Origin: Chamaesiphon sp.
GTDB lineage: Bacteria > Cyanobacteriota > Cyanobacteriia > Cyanobacteriales > Chamaesiphonaceae
Direction of reading: 5' to 3'
NCBI GenBank assembly: GCA_965246715.1
Contig: CBDFFH010000017.1
Location: 1-64,000, forward strand
DNA length: 64,000 bases
Part shown: in pieces, positions 1 through 64,000 of the stretch
Layout: each line of letters opens with the position of its first letter
How positions within the stretch are numbered: the first letter of the stretch is position 1
Translations under genes and position numbers: made by a program
Notes under the pieces: generated by a model
Databases searched by the model: none
Seen by the model: only the letters and a program-made list of their open reading frames with translations
Told to the model about the DNA's origin: nothing

Positions 1-72
1 AGCATCACTGCAAGCCGTCAGCAAGCCAATACAGATGGCGAGTAAGGCGGCGACTAATCCGCGAAATTTCAT
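1..72 (-). CDS. psbO: Photosystem II manganese-stabilising protein PsbO, N-terminal part (runs off window)
   Basis: Reverse strand from ATG at 72 translates MKFRGLVAALLAICIGLLTACSDA, matching the recalled cyanobacterial PsbO signal peptide (MRYRALIVAFLAxCLGLLTACSDA type). Not in the ORF track. Confidence 0.75.
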   Translation of the reverse strand, partial: MKFRGLVAALLAICIGLLTACSDA

Positions 73-332
73 GATTAACCTCAATTTTCGATAATTTTAT
101 GTTATTACAGTCTGCCAGTTCGAGAGCCGCGAATCGAATTAATCTTCAAGATCGCGTTCGATCGTCGCTACGAACACAGTAAGATAATTGTCTTGCCGAT
201 CGGTATTTTACATCGTGTGAGTCTTACACATAACATCTTTGAATAGATGATTCACAATATTTCGGCCAAAGAGGAGCCGTTGAATCTCAAGATATAAATT
301 TATATTAATAATATTTGACAAATCTAAGTTAA

Positions 333-677
333 ATGAATAGCGATCGAGATCTATCTTCCCCCACACAATTAGCCGCAACCAATTTGCCATCTACACCAGA
401 GATCGACTCAGCCACCCAAATCGCCGATATCGCCAGCGAAATTCAGGCGATCGCGGCACGCTCGCAAGGCGATCCGATCGCGCTGCTACAACTGCTACGC
501 GCCTTAGAACAGGTACACCGGGATATTCAGGACGATTACTTCCTCTCAGCTCTTCCCGACAGCCGTCAGGCGCTCTATGCGCTGCTGAGAGATATCGAAG
601 AAAATGGCGGTTGGCCGTATATTCAACGGTGGAAGATCCAAGCGTTGTTTGCCAATTTAGCAGAACTGGAGCAGTAG
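333..677 (+). CDS. Conserved cyanobacterial hypothetical protein
   Basis: 114-aa ORF with helical LLxLLRxLE and GGWPYI motifs, followed by a hairpin. Confidence 0.7.
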   Translation: MNSDRDLSSPTQLAATNLPSTPEIDSATQIADIASEIQAIAARSQGDPIALLQLLRALEQVHRDIQDDYFLSALPDSRQALYALLRDIEENGGWPYIQRWKIQALFANLAELEQ

Positions 678-707
678 CATCGACGGCGTAGCGATCGCTA
701 TTACATC

Positions 708-745
708 AAATATCCCCAACTTCTGTAACTAAGTTGGGGATATTT
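708..745. terminator. Hairpin between convergent genes (probable bidirectional terminator)
   Basis: AAATATCCCCAACTT-ctgtaact-AAGTTGGGGATATTT, perfect 15-bp inverted repeat. Confidence 0.6.
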
Positions 746-811
746 ATCATGACTTGCGATTGTGGTTAATTAGTTAAAATTCGCACCAGTCAGCACTGGA
801 GCTAGCAATCG

Positions 812-1567
812 CTATTTTGCCGGATTACAATTTGGATTATAGCTGAATGTATCTCTCCACCTAGCGACATTCTTGTCACCGATCTTGAACAGTTTAGTAT
901 CGCCATTGGCTAATGTAATTCGCACCTTGGCTTCTCCTTGAGGTGCATTGCGTAAGAAGTCCGCAACTTTACCATTGATTGCAAAGGTATTTTCACTAAA
1001 GTATAAAGTTGACGATCTTTGAACTGAATCGCCGCCTGAAGTAGTAGCTGAGTAATTATAGTTATTACTAGCATATTTAGGTACGCTTTTAGCGATCGGC
1101 GTAAGTTTGATCACCTGCGAGCCGATCCCTATTTCCATTTTGACGGGTATTAGTTCTTTTACGTCGGATACGTTATTTTTTGGCGCGTCATGAATCGAAG
1201 CTTTGACGGAGCACCCTTCCTCTTTACTACTCCAAAATGTCACGATGGTCATCCTTCCTGGCATCGGGCCAGCAAATGGCGATCTAATATTAAATAGGCC
1301 GATTAAGCCGCCTTGCTCGGTATTATCTTCACCATGTCGATCGATCGTTACTTTACCAACGACCGAGTTGACTAAGGGATCGCGAATCGTCAACGAATCA
1401 TCAAAGGGTAATCCCTCGCCACCCCAGCCTAATGCTTTCTCAGTATTGAGTCGATCCTCAGAAACTTCACCCGCTACTGCCGAAACCGACATTAAGTTTA
1501 GCAATAAACTAGGAATTAAAATAGAACTTAATAGAATTGCAGAAATTTTGCTTACAGGCAACATCAT
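812..1567 (-). CDS. Secreted hypothetical protein, paralog 1 of tandem pair
   Basis: 251 aa; hydrophobic signal peptide ending AVA; highly similar to 1700..2449. Confidence 0.8.
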   Translation of the reverse strand: MMLPVSKISAILLSSILIPSLLLNLMSVSAVAGEVSEDRLNTEKALGWGGEGLPFDDSLTIRDPLVNSVVGKVTIDRHGEDNTEQGGLIGLFNIRSPFAGPMPGRMTIVTFWSSKEEGCSVKASIHDAPKNNVSDVKELIPVKMEIGIGSQVIKLTPIAKSVPKYASNNYNYSATTSGGDSVQRSSTLYFSENTFAINGKVADFLRNAPQGEAKVRITLANGDTKLFKIGDKNVARWRDTFSYNPNCNPAK

Positions 1568-1699
1568 TTATACTCTTAGAGTTGAAAATATTTAGTTCGG
1601 TTGACAACGTATCGTTGCAGTTGGTTCCCCAATTGTATGCAATCACTTCTGGATTCAAGATCGGTCAAAATGCTCAACCGATCGAGTCAAAGCCGATCT

Positions 1700-2449
1700 T
1701 TACTTAGCGGGATTGCAGTTGGGATTATAGCTAAACGTATCTTTCCATCTCGCTACATTCTTTTCGCCAATCTTAAATAGTTTAGTATCACCGTTAGCCA
1801 ACGTAATTCGCACCTTGGCCTCTCCTGGAGGAGCATTGCGGAGGAAGTCAGCAACTTTACCATTGATTGCAAACGTATTTTCACTAAAGTATAAGGCTGC
1901 CGATCTTTTAACGGTCGATTTACCGGAAGTAACCGAGTAATTATAGTTCGTACTAGCATATTTAGGTACGCTTTTAGCGATCGGCGTAAGTTTGATGACC
2001 TGCGAGCCGATCCCTACTTCCATTTTGACAGGTACCAATTCCTGGACTTTAGCTACACGACTTTTTGGTGCATCATGAATCGAAGCTTTGACAGAACAGC
2101 CTTCTTCTTTACTAGTCCAGAATGTCACGATGGTCATCCGACCTGGCATCGGGCCAGCAAATGGCGACCTAATATTAAATAGACCGCTAAGGCCACTTTG
2201 GTTGGTATTATCTTCACCATGCCGATCGATCGTCACTTTACCAACGACCGAGTTGACTAAGGGATCGCGAATCGTCAACGAATCATCGAAGGGCAATCCT
2301 TCGCCACCCCAGCCTAATGCTTTATCAGTATTGAGTCGATCCTCAGAAACTTCACCTGCTGCTGCCGAAACCGACGTTAAGTTTAGCAATAGAATAGGAA
2401 TTAAAATAGAACTTAATAAAATTGAAGAGATCCTGCTTGTCGGAAACAT
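1700..2449 (-). CDS. Secreted hypothetical protein, paralog 2 of tandem pair
   Basis: Start placed at MFPTSRI (ATG 2449) by alignment with paralog 1; signal peptide ending AAA. Confidence 0.8.
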   Translation of the reverse strand: MFPTSRISSILLSSILIPILLLNLTSVSAAAGEVSEDRLNTDKALGWGGEGLPFDDSLTIRDPLVNSVVGKVTIDRHGEDNTNQSGLSGLFNIRSPFAGPMPGRMTIVTFWTSKEEGCSVKASIHDAPKSRVAKVQELVPVKMEVGIGSQVIKLTPIAKSVPKYASTNYNYSVTSGKSTVKRSAALYFSENTFAINGKVADFLRNAPPGEAKVRITLANGDTKLFKIGEKNVARWKDTFSYNPNCNPAK

Positions 2450-2721
2450 AGTTTGTACACTTAAGTTGAAAATATTTAGTTCGGCTGACAACGCATCATT
2501 GCAGTTGGTTCCCCACTCGTGACCGATTGAGATCGGTCAAAATGCGCGATCGATCCGATCGATCGCCAATTTAAAGTCTCAGATATCTAAAAAATTGCCA
2601 GCAATAGCTCGCACAACGTGCTAGACACGAGCGTGAGTTAGACATTCTATTTGAATGAGATAAATGTAATCGTAGTCTTTAATATTGAGAAAATACAGGG
2701 TATTGGAGATTCTCTCACGAT

Positions 2722-3525
2722 CTAGCACTTCTCACCAACACAAGCACCAGTAGTATTTTCCGAGCCATCGATTACTGTCGGTCTACCACGATTGAGCAAT
2801 GGTGCGATAATGGGAGCGGATCGATCGGCCTTCGGATATGACAGGGTATATTTAATTCCCAATTGCGTGGAACTATTCACGAATGAATTAATTGGAATGC
2901 CAAGATTGAATCCAGTTTTATTTTCTCTAGCATCTTGCGAACCTTGACCATGAATCCCGACTAAATTGCCATTTTTATCGAGTACCGAGCCACCACTCAT
3001 CCCAGGCATGGTGTTATTGTTATAAATCAGGGTATATCCATTTTGTTTGGGCGAGTCATAGCCGACTAATTGACCGCTGACTACCAATAAACTCCGAGTT
3101 TCGATCCCTTTGATATTAGCTGGTGCGCCAGTAACATACAACGGACTGCCTTCAGCGATCGTATCTGAGTTGCCGATTTCGGCTACTTTATAAAGTTTTG
3201 GGCTGCTAAAGGTACAAACGGCTAAATCTAAGTTCCCGATGCGTTTAATCGAACCGGGCTGAATTTGATGTTTTACGCCATCTCTAGTTCTGATTGTATA
3301 GGTATCGGTATTTTTTAAGACGTGCCAGTTAGTGAGCACGAAATATTCATAACCTTGATGACCGACTACCACACCAGAACCCAGCTCTTTGCCATCGATG
3401 ATTACCGTCACTTCTTTGGCAATTCTACTAATATCTTCAGCCGTATAACTCCAGCTAATTTGTGGCTGAACCAACGCGGCAGCTAGTCCACATATTCCCG
3501 CAACTATAAATCGATGACTATTCAC
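2722..3525 (-). CDS. Trypsin-like (S1) serine protease, secreted
   Basis: GSGVVV, LTNWHV (His), DLAV (Asp), PGMSGG (Ser) catalytic motifs. Confidence 0.9.
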   Translation of the reverse strand: MNSHRFIVAGICGLAAALVQPQISWSYTAEDISRIAKEVTVIIDGKELGSGVVVGHQGYEYFVLTNWHVLKNTDTYTIRTRDGVKHQIQPGSIKRIGNLDLAVCTFSSPKLYKVAEIGNSDTIAEGSPLYVTGAPANIKGIETRSLLVVSGQLVGYDSPKQNGYTLIYNNNTMPGMSGGSVLDKNGNLVGIHGQGSQDARENKTGFNLGIPINSFVNSSTQLGIKYTLSYPKADRSAPIIAPLLNRGRPTVIDGSENTTGACVGEKC

Positions 3526-3775
3526 TGCTAATAACCTAACTTGGGTAATTGGATCGATCGGGGATAGCGCCTTGATGCCCTAGTGGCGCTGACTATGTCA
3601 GTTGCTCTCATTGGCAACGACGGCTACTTCAGGAACACGAGCATCTTAAAATCTAGCTCGATGTTACTCTAAGTAATCGCGATCGAACAAGATTCTTATA
3701 CTTTCTGCAATTATTTTTAATTTGTCATCCGCCAATTGCGCGAATCATCGGAGAATAAGCGATCGCTTTTTGGAC

Positions 3776-4681
3776 TCAGTTCAAGACTGTCTGCGGAATC
3801 AATAGCTGCCCCAGCTCTGTCGATCGAATTTCACCGATACCCACACAACGATCTTCAGCCACAACTCTAACGTAACCACTGAGTATTAAATTGCACCCGA
3901 TCTCATCGAGTGGTAAGCGTCGTCCTTGGCTCCAGTATTTCACCAAACCCGCATCTGTGAGCGTAACTGCGGGTAAATGTGCCAAGCCGCGATTGGGAGA
4001 AACGGGCATAAAAGTCCCTGCTTGCTGCTGTCGTTCCAACTCTTCTAGCGTGATGCTATCTGCCAATCTAAAGCCACAACTAGCATTGCGCTCTAAAAAT
4101 ACTAATACCCCTCTAGTCCCCAGTGCAGCGCCCAAATCGCGGGCGATCGAGCGAATATATGTCCCACCCCCACAGGCAATCTGCACCTCAAGTTCGGGGA
4201 AATCTCCAGCCGTCCAATTCAGAATCTCGATGTTATCGATCTGCACCTCGCGTGTGGGGATCTCAACGGTTTCGTCAGTTTCACCCGATCGCGCTAATTT
4301 ATATAATCGCTGCCCATCGACTTTAATCGCACTATAAATCGGCGGTGTCTGAATAATATTACCGATAAATTGGGGGATAATCTCCCGCACTCGATCGAGT
4401 GTCAGCTCGCTTACTGGTGCCGAGTAAATAACCTCTCCCTCCAGATCGTCGGTAGTAGTCTGCATCCCGAACCGAATCACCGCACGATACGCCTTACCCC
4501 CCGGCAAATATTGTAATAGTCGCGTGGCTTTGCCGATTGCGATCGGCAACACTCCCACCGCCGCCGGATCTAATGTCCCACCATGTCCGACTTTTTTCGT
4601 CTGCAAAATCCGTCGCACTTTTGCCACGCAATCATGCGATGTCCAGTCTGCTAATTTATGTAAGTTTAAAAATCCGTCCAC
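3776..4681 (-). CDS. truB: tRNA pseudouridine(55) synthase
   Basis: GHGGTLDP, PPIYSAIKVDG, GTYIRSIARDLG motifs. Confidence 0.97.
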   Translation of the reverse strand: MDGFLNLHKLADWTSHDCVAKVRRILQTKKVGHGGTLDPAAVGVLPIAIGKATRLLQYLPGGKAYRAVIRFGMQTTTDDLEGEVIYSAPVSELTLDRVREIIPQFIGNIIQTPPIYSAIKVDGQRLYKLARSGETDETVEIPTREVQIDNIEILNWTAGDFPELEVQIACGGGTYIRSIARDLGAALGTRGVLVFLERNASCGFRLADSITLEELERQQQAGTFMPVSPNRGLAHLPAVTLTDAGLVKYWSQGRRLPLDEIGCNLILSGYVRVVAEDRCVGIGEIRSTELGQLLIPQTVLN

Positions 4682-4865
4682 AGTTTATCGGCGATCGTGA
4701 GTTTAATTTAGATCCATCATAAGGGGAGGACTGCTGAATCTACCTCAACAAGCACAGCGCTAAATAACGTGAGTTCCACGAACACTGCAAACGTTGTACC
4801 CAATCTTGTCGGGAAATGGCGATGGCAATGGCGTAGGAGTGTAGCCAAGATTCGATCGAAACACA

Positions 4866-6257
4866 TTATTTTTTGTCATTCCACACATTTTGCCAGAATG
4901 GGCTATTGGCATCAGCATTGGGCTGGATACTTGGGAAGTTCATCTTGCTGTAAATGTCGCGAATGCTCCACCCAGTCAAATTCGCTAAATTACTCGCCTC
5001 TTTCTCCATTCTTGGGCGTAAAGTCTGTTGATATCTCCGCCCTGCGTCACAAGTGACACGACCTTTGAACGGATGATTCATTACATACCGACCTTGAAAG
5101 TTTTCCTGATTGCCAGTTTCGTGAAACATCAGATCTTCAGGAAACTTATCGCGGGTATACCGAACGTGTAAGCGGGTAATAAAAGTGTTGCTTTGAGGCA
5201 GTTGGCGACGGCGAGAGATTGGTGAAGAATTAGGTGACGCAGAACTGTTATTTTCGCCCCAAAATACTCCCGCTTCTTTGAGTTCGGTTGCGGTTGGCGG
5301 TTCGCTCGAACACGGATCGCAGTTAGATGTATTCCAAGCATATTCTAAGAAAGCAACTTTTTTCTGCTCTCGTTCGTAAACTTTTTGAAATGTTGCTTTA
5401 TAAAAATCACCAAATTCTGATTTCACATATTCAGGTATCGCTTCGCCACTAGGTACCTTAACCGTTCGATAATTTGTAAGTTCTACTTGTCCTTTGGGCG
5501 AGAGGATATATATTACCAAATCTTGTTCGCCGCGAGCATTGATCGTACCCAGTCGAATCGGTAACATAAACTTGGGCGATTCATAAGCAATTTGGAGCGG
5601 ACGCAGCACTTGATATCCTGATTTATCAAATTCTTTCAGGTCGATTTTGGCAACAAAAAACTTCATTTGCTGCTTGATATAAGGACTTAATAATTCGCTG
5701 GAACCAGCAGGAATATTGTAGCCATTTTGCCGCAACCATGTTTCCAATCCATCAGATTCCTTGGCACTAAGAATTACAATCTCATATTCATTAACTTTGA
5801 AGCTATCTTCAACGGTAACACCCAAATCACGTTTTCTCATTCGTGGAGATGATTCCTCTACAGAAGTTGCACCGCGCATATTAACAATAGCAGACTCATT
5901 CAACACTAATGAAGAGCAAGGATCGGGATCGAAATATTCGACCAAACGCGGCTGGCTAAAAGCATCTAATTTTTCGATCGTGGTGCGTTTACCAACGTGT
6001 ACTTGTTCTTTCTTAATTGCAACTGGAACTGGTACGACCATCGCAAAATCTTTGACGGCTCCTTGAAAATCATTGGCCATTGTAATAATATTTCGATCGC
6101 CATCATGAGCGATGACAACTTGAGAAGCTTTATTAAATAATTTCGCATCCGCACCACCAACATAAAAGCCACAAAAGGCAAGTACTTGAGTCGTAGTAGA
6201 AAGTATAAATACACAAGCAAGGCAAAAACTAATCAGAATTCGAGCTAGAGATAACAT
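4866..6257 (-). CDS. DUF2330-domain secreted protein (paralog 1)
   Basis: Signal peptide then AFCGFYV, DFAMVVPVP, WLRQNGY, FMLPIRLG, CDPC; start moved to MLSLARIL (6257). Confidence 0.8.
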   Translation of the reverse strand: MLSLARILISFCLACVFILSTTTQVLAFCGFYVGGADAKLFNKASQVVIAHDGDRNIITMANDFQGAVKDFAMVVPVPVAIKKEQVHVGKRTTIEKLDAFSQPRLVEYFDPDPCSSLVLNESAIVNMRGATSVEESSPRMRKRDLGVTVEDSFKVNEYEIVILSAKESDGLETWLRQNGYNIPAGSSELLSPYIKQQMKFFVAKIDLKEFDKSGYQVLRPLQIAYESPKFMLPIRLGTINARGEQDLVIYILSPKGQVELTNYRTVKVPSGEAIPEYVKSEFGDFYKATFQKVYEREQKKVAFLEYAWNTSNCDPCSSEPPTATELKEAGVFWGENNSSASPNSSPISRRRQLPQSNTFITRLHVRYTRDKFPEDLMFHETGNQENFQGRYVMNHPFKGRVTCDAGRRYQQTLRPRMEKEASNLANLTGWSIRDIYSKMNFPSIQPNADANSPFWQNVWNDKK

Positions 6258-6333
6258 ATGAGAGATTGAGTTGGGAAACTGGGATGTACGAAAATTTATT
6301 ACGAATACAAGATCGGTAAAGATTTGAGGAAGT

Positions 6334-7725
6334 TTACTTGTCGCTCCAAACATTATTCCAAAACTTAGGATTGGTTTCAGTCTGAGTTTTGGTGTCGGCA
6401 AATGAGAAATCAATTTTCTTGTTAATATCGCGAATGCTCCATCCGGTAAGATTAGCTAAAGTACTAGCTTCTTTCTCAAATCGAGGGCGCAAGGTTTGAC
6501 GATATTTTTTACCGGCATCGCAACTCAGACTACCTTTGAATGGGTGATTTAGCACATAGCGACCTTGAAAATTATCACGGTTGCCTGTCTCGTGAAATAT
6601 CAAGTCTTCAGGAAACTTATTGCGAGTATAGCGAACGTGCAAGCGCGTGATAAAAGTGTTCCCTTGCGATGATGTGCGGCGACGGAAACTAGGGGGAATC
6701 GCTCCAGAAGAACTATTGGTATTATCGAGCCAAAATACACCAGCTTCTTTGAGTTCTTCAGTAGTTGGTGGTTCGCTCGAGCAAGGATCGCAATTCGACA
6801 CGTCCCAAGCATATTCTAAGAACGCAACTTTCTTTTGCTCGCGCTCGTAGACTTTTTGAAATGTTGCTTTATAAAAATCACCAAACTCTTGCTTGACATA
6901 CGTGGGAATCGAATCACCAGTTGGGACTTTAACCGTCCGATAATTTGTGAGTTCGACTCGTCCTTTCGGGGAAAGTAAATAAGCCACCAAATCTTGTTCG
7001 CCGCGAGCGTTAATCGTCCCCAAGCGAATCGGGAGCATGAATTTAGGCGATTGATAAGCAATTTGCAACGGACGCAATGTTTGATAGCCAGCCTTTTTAA
7101 ACTCTTTGAGGTCGATTTTAGCAACAAAAAACTTCAGTTTTTGCTTGATATAAGGAGCTAAAAGTTCGCTCGCACCTGTAGGTAATTTGTACCCATTTCT
7201 GCTTAACCAAGTTTCTAAGCCATCAGATTCTCTAGCACTGAGAATAAGGATTTGAAACTCATTAACTTTGAAACTATCTTCAACAGTTACACCTAAATCG
7301 CTATCCCTGCCTCTAGGCGCTCTTCTTTGTGCGGTTGCTGGGCTAGGTGCTGAATTCTTATACACTGCTTCTTGCTGCGGCGCGCAAGGATCGGGGTCGA
7401 AATATTCGACCAAACGCGGTTGACTGAAGGCATCTAATTTCTCGATCGCAGCACGCTTGCCCACATGGACTTGTTCCTTCTTAACTGCTACAGGAACGGG
7501 TACGACCATTGCAAAATCTTTTACTGCCCCCTGGAAATCATTTGCCATTGTTAGGATAGTACGATCGCCATCCCTGGCAATGACAACTTGAGATGCTTTA
7601 TTAAATAACTTTGCGTCTGCACCACCGACATAGAAACCACAAAAGGCGATCGCTTGGGTGGCAAATGTTAGAACTAAAATACAGGCTAGGCAGAAACTAA
7701 TGAGTATTCGGGGAAGGGTGAACAT
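6334..7725 (-). CDS. DUF2330-domain secreted protein (paralog 2)
   Basis: Same motifs as paralog 1; start moved to MFTLPRIL (7725) because the upstream extension is repeat DNA. Confidence 0.8.
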   Translation of the reverse strand: MFTLPRILISFCLACILVLTFATQAIAFCGFYVGGADAKLFNKASQVVIARDGDRTILTMANDFQGAVKDFAMVVPVPVAVKKEQVHVGKRAAIEKLDAFSQPRLVEYFDPDPCAPQQEAVYKNSAPSPATAQRRAPRGRDSDLGVTVEDSFKVNEFQILILSARESDGLETWLSRNGYKLPTGASELLAPYIKQKLKFFVAKIDLKEFKKAGYQTLRPLQIAYQSPKFMLPIRLGTINARGEQDLVAYLLSPKGRVELTNYRTVKVPTGDSIPTYVKQEFGDFYKATFQKVYEREQKKVAFLEYAWDVSNCDPCSSEPPTTEELKEAGVFWLDNTNSSSGAIPPSFRRRTSSQGNTFITRLHVRYTRNKFPEDLIFHETGNRDNFQGRYVLNHPFKGSLSCDAGKKYRQTLRPRFEKEASTLANLTGWSIRDINKKIDFSFADTKTQTETNPKFWNNVWSDK

Positions 7726-7752
7726 AGGGGATAGGGGATAGGGGATAGGGAT
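7726..7752. repeat. STRR-type heptamer tandem repeat (AGGGGAT)n
   Basis: aggggat x3 plus partial copy; related tracts near 34115, 38276 and 44853. Confidence 0.8.
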
Positions 7753-7773
7753 TAGTTTACTGCTGAAACCCTT

Positions 7774-7815
7774 ACCCACCCCGCCCTATCGGGCACCCCT
7801 CCAAGGAGGGGAATT
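7774..7815 (-). repeat. Dispersed palindromic repeat, AATTCCCCTCC-NN-GGAGGGGTG family
   Basis: Reverse complement is 41/42 identical to 38147-38188. Confidence 0.85.
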
Positions 7816-7843
7816 AAGAGCGGAGAGGGATCGGGATTTTGAG

Positions 7844-8683
7844 CTAAAGTATTAATTTATGATTCATAATTTTCCAATTGAATTGAGGTGCTAGCCAGAG
7901 TCGATCGAGTAAGATTGTCAGTGGTGATATTGCAAATAAAGCGATAAATACACCTTCGTTGATATAGAAATAATTACGCAGAATAAATGTTAATCCAGCG
8001 ATCGCGATCGCCCAGACGATTCGAGCCGATCGCGCATTGGGAATCGATCGCGGATCGGTAATCATAAATAGCGCGAATAAGAGTAGCGATCCACTCGATA
8101 ATCGATGTAGATAAACATCCCAAGGATAGCCCAGCCAGAGATTGCGTGCGGCTTCTAATCCGGCATAAGCGCCAAAAAAAGCGGCGCTAGTATCCCATCT
8201 GCCCACTCGGTTGAGGACGATCCCACCAGTACCGATAAATAAGAGTAAATACCACCAATCTTCCCCCCACTGTCCGGGTGAAACCCAAGCATCGGGAGTG
8301 AGGATTAGAGCGATAATGATGCCAAAATTAGCGGGATTGAACCAATGCTTGTCACTAGTAGTAAAAATAAATTTACTCGCGATCGCTAAACTACCAGCAA
8401 TTATCATCGTACTCACCCGATCGGCGCGTAGTAACAAACATAAACCCAGACTGGTAATCAGGGCACTTTTGAGCGAAGGTAATGGGTTTTCGGTAGGCTT
8501 TTGGAGACTAAAGCCAATTAGTTGAGTCACACAACAAGCAATAACTAATGTTAAGATTAATTCTGGTTTGACCGACCAATCTCTGGTCATGATGCCCAGC
8601 CCTAAAAAGGTCGTTAAAAAAATAATCTGGTAATCTCGCGGATCGGCGAACATATTCTTTACAGATACTTTGATGCACCTCAA
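7844..8683 (-). CDS. RnfD/NqrB-like integral membrane protein
   Basis: Multi-TM; SALITSLGLCLLL, AIASKF, HWFNPANFG, LFALFMITDPRS motifs of the RnfD/NqrB family; start may be MFADPRDYQ. Confidence 0.8.
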   Translation of the reverse strand: MRCIKVSVKNMFADPRDYQIIFLTTFLGLGIMTRDWSVKPELILTLVIACCVTQLIGFSLQKPTENPLPSLKSALITSLGLCLLLRADRVSTMIIAGSLAIASKFIFTTSDKHWFNPANFGIIIALILTPDAWVSPGQWGEDWWYLLLFIGTGGIVLNRVGRWDTSAAFFGAYAGLEAARNLWLGYPWDVYLHRLSSGSLLLFALFMITDPRSIPNARSARIVWAIAIAGLTFILRNYFYINEGVFIALFAISPLTILLDRLWLAPQFNWKIMNHKLIL

Positions 8684-8892
8684 GATACAAGCTTCGATCG
8701 CCCAATTCCTAAATTTTGCTAAATAACTTTATATTCCACCGATCGATTTGCTGGGGACTAGATTCCGATCTCAGGTAACAGTCGCTAAGCTACAATTGAC
8801 TCCGAGAGATCGTCGGCTATTCGCTCGTCCAACTAGATTCCAGAAATAGCTACTCGCGACGATCTAGTTCAAATAGCTGACAGGAGCGATGT

Positions 8893-9309
8893 ATGAATTC
8901 TTTGGCGAAGCCTCTCGTTCCGAGCATCGGGAGATTGTTGGCAGTTGCTAGCGGACTGTTGGTGATTTGGACATTTACGCTCGTACAGCCAGCGCTCGGG
9001 ATCCCGCTATTTGCGAGATCGCCAGTAACCCAGCTCGAATCAGTCTCGATCGACAGGCTTCCACCCGAAGCCCAGGAAACCATTCAAACCATCGAACGCG
9101 GTGGCTTGTTTCCCTATCGTCAAGATGGTGCGATCTTCAGCAATCGCGAGCGGCGGCTACCGATTGTGCGATACGGTACCTATCATGAATATACCGTCCC
9201 CACACCAGGCGCGCGGACGCGGGGAGCTAGACGAATTATTACAGCTCCGGAACGGATCTATTATTATACTGGCGACCATTATCGCAGCTTTCAACAAGTA
9301 ATTCGGTAG
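8893..9309 (+). CDS. Secreted guanyl-specific ribonuclease (RNase Sa/barnase family)
   Basis: FPYRQDG, FSNRERRLP, YHEYTV, RGARRII, YYTGDHY motifs; N-terminal signal/TM. Confidence 0.93.
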   Translation: MNSLAKPLVPSIGRLLAVASGLLVIWTFTLVQPALGIPLFARSPVTQLESVSIDRLPPEAQETIQTIERGGLFPYRQDGAIFSNRERRLPIVRYGTYHEYTVPTPGARTRGARRIITAPERIYYYTGDHYRSFQQVIR

Positions 9310-9341
9310 AGTAGATAGTTTAGAAATTATGGCGATTTCGC

Positions 9342-9818
9342 ATGGCGGACGCTGCACAAATTGAGATGACCAGAGCACAAATTAGCAAGATGTTAGCGGG
9401 TGAAATGAGTCCCGCTGTTTATCAGCTCGTCAGTCCGATAACACTGGCAGAGTTAGCAGAGTTAAATCGAGATGGTCGAGCAAAGATATTTTATCTCAAC
9501 GGCCAGCAGATCGTCGATTGTACCAGTCTGTTCGATCGGTTTGCTACCGCGATGCAGTTTCCCGAATATTTCGGTCATAATTGGGATGCCCTAGAAGATT
9601 GTTTGACCGATCTTTTTTATGAAGATGCGGTAGATCGACAGCTAATTCTGATCGATCGATTAGATAAGTTTGCGATCGACGATCCGCACCAATGGTCGAT
9701 GCTATTAGCTATTTGTAAATCCACGGTCGAGTATTGGCAAGATACTGCAACACCGATGTATATTGCGATCGGCAGCAATCTGCCGCAACTGACGCAAGCA
9801 AGTTTATCGAGTATTTAA
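9342..9818 (+). CDS. Barstar-family ribonuclease inhibitor
   Basis: FPEYFGHNWDALEDCLTDL motif; directly downstream of the RNase. Confidence 0.93.
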   Translation: MADAAQIEMTRAQISKMLAGEMSPAVYQLVSPITLAELAELNRDGRAKIFYLNGQQIVDCTSLFDRFATAMQFPEYFGHNWDALEDCLTDLFYEDAVDRQLILIDRLDKFAIDDPHQWSMLLAICKSTVEYWQDTATPMYIAIGSNLPQLTQASLSSI

Positions 9819-9849
9819 TTGCCAGCAACTATTTACAACCCCGATTTAT

Positions 9850-10368
9850 ATGAATGATTCCGGACAAGCCAGCGATAATTTGGCGATCGATCTCCATCCT
9901 GCTCATGTGCCACGATTGAAACGGATGCGCCAGTTAACTAGATTGCTCGATAATGCGATCGCGATTCCTGGCACGAAACAGCGCATCGGTTTAGATCCGA
10001 TCCTCGGATTGATTCCTGGTGGTGGTGATACTCTAAGTGCTGCTTTGTCTGGTTATCTGATTATCGAAGCCGCGAGAATGGGGTTACCGCGATCGGCACT
10101 GATGCGGATGGTAATTAATATTATCCTCGATACATTCATTGGTTCGGTACCACTATTTGGCGATCTTTATGACACAGTTTCCAAAGCCAATGTGCGGAAC
10201 ATGGAAATTGTCGAAAGTCACATCAAAGCGCCTCAACCGAGTGCCAAAACCGATCGATTGTTTATCGGCTTATTAGTCGTGGGAATTATTGTCTTTGCGC
10301 TAGCAGCAGGAGCAATTTCGGTATTAGTATTTAGTTGGATTATTAAGGTATTCTCAAACGTGCTCTAA
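9850..10368 (+). CDS. DUF4112-family membrane protein
   Basis: LLDNAIAIPGT, IGLDPILGLIPGGGD, GSVPLFGDLYD motifs. Confidence 0.9.
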   Translation: MNDSGQASDNLAIDLHPAHVPRLKRMRQLTRLLDNAIAIPGTKQRIGLDPILGLIPGGGDTLSAALSGYLIIEAARMGLPRSALMRMVINIILDTFIGSVPLFGDLYDTVSKANVRNMEIVESHIKAPQPSAKTDRLFIGLLVVGIIVFALAAGAISVLVFSWIIKVFSNVL

Positions 10369-10484
10369 GCTGGATGAGATGATAACTATCTCAAGACTGC
10401 CCTTAGTGCTTTGAACATTGTCACCTCCTAGTTCTCAGTAATTGTTACGAGACGTGTGCGGTTGCCCTGACACTCGATCGACCG

Positions 10485-10682
10485 ATGCTGATGCCAACGC
10501 TCCAAACATTTAAACCATTATGGGATGAAGTAGCAAGCAAATGGAACTGCTATTTTTATGTAACAGACGGGTGGCCAGTTTACCCGATGTTTATTCCAAA
10601 CGGCGACCAAATTGTCAGTAAAACTTATCTGACTAGAGTAGAAGGCGAAAACACCAGGCTCAGACATTATCTGGCTCGCTTA
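10485..10682 (+). pseudogene. IS1-family transposase (InsB) internal fragment
   Basis: YFYVTDGWPVYP...VSKTYLTRVEGENTRLRHYLARL, typical of cyanobacterial IS1 InsB; truncated at both ends. Confidence 0.85.
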
Positions 10683-10690
10683 AAGAGTCT

Positions 10691-10801
10691 GTGACACAAG
10701 TAGATGATGAAACAGATATAGAAATAACTGAGACGGAGACAGAGTGGAAAATGCCTGAACTGATTGATTACGAAGATATGCGTCAAGATTATGGATTCTA
10801 A
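10691..10801 (+). pseudogene. tnsB: C-terminal tail of a type V-K CAST-like TnsB transposase
   Basis: Translates VTQVDDETDIEITETETEWKMPELIDYEDMRQDYGF*, resembling the DYEQLREEYGF end of ShCAST TnsB; stop is 4 nt before tnsC ATG. Confidence 0.75.
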
Positions 10802-10805
10802 AAAT

Positions 10806-11045
10806 ATGAATGCTCCAACGGCTACAACTGTTGCCCAGCAGCTAGGAAATCTTCCTGTGATGACGGCTGAAGTTCAGGAGGCGATCGAACGATTGAATCG
10901 GAAAGGTTTTATCCCTCTCCATCAGGTACAAATCGCCCATGATTGGCTCAAAGGCAAGCGACAGTCTCGTCAATCGGGTCGAGTAGTGGGAGAGTCTAGA
11001 ACGGGTAAAACGATGGCGTGCGATGCTTATCGTTTGAGGAGTAAG
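10806..11045 (+). pseudogene. tnsC: N-terminal fragment of CAST V-K/Tn5053-type TnsC AAA+ ATPase
   Basis: HDWLKGKRQSRQSGRVVGESRTGKTMACDAYR (Walker A) closely matches ShCAST TnsC; cut off by IS1634 sequence. Confidence 0.88.
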
Positions 11046-11691
11046 CATCAAAGCGATGATCCTGAATGGATTAGGATTTGTCTCAGCACCGTTGTATTTG
11101 TTCGGGCAATTCTTCCAAGGCAAGGCAACCGAGCAGTTATTGGGAGAAGGAATCAAACCAGAACATCTAAACGACGACCGATTGGGAAACGTCCTAGATG
11201 AAGTGTATGCAGCAGGACTGAGCGAACTATTTCTAGAAATCAGTCTGGCGGCAGCGAATAAATTTGGAGTCAAGCGAGAAACAGCACATCTAGATTCGAC
11301 ATCATTTCACGTAGACGGGGAATATAAAAAGTCTGAGCCAGGAGTAATTGAAATTACCTACGGATATTCCAGAGATCATCGACAACTCCGACAGGCTTTG
11401 GCTTACCAAGATGAGACGATTCCTAACCAATTGGGCAAACCGACATCTTCTCCAACCCTCAGATGGGTGTTTCAGTGTTTTATGGCTGTTCATCTGGTCG
11501 TTTTCCAAGGTGTTCAGCAGGTTGTTAATTTGACTGATGAACGACTTCACATTTTGCAGTTTTTCAGTCCATCTTGTCGCCGCTACTATCTTCTCCCTGT
11601 GCCAAATTCTTAATTTTTTTTATCGCTCCCCAACTAGCGGAATGTGGGTTTAAAAATACAGGATTTTCGATCCCTCCCTGCGGAATGAGGG
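11046..11691 (+). mobile_element. IS1634-family transposase remnant, internally deleted, with two right-end motifs
   Basis: AMILNGLGF...LNDDRLG...HLDSTSFHVDG...YGYSRDHR fused directly to C-terminal IPNQLGKPT-PTLRWVFQCF; GCGGAATGTGGG (11638) and GCGGAATGAGGG (11680) end-like motifs. Confidence 0.85.
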
Positions 11692-11759
11692 ATCGAACTA
11701 CAGGTTGTATTAATTACCCTGTCCACAATGGAGCCAAGCTGCTGCGTGCGGCCAAAGAT

Positions 11760-12230
11760 TTAGCTATTAATCTGTTCGACTTTAAAAATGCGATCGGCAG
11801 ATTTTGTGGAGATCGTACTTTCCCAATTAATAGACTGCAAGAATTGTGCTCCAGACTTGGTTTCCACCACATCTACGCCCCATTGATTCGGCTGGAGGGC
11901 ATCTGGAGAGTCACTAGTGGCAGGAGTGGTCTTAATCCCACCTAAAACCAATATGTCAAAATTAATCCTCCCCAGCGCGGCAATCCGACTGTCAGAGAGA
12001 ATTTTGGCGCATTTTTCGCCGACCTGTTGGGGCGATAAAAAATTAGTTGAGCAAATAATTTCGACGATCCAATGCGGATTGCCTACCTGCCGACAGGCGA
12101 CTTCTGGATGAGAATTAAAACCCTCACTAAATAACTGCGTGAAGGATTCCCGACTCAGTGCGGGCACTTTTTCATCGGTAATATTGAAATTATGAGAAAG
12201 CAACATTCGCAAGGCTCGATCGTCATTCAT
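11760..12230 (-). CDS. DUF2656-family protein
   Basis: MLLSHNF, HWIVE, LGGIKT, LQPNQWGVDVVET motifs; located in phycoerythrin cluster. Confidence 0.75.
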   Translation of the reverse strand: MNDDRALRMLLSHNFNITDEKVPALSRESFTQLFSEGFNSHPEVACRQVGNPHWIVEIICSTNFLSPQQVGEKCAKILSDSRIAALGRINFDILVLGGIKTTPATSDSPDALQPNQWGVDVVETKSGAQFLQSINWESTISTKSADRIFKVEQINS

Positions 12231-12301
12231 AGTAGCAGCGGGTAATTTAACTCGTAAGGGTGCCCTTAATCGGGATCTTTAGTTGAGGCTAAGCTCTCAA
12301 T

Positions 12302-12877
12302 TCACGCTCGATCGAAAGATTTTAAGCGATCGAGCAGATGGTCGAAATAAGGACTGACGATCGCGTGTCGATCCGGCTCGATCCTTGCTAAACTTGCAGT
12401 TTTAATTCCCGCAAGTCCGACCGCCATTGCATCGAGGGGAACTTGCAATTCTCGATAGAGAAGTTCCATATATTTCAGTCCCTCAGCACTAGTGTACTGA
12501 GACTGTCCGCCTGCTAAACCATAGGTAATCGGCCGGAGATAGTGCCAGAAATCCCGCCAACAGGCTTCGGCACGTTCGGGGGGATAGAGACCGCCGCCTG
12601 GTTCACCGATCTGGGGAAAGCGAGCGAGGACTTCGGCTCTGGCTTCATCAATGATTTCGACAACTCGATCGCGCAATAATTTCGATACGGGAATTAGGCG
12701 AGAAGTTTCCGGTGAAAGTGTCGCAATCTGTTGATAGTCGGCATCGGTGAGATAAACTCGTGCGGCTTCTGCGGCTTGAAATATGTCGATAACAGTTACT
12801 GAATGAGTGGATTGCCAACTATCGAAACTAACAATGTTTGCCTTGCTAATGAGTTCTTTAACTTTATCGGTAATCAT
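12302..12877 (-). CDS. aplA: Allophycocyanin-like phycobiliprotein (AplA-like)
   Basis: Phycobiliprotein globin motifs PGGGLY, ACWRDFWHYLRPITYG, LYRELQVP; N-terminal extension; in PE cluster. Confidence 0.7.
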   Translation of the reverse strand: MITDKVKELISKANIVSFDSWQSTHSVTVIDIFQAAEAARVYLTDADYQQIATLSPETSRLIPVSKLLRDRVVEIIDEARAEVLARFPQIGEPGGGLYPPERAEACWRDFWHYLRPITYGLAGGQSQYTSAEGLKYMELLYRELQVPLDAMAVGLAGIKTASLARIEPDRHAIVSPYFDHLLDRLKSFDRA

Positions 12878-12909
12878 GTTAGCTATTAATCTAAATATTT
12901 GAAATCTTC

Positions 12910-12935
12910 CGTAGGGTGGGCACTGCCCACCCTAC
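12910..12935. repeat. GTAG-type REP palindrome
   Basis: GTAGGGTGGGCA-C-TGCCCACCCTAC; relatives near 46796-46863, 54785 and 55874. Confidence 0.8.
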
Positions 12936-12968
12936 TGGATCTTTAGTCTGAAAAATAATTCCATCATC

Positions 12969-13568
12969 CTATTTTTCTAGTGGTAATTCATCTGCAAAAC
13001 TTTGTTTTTTCTCGAAGCGGAGTGGCCCATGCTCGGATCCCCAAACTTGTTGATGTGACTCGATATCCAGACCACGATCGATGCCCACCCAAGTCGTCGA
13101 TGTGATTTCTACCTCGCTTACCAAGTAAGTTTGACAACCATTTTTTTCAATCAAACATTTATCTCCCTCAACCTGTCCGCGAAACATTTCCCGATCGCGC
13201 CGGAACACCATCGAGCAATTGTACCGTCGTTGAGTATCGCTAGGTTGAATAGTCTTGAGAATACTTAACTCCCGCGCTGAGCCAGCAAAGCGGATCGGGT
13301 CTTCGAGACTGTAGTTTTCAATGTAGATCCGATCGCCCAAATCTACCAGCCGATGAATGCCTTGACGGTAAGGAGTCCAGAGATCGTGGTCGTACACTTG
13401 CTCGGAATAAAATCCGATCGTCTGAAAAAACTCAAACGGTAACGGTCGAAAAAACACATGAATATGCGCAAATTGCTGGGGATTTCCGGCGGCTTGCTGC
13501 GCATTACTAAAATCACCCGCCATCCACTGCGCCAAGGTGATGAGATCGGGAGAGTAAGATTCAGTCAT
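12969..13568 (-). CDS. cpeT: Phycoerythrobilin lyase, CpcT/CpeT family
   Basis: LAQWMAGDFSN, FAHIHVFFRPLP, GFYSEQVYD, QVWGSEHGPLRF; start MTESYS (13568). Confidence 0.92.
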   Translation of the reverse strand: MTESYSPDLITLAQWMAGDFSNAQQAAGNPQQFAHIHVFFRPLPFEFFQTIGFYSEQVYDHDLWTPYRQGIHRLVDLGDRIYIENYSLEDPIRFAGSARELSILKTIQPSDTQRRYNCSMVFRRDREMFRGQVEGDKCLIEKNGCQTYLVSEVEITSTTWVGIDRGLDIESHQQVWGSEHGPLRFEKKQSFADELPLEK

Positions 13569-13584
13569 GGAATAGGGAATAGTA

Positions 13585-13624
13585 AATAAGTAATAAGTAA
13601 TAAGTAATAAGTAATAAGTAATAA
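13585..13624. repeat. Heptamer tandem repeat (AATAAGT)5+
   Basis: Read directly; lies between cpeS and cpeT. Confidence 0.9.
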
Positions 13625-13668
13625 AAAAAGTACTAGGGGCTAATTCCCCTGCTCGGAGGGGTGGGTTC

Positions 13669-14205
13669 CTATCTACCATCTAAAGACCGAATTTCCGAAG
13701 CAAAAGAAGCCGTCACCACACCAGTTCCCCCACTAGTTTTGATTAATGAGACGCGCAGCCGGAGATTGGGATTGACAAACCAGATCCGCTCCTCAGCGAC
13801 AGCTCGATCGTAAGGGGTTTCCAAAATAAACATCCCCTCTTCAGTAAAAGTATATTCACCCACCGCCGCTACTGTCTCAGCATAACCCTGGTCTCGGAGG
13901 AGCTGACCTTTTGTGGGTTTATGAGAATCGGGAATCGGCACGAGAATACAAGTACCCTTCATTTCGGCATTGTCCTCATCCCAATCCGATTGTCCTTCCC
14001 AAGCCATCCGAAACGGTGCAACAGCAAGAGTGTGGTCGATATCGTAGGACTTACATAGGGCGACTACCTCAGCGTTGTCAGGGGAGAGCGCCATGATATC
14101 GATCTCGGAGCGCACAGCTTCAAAGTGACTGAAAATCATATGGTGGGCGCTACGCTGCGATCGCCAATGACCTAGCGACTGCTCGACAAACTGGGTGATG
14201 TCCAT
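13669..14205 (-). CDS. cpeS: Phycoerythrobilin lyase CpeS
   Basis: GHWRSQRSAHH, LLRDQGYAE, EERIWFVNPNLRLR, SFASEIR. Confidence 0.93.
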   Translation of the reverse strand: MDITQFVEQSLGHWRSQRSAHHMIFSHFEAVRSEIDIMALSPDNAEVVALCKSYDIDHTLAVAPFRMAWEGQSDWDEDNAEMKGTCILVPIPDSHKPTKGQLLRDQGYAETVAAVGEYTFTEEGMFILETPYDRAVAEERIWFVNPNLRLRVSLIKTSGGTGVVTASFASEIRSLDGR

Positions 14206-14324
14206 AATGGTGATTCTACAACGGTCGGGACTAACCTTATTTTTACTCAGAATGGCGACATTTCACTCGATCGATCTGCCCCGATCGGTCTTTAAACGTC
14301 ATTCAATCAGCTATTTTAGTGTTA

Positions 14325-14346
14325 ATTGTTACGAAATGTTGATTTG
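14325..14346. promoter_or_regulatory. TTGTTA-N4-ATGTTG direct repeat / degenerate HLR1-like box upstream of cpeB
   Basis: TTGTTACGAAATGTTGATTTG, 17/21 identical to 22041-22061; resembles the TTGTTA repeat described in cpeBA promoters. Confidence 0.55.
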
Positions 14347-14446
14347 TTTTTAATAAATTGGATCCAAATCGCCGTGCGATCGTAAAGTTGATCCCAGTTA
14401 GTCGCGAACGCCGACCGACTTCGATAAAAAACTTTTTTGTCTATAG

Positions 14447-15572
<1,126 letters not shown>

Positions 15573-15607
15573 TTGAGACTGAGTAGGATTTAAACCTACT
15601 CGATAGT

Positions 15608-15664
15608 CTGAAAGTTCTTCAGGCATTGCTGCAATTATATGGAGCAATGTCAGAGGACTTTCAG
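15608..15664 (+). terminator. Long stem-loop downstream of cpeA (terminator/processing site)
   Basis: CTGAAAGTTCTTCAGGCATTGCT...AGCAATGTCAGAGGACTTTCAG followed by a T-rich tract. Confidence 0.55.
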
Positions 15665-15723
15665 GCTTGTTTTCGTTTTAAGATGAAGCCAGGGAAGTTA
15701 TCGGGATGAGATTAGGTTAATTT

Positions 15724-17004
15724 ATGGACAAACGCTTTTTTAGTTTCTTCAATCTCACCGAAGACCAAGCGATCGCCCTGCTAGATACACCTCAATCTGA
15801 GATTAGTGAAGATGATTCTCGCTATATTGCTGCATCCCATTTAATCAATTTTCAGACTGAGCAGTCGATTCAGGCGCTGATGCGGGCAGTACAACAAGAT
15901 GATTCAGCCTTGGACAATCGAATCGTGCGGCGCAAATCGATCGAATCCTTGGGACGGTTGAAAGCAACTCAAGCACTACCGATAATTCGGACTTGTCTAG
16001 CCGATAATGATTGTTATACCGTCGAAAATGCCGTGTGGGCGATCGGCGAAATCGGTACCCACGATCCAGAAATACTCGCCCAGATTGCGGCTTTGCTCGA
16101 CAAACCGCAGCAAACATATCGCGTAATCATTCACACATTAGCCAGTGCTGATTATCAACCCGCAGTCGATCGCATTCGCCGCTTTGTAGACGATAGTGAT
16201 GCCCCGATTGCCAGTGCGGCAATTGCCGCAATTTGTCGGTTGACCAAAGACTACACCAATATGGATAAAGTGGTGGCGATGCTCCAGCACCCAGCCGTCT
16301 TGGGGCGCAGATTATCGATTCAGGATTTAATCGATGCCCACTATTATCGAGCGATTCCAGCAATTGCCTACTGTCCTGTCTCCTTAGTATTTCGGCTCCG
16401 AGGGATTCGGTTATTGGGCGAAGCAGGAATTGCTGAAGGCGCGATCGATTTTGCCACCATCCGCCCCGCCTTAGAACAAACTCTAATCGATCGACCGTCC
16501 GATCTCAAACTGGTGCATAGCCACCCCCAAATCCCCCCACTATCTGTGTTAATTCAGGATTTATATGATACGGATTTTGGTCGTTGTTATCTCGCGACGC
16601 AAACGATCCTCGATCGCTACATCACAGAAGCTCCCGCTGCCTTATTTCAAACATATGCCGATGAAGCGAACAATGACTATGGGGCACATTTTCATGTAAT
16701 TAAATTATTTGGGTGGCTAAAGCATCAACCTGCCTACGATCTCTTATTAGAAGGCTTACAAAATCCCCAACCACAGTTTCAAAAATCACGTGCGGCAGCA
16801 GCGATTGCCTTGGGCGAATTGGGAAATCCTGCTTGTATTCCTTATCTCAAAGCCAGCCTCGAAACTAAAATTTGGGATCTTAAATACGCTGCTTTGATGA
16901 CTTTGGAAAAATTTGGGGATACAAGTGGGCGAGAAATTGCTGCTAAGGATGCAGATTGGCTAGTCCGCGCTAAAGCCGTACATCTAATGGCCACTCGCTT
17001 ATAG
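15724..17004 (+). CDS. cpeY: Phycoerythrobilin lyase CpeY (HEAT repeats)
   Basis: MDKRFFSFFNLTEDQAIALL, RYIAASHL, NNDYGAHFHV; position after cpeBA. Confidence 0.93.
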   Translation: MDKRFFSFFNLTEDQAIALLDTPQSEISEDDSRYIAASHLINFQTEQSIQALMRAVQQDDSALDNRIVRRKSIESLGRLKATQALPIIRTCLADNDCYTVENAVWAIGEIGTHDPEILAQIAALLDKPQQTYRVIIHTLASADYQPAVDRIRRFVDDSDAPIASAAIAAICRLTKDYTNMDKVVAMLQHPAVLGRRLSIQDLIDAHYYRAIPAIAYCPVSLVFRLRGIRLLGEAGIAEGAIDFATIRPALEQTLIDRPSDLKLVHSHPQIPPLSVLIQDLYDTDFGRCYLATQTILDRYITEAPAALFQTYADEANNDYGAHFHVIKLFGWLKHQPAYDLLLEGLQNPQPQFQKSRAAAAIALGELGNPACIPYLKASLETKIWDLKYAALMTLEKFGDTSGREIAAKDADWLVRAKAVHLMATRL

Positions 17005-17169
17005 CTGGTTAGTAATCTCCAGCTAATGCACTCAATGGAGCGAGCATGTAAATTGAAACCCCTCGATAAAAGCGGCCACGCAAAAAAAAGAACATCCAGC
17101 CCAAGAAAGTAAATCGAGCAGCCATCCATTATCCACCTACCCACAGATCGATGACTGGACTTAACTAAT

Positions 17170-17285
17170 GCGAAGCGCGCCCCGCCGACCACAGATCGCC
17201 CCTTGTGCAGGGGAGTTTGAGGGGCGGCACCCCGCTCCTCAACGGGGGGTTTGGGGGAAGCCTCCCCCAGATCCGGGTTCAACCC
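17170..17285. repeat. GC-rich structured dispersed repeat in the cpeY-cpeZ spacer
   Basis: Adjacent hairpins TTGAGGGGCGG-CAC-CCGCTCCTCAA and TGGGGGAAG-CCTCCCCCA. Confidence 0.55.
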
Positions 17286-17388
17286 ACTCACAACTTATCT
17301 GAAGCACCAATCCCCATCAGTGAGTAATAGCATAAAAAAGGGGTTGAGAGATTCAACTGAAATAACTTTTAATAAAATTCTAGCCAAC

Positions 17389-18000
17389 ATGACAAAAGAC
17401 GCACTGTTCGAGCAACTCAAACATCCAAATCCCCACATGCGCGAACGCGCCATGGTAGAAATCGTCGAACAGCGCGATGAAAACACGATCGCCAGACTAA
17501 TCGGAATTTTAGATTCCGCCGACGTAGTTTACCGTCGCGCAGCAGTTAAACTACTAGGATTGCTAGAACTAGATGTAGTACCGCCGCTAGTCGCTGCGAT
17601 GTTGGAAAATGAAAATGTTGTCGTCCGAGGTAGCGCCGCCAAAGCCTTGGCGCAGGTAGCAATTAATTATCCCGACACCCCTTTCCCCGCGATCGGTTTG
17701 CAAGGCTTGAAGACAGCGATTTCCGATCCCAATCCAGTCGTCCACATCGCCGCAATTATGGCTTTGGGTCAAATTGGTTCCCCAGCTTTTGAGATTTTGT
17801 TAGAGTCGTTAAAAACAACAGATAATATTGCCGTTCAGGTAAGCATTATCAATGCATTGGCAGATTTGGGAGATCCGCGCTGTACTGAAGTGTTGACGAC
17901 CTTTGCTAACAATCCAGCAGTGGATGATTATGTCCGCGAATCAGCTACCAGCTCGCTGAGTCGCTTGGAATTGGTGATGAACAACCAACGGAAATCATAG
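17389..18000 (+). CDS. cpeZ: Phycoerythrin lyase/chaperone CpeZ (HEAT repeats)
   Basis: LFEQLKHPNPHMRERAM, YRRAAVKLLG, DPNPVVHIAAIMALG; start MTKDALF. Confidence 0.9.
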   Translation: MTKDALFEQLKHPNPHMRERAMVEIVEQRDENTIARLIGILDSADVVYRRAAVKLLGLLELDVVPPLVAAMLENENVVVRGSAAKALAQVAINYPDTPFPAIGLQGLKTAISDPNPVVHIAAIMALGQIGSPAFEILLESLKTTDNIAVQVSIINALADLGDPRCTEVLTTFANNPAVDDYVRESATSSLSRLELVMNNQRKS

Positions 18001-18651
18001 CAAGTCTTCTAAGGCTGCCGCGACAACTTGATGGCTGGAGTCTTGACGGAGCTTATTCAAAGCGGCTTTTGACTCTGGCACATTAAATTTCTTCAAGGCA
18101 TAGGCAACTTGACGGCGGGTGCGTTCGGATGCAGCATCAACTAGGGGGAGCAATTGCGCGAGGGCGGCTGTCTTTGGCTCGGAATCAGTTAGATCGCCTA
18201 GTGCCGCGATCGCCGCTTCCCGAACGGGAATATCATTACCCTTGAGTGCTTCTTGACAAACTTCCAAAACTTCATGTTGACAATCGAGATCGCTCAGGGC
18301 GGCTAAAATACTCCGTCGCACTAACCAGTGGTTGTCTTTTACAAAAGTCATCACCAACTGAGCAGCCGCACATTTACCAAACAAAGACAGAGAATTAGCT
18401 GCCTCGGCTCTGACATTGGGGGTATCGTCAAATTTGAGAATTTCCAACAGCGCTGCATACGATGCGGCTGTCTGTTGTTTGCCCAACCCCCGACAGACAA
18501 AGGAACGTACCAAAAACTCTGGATCGCCGATCTTCCCAATCAACAGTGGGACAGCGATCTCCGCTGAATAGTCTTTAAGGGCGGTAATCGCTTGGAGGCG
18601 ATATTGAAAGTCATCCCGATCGAGTGCTGCCTCGATTTGGTGAATATCCAT
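17995..18651 (-). CDS. PBS-lyase HEAT-repeat protein (NblB-like)
   Basis: DPEFLVRSFVCRGLG, NVRAEAANSLSLFG, HWLVRRSILAAL. Confidence 0.75.
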   Translation of the reverse strand: MDIHQIEAALDRDDFQYRLQAITALKDYSAEIAVPLLIGKIGDPEFLVRSFVCRGLGKQQTAASYAALLEILKFDDTPNVRAEAANSLSLFGKCAAAQLVMTFVKDNHWLVRRSILAALSDLDCQHEVLEVCQEALKGNDIPVREAAIAALGDLTDSEPKTAALAQLLPLVDAASERTRRQVAYALKKFNVPESKAALNKLRQDSSHQVVAAALEDLL

Positions 18652-18700
18652 GTGTTAATTTAGTGAGGTGTCTAGCTTACATTCTAATCAAGGATCCGAC

Positions 18701-19006
18701 TCAACTACTTTCATCGAAGCGAGTGTGAAAACTACCATGCTTGAACCAATACTGTCGCAGTTCGTGGTGGGGAGTGTGCAAACTCGCCCTAGCTTGATAA
18801 AGAATTACTTGGCGATGATTGCCCATCCACACATTCCTGACTGACTCTACCGCAATAAAACATCCACCTAGACTCAAAATGCACTCTTCAAAGCGTTCGA
18901 CGGCTGAATAGTCTAAGGTTTCAAAAATTAGCAATCGATCGGAAAAAATTATATGGCGACTTCTAATCCAAGTCTGCATTTTTTTGTGTGCTATTGGGGG
19001 CAGCAT
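18701..19006 (-). CDS. cpeR: Phycoerythrin operon regulator CpeR
   Basis: MLPPIAHKKMQTWIRSRH...FETLDYSAVERF...WMGNHRQVILYQARASL. Confidence 0.88.
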   Translation of the reverse strand: MLPPIAHKKMQTWIRSRHIIFSDRLLIFETLDYSAVERFEECILSLGGCFIAVESVRNVWMGNHRQVILYQARASLHTPHHELRQYWFKHGSFHTRFDESS

Positions 19007-19254
19007 CTCATTATTATGCTTAATAAAATATCCATTCACCGGAAATATATTAAGTTATCTTTGTAAAAATTATTGTTATCTAACTTGCCGACCGCTCTTG
19101 AATTCCTGGCGCTGTCGCTCCTGTATGGCAGGACATCCAAAGATTGTAGCCGAAAATAAACTCCCTTCAATAATCGATCGAATCTATTTTTCAGGGAGTT
19201 CAAACTAATTTCTAGATGTAATATCGCTCGCATTACATCTTCGACATATTCTAA

Positions 19255-20019
19255 TTAAACCTCAGTAATACTGAGAATTTTACCTGACATTTTCTGAATG
19301 CTTTGAATTTTCGCAGACAGTTGACCATAGCCGACTTCATAAGTCATATTGCTAAGTCTGATGTTATTGCCACCAGACTTAGTTGCAATGACCCGAAACC
19401 GCTTGCCAGTCGAACCAGTACCGCTACCAGAGCTTATCCGCAGCGGCTGAATTTTCTGGGTCGAATTGCCAGCAATCGTCGCAATCAACCGAGCTTGGTT
19501 GCTGGTATCGCTGGTAGCTGCGCCGCCGAGTAAAGACAACATCCGGTTGTAGCCAATATTCTTAATCCCCGTTTGACTAACAGTACTCCGAGGATAAGGA
19601 ACGATATTATATCCAAAACTTTGCATATAATCGTCACTATCGATATAAGAATCGATTTCAACCGTGTAACCCTGGTTATTATAGGTTTGAACGTGTTCGG
19701 AAATCTCGGATTGGTCTACAGGTGCGCGACCGAGTAAATGCTTGCAATTTAACTCGATAAACCGATAGGGTGAATTAGTATCGAAAAATAGCGATCGGTA
19801 GAGATCCGATTGGGCTATTTGTCGGACAAAGTCACGGACGGTGATTTCGCCATTACGCAGGAGGGATTCGGCACTGGTGAGGCGCTGATTTTCCATCACA
19901 TGAGCGTTACCTAATACTTGTCGGTAAGCAGCACGAATGACAACTTGGAGATCTGATTCTGTAGCATTGGGACGCAATTCTACAACTTCATTAACAAAAG
20001 CGGCGGTTAAACTGGACAT
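19255..20019 (-). CDS. cpeE: Phycoerythrin-associated rod linker CpeE
   Basis: [28 protein letters not shown] linker domain plus CpcD-like C-terminus. Confidence 0.88.
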
Positions 20020-20044
20020 ATTTTTATTCCAACTCAAATTTTGA

Positions 20045-20812
20045 TTAATTGACTTCGGTAATGCTAACGATCTTGCCACCAGTACGTTGAATGCGCTGGA
20101 TTTGGGGAGTCATATTCCCCCCATTAACGAGATATTCAGTTGTGCTGACGCGGCGAGGGCTATCAAATTTAGACCCTTTGACTAGGATTTTGAAAGTTTT
20201 GGATGTTGCATCTGGCGAGATACTAGTCCGACCGCCAGTACTGGGGAGATCGATCTTGTTACCGCTGTTGCCAGCTACGAAGTCTACCAACCGCGACCCC
20301 GTAAAGGCACTGTCAACGCCAGCAAACCCTTGATAGAGGGAAAGTGTGCGATTGTAGCCTAATTGCTTTTGACCGACTTGGCTGAGCGCACCTTGATAAT
20401 AGGGAACGATATTTTCACCAAACTTAGCTTGATACTCATCACTATCGAGGTAAGAGTCAATTTCCGCATCGTAGCCTTCGTTCACGCACCGCTGAATGTG
20501 TGCGGACAGCTCGGCTTGGTCTTGTGGTGCGCGACCTAATAAGTGCTTGAAGTTCAACTCGACAAACCGATAGGGGGCACAAGCTTCAAAATACCGACTG
20601 CGATAGAAGTCAGATTTAGCTACAGCGCGAACGAATTCCCGGACGGTCATGCCACCATTACAAAACTGGGATTCGGCTGCTGTGAGGCGTTCGCTTTCCA
20701 TGACATGGGGATTGCCCAGAACTTGCTTGTAAACCGCTCGCACGATCGACTGGCGCTCTTCGGCACTAGCTGTCTGCCATAATTCTACTGGAGTATCTAA
20801 AACTACACTCAT
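20045..20812 (-). CDS. cpeD: Phycoerythrin-associated rod linker CpeD
   Basis: [29 protein letters not shown]. Confidence 0.9.
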
Positions 20813-20904
20813 GATTGTGCTCCTAAATAAAAAAGTTTAAAGTGGTAAAATCGAGTAGTGAAATCTAAAAAAATAGCAACTTCACAAGAAGTCGCTAAAA
20901 GTTA

Positions 20905-21783
20905 TTAGTTTACGGCTGTGACACTGGCAATTACACCACCTTGTTGGTGAATGCGTTGGTATTCTTGGGAGAGCCGATCGTAAGGTACGAAATAGACTTT
21001 ATTACTACGCCGGAACTTAGAAATGCGGTTGACTTTTCCTTGACCGTTATAGCCAGTGACTTCGATCCGGTAGACCTTACCGTTTTCACCAGCAGCAACA
21101 CCCGAGCTGGTGCTAGCAGTGCCAGTAGGCTCCTGGAACGACCAACCATTGCCGATCGATCCGCCCGAAGGTGGTACGATTGCTACTGGAATCGATTGAA
21201 TGACATTTTTATTGAGCGCTGGCGTTTTACCCGCAAGGCTGCCTTTGAAATCGCTGCTAGAAGCACCACGCAACATTGCGAACATGTGGGTGAATCCCAC
21301 CATCGTTTGTCCGGGCTGAGTTTTGTAACCGCGATAGAAGGGGACAAAATTTTCGCCGTAGGCATTTTGATATTCATCGCTATCGAGGTAGGAGTCGATC
21401 TCCGCCTCAAATCCTGCCGTATCGAGAATGGTGCTGTGCATCCGCATCTCTTCGAGATCGGTGGGCGTGCGACCTAATAAATGCTTGAAGTTTAGTTCCA
21501 CAAAGCGATAGCGCGGACAGGTGTCAAAAAAGCGCGAGCGGTAAGCGTCGGATTTTGCCAAAGCGCGGACGAATTCTCGCACGCTGAGTTCGCCGCGTTT
21601 GAACTGAGATTCGGGTACAACCGCACGCTCGCTCTCCATGACATAGGCATTACCCAAAACTTGGCGATAAACAGCACGAATGATGCTTTCTACTTCTTCT
21701 GTCGATCGACCGGGGATAAGTTCGATTGGCGGTGTTTCCTCAAACAAACTAACGCCGAGCTGAGATGCAGGACCAAAAACCAT
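20905..21783 (-). CDS. cpeC: Phycoerythrin-associated rod linker CpeC
   Basis: MVFGPASQLGVSLFEETPP...VPESQFKRGELSVREF; GGAG SD upstream of ATG 21783. Confidence 0.93.
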   Translation of the reverse strand: MVFGPASQLGVSLFEETPPIELIPGRSTEEVESIIRAVYRQVLGNAYVMESERAVVPESQFKRGELSVREFVRALAKSDAYRSRFFDTCPRYRFVELNFKHLLGRTPTDLEEMRMHSTILDTAGFEAEIDSYLDSDEYQNAYGENFVPFYRGYKTQPGQTMVGFTHMFAMLRGASSSDFKGSLAGKTPALNKNVIQSIPVAIVPPSGGSIGNGWSFQEPTGTASTSSGVAAGENGKVYRIEVTGYNGQGKVNRISKFRRSNKVYFVPYDRLSQEYQRIHQQGGVIASVTAVN

Positions 21784-22039
21784 TTGCACAATCTCCACAA
21801 CATTAAAAATTTGCCTCTCAGTATATCATGTGCTGGATCGCTGAAAAATGTAAATAAAACAGAAGTTAATCTTCCATAAAATCGATACCAAAAATCAAAA
21901 GTCTCTGAGTTAATTATCTATTCGGCGGCGATCGTATCCGCAGCTTGCCTGAGACACTGCATTAAGTTTTATTAAGTTTTATGATAGCAATGCCAAACAA
22001 TCCCAGATTATTGACCAAAATTGGCGGACTGAGCCTAAT

Positions 22040-22057
22040 TTTGTAACGATATGTAAA
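22040..22057 (-). promoter_or_regulatory. HLR1 (RpaB-type) direct repeat
   Basis: Minus strand TTTACATA-TC-GTTACAAA fits (G/T)TTACA(T/A)(T/A)-N2-(G/T)TTACA(T/A)(T/A) exactly. Confidence 0.7.
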
Positions 22058-22097
22058 TTTGATTTGTGAAAATAGATAGCGAAGTTTAAAATTGCTT

Positions 22098-22115
22098 CGT
22101 GCAAACTCTGTGCAA
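22098..22115 (-). promoter_or_regulatory. L-box (RcaC-binding, chromatic acclimation type 3)
   Basis: Minus strand TTGCACA-GAGT-TTGCACG versus consensus TTGCACA-N4-TTGCACA, in the cpeC/pebA divergent intergenic region. Confidence 0.75.
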
Positions 22116-22146
22116 GCGGAAAAATTGAAGCCTGAGATAAAAACCT

Positions 22147-22899
22147 ATGTTTAAACCGTTTCAAGAATTTCTAGAAAATGAACTGTTCGATCGGTTCGAG
22201 TTGCAAAATCGGGCGATTCCGGCGGGTTTAGAAACGGTGGTAAGCGATCGAGGTAAAAATCCAGCGACGATTCAGAGTTGGTGCTATCAATGTCCCGAAC
22301 TGCGGAAAATTCGCTATAGCTATATCGATGCTGGCGAAACGGCGCAAATATTTAATAGTGTTATTTATCCAGACTACAGTTACGATCTACCACTACTAGG
22401 AATTGATTTTCTCTCCTTTGGTGCGAAAAAAATTCTGATCGTGTTAGATTTTCAGCCGTTATTCCGCGAGCCAGCTTATATCGAAAAATATATCGCGCCC
22501 ATGAGTAGCGTTCGCGATAAGTATAAAGACTTGGCACAAGACTTAGAAATGAAATTTTATGATGCGAATCAATATTTTTCCAAGAATCTCCTGTTTGCCA
22601 AGACAGACTCCGAATCGGTTTTGAATCGGTTGTTACCAGCGTTTCAAGAGTATGTCCGGTTATATTGTGAGACATTGGCCGCCGCAACACCGATGACCGA
22701 CCCCTCAGATCGAGCGCGGATTATGACAGCCCAAAAAGATTACGATACATATAGTGCCGATCGCGATCCAGCATCTGGTCTGTTTGGGAGCTATTTCGGA
22801 CATGAATGGTCTGAACGGTTTCTGTACGAGTTTTTGTTTGAAGATGCGGTAAAAGTCGTGACAAAAAGCGAGCTACTGGCAACGGCGGCATCGATCTAA
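22147..22899 (+). CDS. pebA: 15,16-dihydrobiliverdin:ferredoxin oxidoreductase
   Basis: LRKIRYSYIDAG, DLPLLGIDFLSFG, LDFQPL, YSADRDPASGLF. Confidence 0.96.
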   Translation: MFKPFQEFLENELFDRFELQNRAIPAGLETVVSDRGKNPATIQSWCYQCPELRKIRYSYIDAGETAQIFNSVIYPDYSYDLPLLGIDFLSFGAKKILIVLDFQPLFREPAYIEKYIAPMSSVRDKYKDLAQDLEMKFYDANQYFSKNLLFAKTDSESVLNRLLPAFQEYVRLYCETLAAATPMTDPSDRARIMTAQKDYDTYSADRDPASGLFGSYFGHEWSERFLYEFLFEDAVKVVTKSELLATAASI

Positions 22900-22914
22900 T
22901 TCAACATATTCAAG

Positions 22915-23655
22915 ATGACACTTTATCAACCTTTCCTCGATGATGCGATCGATCTTCTCGGCGCGCGACTAGAGCTAGAACCCTATCCGATTCCGGTAGG
23001 GTTCGATCGCAATGAATGTACGACCGGCAAAGGAGCCAAAGAGCAAGTTGTCATCACGACCAGCCATGCCTTTCGATCGACCAAACTCCGCCAAATTCGC
23101 GCGGCGCACGTCGAGGGTGGCGATTCGCTGCAAGTACTCAATTTTGTAATTTTCCCCCAGCCAAATTACGATTTACCGTTTTTTGGAGCCGATTTAGTCA
23201 CCCTACCCGGCGGTCATTTAATCGCGATCGATATGCAGCCGCTATTCCACACTCCAGATTACCGCGAGCGATATAGCGATCCAGTTTTACCAATTTTCCA
23301 ATCCTATCAACAAGATCTACCCTGGGGTGGTGACTTTCCGGAAGAAGCAAAAGCGTTTTTCTCTCCAGCATTTTTGTGGACGCGCACCAAGGATAACGAT
23401 CTAGTTGCGACGCGCGTGTTTGATGCATTTAAAGAATATTTGCAAGCATATATCGATTTTGTCGATCGCGCACAACCGCTCGACGATCCGCAGCGATTGG
23501 CCGAGATCCTGCAAGCGCAAAGAGCATATTTGAAATATCGTTCCGAAAAAGACCCCGCCAGAGGGATGTTGACTCGGCTCTACGGTGAAGAATGGACGGA
23601 GGAATACATTCACGGCTTCTTGTTCGATCTGGAGCGGGAACTAGCCAAAACCTAA
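22915..23655 (+). CDS. pebB: Phycoerythrobilin:ferredoxin oxidoreductase
   Basis: [36 protein letters not shown]. Confidence 0.96.
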
Positions 23656-24453
23656 ACTTTGAGCGGTGCTAGTACGTGTGGTCGAATTCCACGTCCCGAG
23701 TTCTTGTGGAGAATGTCCGCGCAACATCGACTTCATCGCATCCGTCAGACCTTGGGCGAGGGTAAAATCAGCGCCAGCAATATTTACCAACTGTTCGAGA
23801 TTGGCATCTGTCAAATCGGCAGCACGTAAGTCCGCCCCTTTTAACTCCGCGCCGATGAGCTTGGCATTTCGCAAACAGGCTCCGGTGAGGAATGCATTCT
23901 GAAGATTGGCACCGCTGAGCGCTGCACCCGTGAGATTTGCTTCCGTGAGATCCGCGCCACTGAGATAGGTACCCCGTAAATTGCAATTACTCAGATCTGC
24001 GCCCCGCAAACTGACCGCATTCAAAAACATTCCACTCAAATTTGCCCCAGGGCCGAGTGCGCCTGAAGACTTATAATTAAATCCCTCTGGCCACAACGTG
24101 AGCGCATCGTATTGGGCTAATTTTAATTTTGCATCAGTTAAATCCGCGCCAGTGAGATCGCACCCTCGGAGATCCACCCGAAACAGAAAACAACCATGGA
24201 AATTGGATCCTTGGCAATTTGCACTACTCAAATCGGCGCGACGGAGATCTGCACCGTGAAAATTAGATCCAGCCAGCTGCGATCGACTAAAATTAGCACC
24301 GATCGCCTTGGCACCACTAAAATCGATACCAGCTAAGTCTTGCTGGCTCAAATCGCGCTCGCGTAATTCCTGGCGATCGAAATCTCGATCTTGTTGTCGT
24401 GGTGATAAAATTTCTGGTGCTGAGGACGTGCTACGCAGCGGATCGATTGCCAT
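23641..24453 (-). CDS. Pentapeptide-repeat protein
   Basis: Many A(D/N)LxG repeats. Confidence 0.92.
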
Positions 24454-24591
24454 TTTTTCTGAAGATTTATTGATGGGATGACACGGAGCTGCCCGATTTA
24501 AACTATCCTAGAATTTGGCTGATTTTAATCTAACTTTTGTTCGCATTTCTTAATTTAACAATCCTTCTCGATCGATAGGTAACAATTTTCG

Positions 24592-25197
24592 ATGCGGTTA
24601 ATATCACCAATGACGATGATGGACTACTTTCGCAAAAGCGAGGGTGTCTGGTTTTCCGAGCGAACGGTGCATAATTTTGACACCGCTGCGGATGAATCGG
24701 GCAAGTCTAATGTCATCATTGACATCCTCGATCGTGACGATCCACGCGTCCTCACAGTCTGCGAGGCACAAGGTGTCGATCCCCAGCATGTCAGCGGTGG
24801 CGCTAGTTTCATGTGGCAGGACAATCTCGATGATGTCTCGCCCAATCCCAATTATGCCGCGATTCTCGTCGATGTCCCCGATCGGGATAATCCGCGCTTG
24901 GGTAAGTTTTTACGGAATCGCGGTTATGTTGAAGGAATTCCGACGATCGGGCTGTATCACTTCGCCAGTGATGGCGTGTTGACGATCGAGACCGAATATG
25001 AAGTCAATCAAGGCCAAGAGCGATCGTGGTTTATTAACGACCATTTTCGCGTCCGGATTATGACAGTGCAACTGCTCAATGGGGTGAAGCAAATGGCTTA
25101 CTGTTCGGAACGGCGGTGCGTTTCACCCGATCGATTGACGGAAATGGTCGATCGGCATCGGGCGAACCGATTAGCCACCGGAATGCTGTCACCCTAG
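24592..25197 (+). CDS. cpeU: CpcS/CpeS-family lyase CpeU
   Basis: FRKSEGVWFSERTVH, GGASFMWQ, RNRGYVE, GQERSWF, YCSERR; start may be at 24610. Confidence 0.82.
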   Translation: MRLISPMTMMDYFRKSEGVWFSERTVHNFDTAADESGKSNVIIDILDRDDPRVLTVCEAQGVDPQHVSGGASFMWQDNLDDVSPNPNYAAILVDVPDRDNPRLGKFLRNRGYVEGIPTIGLYHFASDGVLTIETEYEVNQGQERSWFINDHFRVRIMTVQLLNGVKQMAYCSERRCVSPDRLTEMVDRHRANRLATGMLSP

Positions 25198-25295
25198 ATC
25201 GAGTCGATCGGTACAAATATTCGCAAGCTGGTATTCGGCTCAAACTCTGACTGTGGGCAGTTCCCACTCCACTATCTCAAACTATTAAAAATATT

Positions 25296-25532
25296 ATGAC
25301 CGAATCAGCACATCCCGCTCCTCCCGAACACACCGCCCAGGAAATCACCGAAGTAATTCAAGAATTCGAGCAATATCGCGAACGCCTAATGAGCGAGACG
25401 ATCTCCGCCGCCCAGAAAGCCAAACTGCCACAGAAAGCCGCGCTGACTAAAATCGAACCAGAACTCGCCCAAATCGACGCTTCGCTGGTAGGTCTGCGCG
25501 AGCGATTGGCGACGCTAACTGCGAGTAATTAA
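25296..25532 (+). CDS. Small conserved hypothetical protein of phycoerythrin clusters
   Basis: 78 aa coiled, EFEQYRERL...AQKAKLP. Confidence 0.7.
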   Translation: MTESAHPAPPEHTAQEITEVIQEFEQYRERLMSETISAAQKAKLPQKAALTKIEPELAQIDASLVGLRERLATLTASN

Positions 25533-25691
25533 CCCAAGTTGCTACCCAGAACCAAAGCGATTAGAAACCGCTCCTCAGGTTGCAAAGTCCGCCTTCGCGG
25601 ACTGATAAACCAGTCCGCGAAGGCGGACTTTGTATCATTAGCCACGATTTCAATCGTAGGCACTTCGATAGGTCGCAACTTAGGTTAATTA
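25526..25691. mobile_element. MITE/REPIN-like element with an internal REP doublet
   Basis: 17-bp terminal IR TAATTAACC(C/T)AAGTTGC (1 mismatch); perfect internal 22-bp IR CAAAGTCCGCCTTCGCGGACTG at 25583-25604 / 25611-25632. Confidence 0.75.
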
Positions 25692-25733
25692 GCTCGTCAA
25701 ATATTTGAAGCTCGGAATTATCCTCTTTTATCC

Positions 25734-26672
25734 ATGAGTAATACAGCCAACAACTCGATCGACTCGGTGCCAGACCCGTTACAGCTAGCCCACGCTCAAA
25801 CCGATGCCTTGCTGGCAGGTGTTCACGATCGAATTACCCTCGATACTTTCGACCCCGAAGATGCGCCAACTTTAGTCAGGCTGGTGGAAAGCTTGGGCGA
25901 TACGCGGGGTCTGACTCGGCTCCGGTGTGCGGAGATCCTCAGTGATATCGGCGAACCTGCTACGCCGTTTTTATTGGACGCGCTGGCAGATCATGCCAAT
26001 GTGGTCGTCAGACGCGCAGCAGCCAAAACATTGACCCTGATTGCCGATCCCGTGGCGGTGCCCAATTTACTCTATGCCTTTCTCAATGATGAAGATACCG
26101 TCGTGCAGGGGTCTTCCGTCGGTGCGATGGCGCGCATTGGTAAGCCTGCGGCATTATCCTTACTAGAGGTGTTGGCGGATAGTAAGTTGTCCGAAAGTAC
26201 CAAGGGTCATGCGGCTTGGGCATTAGCATTTATGGGCGCAGAAGCCAAGGAATATTTGGCTAAGGCACTGGAGTCAGATTCGATCGATGTGCGGTGTGCG
26301 GTGATTGGCGCAATGGGCAAGGTGGCGCAGGAAGAACCCAAGCCAGAATTATTTGAGATGTTGGTGAAATCTTTAACCGATCGGGATGTCGATGTGCGGT
26401 GTGAAGCAGCGGCTGTGTTGGGAAATTTAGCCTATCAACCAGCAATTCCGGACACGATCGAATTATTGCATTATCCAGATCCCACAAGTCGGAAAGCCGC
26501 CGCATTATCGTTGATGAAGATGGGGATGAATGCTCCAGCGCATCCGTCAACTCAGACGGCAGTTGCGGCATTAGAAGCAGCGTTGACACAAGAGCAAGAA
26601 ACGACAATCCAACCGATTATCAAACTCGCCCTCTCCCAAATTCAAGCTGCATCGCTCAGGGAAAGCGCCTGA
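25734..26672 (+). CDS. cpeF: Phycoerythrobilin lyase CpeF (MpeV-family HEAT repeat)
   Basis: LVESLGDTRGLTRLRCAE, VVVRRAAAKTLTLIADP, KGHAAWALAF. Confidence 0.8.
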   Translation: MSNTANNSIDSVPDPLQLAHAQTDALLAGVHDRITLDTFDPEDAPTLVRLVESLGDTRGLTRLRCAEILSDIGEPATPFLLDALADHANVVVRRAAAKTLTLIADPVAVPNLLYAFLNDEDTVVQGSSVGAMARIGKPAALSLLEVLADSKLSESTKGHAAWALAFMGAEAKEYLAKALESDSIDVRCAVIGAMGKVAQEEPKPELFEMLVKSLTDRDVDVRCEAAAVLGNLAYQPAIPDTIELLHYPDPTSRKAAALSLMKMGMNAPAHPSTQTAVAALEAALTQEQETTIQPIIKLALSQIQAASLRESA

Positions 26673-26778
26673 TTGGCGATCGCGCGGCGATATTAACTAA
26701 TAACGTACCGTTGAGTAAAGGCCGTTATTTTAGGGGTAAACCTGCCAAAAATTTCATGCCGCAATTTAGCAACGCCGC

Positions 26779-29700
26779 TTATGCTTTCGGACTAGGATGG
26801 ACGATCGCAATATCACGATCGGAAGCCGGCTTTTTCCGCGAACCCGATAATACAGAATCAGCCGTACTCTTAATCAAAACATAGAGAATCGGCACTAAAA
26901 ACAGACTTAAAAACGTTGCTAGCAGCAAACCGCCAAATAGTGCCGTCCCCAACGACCACCGACTACTGGCACCAGCGCCAGTAGAGAGGACTAGCGGTAA
27001 AAATCCCAACAACGCCGCAAAAGAAGTCATCAAAATCGGTCGCAACCGTTCTTCCCCAGCTTTCACTGCTGCACGGGTGTAGCTCATCCCTTGCTCGTGG
27101 AGATGATTGGCAAATTCGACCACTAAGATCGCATTCTTGGCAGCTAAACCGATCAAAGTAACCAAACCCACTTGGCAATACACATCATCCACCACTTTCG
27201 GAAACAGGCTATCTGCCATGAAAATATTCGTGCGAATCCAAATCGCACTCATCGCACCCAAAACTGCTAAAGGTACCGTTAGCAAGATAATTAAGGGGTC
27301 GACATAGCTTTCATACTGTGCTGAAAGTACCAAAAATACAATGACTAGCGCCAAAGCAAAAATCAGTCCAGTCGAGCCACCAGATGATTTTTCCTGAAGA
27401 TAAGTCCCCGTCCATTCGTAACCAAACCCTTGCGGTAAGACTTCTTTGGCGACTGCTTCCATTGCTTGAATTGCCTGTCCGGAACTGGCTCCGGGTGCGG
27501 GACTACCTTGAATCTTGATCGATCGATATAAATTATAGTGCGAAATAGTTTTCGGGCCGACAAAGGGCGTAATCGTCACCAGACTGTTTAATGGAATTAG
27601 CGCCCCAGCGGTGGAGCGGACATAGAGCTTGCCGATATCGGCAGGATTGGCGCGGAACTGCCCATCGGCTTGGACGTAGACTCGATACTGTCTTTGTCCT
27701 TGGATGAAGTCATTGATATATTGCGATCCTAAATAGGTTTGCAATGTGCTAAAGATTTGACCCACATCGACATTCAGCGCCTTAGCTTGATTGCGATTGA
27801 CCTGAATATCGAATTGCGGGGTACTGGCCGTAAATTGGGTAAAGACTCGTTGTAATGCTGGTTGTTTATTCGCAGCAGCAATAAACTTTTGGGCATTAGC
27901 TACCAAAGTTTCGATCGGTGCGGTGCCAGTACGATCTTGGATCTGAAACTCAAATCCACCCGTTGCACTCAATCCCCTTACTGGTGGCGCGTTGACAGCC
28001 AGTACCCGCCCTTCCGTAATTGTCGAGAGCTTTTGGTTGAGAGTTCGGAGAATACCATAGACAGACTGCGCTTGCGTCGTGCGCTCTTTCCAAGATTTCA
28101 GGCTGACAAACCCTAGTCCCACATTAGAAGCACCACCATCAAATCCGAAGCCACTAATCATAAAAGTAGCCTGAGCTTCGGGAATTGTAGATACTTCTTT
28201 GGCAACCCGCGACATAATCGAGTCCGTATACTGCAACGAAACCCCGTCGGGAGCCTGCGCGATTACAAAGAAGTAACCCTGATCTTCCTCAGGAATAAAC
28301 CCAGTTGGTACCGCTCTGTACATAAATACCGTTGCAAGCAACCCGACGATAAACACCCCCATCACGATCGGGATAACATGAGTGAGGTGACTAACAAAGC
28401 CAACATAACGACGCGTAGACCAAGCAAAGCCCTGATTGAACTTACCAAAGAACCATCCCAGCGGCCCCCGCCCAGGTTGAGCGGGACGCATGATAATTGC
28501 GGCAATACTGGGCGAAAATGTCAGCGCATTGAAGGTGGAGATCGCCACCGAGCAAGCAACTGTCAGGGCAAACTGTTTGAAGACAATCCCCGTCGTCCCT
28601 GGAATAAATGCCACGGGGATAAAAACCGCCATCAGTACTAGTGAAGTAGCAATAATCGCCCCTGACAACTCTCGCATTGCCTCGACAGCCGCATTGTACG
28701 GGGTCATCCCCTGTTCCAACTTGACATTGACTGCCTCGACGACAATAATCGCATCATCGACAACTAGACCGATCGCGAGTACGAAACCAAATAATGTCAA
28801 CGTGTTGATCTGAAATCCCAATACCAACAACACCGCACAAGTCCCGATCAACGACACCGGAATCGCGATCGTCGGAATGATCGTGGTACGCCAATCTTGC
28901 AAAAACACGAAAATTACCAAGACTACCAAAATAATCGCTTCGATCAAGGTGAATAACACCTCTTCTAGCGAAATTTCTACGAATGGAGTAGTATCAAACG
29001 CTACTTGGGCTTTGAGTCCTGGGGGAAAATTCTTCGCTAACTCTTCGATCTGGTGTTCCACCGCTTGGGCAACTTGCAATGCATTACTTCCAGGCAGTTG
29101 ATATATACCCATCCCTACAGCTGCTTTGGGATTATTCCCTGGCAAGGTAAATCTGGCATTCGAGGTGTAGTTTTCAGCACCAAGTTCGACCCGACCCACA
29201 TCGCTCAGTTTTACGAGCGTGCCACCCTGCGCCACTTTCAAGACCAAGTTCTCAAATTCTGAGACATCCTTGAAGCGACTGGTAGCCCGTAATGAAAATT
29301 CAAAACTTTGATTTTTTGGCGCTGGTTCTTTCCCGATCGCACCCGCACCGACCTGAATATTTTGTTCCTGCAAGGCATTGGTAATATCTTGCGGAGTCAG
29401 TTGATTTTGGGCGAGTTTATTCGGATCGAGCCAGAGTCGCATCGCATACTTGCGTTCGCCAAATATTCGCACACTCCCAACTCCAGGTACGCGTTTGATC
29501 AGATCGAGTGCATATAAATCGACATAATTACTGATAAAAATATTGTCGTATTCATTATTTTCCGCATAAAAACCATACACTAGCAACAGACTAGTCGATG
29601 CTGTTTCAACTGTTACACCAGTTCGCTGAACTGCTGTTGGTAATTGCGGTGCGGCTAGAGCTTGTTTATTTTGGACGTTGACTTGGGCGATATCTGAATT

Positions 29701-29997
29701 AACATTAGTTGGGAAGGAAACGGTAATATTGCTCGAACCGTCGTTACCAGTGTTGGAAGAGATATAGGAGACATTTTTAACACCATTAATTTGACGTTCG
29801 ATAATATTAGTAACAGTACTTTCGGTGGTTTGAGAGTCAGCGCCCGTATTATTTGAAGTAACGTTAATTTGAATTGGTGCGAGATCTGGAAGTTGTGAAA
29901 TCGGTAGGATCGGAATTGCAATACATCCCAACAGCAAAATAATAAACGTACAAACTGTTGTTAGAACCGGACGTTTGATAAAGGTGTTGACAAACAT
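26779..29997 (-). CDS. RND efflux permease (AcrB/HAE1 family)
   Basis: 1072 aa; FIKRPV, AIGLVVDDAIIVVE, AKNAILVVEF, RLRPILMTS. Confidence 0.97.
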   Translation of the reverse strand: MFVNTFIKRPVLTTVCTFIILLLGCIAIPILPISQLPDLAPIQINVTSNNTGADSQTTESTVTNIIERQINGVKNVSYISSNTGNDGSSNITVSFPTNVNSDIAQVNVQNKQALAAPQLPTAVQRTGVTVETASTSLLLVYGFYAENNEYDNIFISNYVDLYALDLIKRVPGVGSVRIFGERKYAMRLWLDPNKLAQNQLTPQDITNALQEQNIQVGAGAIGKEPAPKNQSFEFSLRATSRFKDVSEFENLVLKVAQGGTLVKLSDVGRVELGAENYTSNARFTLPGNNPKAAVGMGIYQLPGSNALQVAQAVEHQIEELAKNFPPGLKAQVAFDTTPFVEISLEEVLFTLIEAIILVVLVIFVFLQDWRTTIIPTIAIPVSLIGTCAVLLVLGFQINTLTLFGFVLAIGLVVDDAIIVVEAVNVKLEQGMTPYNAAVEAMRELSGAIIATSLVLMAVFIPVAFIPGTTGIVFKQFALTVACSVAISTFNALTFSPSIAAIIMRPAQPGRGPLGWFFGKFNQGFAWSTRRYVGFVSHLTHVIPIVMGVFIVGLLATVFMYRAVPTGFIPEEDQGYFFVIAQAPDGVSLQYTDSIMSRVAKEVSTIPEAQATFMISGFGFDGGASNVGLGFVSLKSWKERTTQAQSVYGILRTLNQKLSTITEGRVLAVNAPPVRGLSATGGFEFQIQDRTGTAPIETLVANAQKFIAAANKQPALQRVFTQFTASTPQFDIQVNRNQAKALNVDVGQIFSTLQTYLGSQYINDFIQGQRQYRVYVQADGQFRANPADIGKLYVRSTAGALIPLNSLVTITPFVGPKTISHYNLYRSIKIQGSPAPGASSGQAIQAMEAVAKEVLPQGFGYEWTGTYLQEKSSGGSTGLIFALALVIVFLVLSAQYESYVDPLIILLTVPLAVLGAMSAIWIRTNIFMADSLFPKVVDDVYCQVGLVTLIGLAAKNAILVVEFANHLHEQGMSYTRAAVKAGEERLRPILMTSFAALLGFLPLVLSTGAGASSRWSLGTALFGGLLLATFLSLFLVPILYVLIKSTADSVLSGSRKKPASDRDIAIVHPSPKA

Positions 29998-30066
29998 ATC
30001 GCAATTCTGATGGTTAGTGGATAATGATGGGCAATGCGCACCCGCTGGTTGGTGGAGTTTTTAGCT

Positions 30067-31671
30067 TTATTGCGGTTTTTGCGCGGCAGTATTTGCTTCA
30101 GAGGCAGCTACGATCGGCGCGCCATTGGTCAAACTCAGTAAGCCAGTGGTGACAATCTGTTCGCCAGGTTTCAATCCGCTAACAACTTGATAATTATTAC
30201 CCTCGATCGCCCCTAAAGTGACAGGCTTTTGGATGGCTGTTAAGGCAGTCTTCCCATCTGGCGTTTGTTGCTGCTGAGCAACAAATACAAAGGTTTTACC
30301 CCCCAACCGCGATACTGCCGTCACCGGAATTAAAATCCCCGGACGTTTTGCCCAGATAACTTTGCCCTGAACAGACTGCCGATTGATTAGTTGCCTGTCA
30401 GTATTCGCAAAAGTGGCTTTTGCCAGAATAGTTTGTGAGTCGGCTGTCGCATTTGGGGCGATAAAGCTCACTTTACCCATCGCGAGCGATTTACCTGCCG
30501 AATCTAATAGCTCCACTGGCAGCCCCGATCGCAGTTGTTTGGCGCGAGCGAGCGGAATCGGGAGATTGAGGTTGAAGGAGTCGTTTTTGGTCAGTGTGGT
30601 GAGTGCGTCACCTTTAGCGGCTAAGTCGCCAACTTTGTAGTTGGGAATATTCCCAACTACGCCTGTAAACGGTGCGAGTACTTGGGTATATTGCAATTGC
30701 ACTTGAGCCGCGCGGACTTGAGCCGCTGCTTGACTTACTTGCGATCGAGCTTGAGCGATCTCTTCTGGACGCGACCCATTGAGCTGTTGCTGTAAGTTTT
30801 GCTTTTGTTGGTCTACCGTCGCCGAGAGCGCGCTGATATCCGATCTCCGCGTATTTTGGAGTTGCTGCAACCGTTTTTGGGCGACGACTAGCGCCGCTTC
30901 AGCACTGCGTTGTGCTTGACGATATCCTTCTAATAGATCCTGAGAAACTGCACCCTGTGCGGCTAATGGCTCGTATCTTTTGGTGCGCGATTTGGCAAGA
31001 TCGAGCGTGGATTTAGCCGAGTCGATTTGGGCGACTGCTTGGGCGATATCTTGGGGTTGCGATCCCGTTTGGGCATCTCTGAGCCGTGCCTGAGCTTGAG
31101 CTAACGTGGCTCTGGCTTGGGCGATTTGTTCGGGACGAGTACCCGCGTTGAGCAGTGCCAGATTTGCCTGAGCTTGTTCTAGAGCTGCTTGGCGCTGTTG
31201 CACCAGTGCTTGGGTATCATCGCTCTGCAAGCTGACGATCGGTTGTCCCTGCTGAACGCGATCGCCTTCTTTGATAAAAATCTGCTTGATGCGCCCTTCG
31301 ATCTGGGGCTTAATCGTGACAAATAAGGGAGCCTCCAAGGTGCCCACAAACACCGAACTGTCCTGCACGGTAGTCGAGCCGACCTTAACTAGCTTAACTG
31401 GTGTTGCTGGTGGCTTAGCCGTAGCTCCTGCCGCCGCCGCATTATTGGCGTGACTTGCCTGCCACCAGCGGATACCCAACCCGACACCGCCGACCAACAA
31501 AATGATGCCCAAGATCCACGCCAATCTTCTTCGTTTGGGTGGAGGCGAAGGCTCTTGCTCTACAACCGGGCTTTCGGGTAATAGTAGTTGCGGTTTACGA
31601 TCGGAGCTGTCTAAATCTGGCTGTTTTACCTCTGTGGGAACTGGATGGTCGGGTAATTTAGTATTAGACAT
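30067..31671 (-). CDS. RND periplasmic adaptor (membrane fusion protein)
   Basis: TM anchor, lipoyl-like halves, long coiled coil, APFTGVVG, GLKPGEQIV. Confidence 0.95.
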   Translation of the reverse strand: MSNTKLPDHPVPTEVKQPDLDSSDRKPQLLLPESPVVEQEPSPPPKRRRLAWILGIILLVGGVGLGIRWWQASHANNAAAAGATAKPPATPVKLVKVGSTTVQDSSVFVGTLEAPLFVTIKPQIEGRIKQIFIKEGDRVQQGQPIVSLQSDDTQALVQQRQAALEQAQANLALLNAGTRPEQIAQARATLAQAQARLRDAQTGSQPQDIAQAVAQIDSAKSTLDLAKSRTKRYEPLAAQGAVSQDLLEGYRQAQRSAEAALVVAQKRLQQLQNTRRSDISALSATVDQQKQNLQQQLNGSRPEEIAQARSQVSQAAAQVRAAQVQLQYTQVLAPFTGVVGNIPNYKVGDLAAKGDALTTLTKNDSFNLNLPIPLARAKQLRSGLPVELLDSAGKSLAMGKVSFIAPNATADSQTILAKATFANTDRQLINRQSVQGKVIWAKRPGILIPVTAVSRLGGKTFVFVAQQQQTPDGKTALTAIQKPVTLGAIEGNNYQVVSGLKPGEQIVTTGLLSLTNGAPIVAASEANTAAQKPQ

Positions 31672-32129
31672 CTTTAAATCTTCTAAATTTTGGATTAGAT
31701 TTCAGCGGATCTGCTTGAGAGGATGCCTGAAAATGGACTGCTGTTACCCGATACAACTAGGATCTCAAGCTGTAAATACAGCGCAACAATTTTGTCAGCG
31801 AGTATTCAATCAATTTTGCAGGAATTATTGAATCTTTAGCTCTATCTAATGATAGATATTTGTCGAGCAATCGAGAGTATCGATCGACACAATTGACGCT
31901 GAAAGTCAGTTTACATGCGAGATTTGGTAATTTTTGCCGTGCGAGATCGAACTAACTAGATAGTTGAAAGATGTTAACCATCATGTTGATTATGCTAGGT
32001 TGAATTTATTTGAACGACCCAGCAAAATATCTCGATGAGTCCAAAATACTTGGTCAGTTGCAATGGTTAAAAGAACGATCGCGGTTAGAATAATAGCTGG
32101 ATGACAAAAAGACTACACAAATTAAACTG

Positions 32130-32559
32130 ATGTCCTTATCAAATGCTAGAGCCTTCGAGCTGCGAGTCGAACAGTCATTGGAACTCCGATCGCGGTTAGC
32201 ACAGATAAGATCGCCGATCGATTTGATAGCTCTCGCTCGAGAAGAAGATTTAGAATTAACAGCGGAAGACATGCGAGAAATCGCCCAAGGAGCTTACGGT
32301 GATTGGGTAGTAAAGCTCGAGCCTCCCGTGCGAAGTTTTTTCGATCGAGCACAGCAAACTGAGGCACTCAATCGCGAACTGAAACAGTGTCGATCGCTAG
32401 CAGATGCGTTGGCGAAGCCTACCGGAGGTAATCGACTTAGCTAACCGCAATGGCTTCGCACTGACAGCGAGCGATTTTCACCAAGCCGCAACCGCCGCCG
32501 CCACGATTCCCGGTTTTAGTTTTGAAAAGCTGTGGTTTAGAAACTTGGGGTTGCTATAA
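32130..32559 (+). pseudogene. Tandem Nif11-like domain protein, frameshifted by a 22-nt insertion
   Basis: Removing 32409-32430 restores a 135-aa ORF ending ...DAIDLANRNGFALTASDFHQAATAAATIPGFSFEKLWFRNLGLL*. Confidence 0.75.
32409..32430 (+). mobile_element. SDR5-like small element inserted in a HIP1-like site
   Basis: GCG|TTGGCGAAGCCTACCGGAGGTA|ATCGA; empty site GCGATCGA; TACC-GGA-GGTA mini hairpin. Confidence 0.78.
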
Positions 32560-32802
32560 GCTCAAAGATTCAAGCATATTGAGCTGTCACTTGAGAAACT
32601 ACAAGATACTTTAAATCGATTCAACCTCGCATTTGTAAAGTTAACAGTTATAAAAATTGCTGGAGTTGGGTTAGCTACCTGAAATCATCCAGCTAAAGTC
32701 ACAAACCGGATCTCTTTAGATCGAAGCTTATCTGTTGTTATATCCGCCGATCGCTCCTTCCGCTACGATAGACGAGCAGATACAAAAGGTCGCGATCTCA
32801 GT

Positions 32803-33024
32803 ATGAATGAACGCTCTGTAAAAACTTGTGGTGAATGTCAAAGTCTGTATTTCCCTGAGACATCACTCATGGATGCATTATGCCCAGAATGCTCGCACCT
32901 CCTATATGGTTACGAATCTTGTCCTCACAGCTTTCGAGAGAGCAGGTGTTCGATCTGCTACTGGGATGGTTCGCTATCCCAGTTTACTAAGACACTAAAA
33001 GGTGGACCACCAAGAAGCTCATAA
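32803..33024 (+). CDS. Small Cys-rich (zinc-ribbon-like) hypothetical protein
   Basis: CxxC, CPEC, CxH, CxxC in 73 aa. Confidence 0.65.
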   Translation: MNERSVKTCGECQSLYFPETSLMDALCPECSHLLYGYESCPHSFRESRCSICYWDGSLSQFTKTLKGGPPRSS

Positions 33025-33168
33025 GTAGATAGTTTTAATAAGCTCTATCTCGATCGACATTGTAATTATCACCAGCTGTGCCACAATCTGTCGAGCTAAT
33101 GACTGGGAAGCAATTTGAGTTCTATAACCAAAGTCCGCCTATGTAAACTAAAGCTCGCAGCTCGAGAT

Positions 33169-34110
33169 TTAGTTATGGAGTGTTAAGACGGCTTTGCCGC
33201 GAAACTGGCGATCGGTCAATTGTTGGGCGACCTTGGCGATCTCGCTCCAAGGTGCTTCGATATCGATGTGGGGAATCAGTGCGCCACTAGCAACTAATTT
33301 AACCAAACGTGCTAACCCAACTGCCGCAGGTTGCCGTTTTACCTCATGAAATAAAATAAATCCGTAGAGATTCAAGCCGCCTTTGCCATAAAACTTTGAT
33401 GCATTAAACGTAATCTCCGCTCCTGCAGTTGCGCCAAACATCACACACGTTCCATCCGGTGCTAACTGCTCCAACACCGCTGGTAAAACACTGCCACCCA
33501 CAGAATCCAACACCAGATCGTAAGGTGCATACCGCTCGAATTCCTCACCGACGATAACTCGCTCGGCTCTAGCCGCTATGACAAAATCTACCAATTCGGG
33601 ACGGCGGACTTGAGCGGTGACGATCGCACCGGCCTCTGCTGCTAACTGACAGGCAAAATAACCAACCCCACCAGATGCCCCGGTAATCAATACCGATCGA
33701 TCCAATAACGATCCAACCCGTTCGAGTGCCATTAGCGCTGTCAATCCCGCTACGGGCAAGGTCGCTGCCATTATAAAATCAACCTCATCAGGCAGCGCGG
33801 CGATCGAGTGTGTCGGCACTGCCACTAATTCCGCCCAAGCTCCAGCAGGCAAAAATCCTACGATCCGCGTACCTACAGGAAAACCCGACCCATCAGCCGC
33901 AGCCACCTCGATCGTTCCTGCCAAATCCCAACCCGGTCGCCATCCGGCTGCGGCAGTTTGAGACCTACGGACTTCGCCGCGATTGAGTGAAATTGCGGCA
34001 ACTTTAATCACCGTTTCGTTGGGCAATGGCTGGGGACGAGCGACTTCCTGAATGACCAACCGATCGGCATGAGCTGGATCGACAACAATTGCTTTAACTG
34101 AGTCTGGCAT
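33169..34110 (-). CDS. MDR-superfamily NAD(P)H:quinone oxidoreductase-like protein
   Basis: AISLNRGE, GWDLAG, LITGASGGVG, GKAVL; no catalytic Zn Cys. Confidence 0.9.
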   Translation of the reverse strand: MPDSVKAIVVDPAHADRLVIQEVARPQPLPNETVIKVAAISLNRGEVRRSQTAAAGWRPGWDLAGTIEVAAADGSGFPVGTRIVGFLPAGAWAELVAVPTHSIAALPDEVDFIMAATLPVAGLTALMALERVGSLLDRSVLITGASGGVGYFACQLAAEAGAIVTAQVRRPELVDFVIAARAERVIVGEEFERYAPYDLVLDSVGGSVLPAVLEQLAPDGTCVMFGATAGAEITFNASKFYGKGGLNLYGFILFHEVKRQPAAVGLARLVKLVASGALIPHIDIEAPWSEIAKVAQQLTDRQFRGKAVLTLHN

Positions 34111-34174
34111 TTTTAGGGGATAGGAGATAGGGGTTAGTCAATTCAAAATTGGTAATCCAAAATCCAAAATCAAT

Positions 34175-34795
34175 TTAGGCTGGTGGATTCAGATCTGGTG
34201 CGATCGTGGTATCGATTTCCTGCTCTTGCACGGATAACCCCGCCAAATGGAAAATCGATAAACCGATCGCCACGATCGACAAAACGTAACTGTGTAGAGT
34301 ATAAAGGTGAACTAACGTTTCTGAGGAGATCGCCTCGCCACCCGTAAGAATGGTGCGGAGTGTCGGGCCGATTAACGGGATTGCTTCGATCGTGCCCAGC
34401 TCGATCTTAAACCGCCAAAAGCCCTGCTGAGACCAGTCGAGAATCATCGATGTCCAACCCAAACCGACAGCGTTGAGCGTTAATAAAATCCCACTTACCC
34501 AAGCAACGATCCACGCCGGACGAAATTGCTGGCCAAAAAACATCACGATAATTTGAATCAATGCCAAAATCAAAAAGCCATTTCCCGCCAAGTGATGCAC
34601 CGTCAGGATCAACCAGCCAAAATTAACTTGGGTATCGATCTGTTTGAGTGAAGTGTAAGCATCGCCCGCACTCGGCTCATAGTAAAACGCCAGTAGCAAG
34701 CCAGAAATCGCTGCCGTAAGTACGAGCGAGAGAATGGACACAGCGATGATAGTAGCGAGTTTTTGCAGCCTTACAGTAGTATCTTGGATCGTCAT
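34175..34795 (-). CDS. Divergent cytochrome b6-like protein (PetB paralog)
   Basis: GLLLAFYYEPS..AYTS..VNFGWLILTVHH, WVSG, DWSQQGFW, AIPLIG, LYTLHSYVL. Confidence 0.85.
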   Translation of the reverse strand: MTIQDTTVRLQKLATIIAVSILSLVLTAAISGLLLAFYYEPSAGDAYTSLKQIDTQVNFGWLILTVHHLAGNGFLILALIQIIVMFFGQQFRPAWIVAWVSGILLTLNAVGLGWTSMILDWSQQGFWRFKIELGTIEAIPLIGPTLRTILTGGEAISSETLVHLYTLHSYVLSIVAIGLSIFHLAGLSVQEQEIDTTIAPDLNPPA

Positions 34796-34804
34796 TTCAA
34801 ACTC

Positions 34805-35290
34805 CTAAAACAGACCTAGTGAAAACGCATCTTCGATCGGCAACCGCGCGCCAAAACCCAGCCACAGCGTGACGATCGTACTGAATGAGAAAATCGCGAT
34901 CGATACCCCTCGCCGCAAGCGCGGATCGAACCGAACGAGATTTTCAATGATGGGCAACAGTAACAATCCCGTAGCAAATGCCACCATTGTCACGATCCCC
35001 ACAATTTTGTAAGGAATTAGCCGTACGAGCTGATACACCGGGAGCAGATACCATTCAGGTAGCAAATGTTCGGGTGTGGCAAATGGATCGGCAGGATCGG
35101 GCATGGCGACTGGATTTAGCACTGCTAAGCCGATACACAGCGAGATCGTCCCCAATCCCACTGTCGGAAACAGATACAGAAAATTGTTCAACCACGCCCA
35201 CCGACGGCGACCCGTGCGTTTTGATAGCGTGAGTTCGGGAGTCAGCTGGATCTCGTTTTTACCAGCAGATTGTCGATCGATTTGGGTCAT
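34805..35290 (-). CDS. Divergent cytochrome b6f subunit IV-like protein (PetD paralog)
   Basis: AWLNNFLYLFP, PADPFATPEHLLPEWYLLPVYQ, LWLGFGARLPI, LGLF end. Confidence 0.88.
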   Translation of the reverse strand: MTQIDRQSAGKNEIQLTPELTLSKRTGRRRWAWLNNFLYLFPTVGLGTISLCIGLAVLNPVAMPDPADPFATPEHLLPEWYLLPVYQLVRLIPYKIVGIVTMVAFATGLLLLPIIENLVRFDPRLRRGVSIAIFSFSTIVTLWLGFGARLPIEDAFSLGLF

Positions 35291-35713
35291 GATTTACTCC
35301 TGTTTATCAGTCAAGCCTGCCATTCGATTGCGGATTGCGGATTGCAGCCGAGACGTTTCCTTAAGATTTATTATCTAACATTGACAAGAAAAGCAGGACG
35401 ACCATTTTGGGTAGATCGATCGATTGCGGATTGGGGATGATGTGTGCCGCAGACCTATGCCTTCGTTAAGATGATAAGAAAGTACTCACATCGTTCATTA
35501 GTGAATCATAATTAATGGATTGCGACAAAACTTACTAATGATTACTAAAACTAGTCACTGTCGTCAGGTAAGGTTCGAGCGTCACCGCTCTTACCTCATT
35601 AGAGTCGATGCCCGTGTTACCGCTCTTCCCTCGTCGGGTAAGGGAAGAAGCGTCACCGCTCTCCCCTCCCCTAAGAACTACGCATGAGAGTTTCCAGCTC
35701 ACGTAGCTCAAGC

Positions 35714-35926
35714 CTAACTTCTAGCCTTTGAAACTGGGTTTTTGGAATGTACCTGCTTGTGACAAGCTAAATGCACATGCTGTAGATTGTACTCGTCGTC
35801 AGTACCGCCTTGAGCAACAGGTAATATGTGGTGAGTTTCAATCTCTTCACCGTTTATTAAAGGCTCCCCGCAGATGGGACAAATCCAATTTTGATTTTGA
35901 GCTACTGAGTAATGTTTACTCCCTTT
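35714..35926 (-). pseudogene. HNH endonuclease domain remnant of the intron-encoded protein
   Basis: Translates KGSKHYSVAQNQNWICPICGEPLINGEEIETHHILPVAQGGTDDEYNLQHVHLACHKQVHSK...*, ending just before domain V. Confidence 0.88.
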
Positions 35927-36260
35927 AGATGCTATCTAGTTCAGCGATGGGCTTGGGTTCACACGATTCATAAATAAAGGAGTTATGAATCCGCCCATAA
36001 TATCCTGTCAGCCTTATTTGGATACCTACGTATCACGCCGTTTAATGATAGTTCACTTTCGTTCATCCTCCAAACTACGCATGACCGTTTCCGTATCACG
36101 TAGCTTTCCGGTAATTTTTACGTTTGAAGGCTTCACCATCGTAGCGTCCATATTGAATTTTCTCGTGGCATTGACGGCAAACCACTAAAGTTTTACGTCT
36201 ACGTGCCGACATTTTCTTCATCCATTCTGGACGTTCTTTGCATCCTTGTTGCTTAATATC

Positions 36261-36505
36261 GAACCCATTTGAGATCTTTTCAGTGGGTAGATGTAACAGC
36301 TAAACGTTTGAGCATGAGCCGAATAAAACACAGTTTGAGCTTGGCATTTGAACGTTTGAGTGTGCGGTCGAAATTTTTGACTAAACTTTTGCATCTCTCA
36401 ACCCAAGCATTCGAGCGGTCAATTACCCATCTGGCCGCAACAGGCACAAATCCAGATTGTCCTTTTACTTCCTTGTGAGCTTGAGAAGGTTTGGCTGAGA
36501 GTTTA
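36261..36505 (-). mobile_element. IS5-family transposase C-terminal fragment with right end
   Basis: GFVPVAARWVIDRSNAW..CKSLVKNFDR motif; end-like GAACCCATTTGAGATCT at 36261; left boundary approximate. Confidence 0.82.
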
Positions 36506-36817
36506 AACAATACTTGACTTATGTTCACCATTGGAAACTCCCCTTTGCTCCCTAACCAACTTAGGCTGTCAGTTTGGGTTACTTTCGTGGTCTGCACTCC
36601 ATCATTTTCATTATTTACTGGGGATGTGACCGGACTAATGTTAGTCTTTTACGCAGGGGTAGAGGGTATGAATCCTCTAGGGAAGTAGGCTTCCCGTACT
36701 AAACGACCATTTCAGGTCGCGCCACTAATCAACGAATCGCACCCTCCGGTAGGCTTCCCCAACGTCTGTTACTGCCGAAAATGGCTAGCATCTATCCAAA
36801 GTCGAAAAATTAAAGTA

Positions 36818-37318
36818 ATGACTAAATTATGGATCGATCGCATCGAAAGTCCAATCGGGCAAATTGCGATCGTCATGGACGAATATAGTCTATGTGCGCT
36901 AGATTTTGCCAATTATGAAGCGCGAATGATGTCACTATTGGCGCAACGTTATGACTTCGTGGAATTAGTGCCCCGCAGCAATCCATTAGGGTTCACAGAA
37001 CGGTTGCAAGCATATCTAGCTGGCGATCTGGCAAGTCTAGCAGATATTTCAGTAAAGATGGGTGGAACGGCTTTTCAGCAGCAAATCTGGTCGAAATTGC
37101 GAGAGATTCCGATCGGTGAAACATGGACATACGGACAGTTGGCAAAATCGATCGATCGGCCAACAGCTAGCCGTGCAGTAGGCATGGCAAACTCATTAAA
37201 TCCGATCGCAATTGTCGTGCCCTGCCATCGTGTAATCGGCGCAAAGGGTAAACTGACTGGCTATGCCGGAGGAGTCGATCGGAAAAGCTGGTTATTGCAA
37301 CATGAGGGGTGGAGTTGA
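36818..37318 (+). CDS. ogt: Methylated-DNA--protein-cysteine methyltransferase
   Basis: GTAFQQQIW, SRAVG, VPCHRVIG, LTGYAGG. Confidence 0.95.
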   Translation: MTKLWIDRIESPIGQIAIVMDEYSLCALDFANYEARMMSLLAQRYDFVELVPRSNPLGFTERLQAYLAGDLASLADISVKMGGTAFQQQIWSKLREIPIGETWTYGQLAKSIDRPTASRAVGMANSLNPIAIVVPCHRVIGAKGKLTGYAGGVDRKSWLLQHEGWS

Positions 37319-37405
37319 GAAAATCGATCGGCATCGATCGACCGCCTGCTGTTCTCTTGTAAAATATGTCATGCAACGATCCTTAAATTTTCAGAGCAGA
37401 CTATC

Positions 37406-38143
37406 ATGAGCCAGACGATCGCCGAACTCGACATTCCTAGCCTAGATGCCGAACTGAGTCAGCAAAGCCCTCAAAAGATCTTGCAACGGGCATTGAGCCT
37501 GTTCGACAATATTGCCATTTCCTTCAGTGGGGCTGAGGATGTCGTCCTGATTGACATGGCACACCAAATTAATCCCAATGTCAAAGTCTTTAGTCTCGAT
37601 ACCGGACGACTGCATCCCGAGACGTATCAATTTATCGATCGCGTCAGAAAGCACTATGATATCTCGATCGATGTCGTCTATCCCGAAGCTGCCCCATTAG
37701 AAGCGCTGGTCAAAGCCAAAGGCTTATTTAGTTTCTATGAAGATGGACACCAAGAATGTTGTGGGATTCGCAAAGTCGCCCCGCTCCGGCGTAAATTAGG
37801 CACGCTCGATGCCTGGATTACCGGACAGCGCAAGGATCAAAGTCCTTCGACGCGCGCTAGCGTACCCACGATCCAAGCCGATGGTGGTTTTTCGACACCA
37901 GACCATCCCTTAGTTAAATTGAATCCCTTGACTAATTGGTCGTCTGAAGATGTTTGGTCGTATATTCGTGCTTTTGAGGTGCCGTATAACGCCCTCCACG
38001 AGCGCGGATTTGTCAGTATCGGTTGCGAACCCTGTACGAAACCCACGCTCCCCAACCAACACGAACGGGAAGGACGTTGGTGGTGGGAAGAAGCTACCAA
38101 GAAAGAATGCGGCCTACACGCCCCCAGTTCCACCGCCGAGTAA
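37406..38143 (+). CDS. cysH: Adenylylsulfate/phosphoadenylylsulfate reductase
   Basis: [34 protein letters not shown]. Confidence 0.95.
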
Positions 38144-38144
38144 A

Positions 38145-38255
38145 AAAATTCCCCTCCTAGGAGGGGTGCCCGATAGGGCGGGGTGGGTCGGGTGTCAAGC
38201 GGAGATGGCGACCCACCCTGTCGCTGCGCGCCACCCCTCCTAGGAGGGGAATTTT
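38145..38255. repeat. Inverted doublet of the AATTCCCCTCC palindromic repeat (REPIN-like)
   Basis: 24-bp IR AAAATTCCCCTCCTAGGAGGGGTG at 38145-38168 / 38232-38255. Confidence 0.85.
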
Positions 38256-38323
38256 AGAGAGTGTTTCGATCTAAAATCCCCCTATCCCCTATTCCCTGAC
38301 TCTCGCAAGAAGTATATTAAAGA

Positions 38324-39085
38324 ATGCTAGATAGCTTACCTTTGACAGCCGCTAAATTCACAGATATTCGGCTGATTGCGACGGATATTGATGGGACGCT
38401 GACTAGTAACAATAAGTTTACTCCGGCATTATTTCAAGCGATCGAATCACTCAAGATCGAAGGAATCGAACTTTTATTAGTTACAGGTAGATCCGCAGGT
38501 TGGGTTGGTGCGATTAATAATTATTTACCCGTTGCGGGTGCGATCGCGGAAAATGGTGGGATATATTTTAATAGTTCGGGTGAATACGATCTGATAACGC
38601 CGATCGAAAGTATCGATGCACATCGTGAAGAGTTGGCGAATAGATTTTGGGAATTACAAGAACGCTATCCCCAAATCGAGGAATCGATCGACAATCAGTT
38701 TCGGGTTACTGATTGGACATTTGATGTCGCGGGTTTGACAGATCTCGAACTCATCGAAATTGCCACACAATGCGAACATTGGGGCTATAGCTTTACCTTT
38801 AGTACCGTGCAATGCCACATCAAACCATTAAAACAAGATAAAGCCTTGGGAATTTTGTGGGCGATCGAGCAATATTTCCCTGATATTATTCCTGCTAATA
38901 TCATTACAGTTGGGGATAGTCCCAATGATGTTAGTATGTTCGATCGAGAGTTATTTCCGCACTCTGTTGGTGTTGCTAATCTCCAACATTATGCTGAGCG
39001 ATTGATACATCATCCTCAATATCTTACTAAGTTGCCTGAAGTAGCTGGCTTTTGTGAATTTGTAGATTTACTAAGGAACCTTTAA
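38324..39085 (+). CDS. HAD-superfamily hydrolase (subfamily IIB)
   Basis: DIDGTL, VTGRS, AENG, GDSPND. Confidence 0.92.
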   Translation: MLDSLPLTAAKFTDIRLIATDIDGTLTSNNKFTPALFQAIESLKIEGIELLLVTGRSAGWVGAINNYLPVAGAIAENGGIYFNSSGEYDLITPIESIDAHREELANRFWELQERYPQIEESIDNQFRVTDWTFDVAGLTDLELIEIATQCEHWGYSFTFSTVQCHIKPLKQDKALGILWAIEQYFPDIIPANIITVGDSPNDVSMFDRELFPHSVGVANLQHYAERLIHHPQYLTKLPEVAGFCEFVDLLRNL

Positions 39086-39132
39086 TCGGTCGATACCGTC
39101 ACTCCCCAGAGTGCCAACATCAAATATTAATC

Positions 39133-39639
39133 ATGATATTTTCCCTTAGTAAAAATGCAGTGTTTTCAACTGCCTTATTATCAGTTGCGATTTGCACGCT
39201 TCAGCCAGCAAGTGCTGAAACTAAATCGACAATTCAACCATTAATTCAAAATAACTATAACAATATTAATGCTGCTTTTGTTCGCAAAGATATCAAGCGA
39301 GCAACTGCATATTTTACAACAGATTATGTGAGTATCAGTTCAAAAGGTGAGAAGCAAACACTAGAAGAATTTCGAACACATTACGATAATTTATTCACTC
39401 GGTTTAATATCGATCTGACATCCAACAAAGCGACAATTAAGAAAATTACGATCGATGCCGAAGGTATAGATGTGGCACTCGAGCAACGTACAGAAGGTAC
39501 GATTGCTAAATTTAACAAAATTGCGATCGATCGCACATATAACGACCGCTGGCTGAAAACTCCTCAAGGATGGCGATTAAAACAGAGTAAAATCATGACC
39601 GATCGCACTACCTTTAATGGCAAAAATTTTGACGGTTAA
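39133..39639 (+). CDS. Secreted NTF2/SnoaL-like (DUF4440-type) protein
   Basis: Signal peptide ASA; AAFVRKD...DRWLKTPQGWRL. Confidence 0.75.
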   Translation: MIFSLSKNAVFSTALLSVAICTLQPASAETKSTIQPLIQNNYNNINAAFVRKDIKRATAYFTTDYVSISSKGEKQTLEEFRTHYDNLFTRFNIDLTSNKATIKKITIDAEGIDVALEQRTEGTIAKFNKIAIDRTYNDRWLKTPQGWRLKQSKIMTDRTTFNGKNFDG

Positions 39640-39701
39640 GTTTAAACATCTGACGCGAAATTTCTGATAACACCAATACTCGAAAACGGCTAATCAATTT
39701 T

Positions 39702-40085
39702 GTCGCGATCGAAATCAGTCGTCAGCTCATCGCTCAGGGTGATCGGGTCGAATTGGTTGTTATTTTCGGTGGATTCACCCCACCAGCACCTCGCCGATTT
39801 AGTCGTGAGTGGACTGCTCGTCAAGTGGAGAAGTTAGCTACACTCGGCTCTAGTTAGATGATGAAGCGGACACAAGAAATAAATTACATGAAGGGGATCG
39901 GACCCAATATTAACAATTTTGTCTCGTTGAGTAGTAGTTTAGATCCAGAAATCCAATAAAAAGTGATGTTTTCGAGCGAGGAAGCTATGGAAAATTACGT
40001 CATCCAAAACTAACCAGGGCGCGTGGCCATTTTTCAACCCATGGAGAAATACAACGGCGAATGTCCCGAACTCGATCGCGAGCTT
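39702..40085 (+). pseudogene. Thioesterase-domain (NRPS/PKS TE-like) pseudogene fragment
   Basis: One frame reads VAIEISRQLIAQGDRVELVVIF...EAMENYVIQN*PGRVAIF with three in-frame stops. Confidence 0.6.
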
Positions 40086-40325
40086 AGAAACTACACTCAA
40101 CAACAATCTCAACTCAATCCACTAGCGATCGAAGCAACGAATACACCGATCTCCGTAGTATAAGCTGTGGTCAAGCTATACTAACTGTAGTTACTACCAA
40201 GCCGACAGCACCTAGCTAGCAACTTTTACCACAGCCACTGATAAAGAATTTGCAGATCTGGGAATAATAGATAGGAAGCCGTCAAATTTATTACTCAATT
40301 GGATGTCGACAGCCGATCGCATTCG

Positions 40326-40349
40326 TTCGCGAAGCCGCTGAGACGGAGC
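40326..40349 (+). mobile_element. SDR5-like 24-nt insertion in a TCGATCGA site
   Basis: TCG|TTCGCGAAGCCGCTGAGACGGAGC|ATCGA; shares TTxGCGAAGCC with 32409-32430. Confidence 0.6.
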
Positions 40350-40499
40350 ATCGATTGACAGATTTGGGTTTCAAAACGCGCTACAACAATCTATCGGTCG
40401 ATAAAATTCAATAATGCTGCGACATTATCATCTTTCTAGCTAGCAAAACAGCTTAAACAACTGCTAACTGCGCGCTCGTCAAATTATTCATGCTGGAAA

Positions 40500-42977
40500 A
40501 TGGAGTCTTATTGGGAGTTGGGGATGCTAGATGCCATCGTACATAAGTTAGAACAAAACAATCACATTGCCAGGATTAAAAAACTGGTATTTTGTGCTTG
40601 CACGAATAATTGGAGTAATGAAGCCCAACAACTAAGTACGGTTAAATTTAAAAGCTATCTTCAACAATTGCGCGATCGGCACGATTCAATTGTCGAGTTG
40701 AAATATCTACTGTATCGGATTGTGATTCGACTCAATCACAGTACCAATTATTATACTGTTGCCAATTTCCTGTGTCAGGAAATGGAGCCACTTTATAGCA
40801 ATTCCAGTGGTATTGCTGGCGGTGAGCGGATTATTGAAGAGCCTTTACCCATAGCAGCGGTCTGGGCTAGAGAAGTCGTATTTACCATTTCTGAGGTGCA
40901 AACACCAGATCTGTTGCGGATTGAGATGACCGTCCTCGCCGCCACTGGGCGATTGCTAACAGAAGCGACTATCGATCTTCCTGGGCTGTCCGAAATGCAA
41001 TCTCAGTATCAGGAATGGCAGTCGCGTTACCGTCGGCTCGATCCACAAAACCATCGCTTGCTAAGCAATAAAGCAGTTAGCTTGGTACCAGAGCGAATTA
41101 ACGATTGTCTGGATGCAGGTGCAATGCTCCAAGCAAATTTACATCAATGGTACAGTTCGGCTGGATTCCAGACGATCCGCGATCTCTTGGCACCCACGAT
41201 CGATCCCGACCGGGAAATTGCATTAATCGTCCGCAGTCGATCGAAAGGATTGCTGAAATTGCCATGGAACTCAATCTGGCAACCGCTGCTCGATCTCTAC
41301 CCCCAAGCTGAAGTTAGCATTTCGTTCGTGCCGATGGCTACCGAAAATTCAGCGATCGACGATGATAATTTACAAATAGAGGTATTATCTGTTCTCGCCA
41401 GCGCCCAAGGGATTAAGATCGATCGCTCCAAAGAATATCTCGATGCTCTACCCTATACCCAGTCAGAATTTCTGGTCGCACCCAACCATGGTGATTTTGT
41501 CTATCGATTGACTCAGCAATCTTGGAGCGTTCTATTCATCAGTAGTTATATTTCTGGCTACTTACCCAACAATCGCATCTACATCAATCATCACGATACG
41601 ATTAGCATTGCCGAACTCAAGCATCGAATTAATATCGCTGTCGGACGGGGACTGAAATTGTTGATCCTCAATTGCGGCGATGGCTTGGAACTTGCCAACG
41701 AACTTGCCGATGTGCGGGTGCCGCAGCTAATTGTCATGCGCGAAGCCGTTCAAGATCAAGTCGCCCAGGAATTTGTCAAATTGCTCCTCAAAGCTTGTTC
41801 GGGAGGTAAGTCGCTGCAGCTATCAGTTCGCGAAGCCCGCGAACGTCTTCAAGCGATCGAAAAAGTCGTTCCGGCTGCTAGTTGGCTGCCGGTAATCTAT
41901 CAACAGTCTACCGAGCCACGATCGAGTTGGCAGCACCTCGCGCATCGCAGCTTCGAGATCGAAGATGAAGTCGATGTTTCAGTCAGTTGGATGGAAGCCG
42001 ACCCCACAAAGCTTGCTAACGCCGATCTCGCTCATGCCTCGCCCGAGCTAATCGCATTGATGAAAATTCCTTACGATCGACTTGCCAAGGTACATCAATT
42101 AACTGGATACTTTAGCGAAGCGTACAGTGTTGCTTTTAGTAATAACGGACAATGGTTGGTCAGCGGACATGGAGATCTTACCCATGTTGATGATGCGGTA
42201 AAGGTATGGCGACTCTCAGATGGTAATTTAATTCATAACTTACTCGGGCACAGTCACTGGGTTTATAGCATTGCACTCACTGCTGATGCTGAGACGATTA
42301 TTAGTGGCAGTTTGGATGGGACAGTCCAATGGTGGCAATTAATCACTGGGACAAAGCTACCACAATTATTGGATCATAAATCTGCCGTCAATGCAATTTC
42401 ATTGACTAACGATGGGCAGCGCCTAGTTGTTGGCGGCAATGACGCAATAATCGAGATCTGGCAACCCCAAAATAGTCTATTGATTCATCAATGTCAGGGT
42501 CATCTCCAAAATGTGACTTGTCTGGCAACCAATCGCCCAGCTCAGTTAGTTGCTAGCGGTAGTAGCGACTACACGGTGAGATTGTGGCATCTCCAGGAAG
42601 GACGACTACTGCGGACATTATTAGGGCATAGCGGTCGCGTCACTAGTGTCGCAATTACCCCGGATGGGCAGACGATTATCAGTGCCAGTCATGATGGCAC
42701 GCTCAAAGTTTGGGAAGTAGCTACGGGCAATGTCCTCCATACTATCGTCGGACACGATAAGCCGATCGGGTGTATGGCAATCTCTGCCGATGGGCAGACA
42801 ATTATCAGTGGTAGTGACGATCGGACGGTCAATATCTGGAATCTGCGCGATGGCAAATTGCTACACACGCTCTCTGGTTACGAGCGACCGATCTTATCTG
42901 TCGCTTTTAGTGCCGATAGTCGATCGATTGCGATCGGTAGTTATGGCGAAATCCAAGTTTGGCGGGTACAGATTTAA
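40500..42977 (+). CDS. CHAT-like domain + WD40-repeat protein
   Basis: LLKLPWN, LILNCGDG, VMREAVQDQVAQEF, SWLPV; seven GH...WD-type repeats. Confidence 0.88.
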   Translation: MESYWELGMLDAIVHKLEQNNHIARIKKLVFCACTNNWSNEAQQLSTVKFKSYLQQLRDRHDSIVELKYLLYRIVIRLNHSTNYYTVANFLCQEMEPLYSNSSGIAGGERIIEEPLPIAAVWAREVVFTISEVQTPDLLRIEMTVLAATGRLLTEATIDLPGLSEMQSQYQEWQSRYRRLDPQNHRLLSNKAVSLVPERINDCLDAGAMLQANLHQWYSSAGFQTIRDLLAPTIDPDREIALIVRSRSKGLLKLPWNSIWQPLLDLYPQAEVSISFVPMATENSAIDDDNLQIEVLSVLASAQGIKIDRSKEYLDALPYTQSEFLVAPNHGDFVYRLTQQSWSVLFISSYISGYLPNNRIYINHHDTISIAELKHRINIAVGRGLKLLILNCGDGLELANELADVRVPQLIVMREAVQDQVAQEFVKLLLKACSGGKSLQLSVREARERLQAIEKVVPAASWLPVIYQQSTEPRSSWQHLAHRSFEIEDEVDVSVSWMEADPTKLANADLAHASPELIALMKIPYDRLAKVHQLTGYFSEAYSVAFSNNGQWLVSGHGDLTHVDDAVKVWRLSDGNLIHNLLGHSHWVYSIALTADAETIISGSLDGTVQWWQLITGTKLPQLLDHKSAVNAISLTNDGQRLVVGGNDAIIEIWQPQNSLLIHQCQGHLQNVTCLATNRPAQLVASGSSDYTVRLWHLQEGRLLRTLLGHSGRVTSVAITPDGQTIISASHDGTLKVWEVATGNVLHTIVGHDKPIGCMAISADGQTIISGSDDRTVNIWNLRDGKLLHTLSGYERPILSVAFSADSRSIAIGSYGEIQVWRVQI

Positions 42978-42992
42978 ACACCTCTAGCCCTA

Positions 42993-43772
42993 TCACCTAG
43001 AAACAATCCCAGACCATTGAATCTTTTTGAGTTTCTCGCGACGGTAAGAGAAGAAATATTCGGGTTCTTGGAAGGTACAATTGGGCGAGATCGAGATATT
43101 TTGGGGATTTACACCCGATCGTTCGAGTTGGAGTTGATTAACCCGCCGGACATCTAGCCTCACTCTCCCCGCTTGTGCGTCCGGTAGTAGCGGTGAATTG
43201 GGTATTGCTTGCAAACCGATCGCATCCGCTTCTAGGTCGCCAGAGAGCGGTTTTGGTGCAATAGATTTACAGACCTCGATGCCGACTTGAGTGGTTACTT
43301 GATAAACTTCACCTGCGATCGCGGGGCCGATCGCGACGATAATATCTGCATGAGTGCCACCCTGGGCTAATAACCGTTCTAATGCACGCGGTACGATCTC
43401 TAGCGATGTCCCACGCCAGCCAGCATGTACTGCGGCAACATTACCCGTGTGACGATTGGCAAGCAAAACTGGGTTACAATCAGCACTGGCAACCCAGACG
43501 GCTTGTGCTGCTAATTCGGTAGCGACACCATCAGCTAAAGCATAACCTGTCTCGACTTCAACTTCAGTGGTGGTAGCAATTTCCGAGGGAGTCAAGACGA
43601 TATTGCCATGTACCTGTTTGAGACGGTGGGTACTAGCAGTCGCAGCCAAAGCCGGGGTAATCTCGTGAGGTTCGCGTGGTGAAAACTGACGGGTAAAAAA
43701 GCCATGTTGCCAATCGGTCAATAAATTACAGGTTAAATAGGGTAATCCCGACCAAGTTTGCCACTGCCACAT
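42993..43772 (-). CDS. pgeF: Peptidoglycan editing factor / purine nucleoside phosphorylase PgeF (YfiH)
   Basis: HGFFTR, QVHG, ADCNP, HAGWRG, IGPAI, FFSYRR. Confidence 0.93.
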   Translation of the reverse strand: MWQWQTWSGLPYLTCNLLTDWQHGFFTRQFSPREPHEITPALAATASTHRLKQVHGNIVLTPSEIATTTEVEVETGYALADGVATELAAQAVWVASADCNPVLLANRHTGNVAAVHAGWRGTSLEIVPRALERLLAQGGTHADIIVAIGPAIAGEVYQVTTQVGIEVCKSIAPKPLSGDLEADAIGLQAIPNSPLLPDAQAGRVRLDVRRVNQLQLERSGVNPQNISISPNCTFQEPEYFFSYRREKLKKIQWSGIVSR

Positions 43773-43795
43773 AAAAAAATACTCGATCGATAGTT

Positions 43796-44794
43796 ATGAC
43801 GATGTTGTTTAACAGCTTATCACCCCTTCAGGTCATCGAGATTATCGGTTTGACGGCAACTGCACTCTACCATCACGTTACTATTTATCGCGAACGCAAC
43901 CAGCCGCCGCCCGGAAAATTAGTTACTACCCCCGATGGTAAAACTCGACATTTACAAGTTTGCGGCACAGGCGATGTGACGGTTATCGTCGATGCTAGTT
44001 TGGGGGGAGTTGAGGGGTATTTATTAATTAATGAACTCGCCAAATTAACTAGAGTCTGTATTTACGATCGATCTGGATATGGTTGGAGCGAACCCTCAGC
44101 ACAACCGCGCGATAGTCAGCAGATCGTGAGTGAATTGCACGAATTATTAAACCAGGCTCAGATTCAGCCGCCATATATTTTAGTCGGCGATTCTTTTGGG
44201 AGTTATAATTTGCGCCTGTATGCCGATCGATTTCCCGATCGAGTCAGGGGTTTAGTTTTGACCGATGGGTTGCACGAACGCTCGATGTTAGACTTGCCTT
44301 GGAGCGTGGGGCTACTCAAAGCATTTTTTACGTTCAGCTTTGGCTTTGTGGCGATCGGTGCTGCTTTAGGTATCATCCGATTGTTGGGCAATATCGGTGT
44401 ATTCGAGTTAATCAAGCCAGAACTAAAAAAGTTTGCACCACTCGATCTTTTGCATGTCAAAAGATCGTTTTATCATCACAATCACTGGCTGACGATGGGT
44501 AGAGAAATGTGGAGTTTAGACAATAGTGGGAGACAATTACAGACTGCTGACAATTTAGCAGATTTACCAATAATTAGTATCAAGTCGCAAACTTTTCTGC
44601 GTCCGCTACTCGGCATCAACTTATTCTCACTGCCCACTGCCGATCGAGTCCGCGATCGCATTCACATCGACTTACTCAAATTATCCAGCAATTGTCAACA
44701 ACTAGCGGCAAATCATAGCAGTCACTTCGTGTGGATCGATGAGCCAGAGATAATTACTAGGGCTGTAGCCATGCTTTTGAGGGAGAGTAAATAG
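43796..44794 (+). CDS. Alpha/beta-fold hydrolase
   Basis: YDRSGYGWS, LVGDSFG, SSHFVWIDEP. Confidence 0.9.
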   Translation: MTMLFNSLSPLQVIEIIGLTATALYHHVTIYRERNQPPPGKLVTTPDGKTRHLQVCGTGDVTVIVDASLGGVEGYLLINELAKLTRVCIYDRSGYGWSEPSAQPRDSQQIVSELHELLNQAQIQPPYILVGDSFGSYNLRLYADRFPDRVRGLVLTDGLHERSMLDLPWSVGLLKAFFTFSFGFVAIGAALGIIRLLGNIGVFELIKPELKKFAPLDLLHVKRSFYHHNHWLTMGREMWSLDNSGRQLQTADNLADLPIISIKSQTFLRPLLGINLFSLPTADRVRDRIHIDLLKLSSNCQQLAANHSSHFVWIDEPEIITRAVAMLLRESK

Positions 44795-44967
44795 AGGCAG
44801 TAATAGCGAATAATTGCGCTTCTTCCCGTACAACTTTGGCTAACCTTTGAACCTATTCCCTAATCCCTATCCCCTAATCCCTATTCCCCAATCCCCTATT
44901 CTCTCTAGCAACTCGCCACTCGACCGCCTAAACTAATAATTAGATAGTTCCAATCGATCGATACCCA

Positions 44968-46053
44968 ATGCGTCGCCCATCACCCAACTTCCAAAATCTC
45001 TTAATTATTGGGCTAGGGTTTCCAGTCATCGGACTCAATCTCTGGGTGCTGTCCCAGATTTTTCGGTACTTCGAGCATCCGATCGTCATTTTGACAGTCG
45101 CGGCACTGATTGCGTTTTTACTCAATTACCCAGTCAAAATTCTCGAACGCTTACATTTTAAACGCACGCCCGCGATCGTTTGTGTGTTGTTGATTACAGT
45201 CGCATTATTAATTATTCTGGGTGTAACTGTAGTTCCCAGCGCGCTCGAACAAACAACCCAACTAGTCCAACAAGTACCCGAGTGGATTCGCGCGAGTAAC
45301 GAGAATATCAACGCTTGGGAAGAATGGGGCAAGCTCAAGGGTTTACCTGTCGATTTAAATGTATTACGCACGCAGATCAATACTAAAATCGACACCCAGC
45401 TTCAAGAAATCGGCGCTCAAATACTGGGACTAGCCGTGGGTACATTATCCGGGGTACTCGATACGCTGTCGATCGTCGTTTTATCAGTATATATGTTGCT
45501 GTATGGCAATCGATTGTGGATGGGGATCGTGGAGCTTTTACCCGAGCGAATCGGTACGCCGCTAAGTATGTCATTACGCCTAAATTTTCAGAATTTTTTC
45601 ATCAGTCAGCTATTGCTAGGTGCGTTTATGGCATCGACCCTCACCCCAACTTTTTTCTTCCTAAAAGTACCGTTCGGATTATCTTTTGCTATTTTGATTG
45701 GATTTTCCGAACTAATTCCATTTGTCGGCGCTAGCCTGGGGATTGGATTGGTAACTTTATTAATTATGTTAAAAAACTTGGGGTTGGGGGTGTCTGTGTT
45801 GATCGCCTCAATTATCGTGCAACAGATCAAGGACAATTTGCTAGCACCCAAATTGATGGGTGAATTTATCGGCTTAAATCCGATCGCGATCTTAATTTCT
45901 TTGCTGATCGGTGGCCAAATTGCCGGATTATTAGGCATCATCGTGGCAGTCCCGATCGTCGGTACGATCAAAGGGACGATCGATCTGATCCGCAAGGAGT
46001 CTCAACATGTCCCCCAGCCGGAATTTGCTGGAGAATCGGTAGATAGTGAGTAG
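44968..46053 (+). CDS. AI-2E (PerM) family transporter
   Basis: Multi-TM; FLLNYPV, LIPFVG, QQIKDNLLAPKLMG, GLLGIIVAVP. Confidence 0.92.
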   Translation: MRRPSPNFQNLLIIGLGFPVIGLNLWVLSQIFRYFEHPIVILTVAALIAFLLNYPVKILERLHFKRTPAIVCVLLITVALLIILGVTVVPSALEQTTQLVQQVPEWIRASNENINAWEEWGKLKGLPVDLNVLRTQINTKIDTQLQEIGAQILGLAVGTLSGVLDTLSIVVLSVYMLLYGNRLWMGIVELLPERIGTPLSMSLRLNFQNFFISQLLLGAFMASTLTPTFFFLKVPFGLSFAILIGFSELIPFVGASLGIGLVTLLIMLKNLGLGVSVLIASIIVQQIKDNLLAPKLMGEFIGLNPIAILISLLIGGQIAGLLGIIVAVPIVGTIKGTIDLIRKESQHVPQPEFAGESVDSE

Positions 46054-46160
46054 TAGGATAAAGGGTAAAGGGTGAGGTGGTGTTTGGTAAAAATGCGCTC
46101 GTTTCCTAGACCTAGCTTATAATTGTTACCGATAAGTATAAGTATTAAATTGAGAACCTG

Positions 46161-46706
46161 ATGTGGAAACAAATTATCGTGTCATCGATCGTGGCATTGG
46201 CATTAATCCTGCAAATTAATGTCGCACCCGTCCGAGCTGCGGGACTCCAAGGCTACGTGGACACTGGAGACGGCTATAAATTTCTATATCCTAATGGTTG
46301 GGTAGCTGTTAAAACCACCAAAGGTGCAGACATTATTTTCCACGACTTGATCGAATCTAGCGAAAATGTCAGCGTCGTCATCAGCCAGGTAGATAAAGAT
46401 AAAAAATTAAGCGATCTCGGTACGGCATCAGATGTCGGCTATAAACTGGGGAAAAATGCGATCGCGCCACCAGGTTCGGGAAGAGAAGCTGAATTAATCA
46501 GTGCTGAAACTAACGAAGCTAAAGGCAAAACTTATTATATTCTCGAATATGATGTCAAACTCCCGAATAGCCATCGCCACAATATCGCCAGTGTGGTTGT
46601 CAGTCGTGGCAAATTATTTACCTTTAATGCTTCTACTACCGACAAGCGTTGGCAGCGAATGAAAAAAGTCTTCGGTGAAGTTGTCAATTCGTTTAGCGTG
46701 GCGTAA
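46161..46706 (+). CDS. psbP: Photosystem II extrinsic PsbP-like protein (CyanoP)
   Basis: DGYKFLYPNGW, ENVSVVIS, YYILEY, RGKLFTFN, VVNSFSV. Confidence 0.9.
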   Translation: MWKQIIVSSIVALALILQINVAPVRAAGLQGYVDTGDGYKFLYPNGWVAVKTTKGADIIFHDLIESSENVSVVISQVDKDKKLSDLGTASDVGYKLGKNAIAPPGSGREAELISAETNEAKGKTYYILEYDVKLPNSHRHNIASVVVSRGKLFTFNASTTDKRWQRMKKVFGEVVNSFSVA

Positions 46707-46795
46707 GTTAGTCAATAGTGGCTAGTGAATAGTGGCTAGCGACTAAGTAGATTGGCGCAAATATTTGTAATCTCAGAAAAACCTGAAACATAGAT

Positions 46796-46863
46796 GGTGG
46801 GCAGCGATGCGCGCTCCTCGGGTTCCCCGAGAGTTTAGCGCATCAAGACATTGCCCACCCTAC
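46796..46863. repeat. GTAG-REP interrupted by a structured short insertion
   Basis: GGTGGGCA[GCGATGCGC..CTCGGG-TTC-CCCGAG..GCGCATCAAGAC]ATTGCCCACCCTAC. Confidence 0.6.
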
Positions 46864-47041
46864 ACGTTATTTTATATTTAACTACTCTTGACTAGTAGCT
46901 AGCATCAAAAATTTTGGATCTAGTATTAATTAATCAAGCTTAATTAATTTCGATCGATAAACAGTGGAACTCTTCCGAGATCGAGTATCCGATCGGATTT
47001 AACCGATCGGGATTAATAACCTCATCAGATATTTACTATTA

Positions 47042-47198
47042 CTCACATCTTGCACCAGTTTGAAAATACTAGTGTTAACCCTAGCTCCAGGGTACCCACA
47101 AGGGGCACCCCTACAGGTTAATTGCGTAGGGGTGCCCCTTGTGGGTACCCTAAGATCTCTGCTTTTACTAGTCTTTCTGTATTGGTGCAAGATGTGAG
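47042..47198. mobile_element. 157-bp MITE with an internal GTAG-REP doublet
   Basis: Perfect 16-bp TIR CTCACATCTTGCACCA; ATTA on both flanks (possible TSD); internal 26-bp IR at 47089-47114 / 47126-47151. Confidence 0.88.
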
Positions 47199-47231
47199 AT
47201 TAACTAGCCACTATCCCCTATTCCCCAATTC

Positions 47232-47819
47232 ATGACTCTCAACTTCGTTCTCGCTTCTGCATCGCCAGCACGACGGCGATTGCTGCAAAGTGTCGGCATC
47301 AACCCATTAGTGTGTGTCAGTCACTTTGATGAATCACAAATTCAACTGACAGATCCGATCGCCTTAGTCGAAAAATTAGCACAGTCGAAAGCAGAAGTCG
47401 TCCTCAAACAAGTTCAGGATTCGCTGATCCTGGGTTGTGATTCGGTCATGGTTATCGACAACGAAATTCATGGCAAGCCACGAGATCCCGATCAGGCATT
47501 TAGCCGCTGGCAACAGATGCGTGGCAATCGCGGTACTTTGTATACCGGACACGCACTCATCGATCAACGTCAAGGTAAAACGGTCATCCGCTGCGGCATT
47601 ACCCAAGTGTATTTTGGTCGAGTTGCCGATGCTCAGATTCGGGCTTATATCGCCACTGGCGAGCCGTTGGCTTGTGCGGGATGTTTTGCCCTAGAAGGGA
47701 AAGGAAGTTCCTTTGTGGACAAAATTGAGGGGTGTCATAGTAATGTCATCGGACTGAGCTTGCCATTACTGCGATCGATGCTGGCCGAACTAGGTTACGA
47801 TCTGAGCGACTATTGGTAA
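47232..47819 (+). CDS. maf: Maf-family nucleoside triphosphate pyrophosphatase
   Basis: [28 protein letters not shown]. Confidence 0.95.
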
Positions 47820-47947
47820 GTCCGATCGAGATCGTGGCGATTTAACGAAAAATCGCAACAACAGTTATAATCCATTACAACGATCGATCTTCATCGGACT
47901 ACGTTACAAGGCGATCGATTACTGGTGAGTCCTGTTACCTTAAGACT

Positions 47948-48964
47948 ATGATCTCCAGCGAAGAATTTCAACAACAGATCCAATCCGGTCGAATTCAGGA
48001 AGCGTTAGCATTGGTGTCGCGAGATCCGACGCTGTTACAGAGAGGATTCACCCACGCGTTAGATATTACTACCCACTCGACACCAGATATCACTCCCGAT
48101 TGCGCTGTAACTAATGGATATCTGCGGACAAAAATTGATTTGCTCACAGGCGAAATCCACAACGAAGTCAGCCAAAACTTAGTTCTCGATCGGGACAGCT
48201 ATCTCAATCTTCAGCAATTACACATCACCCAAATTGTCGCCAGTTATCGCATCGTGCAAGGACATCTCGAACGGGTGAAGGCAATTTTGACAGCATTGTT
48301 ACCAACGACGATCTCCCAGTCGCAGTCTGAAACTATTGCTGGGCCAGAACAGCTCGAATCGGGCGGGATGGGAGAGTTGACAGCGACATTACTGCAAACC
48401 CGGTTGACGCAATCGCTCTCAATGTTGACTGCAAATAATCACAATCGCGATGAGGTCGCCGAGCCGATCGAGCGAATCTTTGAAGGGGATACAGCGAGCG
48501 CAGAACTCACTCCAGCAGCATCGATCGAGTCGATCGCGCCAGTACGGATCGTCGATCTAGGAGAATTTGATGAGATCGATTTGTCAGTCTGTGAAGATGA
48601 TGAAATCTGGGAAGAATGGGTCGAAGATGATGACTTTCCACCAGAATCGGTCATGCCGCAACCCACACGCGTGCCAGAGCTAAAACTCCCCGACATTCAA
48701 GAACATTGGGTGCGCCGACCGCTCAGCCCGATCGATGTCAAACCGATCGTCCCGCGTGCTACACCAATAGCCATCGATCCTGCCGAACGCTGGGAAAAAT
48801 TTGTGCCTGAATATATCGAAATCGATACCACCAATACCGATCGATCGCAGCCCAATCGAACGCTCGATCCGAGTGGCATGGATCGACTCCTCGCAAATCT
48901 CGTAAACAAGACCACCGATCGAGATCGTCACGCTGCCAGCCAGCAGCCAGAACACGACAACTAG
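47948..48964 (+). CDS. Hypothetical acidic protein
   Basis: 338-aa ORF; N-terminal LDITT..LRTKIDLLTGEIHNE region, low-complexity acidic C-terminus. Confidence 0.7.
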   Translation: MISSEEFQQQIQSGRIQEALALVSRDPTLLQRGFTHALDITTHSTPDITPDCAVTNGYLRTKIDLLTGEIHNEVSQNLVLDRDSYLNLQQLHITQIVASYRIVQGHLERVKAILTALLPTTISQSQSETIAGPEQLESGGMGELTATLLQTRLTQSLSMLTANNHNRDEVAEPIERIFEGDTASAELTPAASIESIAPVRIVDLGEFDEIDLSVCEDDEIWEEWVEDDDFPPESVMPQPTRVPELKLPDIQEHWVRRPLSPIDVKPIVPRATPIAIDPAERWEKFVPEYIEIDTTNTDRSQPNRTLDPSGMDRLLANLVNKTTDRDRHAASQQPEHDN

Positions 48965-49093
48965 ACCCCAACCGAACCGATCTGGACGGATATTACCGCC
49001 AGAAAATTATGAGAGGGTGGCTTAAGACTTCGTTACAATAGGAGTAACCGATCGACACACAGTTCGATCGGCTCAGATTTAGAGGTCGCTGTT

Positions 49094-50218
49094 ATGAACG
49101 GTAATATCCGTGTTGGTTCCTTATTTGGCATTCCTTTTTATGTCAACCCTTCTTGGTTCCTAGTCTTAGGGCTAGTCACCTGGAGCTATGGCGAAGGTTT
49201 GGCGGCACAATTCCCCGAGTTGCTAGGTGGCATCCCATTATTATTAGGTTTAGTTACTGCCTTGCTGTTGTTCGGCTCGGTATTAGCCCACGAATTAGGG
49301 CATAGCTTCGTTGCCATCCGCCAAGGAATCGATGTTCGCTCGATTACCTTATTCATATTTGGGGGATTAGCTAGTCTAGAGAAAGAATCTGACACACCAG
49401 CAGCAGCCTTTTGGGTCGCGATCGCGGGGCCGGCGGTCAGTCTATTATTAGCCGGACTACTGGCGACACTTGGTTTTACCGCCCATCTGACTGGCCCCGT
49501 GGCGGAAATTGTCGCAGTACTAGCAGCCATCAATCTATCGCTGGGATTATTTAATCTGATCCCTGGCTTACCCCTCGACGGTGGGAATATCCTCAAAGCG
49601 ATCGTCTGGAAAATAACGGGCAATCCTTACAAAGGTGTTAAATTTGCCAGTATTGTCGGTCAACTGTTTGGGTGGGTCGCGATCGCCTCTGGGTTGATTC
49701 CATTGCTACTATACGGCAGTTTTGATAATATCTGGAATTTGTTAATCGGTTCGTTCCTACTCCAAAATGCTGGTAAATCTGGCCAGTTTGCTCGAGTCCA
49801 AGAGCGGCTAGATGGCTTGACAGTAGCCGATGCCATCACGCCCAACAGTCCGATTATTGCTGAAGATATCTCCCTGCGGGAGTTTGTAGATCGTCGCACG
49901 CTAGATGGTAGCAACTGGCAGAAGTTCCTCGTCACCAACGAGCGTGGTTACTTAGTGGGCGAACTCGCACTAGATGTACTCAAGACTATTCCCACCGAGC
50001 AGTGGTCGGAGACTTTAGTTAGCCAACTGATGAAGCCAGTCGAATCATCGACAATTATTGCAGTAGATCGATCGTTGTTACAAGCGATCGAGCAACTAGA
50101 ATCCAAACAGGTGAATGCTCTGAGCGTTACCGATCGCGATGGGATGTTAGTCGGACTCTTGGAAAAAGCCGCCGTAATTAACCTCATCCAACGTCAACCA
50201 CAAGTTACCCCTGCATAA
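49094..50218 (+). CDS. Site-2 protease (M50) with CBS domains
   Basis: HELGH, AGPAVS, FNLIPGLPLDGG, CBS pair. Confidence 0.95.
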   Translation: MNGNIRVGSLFGIPFYVNPSWFLVLGLVTWSYGEGLAAQFPELLGGIPLLLGLVTALLLFGSVLAHELGHSFVAIRQGIDVRSITLFIFGGLASLEKESDTPAAAFWVAIAGPAVSLLLAGLLATLGFTAHLTGPVAEIVAVLAAINLSLGLFNLIPGLPLDGGNILKAIVWKITGNPYKGVKFASIVGQLFGWVAIASGLIPLLLYGSFDNIWNLLIGSFLLQNAGKSGQFARVQERLDGLTVADAITPNSPIIAEDISLREFVDRRTLDGSNWQKFLVTNERGYLVGELALDVLKTIPTEQWSETLVSQLMKPVESSTIIAVDRSLLQAIEQLESKQVNALSVTDRDGMLVGLLEKAAVINLIQRQPQVTPA

Positions 50219-50236
50219 CGAGTTAAAAAATATCTG

Positions 50237-50273
50237 AAAAAATGGCTCGATCGAATGGATCGGGCCATTTTTT
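50237..50273. terminator. Bidirectional intrinsic terminator
   Basis: AAAAAATGGCTCGATC-gaatg-GATCGGGCCATTTTTT between convergent genes. Confidence 0.75.
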
Positions 50274-50284
50274 ATAGCAATCTT

Positions 50285-50779
50285 TTAGGCAGGAATAAAC
50301 TTCATCGAAATCCCGTTCATACAATACCGCAATCCTGTCGGTTTCGGCCCATCTTCAAATACATGCCCTAAATGTCCGCCGCATCGACTGCAATGAACTT
50401 CCGTCCGTTTGACAAATAACATCCGATCGACCGAAGTTTCGATCGCGCCGGGAATCGGATCGTTGAAACTCGGCCAACCCGTGCCACTATTAAACTTAGT
50501 ATCTGAAACAAACAAAGGTAAATCGCAACCAGCACAGGCAAAAGTACCTTTACCATATTCTTTGTCGAGAATACTAGTGCCAGCTCGTTCCGTACCGTGC
50601 TTCCGCAATACGTTAAACTGTTCGGGCGTTAGAATTTTCCGCCACTCATCTTCAGTTTTTTCGATCTCAAATTTTTCTGGTTTAGTTGCCATTAGTAGCG
50701 ATTGTTTGGGTAAAATATTTAGTCCGTTAGTAGCACCAATTGCCATTGGTACCGCTGATAAAAAAGTTCGTCTTTGCAT
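50285..50779 (-). CDS. msrB: Peptide-methionine (R)-S-oxide reductase with a Tat-like leader
   Basis: GTER, CxxC, KFNSGTGWPSF, GHLGHVF, GLRYCMNG; MQRRTFL N-terminus. Confidence 0.96.
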   Translation of the reverse strand: MQRRTFLSAVPMAIGATNGLNILPKQSLLMATKPEKFEIEKTEDEWRKILTPEQFNVLRKHGTERAGTSILDKEYGKGTFACAGCDLPLFVSDTKFNSGTGWPSFNDPIPGAIETSVDRMLFVKRTEVHCSRCGGHLGHVFEDGPKPTGLRYCMNGISMKFIPA

Positions 50780-50910
50780 CTGTAAGAATCGTCAAATTTG
50801 TAACAACAATACTTTTCAGAACAACTCAGTCGATCGATTCAGCATTACTTGTATTTTAACAATTATCTCAACAGTAATGGCACGAATTGCCGGATCTAAG
50901 CGCGATCGCG

Positions 50911-51474
50911 CTAATTAATATTTTCCATCCACACCTCGCGCGGCAATCGATACAAACAATGTTCCGCCAGCGGATGTTGTGGCGGTAAACTTGGATGCAA
51001 AAATGTGTCTGGGGCTATTTTCATGTGTAACCGTTCCATCACCGCACGGGAGCGGCGATTGCATACTGCGGTAAAGGAGACGATTTCGTCTAGATCGAGC
51101 GTTTCAAAGCCAATACTCAGAGCGCCCCGCGCCGCTTCGGAAGCATAGCCTTTGCCCCAGTAGTCAAAGCCTAACCGCCATCCAACTTCCACGCATGGCG
51201 AACAGGGTAATTCTGGTGCGGGAATGTTCAACCCGACAAATCCAATAAATTCTTGAGTACTTTCGATTTCGACAGCCCACCACCCCCAACCTTTATCAGC
51301 AATCTTCGACTGGATTCGCAGCAACATGGCATCGCTGGCAGCTCGATCGAGTAAATTGGGGAAAAATTCCATTACGCGCGGATCGGCATTTAAACGGGCA
51401 AATGGCTCCCGATCTGCGTCGCGCCACTGACGTAACCGTAGGCGTTCGGTACTAAATTCAATTGGTACTGCCAT
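50911..51474 (-). CDS. GNAT acetyltransferase (RimJ/RimL-like)
   Basis: TERLRLRQW, EVGWRL, WGKGYASEAA, NRRSRAVMERL. Confidence 0.92.
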   Translation of the reverse strand: MAVPIEFSTERLRLRQWRDADREPFARLNADPRVMEFFPNLLDRAASDAMLLRIQSKIADKGWGWWAVEIESTQEFIGFVGLNIPAPELPCSPCVEVGWRLGFDYWGKGYASEAARGALSIGFETLDLDEIVSFTAVCNRRSRAVMERLHMKIAPDTFLHPSLPPQHPLAEHCLYRLPREVWMENIN

Positions 51475-51623
51475 AAATCATGCTCCAACGTATACATCTT
51501 CACCCACTCCCCGACTCGTGCGACTCGACTTTAACCATCAGCGGGAACAGAGCATGAGAACCGATCGAAAGATGGCGTAGAGTCAATTCATTGAGATATT
51601 CTACGCCAACCGATCGTCCAGAT

Positions 51624-51974
51624 TTAACGAAAATTAAAGTCAGTGACTTGACAGAGATTGACATCTCTTTCTTCCACTACCGCACCATTCCGAAACACGG
51701 CTTTAAGGTCGTGCATACAGCCCTGAGCCTCATTACCAAACGTGAGTTTAAAAATCTCTCCGGGTTCTAAGATGTCTGAGTGCAAGACATCTTCCTCCCA
51801 ATCATTCGTGCCAGATGAAGAAACGAACAACCTGACGATCGGGATGCTAGACAGGTTATGGATTCTAAAATCTTGTCTCCCAGCAACAGCCGCATTAGCC
51901 AGCAAAGCGATGGTAGGCAAGACTAAAGCAGCAGTTAAGCTGGTACGAACTATTTTCATTTGCATCGGTAACAA
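51624..51974 (-). CDS. Small secreted beta-sandwich hypothetical protein
   Basis: Signal peptide; WEEDVL, C-x-x-DLKAVF, NLC. Confidence 0.75.
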   Translation of the reverse strand: MLPMQMKIVRTSLTAALVLPTIALLANAAVAGRQDFRIHNLSSIPIVRLFVSSSGTNDWEEDVLHSDILEPGEIFKLTFGNEAQGCMHDLKAVFRNGAVVEERDVNLCQVTDFNFR

Positions 51975-52326
51975 TCTCTAAAATTGAACCCCAATATTTT
52001 AACAATACCGATCTATTTACGCCTTAAAAATAATAATCTTTGCAGATTTTAAGTATATTGGCTACTACGGTCTATCGGGTGACAAACATCGCGAGCCAGA
52101 TTATTTTGATGTCTTCTCTCGCCCGATCTCCGGTACGATCGTTAACTAAATTGATGGTTCGATCGACTTCTCATAGCTACCACAAACTTATAGCAGCAGA
52201 CAATCTTTGCTGCGAACCACCACTTTTAAGTAAGCTAGCCATCACCCATGAATTTTAGTTATTGCCGAGCGCGATCGAAGATATAGTGAAGGCAAGACTT
52301 AACTGCCAATGCCCCTTTAATTTCCC

Positions 52327-54627
52327 ATGCCCAGACTAGCATCACTCTGGAAATCGCTCGTCAGCCGTAGATTACCGTGGGGAGTAGTAACAGTTTTGGG
52401 TGTCAGTTTGGGGGTGACGGGACTGGTTGTCGGCGCTAAAAATCTCGGCTGGCTGGAGATGGGCGAACTAACTGCTTACGACAGTAGCATTCGCTGGCGC
52501 AAGGTATTACCCCCCGATTCGCGCTTGCTGATCGTCGCAATTACCGAAGAGGATCTCAATCGGCAAGGAATCTGGCCGCTACCCGATCGGACGATCGCCC
52601 GCACGATCCAAAAACTTACTGATGCCCAAGCGAGTATTATCGGCTTGGATGTATTTCGGGCTAGCCCCGTCAATCCCGGACATGCCGAGCTAGTCAAAAT
52701 CTGGGATAACAACGATCGCATCATTCCCGGCTGTCACCATCGCAATCTCAAACATCTCGGTATCGCCGGCCCACCGGGAATTCCCGCTCAACAATTAGGG
52801 TTTGTGGATATTTTGGTCGATCGCGATAGCATCGTCCGCAGAGCGTTATTATTTATGTCTGGCGACCCCAAATCACCATGTTCGAGCGAGACGGCATTAT
52901 CGCTCCAAGTCGCGCAAGAATATCTCCTGCGCCAACATCAACTTCAGGGTCGATTCACCTCAGATCGGCAGTTTCAGATCGCCACAACCCAGTTTCACGC
53001 TATTTCCGGTAATGATGGGGGTTACCAAGCTGCCGAAACCGGCGGCTATCAGATCTTACTCAACTATCGAGCGCCTAATAATGTCGCCCCGATCGTCAGC
53101 ATTACGGATGTATTAGCAAATAAAGTCGATCCGCAGTTAATTAAAAATCGGATCGTGCTGATCGGCTCGACCGCCAGTTCGCTCAAGGACGAGTTTCTGA
53201 CTCCCTATAGTGAAGGTAAAGCTGAAGATGCCACCATGCCAGGAGTCGTCCTGCATGCCCAAATTACCAGCCAAATTCTCAGCGCAGTGCTGGACAAACA
53301 ACCGCTGTGGTGGTTTATTCCTGAATGGCAAGAAGGCATCTGGATCGGTAGCTGGTGTCTGGTGGGAAGTACGATCGCTTGGTATATTCGCCATCCCGTG
53401 AGATTATTAGTCGCCATCGGTGGTGCGACACTATTACTAGTGGGCGGATTTGCGATCGCGATCGGGCAGACAGCTTGGCTTCCCCTCGTCAGTCCAGCGA
53501 TCGGCTTAATTGTCAGCAGCATTGGGGTTTTGGGCTTAACTAGCTATCGCACCCAGCAGCAGCAACAGGAGCTAGCGAGTTTAGCCAGCGATCGAGCGCA
53601 GATTATCGTCGAACTCAAACAGTTGCTGAGTCAGAGTGCGCCGCCCCTGGCACTGCCAGCCGCAGTAACCGAAACGCAGCTCGATCCACTGGAGACGACG
53701 CTACCCGAACGCACGACGAAGCTAGATCCCAACTCAACCGTTCCCGATCCAGAACAGCCAACGCTCAACCAAAATCGAACCCCGAGCGTCCTCAGTGGCG
53801 CAATGCCCCCCAATTACCTTTTGGATGGACGCTATCAGGCAGAAGCAACGCTCGGTGCTGGTGGCTTTGGGGTAACTTATCTAGCGCGGGATACCAAGCT
53901 TCCTGGCAAACCCCAATGTGTCATCAAGCAACTAGTCCCAGCACGGCGGGATGCTAATTTTGTTAATTTAGCGCGGCGATTATTTAAAACCGAAGCAGAG
54001 ACACTCTCGCGGTTGGGACATCATCCACAGATTCCGCATTTGCTGGCATATTTCGAGGAAAAACAAGAGTTTTATTTAGTTCAAGAATTTATTGATGGTA
54101 CGCCACTCGATCGCGAGTTGGAGGGTGCGACAGCGCCTTGGAGCGAGGAGCGCGTTTTGGATCTATTGCGGCAGTTATTGCCCGTTTTGGGCTTCATTCA
54201 CAGTCAATATGCGATCCACCGCGATCTCAAACCAGGTAATATCATTCGCGCTCGGGATCGGGGTAAATTAGTGTTGATCGATTTTGGTGCAGTCAAAGAG
54301 ATTCACCCACAAGCTGCAATCGAGCGAGATCGGACGATCGCGATCGGCACCCGTGGTTATACGCCGCCCGAGCAATATGCGGGACAACCGAATTATAGTA
54401 GCGATATCTATGCTCTAGGAGCGATCGCGATCGAGACATTGACGAATACTCATCCGCGTTATCTACCCGTAGATGAAACTACTGGCAATCTCATCTGGCA
54501 AGATCGCGCCACTGTCTGCCCCGCGCTCGCAAAAGTTCTAGATAAGATGATTGCTTATCATTTCATCGCTCGCTATCAGTCAGCTACAGCAGTATTGATG
54601 GATTTAGCCGCGATCGAGACTCTATAA
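52327..54627 (+). CDS. CHASE2-domain Ser/Thr protein kinase
   Basis: CHASE2 (WPLPD, IGLDVFR, MPGVVLHA), three TM segments, kinase LGAGGFG/HRDLKPGN/DFG. Confidence 0.95.
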   Translation: MPRLASLWKSLVSRRLPWGVVTVLGVSLGVTGLVVGAKNLGWLEMGELTAYDSSIRWRKVLPPDSRLLIVAITEEDLNRQGIWPLPDRTIARTIQKLTDAQASIIGLDVFRASPVNPGHAELVKIWDNNDRIIPGCHHRNLKHLGIAGPPGIPAQQLGFVDILVDRDSIVRRALLFMSGDPKSPCSSETALSLQVAQEYLLRQHQLQGRFTSDRQFQIATTQFHAISGNDGGYQAAETGGYQILLNYRAPNNVAPIVSITDVLANKVDPQLIKNRIVLIGSTASSLKDEFLTPYSEGKAEDATMPGVVLHAQITSQILSAVLDKQPLWWFIPEWQEGIWIGSWCLVGSTIAWYIRHPVRLLVAIGGATLLLVGGFAIAIGQTAWLPLVSPAIGLIVSSIGVLGLTSYRTQQQQQELASLASDRAQIIVELKQLLSQSAPPLALPAAVTETQLDPLETTLPERTTKLDPNSTVPDPEQPTLNQNRTPSVLSGAMPPNYLLDGRYQAEATLGAGGFGVTYLARDTKLPGKPQCVIKQLVPARRDANFVNLARRLFKTEAETLSRLGHHPQIPHLLAYFEEKQEFYLVQEFIDGTPLDRELEGATAPWSEERVLDLLRQLLPVLGFIHSQYAIHRDLKPGNIIRARDRGKLVLIDFGAVKEIHPQAAIERDRTIAIGTRGYTPPEQYAGQPNYSSDIYALGAIAIETLTNTHPRYLPVDETTGNLIWQDRATVCPALAKVLDKMIAYHFIARYQSATAVLMDLAAIETL

Positions 54628-54782
54628 TTCGGCAATCTTCCCAAACACACAACTAGGAGAATGAATCGAATCGATCGACTCTCTCGAGCCGCTACTATAA
54701 ATCAATAGAACAATGGTCGATCGACAGTTCGACCAAACCAATCTTCTCGACACAAACTATCTAGGCTGAGACTAAATCCTAG

Positions 54783-55460
54783 ATGGTGGGCACTGCCGAC
54801 CATACTTTAAATAGTTTTGAAATATACGGAGACGTTTTAGTGGCTTGGGATACATACTTACACAACAATCTTGAATGTTATGGCGGAGATAGACCTTTTG
54901 ATGTTTTTCATTCAGCACTGGAAGAACTATCAGCTGATTATAAAGATAGATTCGGTCGTCCGCCTAGAATCATTGAATTACTCAATGCGCTAGAGACAAT
55001 TATAAATACAAGCAAGGAATGTGTTTGGGATTTAGAAGAGGATGAAGATCTGACGCTCGAATATAAAGTTACCAGTGATACTCACAACTCCTCAGAACCC
55101 AATACCCGACCGAAAAAAAAGATCGATTTTGAAGCTCCTTATGATTTTGAAGGTGCTTATACCGACATTACAGATCCTGGATATTACCTAGTTTCTAGAA
55201 CCAGTAATTTATATCGTGATGCAAAGGAGGAGGATTGTTTTAAAATCCCGACTTTGGAAGTGAGTGACAATATTTTAATTTGTGAGTATGAGATATTAAT
55301 CGATGATTTTGACGATATCGACGCATGTAAATTAATTAAAAAATACTTGCTGCATAAATTTTCTGGCGATTTTTACAAAGACCAAGCCTCGATTATTCTG
55401 TTCAAAAATATCATTACAGATACAACAACTTCAGTTCCCATGCAACAGGATTACCCCTAA
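54783..55460 (+). CDS. Hypothetical acidic AT-rich protein
   Basis: 225-aa ORF whose first codons overlap a REP remnant, so the true start is probably downstream (e.g. GTG 54840). Confidence 0.6.
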   Translation: MVGTADHTLNSFEIYGDVLVAWDTYLHNNLECYGGDRPFDVFHSALEELSADYKDRFGRPPRIIELLNALETIINTSKECVWDLEEDEDLTLEYKVTSDTHNSSEPNTRPKKKIDFEAPYDFEGAYTDITDPGYYLVSRTSNLYRDAKEEDCFKIPTLEVSDNILICEYEILIDDFDDIDACKLIKKYLLHKFSGDFYKDQASIILFKNIITDTTTSVPMQQDYP

Positions 55461-56017
55461 AAAGGCTATGGTGTAACACTATGAATTTCGAGAAGATGTT
55501 GTACCGCAATTCAACAATGTCAGAATTTCTGGGGATGGGTAAGCTGTGGATTTAGATGTCGATCGATAAATTTTCTCCACTATTTCCACTCATCGCTGGG
55601 TACTCAAATCGGGTGTATAAAGTCAATCCTCTGTAACGCATATTATCCAAAATCTCGATCGAGATGTGATTTAACTGAATAATGGTACCTTACGCGCCAA
55701 AAGAGCGTATTCTCTGTAGATATTTTCCGCGCTATTTCTCACAAAAATGTTCATATAAGAACATTTTGATTTTTTAAATAGGTACAGCCCAGCGGCAGAT
55801 TTCAAATCTGAAAAGTATCAGCCGCAGATGGTTTTACCAATCAGTTCTCACTATTTTACACACCACTAGATCGGTAGGGTGGGCAATGCCCACCACTCAA
55901 ATATATACGGAAAAAGCTTTTCAGCTCTTCTGTCTCCAAATTTTCATGGGTTATGACTCCCATTTCGATCGATACTTGTAAATGTCAGCAACAAGAACCG
56001 ATCGAGCTTAGAATAAT

Positions 56018-57331
56018 CTAAAACCAACCTGAGATCGTCTGTACGACCAGCCAACCATTCAAGCCGACGATAATCGTCGCCACAGCACAGGCAAGGACTT
56101 TCAGCCAGCGAGGATTGACAAATTCGCCCATCAACTGACGATCGCTGGTAAACATAATTAGCGGAATGACCGCAAATGAGAGCTGCAAGCTCAAGACTAC
56201 CTGACTAAAAATTAGCAAACTAGTCGAACTCCCCTCACCAAACCACACGATCGCGATTAATGCAGGGACGATCGCCAGCGCGCGGGTAAACAACCTTCGC
56301 AGCCAGGGTTTTAGCTTCAGATGGAGAAAACCTTCCATCACGATTTGACCCGCCATCGTCGCCGTGAGGGTGGAATTTTGACCGGAGGCGAGTAAAGCAA
56401 TCGCAAAGATCGCACTGGCAGGGCCGACACCTAACATCGGTGATAATAATTTATGAGCATCTTGAATCTCGGCAATATCGTGTCTGCCACCAACATGAAA
56501 TACTGCCGCTGCTAAAATCAGAATTGCGGAATTAATAAATAAAGCTAATGATAAAGCTACAGTCGAATCGATCGTCCCAAATTTAATCGCCTCGCGTTTT
56601 TTAGTTGGCGTATCTTGCCAATTGCGGGTTTGGACGATCGAGGAATGAAGATATAAATTGTGCGGCATTACTGTCGCCCCCAAAATACCGATCGCCAGAT
56701 ACAATGCTTCGGGATTTCTGACGATTTCAGCTTGTGGAATGTAGCCTTGTAAAACACTACCAAGATCGGGACGCGCAAAGATTAATTCGGCAATAAAACA
56801 GCCGCCAATGAGAGTAATTAGCGCGATTACCAAGGCTTCGATATACCGGAAACCGCGATGTTGGAGAAATAATAATACAAATACATCTAAACCCGTCAGA
56901 CAAACCCCGACCGCGAGTGGCAATCCAAATAACAGTTGTAAGGCGATCGCGCTACCTACAAGTTCGGCCAAGTCACAAGCGGCGATCGCGATTTCACACA
57001 ACACCCACAACCCAAAACTTACAGGTCTGCTAAAATTATCCCGACAAGCTTGGGCTAAATCGCGACCAGTTGCTACCCCCAGTCGCACGCACAGTGCTTG
57101 TAACAAGATTGCCATCAAATTTGATAGTAGGACGACACTCAGGAGACTATAGCCAAATTTAGAACCGCCAGCCAGATCGGTCGCCCAGTTCCCTGGATCC
57201 ATATAGCCCACCGACACGAGATACCCAGGCCCACCATAGGCAAGTAATTTACGCCAAAAGCCGCCGCGTTCTGGTACGGCGATCGATCGATGCACTTCTG
57301 GCAGTGAGGGTCTGTGTTCGGCTTGCATCAT
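56018..57331 (-). CDS. mntH: Nramp-family Mn2+ transporter
   Basis: [28 protein letters not shown]. Confidence 0.96.
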
Positions 57332-57384
57332 GACGGAATCTCAAAATTGCTTCACACTTTTTAATCTAACATAGAGCGAGTGAA

Positions 57385-57403
57385 AGTGAAAGAATTATGA
57401 GAA
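57385..57403. promoter_or_regulatory. ManR-type binding box upstream of mntH
   Basis: AGTGAAAG-AAT-TATGAGAA resembles the ManR direct repeat (T/A)ATGA(G/A)A(A/G)-N3-repeat; ~55 bp from mntH start. Confidence 0.65.
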
Positions 57404-57542
57404 TACGAGAAGCGGCCTGCGGCTGGCTTAAATGGTAGCGATTTTGGATTCTGGGCGATCTTCGGAAAAATATTTGCCGACAAACCGCTCCCGCTCTGAA
57501 AAATTTCTTGGTCTAACGACAGCCAAGCATTCGATCGAACGC

Positions 57543-58820
57543 TCAAGACCCGATGCTTGCTGGTGTAACCAGTCTAGACAAAATCGTCTCACAGGCCAGA
57601 CTGACACCATCCTCGGCACTGACGAGCCGGCCGATTTCTTCAGCTCTAGTCGCATAACTAGGATCGGTTAGCAATGCGCTCAATTCTTTAACAGCGCGGT
57701 TGACAGTATAGTTTTCGCGGGAAATCGTGCGCGACACCCCCAACCGTTCGGCGCGAGCGGCATTATCTGGTTGGTCGTGACTGTAAGGCATAATTAATGT
57801 CGGACGACCCGATCGCAATCCCTGAGCCGTGGTACCGATACCGCCTTGATGGACGATCGCTGCCGCATGCGGAAAGATTTGGGAATATGGAGCATAATCG
57901 ATCGCGATTAGCTCTGGTGGCAGATTTTCTGGTGGGGGATTGGTGCCGATGAGCAACACAGCGCGGCGATTTAACCGAATTGCGGTTTCGATACTCACTT
58001 GAAAAAATCGACCGGGAGCGACGACAGCAGCCGAGCCAAGGGTAAAGACGATCGGGGGCGCTCCTGCTGCTAAAAATCGCTCTAACTCGTCAGAGAGCGC
58101 TCGCTCGCCCCCACCATCATAAACGGGAAACCCCGTTTGCACGGTATGTGGCGGCCAATCGGGTTGTGGCGCACCGACAACTGAGGAAAATAACGCTAAA
58201 ACTAGCTCTGGTGAATACTTGGCATCGATAATTGGATTGCCCACGATCGGCGCTAACCCCACTTCTTGGCGGAGGTGGCGGACTGGATCGCCCCAATTGC
58301 GAGTCACAATCTTCGCAGCATCCCGAATCAGGCGATTTACCTTTGGCCCTAGCCAGCGGAATTTGGCGACAAATGGATATGGCGGCAACACAAACGGATC
58401 GTAAGCCGAAAAAAACGAACCAGGAGCCAAGATGCCAGTAGCCCAGTCAAGATCGAGCATTTCCGCCACTAACGGCGCAGCAAAGACAACCTCATGTGCA
58501 ACCATAAAATCTACACCCTTTGCCGCTGCTAGCAAATGGTGGTAATTGTCGCGTAAATTTACCATCAAATAATCTTTGAAGACGCGCTCCGTCCCCTTTT
58601 GGCGATCCATCATCATGGCCACCATTTCCGGATCGGCGACGTTCATAAAATCTTCACCCAACGGCTGAAACTCAAACCCCACAGCTTCGATCGCGGCTTG
58701 ATAGTCTTTTAGTGTCACGAATACAATCTCGTGACCCCGATCGCGCAATCCTAACCCCAGCGCGATATACGGATGGAGATCGCCCAGCGAACCCAAGGTC
58801 GTTAACAAAATTCGACTCAT
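57543..58820 (-). CDS. GT1-family (GT-B) glycosyltransferase
   Basis: GSLGDLHPY, FTLGSA, VHQGGIGTT, HDQPDNA. Confidence 0.93.
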   Translation of the reverse strand: MSRILLTTLGSLGDLHPYIALGLGLRDRGHEIVFVTLKDYQAAIEAVGFEFQPLGEDFMNVADPEMVAMMMDRQKGTERVFKDYLMVNLRDNYHHLLAAAKGVDFMVAHEVVFAAPLVAEMLDLDWATGILAPGSFFSAYDPFVLPPYPFVAKFRWLGPKVNRLIRDAAKIVTRNWGDPVRHLRQEVGLAPIVGNPIIDAKYSPELVLALFSSVVGAPQPDWPPHTVQTGFPVYDGGGERALSDELERFLAAGAPPIVFTLGSAAVVAPGRFFQVSIETAIRLNRRAVLLIGTNPPPENLPPELIAIDYAPYSQIFPHAAAIVHQGGIGTTAQGLRSGRPTLIMPYSHDQPDNAARAERLGVSRTISRENYTVNRAVKELSALLTDPSYATRAEEIGRLVSAEDGVSLACETILSRLVTPASIGS

Positions 58821-58822
58821 GA

Positions 58823-59206
58823 CATTGATTTAGACGATGATCTGCTTGCGATAAGATATGGATCGGCCAAACGATTGTAACTTGTCCTAAACTCAGTCCT
58901 TGCCAATTCCCGTGAGTTGGGAAATGCCGATCTAGCAGTTCTTGAACACCCATTCGTTCGAGCTGCGCTAGTAGTAAGGGAATGTCATCAACTCGTTCTG
59001 TCTTGAGGATTGTCGGCTTGTTCATTTCCTCACTTTACCCCCAGCAATTCCAAATTCAGAACGAATTTACGCCCTTTCAACCGATCGTGTCTCTTCAATA
59101 GATCTCGATCTTAACGAGAAATCAAGGGTTTCAGCCACTGAAAATTTTGAATTGCTGCTTTACCCCAATCTTCCACCCCCTCTCCTAAATCAGCGAACCG
59201 TCAGGG
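58823..59206 (-). mobile_element. IS1634-type transposase N-terminal fragment with left end
   Basis: ERVDDIPLL...FPTHGNWQGLSLG...DHRLN from 59025; end-like CCCTGACGGTTCGCTG at 59206; truncated at the GT start. Confidence 0.75.
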
Positions 59207-59325
59207 AGAATGCTGCTCGATCGGTCATCAAATCGCGATTGGTAACGAGCGAATAGTGTAAGGACTGGTCGCGGCAACCAACAGCCAGAAGTACGATCGT
59301 TCGCCGATCGTACTTCTAGCTATTC

Positions 59326-59664
59326 CTAGTCGCGGTCGTTAGAGAAAGAGCTAGAACCGGTCATCATTTCTTCGAGTTCCATGCGTTGTTCCATTTGGCG
59401 CAAGAAGTAACCCGTCATCATCGCCGAACCCAGGAGGCTGGCTAGATTATCTCGATCGGTAGTTACTTGTACGCTAAAGCCTTCGCTGGGTAACATCCCC
59501 AAGAGACCTTGGATGTTATGGGTGATAATATCTTTTACCTGTGGAGTAGTGGCCTTAGCAATTTGGGCTAAGACTTCTGGGGATTGATGTTGAAGATACT
59601 TTAGTAATTGATTTACTTGAGCCTCTTCAGATTTGTGTTCCAGAAAATCAGGATTAAATGCCAT
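59326..59664 (-). CDS. DUF760-family protein
   Basis: NQLLKYLQ, NIQGLLGMLP, LLGSAMMTGYFLRQMEQR. Confidence 0.9.
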   Translation of the reverse strand: MAFNPDFLEHKSEEAQVNQLLKYLQHQSPEVLAQIAKATTPQVKDIITHNIQGLLGMLPSEGFSVQVTTDRDNLASLLGSAMMTGYFLRQMEQRMELEEMMTGSSSFSNDRD

Positions 59665-59849
59665 TATGACTTAAATGGAGCGAGGTTGTGATTGGTTTAG
59701 TGCAGGCGATCGTCGCGATATTTCTATGATACTGTGTTGTCGGGCAGAATAAAACGCGGCAGATCCCGATCTTATTGTGCCCTCAGAACGGTTATCCACA
59801 CACATAGATCTCAATTTTGGCAGCAGGTGCGGGGAAAGTTCGACCAGAA

Positions 59850-60410
59850 CTAAGTTGCTAATTCCGACTCTGGCAGCGATTCATTTGACTCTGTAGTGAA
59901 ATCCACCCCATCGGTTGGCGGGGCAATTGCAGCGATTTGTGGAGAGAGTGGCAAATCGTTAAGTTCGTAGGTGCGATGAAATTTGTCTGTGACCTGGAGC
60001 AGCGAAGATCGACTCCCAGATTGGCGGCGTTTGCGGACGAAACCGATTTCGACGAGTTCTTGAACGTGCTGATACGCGCCGCTACCTCTTAATTCTACCA
60101 GTTCTGATTGCGAGATCGATCCTTTAATCGCGATCGCGGCCAAAGTCCGCAACGCACCCGTACCGATTTCGGACGGAATCATTTTGTCGATCAATGGCTG
60201 AAAGGAGCTACGCAATTGGAGTGCGTAACCAGTTGGTGTTTCGACGACTTCGAGGGCGCTATCGCGATGTGCGTAGTCATCCATGAGTTCGATCGTCGCA
60301 TTTTCTGCTGCATCCCGATCGCAGCCAGCGCATTCAGCGATAACCGCTAAATCGAGCGGTTGTCCCTTGAGATATAAAATAGCTTCAATTTGACTGGCGA
60401 GACGAAACAT
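59850..60410 (-). CDS. scpB: SMC-Scp complex subunit ScpB
   Basis: IEAILY, ALRTLAAIA, LVELRG. Confidence 0.92.
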   Translation of the reverse strand: MFRLASQIEAILYLKGQPLDLAVIAECAGCDRDAAENATIELMDDYAHRDSALEVVETPTGYALQLRSSFQPLIDKMIPSEIGTGALRTLAAIAIKGSISQSELVELRGSGAYQHVQELVEIGFVRKRRQSGSRSSLLQVTDKFHRTYELNDLPLSPQIAAIAPPTDGVDFTTESNESLPESELAT

Positions 60411-60466
60411 CGAGTTAATTATGCTGCGAGTTAGCCATTATCATAGAGTGAGTTGGCACGCGATCG

Positions 60467-60730
60467 TTATTCGATTAGCAATAATTCATCGTTGTCTGCG
60501 GCCATTTCATCGAGAGATTGCCAACCTGGTTGCCATTGGGTGCGATCTTTGATGGCTTGGGCGTTAATCCAAAACCTGACTGTGGGGTCACAGGATGAGA
60601 CCATTTCGGCAAAGACCCACTGGCCTTCATGTTTGCGATTGACTACCTGAAAATGTCGCCACCCCCACATTTTTTGGGTTGCCGTCCATTTAGAGCCGAG
60701 GAGATGAGGAAATTTTTGTTTTTTTGCCAC
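60467..60730 (-). CDS. TIGR02450-family Trp-rich protein
   Basis: LLGSKWTA, WRHFQV, WQPGW. Confidence 0.85.
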   Translation of the reverse strand: MAKKQKFPHLLGSKWTATQKMWGWRHFQVVNRKHEGQWVFAEMVSSCDPTVRFWINAQAIKDRTQWQPGWQSLDEMAADNDELLLIE

Positions 60731-60780
60731 GGAATGCCGTCAATACCACCGCAGCTAGTATAACTAATTCGATCGAGACT

Positions 60781-61380
60781 ATGACGAAGTATCATCTCCC
60801 AGGAATTATCGCGGGCTATTCGCGGGGGAATTTTTTGATGGCTGAGGAGGATGAAGCTCTACAGTGGTACTCTAGCAGCGAACACGCGCTGATTCCGCTC
60901 GACGATCGCTTTCGCTATCCTACCTCACTGCGGCGTGTCATCAACCAATCGCGGTTTACCGTGCGGATTAATGGCGATTTTCGATCGGTGGTAGCGGGTT
61001 GTGCCGATCGAGATACTACCTGGATTTCGGACGAACTTCAGGAGATTTATTGGGAATTGTACCAGGCGGGCTGGGCGTATAGTTTTGAAACTTGGCAAGG
61101 TACCGAACTAGCGGGTGGGGTGCTGGGGATTGCGATCGGCGGTGCATTTATCGGGGAATCGATGTTTTTTCGTATTTCTGAAGGCTCGAAAGTAGCGATG
61201 GTAAAACTAGTCGAGCATCTGCGCCAGCAAAACTTCAGTCTTTTCGATGCTCAGATGCTCAACCCACATCTCGAACGGTTTGGGGCATACCCGATCGATA
61301 ACAATGACTATCAAAAATTACTCCAAGTCGCGATCGCTCAAAAGCGCAAATTTAACAGCTCGCCCAATCTAGAACCCTAA
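60781..61380 (+). CDS. aat: Leucyl/phenylalanyl-tRNA--protein transferase
   Basis: TWIS, AYSFETW, GAFIGESMF, SKVAM, FDAQ..NPHLERFGA. Confidence 0.93.
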   Translation: MTKYHLPGIIAGYSRGNFLMAEEDEALQWYSSSEHALIPLDDRFRYPTSLRRVINQSRFTVRINGDFRSVVAGCADRDTTWISDELQEIYWELYQAGWAYSFETWQGTELAGGVLGIAIGGAFIGESMFFRISEGSKVAMVKLVEHLRQQNFSLFDAQMLNPHLERFGAYPIDNNDYQKLLQVAIAQKRKFNSSPNLEP

Positions 61381-61416
61381 TAAAATTAGATCGATCGGAC
61401 TTTCTTCATCAATTTT

Positions 61417-61824
61417 ATGCCTGCAACAGTTCGTCGAAATCGATATTGGTATGCGATCGCGATCGTGTTGGTCATCGTACTAGGAATCGCATCGCGCCGC
61501 TATCCTCAAATATTCCCAACAGCACTTGGCAAATATCCTGGCGATGCCCTGTGGACGATCGTGGTTTTTCTGCTGGGAGGCACGATCTTCCCGCGCGCTA
61601 GTACGCTTAAAATCGCGGGATCGGCCTTGGCAATATCTTACATCGTCGAGTTGTGTCAGCTTTACCAAGCACCCTGGATCGTGGTAATTCGGCAGACAAC
61701 GCTCGGACATCTCATCTTGGGTTCGCAGTTTGCCTGGGAGGATCTAGTTGCTCATACAGTCGGTGCGGCGATCGCCATGCTAGCAGAATTGGGCTTATTC
61801 GCCTCAAACCCAAGAACTAAATAG
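61417..61824 (+). CDS. DUF2809-family membrane protein
   Basis: GDALW, VELCQLY, LILGSQFAWEDL. Confidence 0.85.
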   Translation: MPATVRRNRYWYAIAIVLVIVLGIASRRYPQIFPTALGKYPGDALWTIVVFLLGGTIFPRASTLKIAGSALAISYIVELCQLYQAPWIVVIRQTTLGHLILGSQFAWEDLVAHTVGAAIAMLAELGLFASNPRTK

Positions 61825-61936
61825 CCGCCACGCAGAATGGTAAGATGGCTGGTGTTGGCATCTTGGTTGGCGGATCTCCTTCAGAGCACCCGAGCCAACG
61901 ATCGCAGCGCCAGTCTTGAAAATATAAAAAATATTT

Positions 61937-63310
61937 ATGAAAATTCTATTTGTTGCGGCTGAGGCTGCACCCATTGCGAAAGTTGGTGGGATGGGCGATG
62001 TGGTAGGTGCGTTGCCTAAGTTTCTTCGCAAAATGGGACATGATGTGCGGATTTTTATGCCTTATTATGGCTCCTTGGTGGGGAAATTAGATATTCCCTA
62101 TGAGCCAGTGTGGTGGGGATATGCAATGTTCAATCACTTCGCTGTCTATGAAACCGTCCTCCCTGGTACCGACGTTCCCTTGTACCTGATGGGGCATCCT
62201 GTCTTCGATCCGCAGCGGATTTATGGCGGTGAAGATGAAGACTGGCGCTTTACCTTCTTTGCCAATGGTGCGGCTGAGTTTTGCTGGAACCATTGGAAAC
62301 CCAATCTGCTCCACTGTCACGACTGGCATACTGGCATGTTGCCCGTGTGGATGCACCAAGATCCCGATATCAGTACCGTCTTTACGATTCACAATTTAGC
62401 TTATCAAGGGCCGTGGCGGTGGTATCTGGAGCGAATTACCTGGTGTCCGTGGTACATGCAGGGGCATAATACAATGGCAGCGGCGGTGCAATTTGCCGAT
62501 CGGGTGAATACAGTTTCGCCGACTTATGCGGAGCAAATTAAGACGATCGAGTATGGTGAGAAAATCGAAGGATTGCTCTCGTTTATCAGTGGGAGGCTGT
62601 CGGGAATCGTCAATGGCATCGATACGGAAGTCTACGATCCGACCAACGATCCAGCTTTAGTCAAAACTTTTAGCGCTAAAACCCTCGCAGATCGCGTTGA
62701 AAACAAAGCCGCACTGCAAAAAGAAATCGGCTTGACCGTAAATCCCGATACCTTCCTAGTGGGAATGGTATCCCGCCTGGTAGAACAAAAAGGTTTGGAT
62801 CTGATGCTCCAGACACTCGATCGCTTTCTGGCTTATACCGATGCTCAATTTGTGGTCTTGGGTACAGGCGATCGCTATTATGAAAATCAATTGTGGCAAT
62901 TAGCTTCGCGCTATCCAGGGCGGATGGCAACTTATCTGATGTATAACGAGTCGCTGTCGCGGCGGATCTATGCTGGATCGGATGCGTTCTTGATGCCCAG
63001 TCGATTCGAGCCATGCGGCATCAGTCAGATGTTAGCGATGCGCTATGGTTGCGTCCCGATCGTCCGCCGCACTGGTGGCTTGGTAGATACCGTCACCCAT
63101 CACGATCCGCAGCATCATCAAGGCACGGGATATTGTTTCGATCGCTATGAAGCATTGGATCTCTATACCTGCATGGTACGCGCCTGGGAGAGCTTCAACT
63201 ACAAGCCACAATGGGCGGAACTCCAACAACGCGGCATGGACAGCGATTTCAGTTGGCGTAAGTCAGCGATCGAGTATGAGGAGCTTTATAAGTCAATTAT
63301 CAACGTTTAA
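61937..63310 (+). CDS. glgA: Glycogen synthase
   Basis: [39 protein letters not shown]. Confidence 0.97.
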
Positions 63311-63398
63311 ATTGGAGCGTTAGAAATATTTACTTGGAGATGGGTATATTTATGGTAGCTTTACGAAATAGTGTTAACTAGATCGGGCTTAAGTTGCG

Positions 63399-64000
63399 AT
63401 GAATAACTCCATTTCCAACTCTCGGCGTACTTTCGTTAAATTCGGCGTTGGTGTTTTAGGTACTGGTGGTCTGACAGCACTACTTGGGAACAAGCTGCTG
63501 GCAGATGTACCTAAAACTAATCCCAAGAGCGGTTTAGCTCCAGATTTAGCCTTAGCTGAATTGATGCGTGGCAATCAACGATTTACCGATCGTCAAGCCA
63601 AACATCCCAATCAAGATCTTAGTAGGATGTTATCGGTTTCCAAAAAACAACAACCATTTGCCGCAATTCTCGGTTGTGCTGATTCGCGAGTCCCATTAGA
63701 AATAGTCTTCGATCGGGGGATTGGCGATCTATTTGTCGCCAGAGTTGCTGGTAATACTGCCACTGACGAAATAACTGGCACCCTAGAATATGGCACGCTA
63801 GTTTCAGGCGCTAAGGTAGTGATGGTGCTAGGGCATAAAAATTGTGGTGCGGTTAGAGCGACGATCGATAATCAAGCCGTACCCGGCAAGATCGGTAGCT
63901 TATTAACCCTCATCAAACCAGCAGTAGCGTCAACGAAAAGTCAATCCGGCGACAGACTTAAAAATGCTGTTGTTGCTAATATCAAAAATCAAGTAGATCG
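63399..64000 (+). CDS. Beta-carbonic anhydrase with Tat signal (EcaB-like), runs off window
   Basis: Not in ORF track; MNNSISNSRRTFVKF..., GCADSRVP, RVAGN, LGHKNCGAV. Confidence 0.92.
   Translation, partial: MNNSISNSRRTFVKFGVGVLGTGGLTALLGNKLLADVPKTNPKSGLAPDLALAELMRGNQRFTDRQAKHPNQDLSRMLSVSKKQQPFAAILGCADSRVPLEIVFDRGIGDLFVARVAGNTATDEITGTLEYGTLVSGAKVVMVLGHKNCGAVRATIDNQAVPGKIGSLLTLIKPAVASTKSQSGDRLKNAVVANIKNQVD

Follow-up and report, generated by a model that had tools for sequence, protein, structure and literature searches.

Does a group II intron home into one of the small dispersed repeats of cyanobacterial genomes? The question is raised by a single locus in the window, that is, the whole 64,000-nucleotide stretch of Chamaesiphon sp. 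DNA analysed here, where an intron start directly follows a copy of a repeat resembling SDR5. The match reported in the initial annotation of this DNA is real, as the minus-strand sequence 36764-36743 (CGTTGGGGAAGCCTACCGGAGG) is identical to 32407-32428 at 21/22 positions and is followed by GTGCG at 36742. SDR5 has been described as a tiny dispersed insert at a HIP1-type bond in Nostocaceae (PMC4390886, PMC5861425, PMC13756078). The repeat proper is 22 nt long (32409-32430) and lies between CG and ATCG; the 22-mer annotated initially therefore has the right core sequence but shifted bounds, since it carries two target bases and lacks the last two bases of the repeat. The same holds in part for its insertion site, which had been given as GCG^ATCGC: the bond is that of the CGATCG core, but the strict HIP1 octamer is relaxed here to NCG^ATCG, the left flanks of 63 repeat copies reading TCG in 39, CCG in 10, and GCG in 10. 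That the 22-mer is a mobile insert follows from the ungapped paralogous sites that are recovered when its flanks are joined, which was the case for 20/49 clean copies versus 6/200 mismatched joins (14 of the 63 copies were left out because their flanks were short or carried further repeats).

The genome of the window contains 39 copies of the repeat at no more than one mismatch, and among 71 matches to its core the continuation is TAATCG in 59 and GTGCGA in the window copy only. Across the family, 748 intact copies are spread over 33 of 39 genomes. A single pattern matches both the 22-mer and 21-mers of Nostoc, the latter lying in GCG^ATCGC, and it finds 156 copies in one Nostoc genome, 142 in a second, and 18 in a record titled Chamaesiphon sp., with no copy in two others. 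The intron begins at the GGAGG^TA bond, where it would split the second hairpin of the repeat. A 150-nt contig from run X1, possibly the source sample, spans the junctions of exon, first intron stub, and following intron with 0 differences, and the chance of a junction falling at exactly this bond is about 6e-6 per junction in the genome of the window. On the other side, the 3' flank does not continue as TAATCG, as had been noted before; it derives from a different small element, of which one half is present, and it does not belong with the outer flank on the 5' side. A true 3' junction of the outermost intron with the repeat was found neither in the genome of the window nor in the fetched loci or five relatives.

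Table 1. Features of the repeat-intron locus and of the intact reference repeat in the window
Feature	Position	Strand	Remarks
Intact reference copy of the repeat	32407..32434	+	CG + 22-nt element (32409-32430) + ATCG; near 3' end of Nif11-domain ORF
5' exon	36743..36764	-	target CG + element nt 1-20; C>G at 36758; cut at GGAGG^TA
Intron X 5' stub, 20 nt, start GUGCGAUUC	36723..36742	-	identical to 119 starts of introns with an RT ORF
Intron A, 5' part of domain I, starts GCGCG	36500..36722	-	inserted at nt 20 of X; EBS1 lost
11-mer common to exon	36685..36695	-	arm and loop of a conserved intron A hairpin, same sense, no EBS
IS5-family transposase, 3' fragment	36261..36507	-	
ML-type intron, 3' piece	36067..36260	-	HNH tail and DV; ends GGAGG
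Intron B, mid domain I	35925..36066	-	90% identity to the G212:C9 intron
Intron B EBS2 ACGUA and EBS1 CCUUUA	36031-36027 and 35980-35975	-	EBS1 within hairpin 35966-35990; pairing table
Intron B, HNH tail, DV and DVI	35633..35927	-	
Host-intron DVI stub (3' exon of B)	35598..35632	-	homologous to G212:C9 3' exon and G000:C43 DVI
Second DVI stub, A/B-family type	35563..35597	-	
Small inverted-repeat element, right half	35485..35562	-	outer 3' flank; no relation to 5' exon

What follows the repeat is not one intron. BLAST against the genome and its relatives breaks 36742-35563 into pieces of several introns and an insertion sequence (Table 1), and the GTGCG start, the 11-mer, and the hairpin, which had all been ascribed to a single intron, come from three different ones. 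An intron other than A contributes the first 20 nt as a stub, because many relatives of A begin at GCGCG (36722); a 19-nt GTGCG stub precedes 7/28 junctions of the A type. Introns of the GTGCGATT type recurrently carry an A-type intron, either at nt 19-20 or at nt 39 (L205-L210, L005, L070, L076, L012). The ML-type intron, assigned to this class because its HNH match is AI2M-like, has five full copies elsewhere in the genome, every one within the DV of another intron; these copies (G000 contigs C2, C20, C34, C39, and C43) are near-identical, each standing after GAAACT in the DV of a different host, and the genome harbors several further intron nests. The small element at the outer flank has inverted ends CTCACATCTTG, and its copy at G000:C34:94938-95166 contains SDR-like repeats in a cluster. 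In a search for an empty orthologous site, the closest relative, G474 (97-99%), proved to lack the whole of 37111-35494. On its contig C3 (L244), the deletion takes the nest and part of a methyltransferase gene, the rest of which holds a palindromic mini-element. The anatomy of the nest fits the nested arrays attributed to recurrent homing and deletion (PMC4424553).

This mosaic bears directly on how the repeat might have been recognized. The initial annotation read 36742-35633 as a single intron whose hairpin at 35966-35990 was the EBS1 that reads the repeat. The hairpin exists (z -2.7, loop ACUCCUUUA), the loop can form 5/6 pairs with CGGAGG if two G-U pairs are allowed, and the proposal was plausible because a free duplex fold favors a shifted 4-bp pairing with the repeat (-6.7 kcal/mol versus -4.2 for the C43 site introduced below). 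However, the hairpin is part of a further domain I, located behind the insertion sequence and the ML-type piece, and belongs to the inner intron B, the target of which is the DV/DVI junction of other introns. In the closest relative of B, the G212:C9 intron, EBS1 CCUUCA and EBS2 ACCGU pair 11/11 with its own exon, which is the DV/DVI junction of a host intron. When the same register is applied, CCUUUA and ACGUA of B pair 6/6 and 5/5 with the host site at G000:C43, where the DVI end resembles the 3' flank of B in the window, whereas with the repeat they reach only 5/6 and 3/5. Intron B thus has guides matching a host-intron site and a homologous host DVI as its 3' exon, as in a nested array, and it is very improbable that one intron with this hairpin as guide accounts for the locus. 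The DV of the ML-type intron was also considered as the direct exon of B and rejected: EBS1 pairs with it, but EBS2 in the corresponding register does not, and the 3' flank differs from the ML DVI. As for the 11-mer, its recurrence at 36685-36695 stands but its role as a guide does not, as it is a piece of a hairpin of intron A in the same sense as the exon. It also occurs in a 94%-identical relative with an unrelated exon, its length depends on the mutated exon base (9 nt with the canonical repeat), and matches of at least 11 nt were obtained in 29/20,000 random windows.

The intron that touches the repeat is therefore X, the outer 20-nt stub. Its start GUGCGAUUC (36742-36734) is the IIB2 5' consensus (PMC4649490). 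In the window, the stub is without the RT/maturase ORF and the DV/DVI that its relatives possess, and its own EBS loops are lost. A search for the first 20 nt of X in 45 of the 64 parts of the genome collection, covering about two-thirds of the exact starts, returned 119 exact starts in 118 loci, continuing as AATC(A/T/C/G)CGG; the repeat was the exon of 0/119 of these starts. The idea that the intron family shares the repeat as its exon is not borne out by tabulating the exons, with 102 different exons among the 117 X copies that have a full 12-nt exon. An EBS1 hairpin was readable in 39 of the 119 starts, corresponding to 35 unique exons, and EBS1 tracks the exon copy by copy: 28/35 score at least 5/6 as compared with 6.6% of cross pairs, and the mean match was reached by 0/10,000 permutations. 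Against CGGAGG, no X-type EBS1 sequence read in the family gave a good pairing, 4.5/6 being the best score. Given the adaptation of EBS1 to the exon in each copy, a variant of X with guides for the repeat is possible; EBS divergence of this kind, on a smaller scale, has been reported to open new intron sites in Thermosynechococcus elongatus (PMC2882425). Across the family (L060-L177 and L309-L358, in records titled Nostoc, Microcoleus, and Chamaesiphon), the 5' region has a median identity of about 84%, and EBS1 (measured) and EBS2 (assessed by eye) vary almost from copy to copy, each matching its own exon. One genome, G290 (L312, L349-L353), contains six X-type copies with one exon, that is, a multicopy target other than the repeat.

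Four sequencing runs were aligned to 36640-36800 at a likeness threshold of 88%, and the alignment tables and 30-letter loose ends were read. In all three runs from other studies (X3, X5, and X12, each from a different study), records match 36723/6-36764 with one to four differences and no gaps, six records with both stub and repeat being present among the matches listed. On the intron side, the loose ends in X3, X5, and X12 continue as uninterrupted X and not as intron A. Beyond the repeat, the outer flank differs from that of the window in X3 and also in X5, where three records disagree with one another (agreement 0.56); a single letter is visible in X12. The difference counts of these records are within the range given by variants of the canonical repeat. 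Over the variable part of the repeat, the summed depth in X5 falls from 220 to 107 to 60, which would agree with a single intron node that branches into several copies of the repeat, depth not being equivalent to copy number. Among the matches listed, no junction-spanning record has 31 letters on both sides, the best being one in X3 with 30 on the exon side.

A further trace was found in an assembled genome. At G641:C200 (L185:1490-1530), a truncated topA-like gene contains a perfect repeat that ends in GTG where TAAT would be expected; the insert amounts to a net gain of 21 nt, in frame, and topA paralogues show the empty site. The GTG is probably the scar of an GTGCGATT intron, since deletion via CGATT, which is common with the 3' flank, would leave exactly these letters; the alternative is several point changes within four bases. 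Neither a DNA search nor tblastn found a native context for the right flank, which was resolved by the topA paralogues. GTG as a normal end of the repeat was considered and rejected, since among family copies nine have a non-T after AGG, with GAATC in three and GTGCG in one.

Assembled genomes argue against a general link between repeat and intron, as junctions are rare. A repeat+GYGCG junction is present in 2/39 genomes of the family versus 748 intact repeat copies. Among 231 intron-like junctions, a number that includes chance motif matches, the repeat is upstream of one, the window's own. A scan of JGI metagenomes for repeat+GYGCGA gave 18 matches, none with the 5' half of the repeat or an intron, and viral contigs scanned in three ways for the junction gave 0. 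An order-wide pattern, placing an intron start no more than 14 nt from the first hairpin of the repeat, had no positive control because the window's own mutated copy could not match it; it returned five matches in 401 genomes versus four for the reversed control, with no repeat-intron junction among the five on inspection. An order-wide hairpin pattern yielded two introns among 27 matches, neither with the repeat as its exon. A plasmid match, H1, was rejected as a repeat-intron pair, since its exon is unrelated and pairs with H1's own EBS1.

In a rival explanation, an X intron with variable targets landed once in a repeat copy, or deletions joined the two, with no repeat-specific lineage involved. 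The variety of X exons agrees with such a single event, as do the many deletions at the locus with its mismatched outer flanks, the other repeat copies that are likewise cut or recombined near the GGAGG^TA point, and a chance expectation of about 0.1 repeat-adjacent junctions among the 231. A single event does not, however, readily account for the identical bond in other studies with different outer flanks, and probably also in G641, and we regard it as unlikely. Because the same bond recurs in X3, X5, and X12, with different outer flanks where these are visible, and because G641 carries a probable scar, we favor as the probable explanation that a sub-lineage of X uses the SDR5-like repeat as a retrohoming target, entering it at GGAGG^TA, and that the window copy then gathered introns and decayed. 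The original proposal of homing into a dispersed mini-element is in this way retained for the outer 20-nt stub X, where the metagenome contigs give the same bond, but not for the intron as it was described.

The EBS of this X sub-lineage, its 3' exon, and its mobility at the repeat are predictions. X would reverse-splice into a repeat copy using an EBS1 near CCUCCG or CCUACG and an EBS2 near GUAGGC, after which intron A would home into nt 20 of X. The ML-type intron would home into the DV, and intron B into the DV/DVI junction, of a host intron within the nest, and IS5 activity and deletions would remove most of the intron bodies together with the TAATCG that originally formed the 3' exon. In this view, the intron would parasitize the repeat, the spread of which would keep furnishing new sites.

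A closer connection, in which the intron RT would serve the repeat as well by copying it into CG^ATCG sites, had also been suggested. Intron and repeat do co-occur at a single bond, SDR5 is described as having no known function (PMC13756078), and its insertion mechanism is treated as speculation in the available text of PMC4390886. On the other hand, the repeat shows no intron feature, and two relatives assembled in three contigs have 18 and 28 copies with no repeat-intron junction. The RT link is without support because the repeat is present in 26/26 genomes of the genus, with or without X-type introns (X-type domain I was matched in 17/26), and because intron insertion breaks the repeat; we consider this link highly doubtful. 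Equally hard to credit is its stronger form, in which the X sub-lineage homing there would be a dedicated partner of SDR5-like elements and its RT would supply the missing enzyme activity for placing copies of these 21-22-nt elements at HIP1 sites. Homing of X into the repeat leaves unexplained how SDR5-like repeats move.

Introns living in insertion sequences, terminators, and other introns are already known. In the open literature on group II intron insertion at HIP1 or repetitive extragenic palindromic sites, we found no description of an SDR5-like or HIP1-type intron target. If confirmed, an intron lineage aimed at a mobile 22-nt repeat would parasitize a mobile element that is among the smallest known and would have a self-renewing supply of many-copy landing sites; it would also offer a way to track SDR5-like repeats by sequence outside Nostocaceae.

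Together, these data can be set against several known systems. The repeat works like the SDR5 of Nostocaceae, being a small dispersed insert at the CG^ATCG bond covered by one common pattern, but departs from it in two features, length and range. Judged against the Nostoc 21-mers found in GCG^ATCGC rather than against the published consensus, it measures 22 nt instead of 21 nt, and 18 copies occur in a record titled Chamaesiphon, whereas no SDR5 was found outside Nostocaceae according to the available text of PMC5861425. The site of SDR5 lies between nt 3 and 4 of GCGATCGC; the repeat occupies the same bond of the CGATCG core, to which its target is mostly confined here, with GCG on the left in only 10/63 copies. 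With regard to the nest, the arrays of Methanosarcina acetivorans and the Trichodesmium twintron likewise consist of introns homing into introns, offset by deletion and located in intergenic regions (PMC4424553, PMC4649490), whereas the nest described here is dead, interrupted by an insertion sequence, and has a mini-repeat as its outermost exon. The closest parallel to X in cyanobacteria is provided by TeI3/TeI4 of T. elongatus, IIB introns whose diverging EBS gave access to new sites and whose insertions occupy conserved positions within other introns or IS elements (PMC2882425). The target of X is, in contrast, a mobile micro-repeat of 22 nt that is neither, and EBS change in family X is nearly copy by copy as compared with six families in T. 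elongatus (PMC2882425). Finally, group IIC introns inserted after terminators also use a recurrent short genomic motif as a multicopy target (PMC12584367), but X is of the IIB2 type, and its family finds targets via EBS1/EBS2 pairing and not via hairpin structure.
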